Shown here: in pieces, positions 1-5,066 of the stretch
How positions within the stretch are numbered: the first letter of the stretch is position 1
How the letters are laid out: each line of letters opens with the position of its first letter
The notes under the pieces: generated by a model
What the model saw: the letters and a program-made list of their open reading frames with translations, nothing else
Database searches by the model: none
Told to the model about the DNA's origin: nothing
Translations under genes and position numbers: made by a program
Virus record (IMG/VR): IMGVR_UViG_3300008807_000037
Coordinates: 1 to 5,066 of that record
Direction: 5' to 3' (one strand)
DNA from: a virus
DNA length: 5,066 bases

Positions 1-99
1 AAGCTCCGGATGGAGTGCTGGAGCCATTACCTCCAGCACTAAGATTAGGATTAAGGCCAGCAGCTATAAGATCTTGAACCTCTCGCTGATGAGCAGTAT
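1..99. repeat. Left copy of a 99-nt exact terminal overlap, identical to 4968-5066. It marks closure of a circular genome with a 4967-nt unit.
   Basis: Base-by-base comparison: 1-99 (aagctccggatggagtgctggagccattacc...gatgagcagtat) equals 4968-5066. The overlap runs to the window end, and reading across it restores one continuous ORF. Confidence 0.96.
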
Positions 100-259
100 T
101 AGACATTCTTTCCTGAAAATCCATTTGACGTTGCTGGTCTTTACGACCAAGTAAGTTACCAATAAAACCAGAGCCAACCCCGGCGCCAATAGCACCAATT
201 ATAGAACCAAACATTGAACCTCCTGAAGAACCACTTAACGAACCCGGTAAACGTAGCAT
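1..259 (-). CDS. VP2: N-terminal part of the VP2 minor capsid / DNA pilot protein. The gene wraps the circle as join(259..1, 4967..4663), 187 aa in total.
   Basis: ATG at 259-257 is preceded by GAGGAATGTAT. An in-frame ATG at 265 sits too close to the SD to be preferred. The translation is MLRLPGSLSGSSGGSMFGSIIGAIGAGVGSGFIGNLLGRKDQQRQMDFQERMSNTAHQREVQDLIAAGLNPNLSAGGNGSSTPSGA.... It has a Gly-zipper hydrophobic segment followed by the MSNTA-QR-...-AAGLNP motif that I recognise from gokushovirus VP2. The frame is continuous with 4663-4967 (259+305=564 nt, 188 codons). Confidence 0.85.
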   Translation of the reverse strand, partial: MLRLPGSLSGSSGGSMFGSIIGAIGAGVGSGFIGNLLGRKDQQRQMDFQERMSNTAHQREVQDLIAAGLNPNLSAGGNGSSTPSGA

Positions 260-304
260 ATACATTCCTCAATAATCCGACCACAATCACAACAATAATA
301 CATG

Positions 305-1942
305 CTATAACCTCTTTAAGCCCGGTATAGAGTACATAGGAAGTGTTCTGGCTATCTTACCACGAACCTTTGAGTTCATCTCAATAGGATCGGCTGTAGC
401 AGCAGAAACAACTATATTTCTAGAAATAGGAGTATCAGATTGAATCCATGCAGAACCAAGAGTAGGTAATGAAGAATAATCATCAGCCATAACTTTAGAA
501 TCAAGAGAAGTTGTGTAATTAGACCTAAATTCACCAGTCACCTTATTTTGACCATAACGAAGCTCGTAAGCATACTCTTGGTAACCAAACGTATTATTAT
601 CAGCTGAAGTCCCTTGCATATAAATTTCTTTATTTTTAACAGCAACTTCTCCGAGATTAGCAAACTCAGGTTGATACCAATCATAGCGAGTTTTATAAGA
701 GAGTTCTCTTTGAAGTCCTTGTTGATAGGTAATGTTAGAACGAGCAGAAATAAGAACCATAAATACGCCGTGTTCAACAAATGAATGATTAATGCTAAAT
801 CGAGTCATAGTTTGAGAGAACTGTGCAAGATTTGCTTGAGGGGTACCGGAAGGAACTGTTGCAGAGGTTTGTGGGACAATGTGGCCATCAAACATAAAAG
901 TTTGTCCACCAAGATATTCAGGGCGTTGTAATCTAAAGTCCGGAACTGTAACGCCCCATCTATGTTGAATTGATTCAACGTCACGAGTACCACCACGAGC
1001 ATCTGCTTCTAATAAATGTTGAACAGCATAAGACTGTCTAACTTGGTTAAGAGTTGCAGCAGTTGCGCCAGAAAGATTGGCTTGTAAAATACCTGTCCAG
1101 TTTGCCATGGCAATTTGTGGACGAATAGTCTGAGTTGAACCAGCAGAATTTGTAAAATTACCTCTGATTTGATTTTCAGTATTGTTTTGCTGAAATTGCA
1201 TATCATAAGTAGTTGTCGCGGGTCTATTCCATCGAATGAAATCAGTCATATCGGCAATACCAACAACAGGAGCAGATGTACCTAATGGTAAAGATACAGG
1301 AGTTCCTTTTTGAGCTGCAGTAAGTGCAGAAGTAAATTTATCATGGCGTTTGCCGCGCTTTAAAAGAACATAATCAGTTGGGTTATCTGGACCATCATCT
1401 AGATCAACAACAACAGCATTTTGAAGGTTCTCATCGCGATAGTTTTCATTCCAAATATGATTATAAGCTCTCGCAAGATAGTTATTAATATGTTCAGTAT
1501 TAGCACTAAGATCAATTTTAGTAGGAAAACCAAAATAATCATAAAGAGATTTTGATGTAAAACCTCCAGCTCCAAGACCAGAAAGAGTAATTTTAGGGGA
1601 AGTAAGAGAAGAGTTGTCTTGAGAGGGACCAGTAGGTTGGGCGTTAAATTGATAACGAGGCCAATTAGTTTGTATTAATCTCATCGGATCAAACCAAGCA
1701 TGAATATCAAAGTAAAGATCGTCATAAAGAGTCGTAGACTGAGTTGCTAAACGCATAAGAGCTTCAACGTCTACACTAATAGTGTCACCTGGATAAATAT
1801 ATTTCCAGTAAATAGGATAAAGATAGTCAAACTGTAAACTAGTTACATGTTTTTCAGCAATGCTGAAGGCGTTTCTCGAACGAGAAATCGTGGGCACATT
1901 CGCAAAATGCGAATTGGCGCCAGTATCGGTCTTAAGATGCAT
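305..1942 (-). CDS. VP1: Major capsid protein VP1 (Microviridae F-like capsid, gokushovirus type), 545 aa.
   Basis: This is the longest ORF. Its size is typical of gokushovirus VP1. The N-terminus (SHFANVPTISRSRNAFSIAEKHVTSLQFDYLYPIYWKYIYPGDT) matches the conserved R-S-x-F-d-l-S ... lvPi ... PGD pattern of Microviridae capsids. The SD AAGAGG lies 6 nt upstream of the ATG, and the gene begins 9 nt after the Rep stop. Confidence 0.96.
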   Translation of the reverse strand: MHLKTDTGANSHFANVPTISRSRNAFSIAEKHVTSLQFDYLYPIYWKYIYPGDTISVDVEALMRLATQSTTLYDDLYFDIHAWFDPMRLIQTNWPRYQFNAQPTGPSQDNSSLTSPKITLSGLGAGGFTSKSLYDYFGFPTKIDLSANTEHINNYLARAYNHIWNENYRDENLQNAVVVDLDDGPDNPTDYVLLKRGKRHDKFTSALTAAQKGTPVSLPLGTSAPVVGIADMTDFIRWNRPATTTYDMQFQQNNTENQIRGNFTNSAGSTQTIRPQIAMANWTGILQANLSGATAATLNQVRQSYAVQHLLEADARGGTRDVESIQHRWGVTVPDFRLQRPEYLGGQTFMFDGHIVPQTSATVPSGTPQANLAQFSQTMTRFSINHSFVEHGVFMVLISARSNITYQQGLQRELSYKTRYDWYQPEFANLGEVAVKNKEIYMQGTSADNNTFGYQEYAYELRYGQNKVTGEFRSNYTTSLDSKVMADDYSSLPTLGSAWIQSDTPISRNIVVSAATADPIEMNSKVRGKIARTLPMYSIPGLKRL

Positions 1943-1951
1943 AATAACCTC

Positions 1952-2950
1952 TTAAAATTTTTCAATCGTATTTTTATTACGAAGATCATGGACGGAATTG
2001 TCATGAGACTTAATGAAATCAGGAGTCTCGTTTGTTGTCAAATGATGTAATATTACATCTTCCCATGCTGCTTCGAGTTCTTTAATTTTTTCGTCCTTGA
2101 GAGCTTTAAATATTATGTAATGATTTGCAATGTCGTGACTGGCTTCACCTGACTTGAAAGGTGTATAAAGTCGTTTTCTACCGGTAATAGGAGAATCAAA
2201 AAATTCTCCCTTATCATAAAAGTGACAATAATGTTTATGAGCTAATCTTTGAAAGTAGCGGGGTACAGGCAGTTTTTGTCCGTTGATTGGTATATATCCG
2301 AGTCTAAGAATGTCTCTGAAATGTTTTTGGAAGTAAGCTCGACCAATACCTGAGTGGTTAGATTTAGATTTTTTCTTCGAAAAAGAGTAATTAAGACGAA
2401 TGTCTTTTTCCATATATTGAGCTTGATACATAGCTGATGCTTCCGTGACATCGCCAATAGTATTAAATCCAAAGGGCCAAAGTCGCTCAAGAGTTTTAGA
2501 GGTGTAAAGGGGTATAGAGTTTTTTCGTGTAAAAATGATCTTGTCATCGAAATCGTGATTGAAAATAATGAGATGCCAATGTTTTTTTCCGTTACGTCCA
2601 TATTCATGTACATTGAAAATTTCGATTTTTTTATTTTCTTTCCGTATACATTCTTGACGTAGTCGTTTTTTAAATTTTTGAATATCTGAGTATCTAAGTT
2701 CATTATTGTAGCCTTGTTTTTTTTCGTCATAAGTCAAAGTAAGAAAACAATTTTTATCATATAGGCTAGCGTGAAGAACGCATCTACTCGCAAGCTCGTA
2801 AGATTTTTTTTTCCGGCAGAATAGACATTTTCCGCAAGAGAATACCTGCTGCGCAAATTTTTTAAAATCAGGGTTGGCAAGGGTGAAGTGTCTAAATCTC
2901 CGTTTGCCGTTACTATCCGTGTAACATAAGATTGGGTCTGCGCATTTCAT
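1952..2950 (-). CDS. VP4: Replication initiation protein VP4 (HUH rolling-circle endonuclease, phiX174 gpA-like), 332 aa.
   Basis: There is an N-terminal Cys cluster CGKCLFCRKKK. RCR motif 1 is FLTLTYD (aa 69-75), motif 2 is HWHLIIF (aa 124-130), and motif 3 has two catalytic-type tyrosines, YQAQYMEK (aa 175-182; Tyr codons at 2428-2426 and 2416-2414). AAGGA lies upstream of the ATG. Confidence 0.95.
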   Translation of the reverse strand: MKCADPILCYTDSNGKRRFRHFTLANPDFKKFAQQVFSCGKCLFCRKKKSYELASRCVLHASLYDKNCFLTLTYDEKKQGYNNELRYSDIQKFKKRLRQECIRKENKKIEIFNVHEYGRNGKKHWHLIIFNHDFDDKIIFTRKNSIPLYTSKTLERLWPFGFNTIGDVTEASAMYQAQYMEKDIRLNYSFSKKKSKSNHSGIGRAYFQKHFRDILRLGYIPINGQKLPVPRYFQRLAHKHYCHFYDKGEFFDSPITGRKRLYTPFKSGEASHDIANHYIIFKALKDEKIKELEAAWEDVILHHLTTNETPDFIKSHDNSVHDLRNKNTIEKF

Positions 2951-3010
2951 TCTGTGTCGTCCTTGATGAAGTCCGATTTTTATTAAGCTAGGATCGGGAA
3001 CTAGTAATTT

Positions 3011-3124
3011 TTACTTTCTAATGCCACCACGCATAACATATCTAACAGTATTGCTAGGGTGTTGTTTTGCGGTTCTACGAAAGACTTTTTTGTCTGTTCG
3101 TTTGTTTAAGCGTTTTCTGTGCAT
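3011..3124 (-). CDS. Small Arg/Lys-rich DNA-binding / packaging peptide, 37 aa. It is analogous to phiX174 J and to the small basic ORF of gokushoviruses.
   Basis: It is not in the supplied ORF track because it is too short. Reverse complement: AAGGAG-AGTGTT-ATG CAC AGA AAA CGC ... AGA AAG TAA, giving MHRKRLNKRTDKKVFRRTAKQHPSNTVRYVMRGGIRK. About one third of residues are K/R. The basic N-terminus, FRRTA core and C-terminal MRGGIR ending match the pattern I recall for gokushovirus small basic proteins. The SD is perfect with a 6-nt spacer, and the gene sits immediately upstream of Rep. Confidence 0.8.
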   Translation of the reverse strand: MHRKRLNKRTDKKVFRRTAKQHPSNTVRYVMRGGIRK

Positions 3125-3125
3125 A

Positions 3126-3150
3126 ACACTCTCCTTTTTAAGGAAAGTGT
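3126..3150 (-). promoter_or_regulatory. Imperfect hairpin that pairs the SD of the 37-aa gene with an upstream anti-SD segment.
   Basis: On the + strand, acactctcc (3126-3134), loop tttttaa, then ggaaagtgt (3142-3150). That is 8 of 9 pairs with one C/A mismatch. On the mRNA strand the 3' arm is GGAGAGUGU, which contains the SD. Confidence 0.4.
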
Positions 3151-3170
3151 GTCAGTGGGCATTGTATTTA

Positions 3171-3491
3171 TCAAGTAGAAACAATGCCCAGTCCTGGTTT
3201 TTGAGGCTCTATAAGTGCCTTAATATCGTGCATATTAGCAATATGCTCTAAATTTTGAGTTGTGATAAGTCCTGTTTTTCGAGAATAAGTACCAATACGG
3301 AAAATTTGGTAATCTTCAGCGTTTCTAAAAAATGGATTTTTAGATTGACTAGGATCAGACATCATGTTTGTAACCTCGCGAATAAGAGAAAGATGGTTAG
3401 GAGCTAAGGTTGGCTCTCCATAAGAGGAAGTTTTAGTATCATAAATAGTAAATACCTCAAGATCTACTTGAGTGTCTTTTTTTCCGAACAT
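3171..3491 (-). CDS. Conserved Microviridae non-structural protein of unknown function, 106 aa.
   Basis: AAGGAG lies 8 nt upstream of the ATG at 3491. The sequence VFTIYDTKTSSYGEP...NAEDYQIFRIGTYSRKTGLI fits the F-x-I-Y-D-x-K-x-x-x-Y-x-x-P ... (P/A)EDY-x-(L/I)-x-x-IG-x-(F/Y)-x-x-x-TG pattern. I recall that pattern from small proteins annotated as nonstructural or hypothetical in gokushovirus genomes. Confidence 0.8.
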   Translation of the reverse strand: MFGKKDTQVDLEVFTIYDTKTSSYGEPTLAPNHLSLIREVTNMMSDPSQSKNPFFRNAEDYQIFRIGTYSRKTGLITTQNLEHIANMHDIKALIEPQKPGLGIVST

Positions 3492-3594
3492 TTTTGTTCT
3501 CCTTTTTGTTTCGATAGCGACGAGTCGCTAATCGTTGTTGTTTTTTTCGTTTAAGGCAAGCAATACACTCGCCAAACCTATTAAGTTTTGTCAT

Positions 3595-3695
3595 GTGTAA
3601 TGTAATATGACGGTAATATGACAATAGTAAAGAGATTTTACAAAAATTCCTTTTTTTGGGCGTTGCACTGTGAACCCAAAACAAAAGGAGATTTT
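3595..3695. promoter_or_regulatory. Putative divergent control region between the - strand gene block and the + strand small ORF.
   Basis: No convincing ORF lies here. The - strand candidate promoter is TTGTAA (3643-3638), a 17-nt spacer, then TGtCATATT (3623-3615, extended -10 like). The + strand candidate is ATGACA (3618-3623), an 18-nt spacer, then AAAAAT (3642-3647). Both are weak matches to sigma70 consensus and were found by eye only. Confidence 0.3.
3602..3622. repeat. Tandem direct repeat GTAATATGAC x2 with an 11-nt period, plus a partial GTAAT copy at 3597-3601.
   Basis: Exact copies of gtaatatgac lie at 3602-3611 and 3613-3622, separated by a single g. They sit inside the putative control region and overlap the candidate -10 elements. 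Confidence 0.9.
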
Positions 3696-3866
3696 ATGAA
3701 AAATCAATATAGTACAGAAGAAAAAATAACGTTTTTCGAAGAAAAACTTAGAGAATTAAATATAGAAATCGCATATAAAGCGATGATATTAGATAAGAAA
3801 AAGAATTTTCTAAAAAAGAAAATTCAAGAATTAAAAGCAGAGAAAACTGGAACAAAAGAGAGCTAA
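3696..3866 (+). CDS. Candidate opposite-strand small protein, 56 aa, Lys/Glu-rich and predicted helical or coiled-coil. Function unknown.
   Basis: AAGGAG (3685-3690) is followed by a 5-6 nt spacer and ATG at 3696. The translation is MKNQYSTEEKITFFEEKLRELNIEIAYKAMILDKKKNFLKKKIQELKAEKTGTKES. The stop TAA lies in the loop of a hairpin terminator. The ORF fills the only gene-free gap. Caveats: it is AT-rich and low in complexity, it is on the opposite strand from every other gene, and a mirror ORF exists on the - strand. Confidence 0.5.
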   Translation: MKNQYSTEEKITFFEEKLRELNIEIAYKAMILDKKKNFLKKKIQELKAEKTGTKES

Positions 3867-3877
3867 CGCTCTCTTTT
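3854..3877. terminator. Hairpin with an A-tract and T-tract, a candidate bidirectional intrinsic terminator at the end of the + strand ORF.
   Basis: aaaagagagc (3854-3863), loop taac, gctctctttt (3868-3877). This is a perfect 10-bp stem with a GAGAGC/GCTCTC core flanked by A4 and T4, followed by aaataattttt on the + strand and by uuuuguuccaguuuuc on the - strand. Confidence 0.5.
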
Positions 3878-3913
3878 AAATAATTTTTGAATAAAATAAT
3901 AATAAGTAACATA

Positions 3914-3945
3914 GTTAGGGAAAGCCTGGCACGGCTTTCCCTAAC
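3914..3945 (-). terminator. Perfect 13-bp hairpin followed by a T-rich tail on the - strand, a likely terminator of the long - strand transcription unit.
   Basis: gttagggaaagcc (3914-3926), loop tggcac, ggctttccctaac (3933-3945). Read on the - strand, the stem is followed by TATGTTACTTATTATTATTTTATTC. There is no T-run after it on the + strand. Confidence 0.5.
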
Positions 3946-4045
3946 ACCCTATCCTGGACATCCTGATCGGCGCTCAATCGTCGCTGTTGTCTACGCTCGA
4001 CCGACAGCGTGGTCTCGCTTACGGCCACATCGTGTGGCCTTTAAT
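3946..4045. other. GC-rich structured non-coding island downstream of the VP3 stop. Its function is unknown.
   Basis: Hand count gives 54 G+C in 3951-4040 (60%), against 19 of 90 (21%) in 3691-3780. It contains an imperfect hairpin at 3982-4009 (CGCTGT-t-GTC / GAC-cg-ACAGCG), a hairpin at 4023-4039 (GGCCACA tcg TGTGGCC), and a direct ATCCTG repeat at 3951-3956 and 3960-3965. No ORF longer than 19 codons on the - strand starts here. Confidence 0.55.
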
Positions 4046-4054
4046 ACCATGAAC

Positions 4055-4651
4055 CTAAGATTGTTCCTTCGTAGCCTCCTTCTCCTGCGTCGTCGTCGTT
4101 TGTGGCGTCACTTGAGGATTAGGTTCAGGTATAAGTATCTTGTCAATTTCACTTTGTTTCAATATGCCAAGTTTAATCATCTTTTCCGCATTCGCTGGAT
4201 TATCAATAAACTTTAAGAATTCAAGATGATTTGAGAAATTACGAGTAATTTCTTCTGGTAGTTCTTCGAATGCTTTTCTAGATTCGTAAACTACATTTTT
4301 CGCATCCTGAAGAGATGGCTCATTAGAGAAATCGTGTCCCATGATTTCTTGTCGATGAGACGTTCTAGCAGCAATATAAGCTGCAACCTCATCGGGTTTA
4401 TATTTTTTCATAAGATAATTAATATCAGTAAGATGAGCAGTGTGTTGTTCAGCAAGAGTAGGACAATTTGAAAAGTCCTGTTGAATACGAAACGTCCCGT
4501 TTGGGCGTTTCGTTATTTTAACAATAACTTTATTTAAAACTTCCTTTGCAATCCTAACTCGCTCAGTAATAATCTCTCCAGTATTTTGATCAACGAACTC
4601 AGTGTCAGATACATAGTCTTCTAATTCAGTTTGTTTATTTTTTTTAGACAT
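4055..4651 (-). CDS. VP3: Internal scaffolding protein VP3, 198 aa.
   Basis: The position immediately after VP2 (11-nt gap, AGGA upstream) and the motifs fit gokushovirus VP3. These include TLAEQHTAHLTDINYLMKKY (the conserved E-x-D-I-N-x-I-x-x-K-Y type block), HDFSN..SLQDAKN and FEELPEEITRNFSNHLEFLKFIDNPANAEK. The Pro/Thr/Gln/Glu-rich tail looks disordered. Confidence 0.9.
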   Translation of the reverse strand: MSKKNKQTELEDYVSDTEFVDQNTGEIITERVRIAKEVLNKVIVKITKRPNGTFRIQQDFSNCPTLAEQHTAHLTDINYLMKKYKPDEVAAYIAARTSHRQEIMGHDFSNEPSLQDAKNVVYESRKAFEELPEEITRNFSNHLEFLKFIDNPANAEKMIKLGILKQSEIDKILIPEPNPQVTPQTTTTQEKEATKEQS

Positions 4652-4662
4652 AATTTTTTCCT

Positions 4663-5066
4663 TTAAGGTATTGTTCCACCAGATGAAGGTGGAACAGAGT
4701 TGTTATTCCAAGATTTTCTCAAAAACTTTAAAATATTATGCATCACATTTGAAGCTTCACCTTCAAGTTCAGCGCGTATCATTCCTTTTTGATAAAGAAT
4801 CTTTTTCATTTTATTAAGATCAGTGTCAGAAAGTGTCTTTGCAATATCAGCAGCAGAATTAGCCTTATCAATATCAATTTTTTGCTGGTTTTGATTAAGC
4901 TGTCTGTCCATATTGTACATAGAAACAATCGACGGAAGATCGATCTGAGGAGCTTGAGGATTAGCAGAAGCTCCGGATGGAGTGCTGGAGCCATTACCTC
5001 CAGCACTAAGATTAGGATTAAGGCCAGCAGCTATAAGATCTTGAACCTCTCGCTGATGAGCAGTAT
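4663..5066 (-). CDS. VP2: C-terminal part of VP2, open to the window edge. The unique portion is 4663-4967, and 4968-5066 repeats codons already counted in 1-99.
   Basis: The frame stays open upstream of the track's Met at 4920: ...SGASANPQAPQIDLPSIVS-MYNMDRQLNQ.... The stop TAA is at 4665-4663. The frame is in phase with the ATG at 259 once the 99-nt overlap is collapsed. Confidence 0.85.
   Translation of the reverse strand, partial: TAHQREVQDLIAAGLNPNLSAGGNGSSTPSGASANPQAPQIDLPSIVSMYNMDRQLNQNQQKIDIDKANSAADIAKTLSDTDLNKMKKILYQKGMIRAELEGEASNVMHNILKFLRKSWNNNSVPPSSGGTIP
4968..5066. repeat. Right copy of the 99-nt exact terminal overlap.
   Basis: It is identical to 1-99. Confidence 0.96.

What the first reader, a model, noticed from the sequence alone, without database searches (positions are those of the whole stretch)
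3696..3866. Opposite-strand 56-codon ORF with canonical SD and its own terminator: possible ambisense microvirus
Known Microviridae encode all genes on the virion-sense strand. Here the only gap in the - strand gene array contains a + strand ORF with AAGGAG, a 5-6 nt spacer and ATG. That is the same SD type used by the phage's bona fide genes. The ORF ends in a stop codon sitting in the loop of an A-tract/stem/T-tract hairpin at 3854-3877. The + strand here is purine-rich: 41 of 60 in 3701-3760, against 19 of 60 in 4061-4120 (the VP3 3' end) and 30 of 60 in a VP1 sample at 1201-1260. This is suggestive only. The product is a K/E-rich, heptad-like helical peptide (EEKLRELNIEIAYKAMILDKKKNFLKKKIQELKAEK) with no recognisable domain. 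Transcribed divergently from the main operon, it could be a regulator, an anti-host factor or a superinfection factor expressed from the replicative form.
Basis: partly seen in the sequence, partly recalled or inferred. Interest (0 to 1): 0.7.

Follow-up and report, generated by a model that had tools for sequence, protein, structure and literature searches.

The report
Opposite-strand mini-gene in a gokushovirus
A tiny single-stranded-DNA phage, from a family believed to carry every gene on one strand, has a real, conserved 56-codon gene on the other strand, in a slot where related phages carry different small genes.

Summary
The window is a complete circular gokushovirus genome (4967 nt plus a 99-nt terminal repeat) with all large genes on the - strand. 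ORF 3696-3866 is the only + strand ORF with an SD and an ATG. Its stop codon lies in the loop of a stable hairpin at 3854-3877.

The ambisense reading is supported by comparative evidence. An exhaustive search found homologues at 34-41% identity in three other gokushoviruses. All sit in the VP3-VP5 gap, antisense to the main genes, with indels in multiples of three and no stops. Protein-level conservation is far above the other five frames (0 of 5000 shuffles).

Ten of 21 related genomes carry an SD+ATG antisense ORF of 44-61 aa there. Chance predicts 0.93 (P = 3e-9). None has a comparable sense ORF.

The cargo differs between genomes while the leader stays conserved. One sister cargo family has dN/dS of 0.03-0.05, with 16 of 21 differences at third codon positions.

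The product is predicted to be one long helix with no known relatives. Function, promoter and expression are not shown.

Most likely this is a moron-like accessory gene transcribed from the replicative form. It contradicts an explicit assumption used in microvirus curation.

The parts
3696..3866 (+). 56-codon opposite-strand gene (cargo family A); the product is predicted to be one long amphipathic or coiled-coil-type helix
   Evidence: ORF shown. Homologues P0002, P0004 and the L241 peptide are syntenic and antisense. AlphaFold2 predicts a helix over residues 7-55 at pLDDT 90.
3685..3690 (+). Shine-Dalgarno AAGGAG, 5 nt upstream of the ATG
   Evidence: Sequence. The same SD type precedes the - strand genes. 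It is conserved (AAGGAG, AAGGAA or AAGGGA) before every cargo ORF in the relatives.
3634..3705 (+). Leader: an imperfect inverted repeat of about 30 bp whose 3' arm contains the SD and the ATG (predicted occlusion of the translation start). Its core, TTTGGG...CCCAAA at 3655-3682, is a diverged copy of the TTAGGG...CCCTAA hairpin.
   Evidence: MFE -18.9 kcal/mol, 30 bp, z = -3.0. The SD is mostly or fully paired in 9 of 10 cassette-bearing genomes. There is a compensatory change against L008. The leader is 0.82-0.90 identical between some genomes whose cargo ORFs are unrelated.
3854..3877 (.). Intrinsic-terminator-like hairpin with the stop codon in its loop; it looks bidirectional (A-tract, stem, T-tract)
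   Evidence: The upper stem is compensated in L008 (gagaagccc TAA agggcttctc) and in L013.
3602..3622 (.). Direct repeat GTAATATGAC x2 between the divergent genes; it overlaps the inferred main-strand promoter
   Evidence: It is conserved in L001, L003, L008, L034, L157 and L158.
3604..3631 (-). Inferred main-operon promoter: -35 TTTACT (3631-3626), 16-nt spacer, -10 CATATT (3609-3604), then 9 nt to ATG 3594. The same positions read TTGACA-16-CATATT in L001, L003, L157 and L158.
   Evidence: Read directly from the sequences. This is inference only; no expression data exist.
3457..3594 (-). Conserved small basic CxxC ORF (45 aa) on the main strand, without an SD, overlapping the VP5 start
   Evidence: Homologous ORFs occur in L001, L002, L003, L004, L012 and L013.
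3914..3949 (.). Hairpin GTTAGGG-[covarying stem]-CCCTAAC followed by ACCC, marking the right border of the cassette
   Evidence: -23.6 kcal/mol, z = -5.8. It is conserved in 30 distinct gokushovirus genomes with covarying inner stems.
3946..4054 (.). G+C-rich (about 52%) structured block between the hairpin and the VP3 stop codon, including hairpin GGCCACATCGTGTGGCC at 4023-4039
   Evidence: Composition. It is conserved, with compensated hairpins, in L008. Fold. No Rfam match.

Best explanation
ORF 3696-3866 is a genuine protein-coding accessory gene on the strand complementary to all other genes of this gokushovirus. It works as a self-contained, moron-like unit.

The only non-coding gap of the genome lies between the end of the main operon (VP3 stop, then G+C-rich hairpins) and the main promoter. 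In that gap a conserved leader, a strong SD, a short ORF and a hairpin terminator face the opposite way.

Because the virion DNA has the sense of the main genes, the cassette can only be transcribed from the double-stranded replicative form, diverging back-to-back from the main promoter. The transcript should end at the hairpin whose loop holds the stop codon.

The leader folds into a stem of about 30 bp that buries the SD and the ATG. Translation is therefore probably gated, for example by co-transcriptional folding kinetics or by cleavage of the stem.

The product is a 6.6-kDa K/E-rich single helix, likely to oligomerise or to dock on a host or phage partner. Relatives carry unrelated cargo behind the same leader, and half of them carry none. 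The gene is therefore dispensable for the core cycle and most likely serves host interaction (anti-host, anti-defence or exclusion).

Shown: the ORF anatomy, synteny, protein-level constraint and modular cargo exchange. Inferred: transcription, the promoter, translational gating and the biological role.
For: (1) Anatomy. It is the only + strand SD+ATG ORF in the window. The other five frames have 1-8 stops, and the chance of a stop-free run is 0.0027. The terminator hairpin has z = -4.7.

(2) Homologues. An exhaustive HMMER search of 1.84 billion proteins found P0002 and P0004 at 40% identity. Both lie between Phage_ORF5 and Chlamy_scaf genes on the opposite strand. A fourth member was found in L241 (18 of 53 residues identical).

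(3) Coding signature. A DNA-only alignment gives indels of 9 and 3 nt. Mean BLOSUM62 is 2.18 in frame +1, against -0.01 to 0.98 in the other frames, which also carry 12-35 stop cells. No column shuffle out of 5000 reaches the observed value, even without the last 11 codons. With four sequences the values are 1.72 against at most 0.45. NG86 dN/dS values are 0.30, 0.31 and 0.68.

(4) The slot. In 21 distinct genomes with VP1 at least 59% identical, 10 have an antisense SD+ATG ORF of at least 39 aa in the VP3-VP5 gap and none has a sense one. Shuffles predict 0.93 (P = 3e-9). Gaps with a cassette are 401-621 nt; gaps without one are 254-500 nt.

(5) A sister cargo family (45 aa; L157, L158, L159) has dN/dS of 0.03-0.045. 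Sixteen or 17 of 21 differences are at third codon positions of the antisense frame (binomial P = 8e-8).

(6) Modularity. Leaders are up to 0.90 identical where the ORFs are at the shuffle baseline (0.49-0.56). The terminators differ but are always present.

(7) The arrangement recurs in independent assemblies from JGI, ENA, Logan and GenBank.
Against: No expression data exist. No convincing sigma-70 promoter was found on the + strand; the best match is 9 of 12 and is not conserved (and by eye across relatives).

The SD and ATG are predicted to be base-paired, which could mean poor translation.

Family A has only four members. dS is saturated, and one pair gives dN/dS of 0.68.

The last roughly 8 codons plus the hairpin form a DNA-level element that also survives in L013, which lacks the ORF. 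The C-terminal conservation is therefore not evidence for protein-level constraint.

Eleven of 21 relatives lack any cassette.

There is no Pfam, PHROG, NCBIfam, PDB or BFVD relative.
Confidence: 0.8

Rival explanations
1. The + strand is transcribed, but the RNA itself is the functional product. It could be an antisense or decoy RNA, or a by-product of a bidirectional promoter or replication-primer region. The ORF would be incidental or barely translated.
For: The leader hairpin is predicted to occlude the SD and ATG in 9 of 10 genomes. Leader and terminator are better conserved than the ORF. The 3' end of the ORF plus the terminator persists in ORF-less L013.
Against: There is frame-specific amino-acid conservation, and indels come in threes, across 60-66% amino-acid divergence. 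In the sister family the differences are concentrated at third positions, with dN/dS of 0.03-0.05. A strong SD sits at the optimal distance in every cassette. The transcript would not overlap any main-strand gene, so it has no obvious antisense target.
Confidence: 0.09
2. The ORF is a chance open frame in an A-rich spacer. The hairpins serve only the main operon (terminator) or DNA replication.
For: The region is 76% A+T and 71% purine. Low T content lowers the stop-codon frequency. The hairpin at 3854-3877 folds even better on the - strand. Dinucleotide shuffles of the gap give an SD+ATG ORF in about 3% of cases.
Against: Composition alone gives P = 0.0027 for this ORF, and similarly small values for each of five other cassettes. 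Ten of 21 genomes have an antisense ORF against 0.93 expected, and none has a sense one. The homologues keep the frame.
Confidence: 0.06
3. The real gene is on the main (-) strand, and the + ORF is its shadow. The window has a 54-aa hydrophobic - strand ORF at 3912..3748.
For: That ORF appears. K/E-rich frames typically mirror L/F-rich frames on the other strand. A small hydrophobic peptide would be a tempting lysis candidate.
Against: It has no SD. The three - frames carry 1-4 stops inside the ORF region in the window and 2-4 in L005 and L008. The - frames score 0.42-0.98 with 12-20 stop cells in the family alignment.
Confidence: 0.02
4. The arrangement is an assembly artefact (an inverted segment or a chimera).
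For: Metagenomic assemblies of small circular genomes can be mis-joined.
Against: The same architecture, with conserved junctions, occurs in independent assemblies from JGI/IMG-VR, ENA, Logan and GenBank. The flanking elements (repeats, leader, TTAGGG hairpin) are collinear with cassette-less relatives.
Confidence: 0.01

Closest known systems
Phage 'morons': autonomous extra genes with their own promoter and terminator, inserted between conserved genes of lambdoid dsDNA phages (named from my own knowledge)
   Same: A short ORF with its own SD and terminator, sitting between conserved genes. It is present in some close relatives and absent from others, the cargo is unrelated between relatives, and it is dispensable for the core cycle.
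   Different: The host genome is a 5-kb ssDNA microvirus. The unit lies on the strand opposite to every other gene. Its promoter is not identified. The leader is shared between different cargos, so this is a fixed expression slot rather than independent insertions.
Ambisense circular ssDNA viruses of eukaryotes (Geminiviridae, Circoviridae and others)
   Same: A circular ssDNA genome with a rolling-circle Rep. Genes are transcribed in both directions from the dsDNA replicative form, out of one intergenic region that also carries hairpins. Relatives of this phage even carry TAATATTAC in that region (L004, L012, L241, L242). The phiX174 transcriptome preprint lists these viruses as the ssDNA precedent (10.1101/2020.03.05.979765).
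   Different: There the complementary-sense genes are core genes (Rep or capsid). Here the gene is a 56-aa optional accessory gene, and Rep and capsid share one strand. No homology is implied.
Antisense transcription in phiX174 (bioRxiv 10.1101/2020.03.05.979765)
   Same: It concerns Microviridae and RNA made from the virion-sense strand as template.
   Different: In phiX174 antisense reads are 0.21-0.38% of the total. [quoted passage not shown] Here there is a discrete SD-ORF-terminator unit under protein-level selection.
Divergently transcribed regulatory genes of filamentous ssDNA phages, such as CTXphi rstR and the Pf repressors (named from my own knowledge)
   Same: An ssDNA phage with a small gene on the strand opposite to the main operon, next to the main promoter and to repeated motifs.
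   Different: They belong to a different family (Inoviridae). Those genes encode DNA-binding repressors tied to lysogeny. Here the cargo varies while the nearby repeats stay the same, so the product is unlikely to be their binder. No sign of lysogeny was found.
Leaders that sequester the SD in a long stem and are activated by processing or refolding, such as the RNase III-processed leaders of lambda and T7 and type I toxin mRNAs (named from my own knowledge)
   Same: A predicted stem of 25-31 bp pairs an upstream U-rich arm with the SD and ATG of a very small ORF.
   Different: No processing data exist. The peptide is highly charged, not a membrane toxin. No antitoxin RNA is evident. The same inverted repeat could instead act at the DNA level.

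Membership tests
Gokushovirinae / Microviridae genome | Phage_F major capsid protein and a rolling-circle Rep | tested here: met
   VP1 (305-1942, - strand) matches PF02305 at E = 6e-127. Rep (1952-2950, - strand) matches PF23343 at E = 1e-21.
Gokushovirinae / Microviridae genome | Gokushovirus-type scaffold (VP3) and ORF5/VP5 proteins; small circular genome | tested here: met
   Chlamy_scaf matches at E = 8e-20 and Phage_ORF5 at E = 3e-18. A 99-nt terminal direct repeat gives a 4967-nt circle.
Gokushovirinae / Microviridae genome | All genes face one direction. [quoted passage not shown] | tested here: not met
   The + strand gene 3696-3866 shows a coding signature. A sister antisense gene has dN/dS of 0.03-0.05. 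The rule is quoted. It is an assumed property rather than a taxonomic criterion, so membership of the subfamily stands.
Bona fide protein-coding gene | Translation signals and an intact frame in homologues | tested here: met
   SD AAGGAG, 5-nt spacer, ATG. Four homologues have no stops, and indels of 9 and 3 nt.
Bona fide protein-coding gene | Purifying selection at the protein level (dN/dS below 1; frame-specific conservation) | tested here: met
   The frame +1 BLOSUM score is exceeded by 0 of 5000 shuffles. dN/dS is 0.30, 0.31 and 0.68, but dS is saturated, so the ratio alone is only suggestive.
Bona fide protein-coding gene | The transcript and the protein are detected | not testable with these tools
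   No transcriptome or proteome data were available.
Rho-independent (intrinsic) terminator | G+C-containing stem, short loop, then a U-run; structure kept by compensatory change | tested here: met
   Scan hit at 3854-3877. -13.3 kcal/mol, z = -4.7. Compensated upper stems occur in L008 and L013, and a different hairpin plus T-run follows every other cargo. Termination activity itself is untested.
Phage moron | Presence/absence polymorphism among close relatives, between conserved genes | tested here: met
   Ten of 21 genomes carry a cassette. Gaps are 401-621 nt with one and 254-500 nt without.
Phage moron | Own promoter | tested here: inconclusive
   Only weak, non-conserved sigma-70-like matches occur on the + strand. 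TAATAT in the repeats could serve as a -10 element, but no -35 is conserved.
Integron-like gene cassette (considered) | Cassette bounded by folded recombination sites and a site-specific integrase | tested here: not met
   TTAGGG...CCCTAA hairpins flank the cassette in L003, L157 and L158. No integrase or recombinase gene exists in the 5-kb genome.
Type I toxin-antitoxin-like small ORF (considered) | Small hydrophobic membrane toxin with a sequestered SD and an antisense RNA antitoxin | tested here: not met
   The SD is sequestered. However, the peptide is K/E-rich with no hydrophobic segment and is predicted to be a soluble helix.
Temperate microvirus immunity or lysogeny gene (considered) | Integrated prophage copies, or a dif-like/att site and a repressor fold | tested here: inconclusive
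   A scan of one genome per 185,579 species found only a MAG hit at 31% VP1 identity. No HTH or other DNA-binding family matched.

The most novel reading that the evidence does not exclude
A lineage of gokushoviruses maintains a dedicated antisense expression slot. It consists of a conserved leader with an SD-occluding stem, bounded by copies of a TTAGGG...CCCTAA hairpin. Unrelated mini-genes (44-61 aa) are swapped into it by recombination at the hairpins. These mini-genes would be host-takeover, anti-defence or exclusion factors expressed from the replicative form. That would make these the first ambisense Microviridae, and would reveal a cassette-exchange mechanism in 5-kb ssDNA phages.
Probability: 0.3. 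Interest if true: 0.9.

Novelty: new variant of a known kind. Interest (0 to 1): 0.78.

Why it matters
Microviruses are the most abundant ssDNA phages. Their annotation rests on the rule that every gene faces the same way. The largest comparative study deleted reverse-oriented gene calls for that reason (PMC9239249). The phiX174 transcriptome work found no antisense protein and knew of no antisense RNA elsewhere in the family.

A conserved antisense gene slot, with cargo under purifying selection, has three consequences:
- Part of the microvirus accessory gene pool has been systematically discarded.
- These minimal genomes have a defined place where new genes can be added without disturbing the overlapping main operon.
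- Gene expression from the replicative form is bidirectional in at least one lineage.

The small proteins are candidates for host-interaction functions, in phages for which even lysis and host takeover are largely unexplained.

Tried and rejected
- A word-indexed search of 5.8 billion proteins with the peptide found only the window's own gene call. A profile of the three members found nothing new. Only the exhaustive HMMER search recovered homologues.
- tblastn of the peptide against 50,697 GenBank phage records gave no match.
- Pfam, PHROGs, NCBIfam, PDB sequence search and BFVD fold search gave nothing above threshold. The best sub-threshold hits are designed or natural coiled coils.
- Rfam (E up to 1) and ARAGORN found nothing in the gap.
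- The metagenome scan was wasted.
- The genome-contig scan for prophages or a host found only a MAG hit at 31% identity.
- A search for a + strand sigma-70 promoter found no conserved -35/-10 pair.
- A dif-like XerCD site was considered for the GTAATATGAC repeats. By eye there is only a 7-nt resemblance, so I rejected it.
- The shadow-ORF, chance-ORF and artefact explanations were rejected (see the rival explanations).
- The 82-aa extended ORF starting at 3618 was rejected, because the extension carries stops in the homologues.
- Literature searches for ambisense or opposite-strand genes in microviruses found no prior description.

Full report
**What the window is**

The first 99 bases are identical to the last 99, so the 5066-base window is a complete circular genome of 4967 nt. 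All large genes lie on the - strand:
- VP1, 305-1942 (Phage_F, E = 6e-127)
- Rep, 1952-2950 (PF23343)
- a 37-aa basic protein, 3011-3124
- VP5, 3171-3491 (Phage_ORF5)
- VP3, 4055-4651 (Chlamy_scaf)
- VP2, which runs across the junction

This is a gokushovirus shown as its reverse complement. GenBank phages hold no close relative at the DNA level.

**Checking the observation**

Every detail holds. AAGGAG is at 3685-3690, followed by a 5-nt spacer and ATG at 3696. The ORF has 56 codons. TAA at 3864-3866 sits in the TAAC loop of the hairpin AAAAGAGAGC/GCTCTCTTTT at 3854-3877.

The hairpin is stable. It folds at -13.3 kcal/mol (z = -4.7) as + strand RNA and even better on the - strand (-15.0 kcal/mol, z = -6.5). 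It is therefore plausibly a bidirectional terminator.

The purine counts are reproduced exactly. In the whole window this is the only + strand ORF of at least 30 aa with an SD and an ATG, whereas the - strand genes VP3, VP5, the 37-aa gene, Rep and VP1 all have one. With the ORF's own composition, 56 stop-free codons have a probability of 0.0027. The five other frames contain 1-8 stops.

Two corrections apply. The 82-aa version that a JGI gene call starts at 3618 is not supported, because that extension carries stops in the homologues. The gap also contains, on the main strand, a conserved 45-codon basic CxxC ORF (3594..3457) that overlaps the VP5 start.

**Homologues of the peptide**

The word-indexed search found only the window's own gene call. 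The exhaustive HMMER search of 1.84 billion representatives found two small proteins at 40% identity, P0002 (59 aa) and P0004 (57 aa).

Both are encoded on gokushovirus contigs from other samples, between a Phage_ORF5 gene and a Chlamy_scaf gene and on the strand opposite to them. That is the position and orientation of the window's ORF. A fourth member (61 aa, 18 of 53 residues identical) turned up in IMG/VR contig L241.

A DNA-only alignment places indels of 9 and 3 nt. Mean BLOSUM62 per aligned residue is 2.18 in frame +1. In the five other frames it is -0.01 to 0.98, and those frames carry 12-35 stop cells. No column shuffle out of 5000 reaches the observed value, with or without the last 11 codons. 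With four sequences the values are 1.72 against at most 0.45.

Nei-Gojobori dN/dS values are 0.30, 0.31 and 0.68, but dS is saturated, so I treat the ratio as supportive only.

One caveat concerns the C-terminus. The last roughly 8 codons (EKTGTKES) and the hairpin are identical at the DNA level in L005. They are also retained in L013, the closest relative by VP1 (80% over the aligned part), which lacks the rest of the ORF. That part is therefore a nucleic-acid-level element, not evidence for protein constraint.

**The slot is general**

I compared 21 distinct genomes whose VP1 is at least 59% identical to the window's and in which VP3 and VP5 are neighbours. Ten carry an antisense ORF of 44-61 aa with an SD and an ATG in the gap. 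None carries a comparable sense ORF. Dinucleotide shuffles predict 0.93 antisense cases (P = 3e-9). Gaps with a cassette measure 401-621 nt; gaps without one measure 254-500 nt.

The cargo differs between genomes:
- Family A (helical): the window, L005, L008 and L241.
- Family B (about 45 aa, apparently beta-rich from sequence; no structure prediction could be run): L157, L158/L159/L160 and GenBank PV067906.1, where it is not annotated. It also occurs in L239, whose VP1 is only 41% identical.
- Unrelated singletons: L001, L003, L004 and L210.

Family B supplies the clean test that family A is too diverged to give. Between L157 and L158/L159, 16-17 of 21 differences fall on third positions of the antisense frame. 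dN/dS is 0.03-0.045 (binomial P = 8e-8). Opposite-strand coding in this lineage is thus well supported, and the window's ORF is the family-A occupant of the same slot.

**Anatomy of the slot**

Read on the + strand from left to right, the elements are as follows.

(i) The start of the main-strand small ORF (ATG at 3594 on the - strand).

(ii) Two copies of GTAATATGAC (3602-3622). On the main strand these overlap a promoter-like arrangement: TTTACT-16-CATATT-9-ATG in the window, and TTGACA-16-CATATT in L001, L003, L157 and L158. This is an inference from sequence.

(iii) A T-rich run and a hairpin: TTAGGG...CCCTAA in most relatives, diverged to TTTGGG...CCCAAA in the window and, with a compensating change, to TTGTGG...CCACAA in L008.

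(iv) The SD and the ATG.

(v) The variable ORF.

(vi) A hairpin with a T-run that always follows the ORF, although its sequence differs between cargos.

(vii) An A+T-rich spacer.

(viii) A second hairpin, GTTAGGG-[covarying stem]-CCCTAAC-ACCC (3914-3949), and a G+C-rich block that runs to the VP3 stop codon.

These elements are documented.

The leader folds into an imperfect inverted repeat of 25-31 bp in which the SD is mostly or fully paired in 9 of 10 genomes (window: 3634-3705, -18.9 kcal/mol). The ATG is at least partly paired in 8 of 10. z ranges from about -3 to -7 in eight of the ten.

Leaders are up to 0.90 identical between genomes whose ORFs are at the shuffle baseline of 0.49-0.56. 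The exchange points therefore sit at about the start codon and before the downstream hairpin. In L241 the family-A unit lies elsewhere in the gap, next to the VP3 stop codon. That shows the SD-ORF-terminator unit is mobile.

**How it most likely works**

The virion strand has the sense of the main genes. The cassette can therefore only be read from the double-stranded replicative form, diverging back-to-back from the main promoter and stopping at 3877. The main operon, coming the other way from VP3, would stop at the hairpins at 3945-3914 and 3877-3854. The gap thus holds both transcript ends and both starts.

The buried SD suggests gated translation, but this is inference. I could not identify a conserved + strand promoter, which is the weakest link.

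The product is predicted as a single helix over residues 7-55 (pLDDT 90). It has an a/d-type hydrophobic stripe and no relatives in any library. The nearby repeats are the same in genomes with different cargo, so the product is unlikely to be their binding protein.

The cargo is optional, interchangeable and small, which points to an accessory, host-directed role. The specific role is unknown.

**Comparison with what is known**

The phiX174 transcriptome study found 0.2-0.4% antisense reads and no antisense proteins. It said such RNA was unknown in other Microviridae, and cited eukaryotic ssDNA viruses as the ambisense precedent. My searches found no report of an opposite-strand gene in a microvirus.

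One GenBank record (MW202895.1) annotates an antisense 'hypothetical protein' in this gap. It has no SD and lies in the G+C-rich structured block, so it is probably spurious.

The closest analogies are phage morons and the ambisense layout of geminiviruses and circoviruses. These are resemblances in mechanism, not homology.

**Verdict**

My confidence is about 0.8 for this ORF and higher for the lineage as a whole. I rate it as a new variant of a known kind. It runs against a working assumption of the field and is directly testable.

Noticed in passing
window 3914-3949 (and 30 other gokushovirus loci, e.g. L012, L013, L157, L174, L209, L239): The hairpin TTAGGG-[stem/loop]-CCCTAACACCC is conserved in 30 distinct genomes, including ones whose VP1 is only 24-44% identical. 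The inner stem covaries (3.9 extra contiguous pairs against 0.67 in shuffles, almost all Watson-Crick). Its orientation relative to VP1 is constant in 21 of 24. It is a candidate complementary-strand origin or protein recognition site. I found no description of it in the literature searched.
   Followed up: partly
window 3946-4054: A block of about 52% G+C in a 37% G+C genome. It contains further hairpins that are compensated in L008 (GGCCACATCGTGTGGCC against GGCCCGCATCGTGCGGGCC) and the conserved string CGGCGCTCAATCGTCGCTGTT. It has no Rfam match.
   Followed up: partly
window 3602-3622: GTAATATGAC occurs twice in tandem between the divergent genes. In L004, L012, L241 and L242 the unit reads GTAATATTAC, which contains TAATATTAC, the origin nonanucleotide of geminiviruses. 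On the virion-sense strand it reads GTCATATTAC, loosely like the ATATTA core of the phiX174 origin. It may be a Rep nick site or an operator; this is untested.
   Followed up: no
window 3457-3594 (- strand): A conserved 45-aa basic ORF (MTKLNRFGECIACLKRKKQQRLATRRYR...) with a CxxC motif and no SD. Its start lies 9 nt downstream of the -10-like hexamer (it may be leaderless) and it overlaps the VP5 start. Homologues occur in L001-L004, L012 and L013, and there is a longer N-terminal version in L002. It has no Pfam or PHROG match.
   Followed up: partly
L013 (= L232), gap between VP5 and VP3: The closest relative by VP1 (80%) lacks the ORF but keeps 22 nt identical to its 3' end, plus a compensated terminator hairpin. 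This suggests a recent deletion of the ORF body, or that the ORF grew into a pre-existing element.
   Followed up: partly
L034 = GenBank PV067906.1, complement of the 2766-3288 gap: A 44-aa antisense ORF (MKATIKIVHESKFLGKDG...) has an SD, the conserved leader and a terminator. It is homologous to family B, but it is not annotated in the public record.
   Followed up: yes
L016, L018, L031 (distant gokushoviruses, VP1 about 36%): Sense-strand ORFs of 57-66 aa with an SD lie upstream of VP5 and encode K/E-rich helical peptides. Small coiled-coil-like accessory proteins may therefore be common in the subfamily, on either strand.
   Followed up: no
window 4487-4513 and 4671-4697 (+ strand): Two strong hairpins (11 and 10 bp) followed by T-rich tails on the + strand lie inside the VP3 and VP2 coding regions. 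The first also gave the only, sub-threshold, Rfam hit (BSnc120, 23.8 bits against a cut-off of 114). Their meaning is unknown.
   Followed up: no
window 3748-3912 (- strand): A 54-aa, very hydrophobic ATG ORF mirrors the K/E-rich + ORF. It has no SD, and the frame is broken in the homologues, so it is probably a shadow ORF.
   Followed up: yes

What the first reader, a model, noticed from the sequence alone, without database searches (positions are those of the whole stretch)
3946..4045. 60% GC, hairpin-dense island in an otherwise AT-rich genome, between the VP3 stop and the terminator
A hand count gives 54 of 90 G+C for 3951-4040, against 19 of 90 for 3691-3780. The island holds two stem-loops (3982-4009 imperfect, 3+6 bp; 4023-4039, 7 bp with a 3-nt loop). 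It abuts the perfect 13-bp hairpin at 3914-3945 and contains a short ATCCTG direct repeat. It has no plausible ORF. In ssDNA phages, structured non-coding DNA in the virion strand is where complementary-strand synthesis is primed. Examples are the PriA/n' site in the phiX174 F-G spacer and the RNA-polymerase-recognised hairpins in filamentous phages. The Rep nick site of gokushoviruses is also poorly defined. Other possibilities are a 3'-UTR stability element, a small RNA, or a captured host fragment such as a recombination site, which the sharp compositional jump would fit.
Basis: partly seen in the sequence, partly recalled or inferred. Interest (0 to 1): 0.65.

Follow-up and report, generated by a model that had tools for sequence, protein, structure and literature searches.

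The report
Conserved three-hairpin non-coding module in gokushovirus
The GC-rich patch is real and forms part of a conserved, hairpin-anchored non-coding module that some small single-stranded DNA phages carry after their scaffold gene, most likely a folded-DNA signal for starting the second strand, but that function is untested.

Summary
The window is a circular 4,967-nt gokushovirus whose genes all lie on the window minus strand, which is therefore the virion and mRNA strand. "Hairpin-dense" is only partly right. The 7-bp hairpin (4023-4039) and the adjacent 13-bp hairpin (3914-3945) are real, but the central 75 nt fold no better than shuffled sequence.

Comparison with relatives shows a module on the virion strand, 5'->3':
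- VP3 stop
- a GC hairpin
- an unalignable GC-rich spacer
- a 42-nt conserved block (3991-3950)
- an invariant GGGTGTTAGGG (3949-3939)
- a hairpin with a fixed base and a covarying distal stem (8 of 12 pairs compensatory in 16 genomes)

The module occurs in about half of the close relatives and in a clade whose VP1 is only about 42% identical. It is absent from about 76 other gokushoviruses. Its presence does not track Rep similarity. I found no Rfam family, tRNA, plasmid or host match.

Best reading (about 0.35): a G4-oric-like single-stranded-DNA signal for complementary-strand priming. Rivals are an mRNA 3'-end element, a mobile non-coding cassette, an antisense sRNA and the Rep origin. Similar hairpins occur as multiple copies in some bacterial and giant-virus contigs, which I cannot explain.

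The parts
3914..3945 (-). Hairpin B: 13-bp perfect stem with a 6-nt loop. The base TTAGGGA/TCCCTAA is nearly invariant across relatives, and the distal stem covaries.
   Evidence: In alignment A2 of 16 genomes, 12 pairs are 87% paired and 8 pairs show changes on both sides, with 0 of 500 shuffles reaching the observed values. CM R1 scores 47.3 bits at 3913-3959 on the minus strand.
3939..3949 (-). Invariant motif GGGTGTTAGGG (CCCTAACACCC on the plus strand). GGGTG is unpaired 5' of hairpin B, and TTAGGG opens the stem.
   Evidence: Seven relatives retrieved independently of the motif carry it exactly: six by protein search (L127, L128, L130, L132, L351, L360) and L002 by whole-genome DNA BLAST. 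L359 has one mismatch. It is also exact in the distant clade L001, L033, L097, L122 and L357. Chance expectation is about 0.002 per 5-kb genome.
3950..3991 (-). Conserved block, virion strand GACAACAGCGACGATTGAGCGC + CGATCAGGATGTCC + AGGATA. The core is 3970-3991. 3955-3968 is a degraded copy of small hairpin S (GNNCA-GGA/CGA-TGNNC in relatives).
   Evidence: 86% identical to L351 and 73-74% to L001, L122 and L357. Alignments. Hairpin S is 80% paired, with 2 pairs and 6 cells compensatory. In the window only 3 of its 5 pairs form.
3992..4022 (-). Variable GC-rich spacer.
   Evidence: 41-51% identity to relatives, that is unalignable. It folds no better than shuffles.
4023..4039 (-). Hairpin A: 7-bp GC-rich stem with a CGA triloop on the virion strand (GGCCACA-CGA-TGTGGCC), 15 nt after the VP3 stop. 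Relatives carry a GC hairpin of different sequence in the same place, often with a CA-NGA-TG top.
4055..4651 (-). VP3 internal scaffolding gene. Its stop codon (4055-4057) is the upstream boundary of the module.
   Evidence: Pfam Chlamy_scaf, E = 7.7e-20.

Best explanation
The island is the body of a roughly 140-nt non-coding module (3914-4054) that probably acts on the packaged single strand, the window minus strand. After infection the strand is coated by host SSB. The stable GC-rich hairpins A and B, plus hairpin S in relatives, stay folded and leave a defined protein-free landing site. A host priming enzyme then recognises the sequence-fixed foot of hairpin B together with the unpaired GGGTG and the conserved block, and lays down the RNA primer for complementary-strand synthesis. 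That enzyme could be DnaG primase, as at G4 oric, or RNA polymerase or PriA as in other ssDNA replicons.

Shown:
- the anatomy and its position
- sequence invariance of the hairpin foot
- covariation of the distal stems
- patchy, module-like distribution
- lack of correlation with Rep

Inferred:
- that the folded molecule is DNA and not RNA
- that the ligand is a host priming enzyme
- the site of initiation

The invariant foot always keeps a CTA or TTA trinucleotide (CCCTAA or CCCTTA). From memory, these are preferred start sites of some non-enterobacterial primases. This is a lead only.
For: - All Pfam-supported genes are on the minus strand. By established Microviridae biology, the virion strand has mRNA sense, so the module lies on the packaged strand in the largest non-coding region.
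- Whole modules in 15 genomes are strongly structured (mean z = -4.9), although their sequences are mostly unalignable.
- Hairpin B has 164 Watson-Crick pairs, 3 G.T pairs and 16 different stems in 16 genomes, with compensatory changes at 8 of 12 pairs. So few wobble pairs suits DNA better than RNA.
- An invariant 11-mer and a 42-nt block are conserved above the level of the coding sequence. This implies sequence-specific recognition, not structure alone.
- GC enrichment to 57-60% in a 37% GC genome is what stable DNA hairpins need.
- Precedent: G4ori has three stem-loops that exclude SSB and position primase (PMC6783573). Triloop mini-hairpins recur at ssDNA priming sites (PMC13037366). Related coliphages use non-homologous minus-strand origins, so a patchy distribution is expected (my own knowledge).
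- Presence of the motif does not follow Rep identity, which points to a host factor.
Against: - Nothing here shows priming.
- Folding energies show no strand bias: the virion strand is more stable in 9 of 15 modules (p = 0.93). The wobble count is too small to decide (3 vs 0).
- mRNA has the same sense as the virion strand, so an RNA 3'-UTR role fits the same data.
- Close relatives L358 and L361 have only a single hairpin in this position, and L354 and L123 lack the motif. The module is therefore dispensable or replaceable.
- Hairpin S is degraded in the window itself.
- There is no CTG after the hairpins as in G4, and no sequence similarity to G4 or phiX origins.
- Similar hairpins occur in multiple copies in bacterial and giant-virus contigs. 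A phage replication signal does not predict this.
Confidence: 0.35

Rival explanations
1. The module is an mRNA 3'-end element. It is transcribed as the 3' UTR of the VP1-VP2-VP3 message. Hairpins A and B block 3' exonucleases or end transcription, and the conserved purine-rich GGAAGGGUGUUAGGGA binds a host RNA-binding protein.
For: - The module lies directly after the last structural gene.
- In the window, hairpin B is scored terminator-like on the minus strand.
- mRNA sense equals virion sense, so all the covariation evidence applies equally.
- Relatives without the module have a single hairpin at the same junction (L358, L361).
Against: - In most relatives hairpin B is followed by A-runs, not T-runs (L002, L096, L128, L351, L001, L097).
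- A stabiliser needs no invariant 11-mer or 42-nt block.
- Wobble pairs are almost absent (3 of 167).
- GGA motifs are not enriched: 55 on the sense strand vs 43 on the antisense strand. A CsrA-type sponge is therefore not supported.
Confidence: 0.25
2. The module is a portable non-coding cassette. It moves between replicons by recombination or through a hairpin-recognising enzyme such as an HUH nuclease or transposase, and it may be selfish or serve as a recombination site.
For: - Distribution among close relatives is patchy, and the module is present in a clade with only 31-33% Rep and about 42% VP1 identity.
- It sits in a variable slot that carries unrelated antisense ORFs in different relatives.
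- Extended hairpins of the same sequence followed by ACACCC(TT)CC occur outside microviruses:
  - at least 5 dispersed copies of a roughly 270-nt repeat in one Oscillospiraceae MAG
  - Thioalkalivibrio and Spirochaetaceae intergenic regions
  - inverted and tandem copies on giant-virus contigs L121 and L086
  - several copies in L280 and L254
Against: - The non-microvirus loci were retrieved with the motif pattern itself, so their match to the motif is by construction. Similarity beyond the hairpin and about 10 nt is weak.
- No transposase or microvirus gene lies next to them.
- No target duplication or empty site could be defined.
- In every phage the module occupies the same position, which fits inheritance plus loss.
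Confidence: 0.18
3. The island encodes a small RNA on the window plus strand, antisense to the phage genes. It would start at the 13-bp hairpin, expose the C-rich ACACCCUAUCC sequence, and end at hairpin 4023-4039 plus TTTAAT.
For: - A promoter-like site TTTAAA-17-AATAAT lies at 3875-3903 on the plus strand.
- Read in antisense, the VP3-proximal hairpin is a textbook terminator in L033, L097, L122 and L096.
- The clade does transcribe this strand, because it carries antisense ORFs.
Against: - In L128 an antisense terminator abuts hairpin B and leaves no room for a promoter. L128, L002, L351 and L357 have no T-run at the VP3 end.
- In the window the T-run is only TTTAAT.
- There is no Rfam match.
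- Folding shows no plus-strand bias, and the three wobble pairs favour the other strand.
Confidence: 0.08
4. The conserved hairpin and motif are the Rep (VP4) recognition and nick site, that is the plus-strand origin.
For: HUH nucleases commonly recognise a hairpin with a fixed flanking single-stranded sequence (my own knowledge). The gokushovirus nick site is undefined.
Against: - The motif is absent from relatives whose Rep is 57-62% identical to the window's (L354, L123, L124), yet it is exact in phages with 31-33% identical Rep.
- It is absent from about 76 other gokushoviruses.
- There is no phiX-type CTTGATA signal above chance anywhere in the window, so this test neither places the origin elsewhere nor here.
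Confidence: 0.05

Closest known systems
Phage G4 origin of complementary-strand synthesis (G4 oric), also in St-1, alpha3 and phiK
   Same: - A non-coding stretch of the virion strand of a microvirus.
- About 100-140 nt with three stem-loops that stay free of SSB.
- A sequence-specific part combined with structure-only parts.
- Triloop or mini-hairpin tops.
(PMC6783573; PMC13037366.)
   Different: - No sequence similarity.
- No CTG 3' of the hairpins.
- Located after VP3, not between F and G.
- The host is unknown.
- The middle hairpin is degraded in the window.
- Priming is untested.
phiX174 n' (PriA) primosome assembly site and the conserved intergenic hairpins predicted in reekeekee- and roodoodoo-microviruses
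   Same: Conserved intergenic hairpins with compensatory changes in Microviridae, interpreted as possible minus-strand initiation sites (PMC9865509).
   Different: - Different clades, positions and sequences.
- Those hairpins are single or double, without an invariant flanking 11-mer.
- The authors likewise could not assign a function.
Single-strand origins and ssi signals of rolling-circle plasmids and filamentous phages (ssoA, M13 minus-strand origin, RSF1010 ssiA)
   Same: Orientation-dependent folded ssDNA with short conserved sequence elements inside otherwise variable hairpins. They are exchangeable between replicons and depend on host factors (my own knowledge; ssiA in PMC13037366).
   Different: No RSB or CS-6 motifs and no promoter-like hexamers in the stems. 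None of these elements matched the island in the plasmid search.
Repetitive extragenic palindromes and MITE-like hairpin repeats
   Same: The hairpin-plus-flank unit occurs in dispersed, inverted and tandem copies in some bacterial and giant-virus contigs.
   Different: In the phages it is single-copy, at a fixed position, and joined to a conserved block. No GTAG-type REP signature and no associated transposase was found.

Membership tests
G4-type complementary-strand origin (primase-dependent ssi) | Lies in a non-coding region of the packaged strand | tested here: met
   All genes are on the minus strand. The module lies between the VP3 stop and the next genes, and no credible ORF crosses it.
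G4-type complementary-strand origin (primase-dependent ssi) | Three defined stem-loops | tested here: inconclusive
   Hairpins A, S and B are present in L351, L001, L122 and L357. In the window only A and B are stable, and S forms 3 of its 5 pairs.
G4-type complementary-strand origin (primase-dependent ssi) | 5'-CTG-3' start site 3' of the hairpins | tested here: not met
   No conserved CTG follows hairpin B. CTA or TTA is conserved in the hairpin foot instead.
G4-type complementary-strand origin (primase-dependent ssi) | Sequence homology to the G4, St-1 or alpha3 origins | tested here: not met
   BLASTN of 3880-4060 against 50,697 phage records matched only one Microviridae metagenome genome, MW202535.
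G4-type complementary-strand origin (primase-dependent ssi) | Primase and SSB make a primer on the single strand | not testable with these tools
   Needs biochemistry or an M13 rescue assay.
Intrinsic (Rho-independent) terminator | GC-rich stem followed by a T-run on the transcribed strand | tested here: inconclusive
   The window's hairpin B is scored terminator-like on the minus strand. Its counterparts in L002, L096, L128, L351, L001 and L097 are followed by A-runs.
Any Rfam RNA family, tRNA or tmRNA | Covariance-model or ARAGORN match | tested here: not met
   No hit covers 3946-4045 at E <= 10. There is none in 12 related loci and no tRNA.
Rep (HUH) plus-strand origin | Site co-varies with its Rep protein, or a phiX-type CTTGATA nick motif is present | tested here: not met
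   Motif presence is uncorrelated with Rep identity. CTTGATAWT occurs at chance level.
Host-derived attachment or recombination site (tRNA-type attP, dif, attC) | Identity to a host sequence, or the canonical site layout | tested here: not met
   The island has no host or plasmid match. By inspection, from memory of the consensus sites, there is no ATAA-N6-TTAT dif core. The arms read GTTAGGG...CCCTAAC, the reverse of the attC order RYYYAAC...GTTRRRY.
CsrA/RsmA-titrating RNA | Dense GGA motifs in hairpin loops | tested here: not met
   There are 3 GGA in 148 nt of the window module. Across 15 modules the count is 55 sense vs 43 antisense. Several S loops read CGA.

The most novel reading that the evidence does not exclude
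The hairpin with the fixed foot TTAGGGA...TCCCTAA and the ACACCC(TT)CC flank defines a previously undescribed class of portable non-coding element. It would be shared by two divergent gokushovirus clades, by bacterial chromosomes (multi-copy in an Oscillospiraceae genome) and by giant-virus contigs. It would work as a transferable single-strand initiation or nicking site read by a conserved enzyme.
Probability: 0.12. Interest if true: 0.75.

Novelty: new variant of a known kind. Interest (0 to 1): 0.5.

Why it matters
No one has defined where gokushoviruses, the dominant ssDNA phages in many environments, start complementary-strand synthesis. No cis-acting replication signal is defined for them in the literature I could search. 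This module gives a concrete target of about 140 nt, with an invariant 11-mer, a conserved block and covarying stems, that can be tested by cloning, deletion and primer mapping. Its patchy distribution, and look-alike hairpins in bacteria and giant viruses, also raise the possibility that such signals are exchanged between unrelated replicons.

Tried and rejected
- **Rfam and ARAGORN.** Rfam on the window and on 12 related loci, and ARAGORN on the window, gave nothing for the island.
- **Host capture.** BLASTN against phages and plasmids, and pattern scans of 185,579 genomes and of the JGI metagenomes, found no source for the island. Most pattern hits were chance, for example the PriA coding motif LVPEISLTPQ.
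- **Exact-protein look-ups.** Look-ups of VP3 and ORF5 to find near-identical strains found none on record, so no microdiversity analysis was possible.
- **Strand of folding from energies.** No asymmetry was seen. A first run with dinucleotide shuffles timed out.
- **CsrA sponge.** I raised this because GUACAGGAUGUAC resembles, from memory, the CsrA SELEX consensus. I rejected it on GGA counts.
- **Read-through of the VP3 TAG stop.** It adds only 11 codons before a TAA (sequence).
- **phiX-like nick motif.** It occurs at chance level.
- **attC and dif.** The layouts do not fit, by inspection.
- **Literature.** A search for the motif strings returned only unrelated primer sequences.
- **Scan of the conserved block plus the motif.** A scan of IMG/VR for the two together found only two contigs.

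Full report
**Context.** The window is a circular contig: bases 1-99 repeat at 4968-5066, giving a unit of 4,967 nt. Pfam identifies the following genes, all on the window minus strand:
- major capsid VP1 (305-1942)
- Rep VP4 (1952-2950)
- ORF5 (3171-3491)
- scaffold VP3 (4055-4651)

The closest deposited genome is Apis mellifera associated microvirus 33, about 70% identical over 65% of the window. Microviridae package the strand of mRNA sense (established knowledge). The virion strand is therefore the window minus strand, and the island lies immediately 3' of the VP3 stop on that strand.

**Checking the observation.** The hand counts are exact: 54/90 and 19/90. The island is the compositional extreme of the genome. 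Every 100-nt window with at least 56% GC starts between 3909 and 3957, against a mean of 36.7% and sd of 6.2. The 13-bp hairpin (3914-3945), the 7-bp hairpin (4023-4039) and the ATCCTG repeat are present. The claim of dense structure is weaker.
- The stretch 3905-4057 has z = -5.05 as minus-strand DNA, but that signal comes from the two perfect hairpins.
- The 75 nt between the two hairpins fold like shuffled sequence, with z between -0.06 and -0.6.
- The 3982-4009 stem is not conserved.

**What relatives show.** I obtained relatives in three ways:
- whole-genome and island BLAST (L001, L002)
- protein-based retrieval, independent of the motif (L123-L133, L346-L361)
- motif patterns (L012, L033, L096, L097, L122, L357), where the motif match is by construction

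Read on the virion strand, the region after VP3 has a common plan:
- a GC-rich hairpin A just after the stop codon, different in sequence in each genome, often topped by CA-NGA-TG
- a GC-rich stretch that cannot be aligned
- in a subset, a conserved block GACAACAGCGACGNTTGAGCGC followed by a small hairpin S (GTACA-GGA-TGTAC, GGGCA-GGA-TGCCC, GTTC-TGGAT-GAAC)
- a purine-rich linker
- an invariant GGGTGTTAGGG, whose TTAGGG opens hairpin B
- A/T-rich sequence

In window coordinates the module maps as follows:

| Part | Window coordinates |
|---|---|
| Hairpin A | 4039-4023 |
| Variable stretch | 4022-3992 |
| Conserved block | 3991-3950 |
| Invariant motif | 3949-3939 |
| Hairpin B | 3945-3914 |

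**Strength of conservation.**
- The block is 86% identical between the window and L351. It is 73-74% identical to L001, L122 and L357, whose VP1 is only about 42-44% identical and whose Rep is 29-33% identical. The VP3 gene of L351 is 66% identical at the DNA level, and the VP3-proximal half of the island is 41-51% identical.
- Hairpin B has 16 different sequences in 16 genomes, with 164 Watson-Crick pairs and 3 G.T pairs. On alignment A2, 8 of 12 pairs show changes on both sides and 87% of cells are paired. Neither shuffled nor slid controls come close.
- Hairpin S has modest support: 80% paired, with 6 compensatory cells. It is degraded in the window, apparently by a small duplication that created the CAGGAT/ATCCTG repeat.
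- All 15 modules tested fold better than shuffles, with mean z = -4.9.

**Distribution.**
- Of about 16 distinct close relatives (VP1 59-80% identical) retrieved without reference to the motif, by protein search or whole-genome BLAST, seven carry the exact 11-mer.
- One more has a single mismatch (L359), and L346 carries a diverged version with the same architecture.
- L358 and L361 have only a single hairpin between VP3 and a convergent antisense ORF. L354, L123 and L124 lack the motif.
- A covariance model of motif plus hairpin B found nothing convincing in about 76 more distant gokushovirus genomes.
- In those genomes the GC maximum almost never lies in a non-coding gap: 5 of 71 genomes, all but one from the window's clade.
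- The GenBank phage collection holds the motif in only two records that I could find.

**Which function.** The Rep-origin idea fails a simple test. The motif is missing where Rep is 57-62% identical to the window's, and it is exact where Rep is 31-33% identical. This points to a host factor or to self-mobility.

The terminator idea fits the window but not the family, where A-runs follow hairpin B.

I developed an antisense small-RNA idea because, read in antisense, the VP3-proximal hairpin is a perfect terminator in four relatives. However, L128 leaves no room for a promoter, and several genomes lack the terminator.

A CsrA-sponge idea was rejected on motif counts.

Folding energies show no strand preference. 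The three wobble pairs all favour the virion or mRNA strand, but three is too few.

What remains is a structure-plus-sequence signal on the virion-sense strand. The best precedent is G4 oric. There, three stem-loops keep SSB off and position primase, which starts at a fixed trinucleotide next to them (PMC6783573). Very stable triloop hairpins are typical of ssDNA priming sites (PMC13037366). Related coliphages use unrelated minus-strand origins (my own knowledge), so patchiness is not an argument against this role. An mRNA 3'-end role follows at about 0.25 and a portable cassette at about 0.18.

**Unexplained.** Pattern scans also returned true extended hairpins with the same foot and ACACCC(TT)CC flank outside microviruses:
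- at least five dispersed copies of a roughly 270-nt intergenic repeat in one Oscillospiraceae MAG
- single intergenic copies in Thioalkalivibrio versutus and a Spirochaetaceae MAG
- several metagenome contigs
- inverted and tandem copies on giant-virus contigs that encode an intein-bearing RNA polymerase subunit

None has microvirus genes nearby. These loci were selected by the pattern, so only the stem extension and the multi-copy state count as evidence. With about 30-100 chance pattern hits and a 4^-5 chance of five or more extra pairs, such stems are not expected by chance. Whether they are related to the phage module is open.

**Novelty.** Full-text searches found no description of this motif or of a defined minus-strand origin in gokushoviruses. 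The nearest report is of predicted intergenic hairpins in other Microviridae clades (PMC9865509). I rate the finding as a new variant of a known kind, a folded cis-element in an ssDNA phage. Interest is moderate, because it makes an open question directly testable.

Noticed in passing
window 3696-3866 (+), terminator 3854-3877: A 56-aa ORF on the strand opposite to all other genes, with an AAAGGAG ribosome-binding site and its own hairpin-plus-T-run terminator. L351 has a 46% identical homologue, and L361 seems related. Other relatives carry unrelated small antisense ORFs (51-81 aa, found by independent gene callers) in the same slot. None has a Pfam or PHROG match. Opposite-strand genes are unusual for Microviridae (my own knowledge).
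   Followed up: partly
window 3602-3611 and 3613-3622: A tandem decamer GTAATATGAC occurs twice, 11 nt apart (GTCATATTAC on the coding strand). It lies upstream of the small basic ORF and ORF5. Relatives have GTAATATTAC, GTAACGTTAC or GTCATATTAC pairs at the same place, just after a TTGACA in L123, L127, L128 and L361. It looks like an operator or promoter element.
   Followed up: no
window 3653-3680: A hairpin TTTTGGG-(C GTTGCACTGTGAA)-CCCAAAA lies between the antisense ORF's ribosome-binding site and the decamers. Relatives keep a similar loop (GTTCACAG../TTCACTTGC..) with different stems: TTAGGG/CCCTAA in L123, L127 and L128, and ATTGCC/GGCAAT in L358. This suggests a second conserved structured element.
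   Followed up: no
window 3489-3572 (-): A weak Rfam match to the freshwater-2 RNA motif (23.7 bits against a gathering score of 49.9; E = 1.9) covers the leader and start codon of ORF5. It is below threshold but in a plausible 5'-leader position.
   Followed up: no
L121 6016-6056 and 6895-6957; L086 1353-1475; L008 883-923: Giant-virus contigs (Rpb2 with inteins and a group I intron) carry inverted and tandem copies of ATAAGGAAACC-TAC-GGTTTCCCTAACACCCTTCCC. This shares 21-22 identical bases with the hairpin-B region of microvirus L001.
   Followed up: partly
L216, L221, L225, L230, L232 (Oscillospiraceae MAG SIG645): A roughly 270-nt intergenic repeat is dispersed over at least five contigs. 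It starts with TTTAGGGAAACTTTTT..AAAAAGTTTCCCTAACACCCTTC and is followed by three GC hairpins. The flanking genes are unrelated.
   Followed up: partly
L133 about 4945-4961 of the doubled sequence (contig junction): The relative's contig contains GTTTCCCAGTCACGATC, a random-amplification primer sequence (identified from memory), between duplicated ends. This looks like an assembly artefact in that public contig, not in the window.
   Followed up: no
window 1-99 and 4968-5066: An exact 99-nt terminal direct repeat shows that the contig is a circular genome of 4,967 nt. The pilot-protein gene VP2 runs across the junction.
   Followed up: yes
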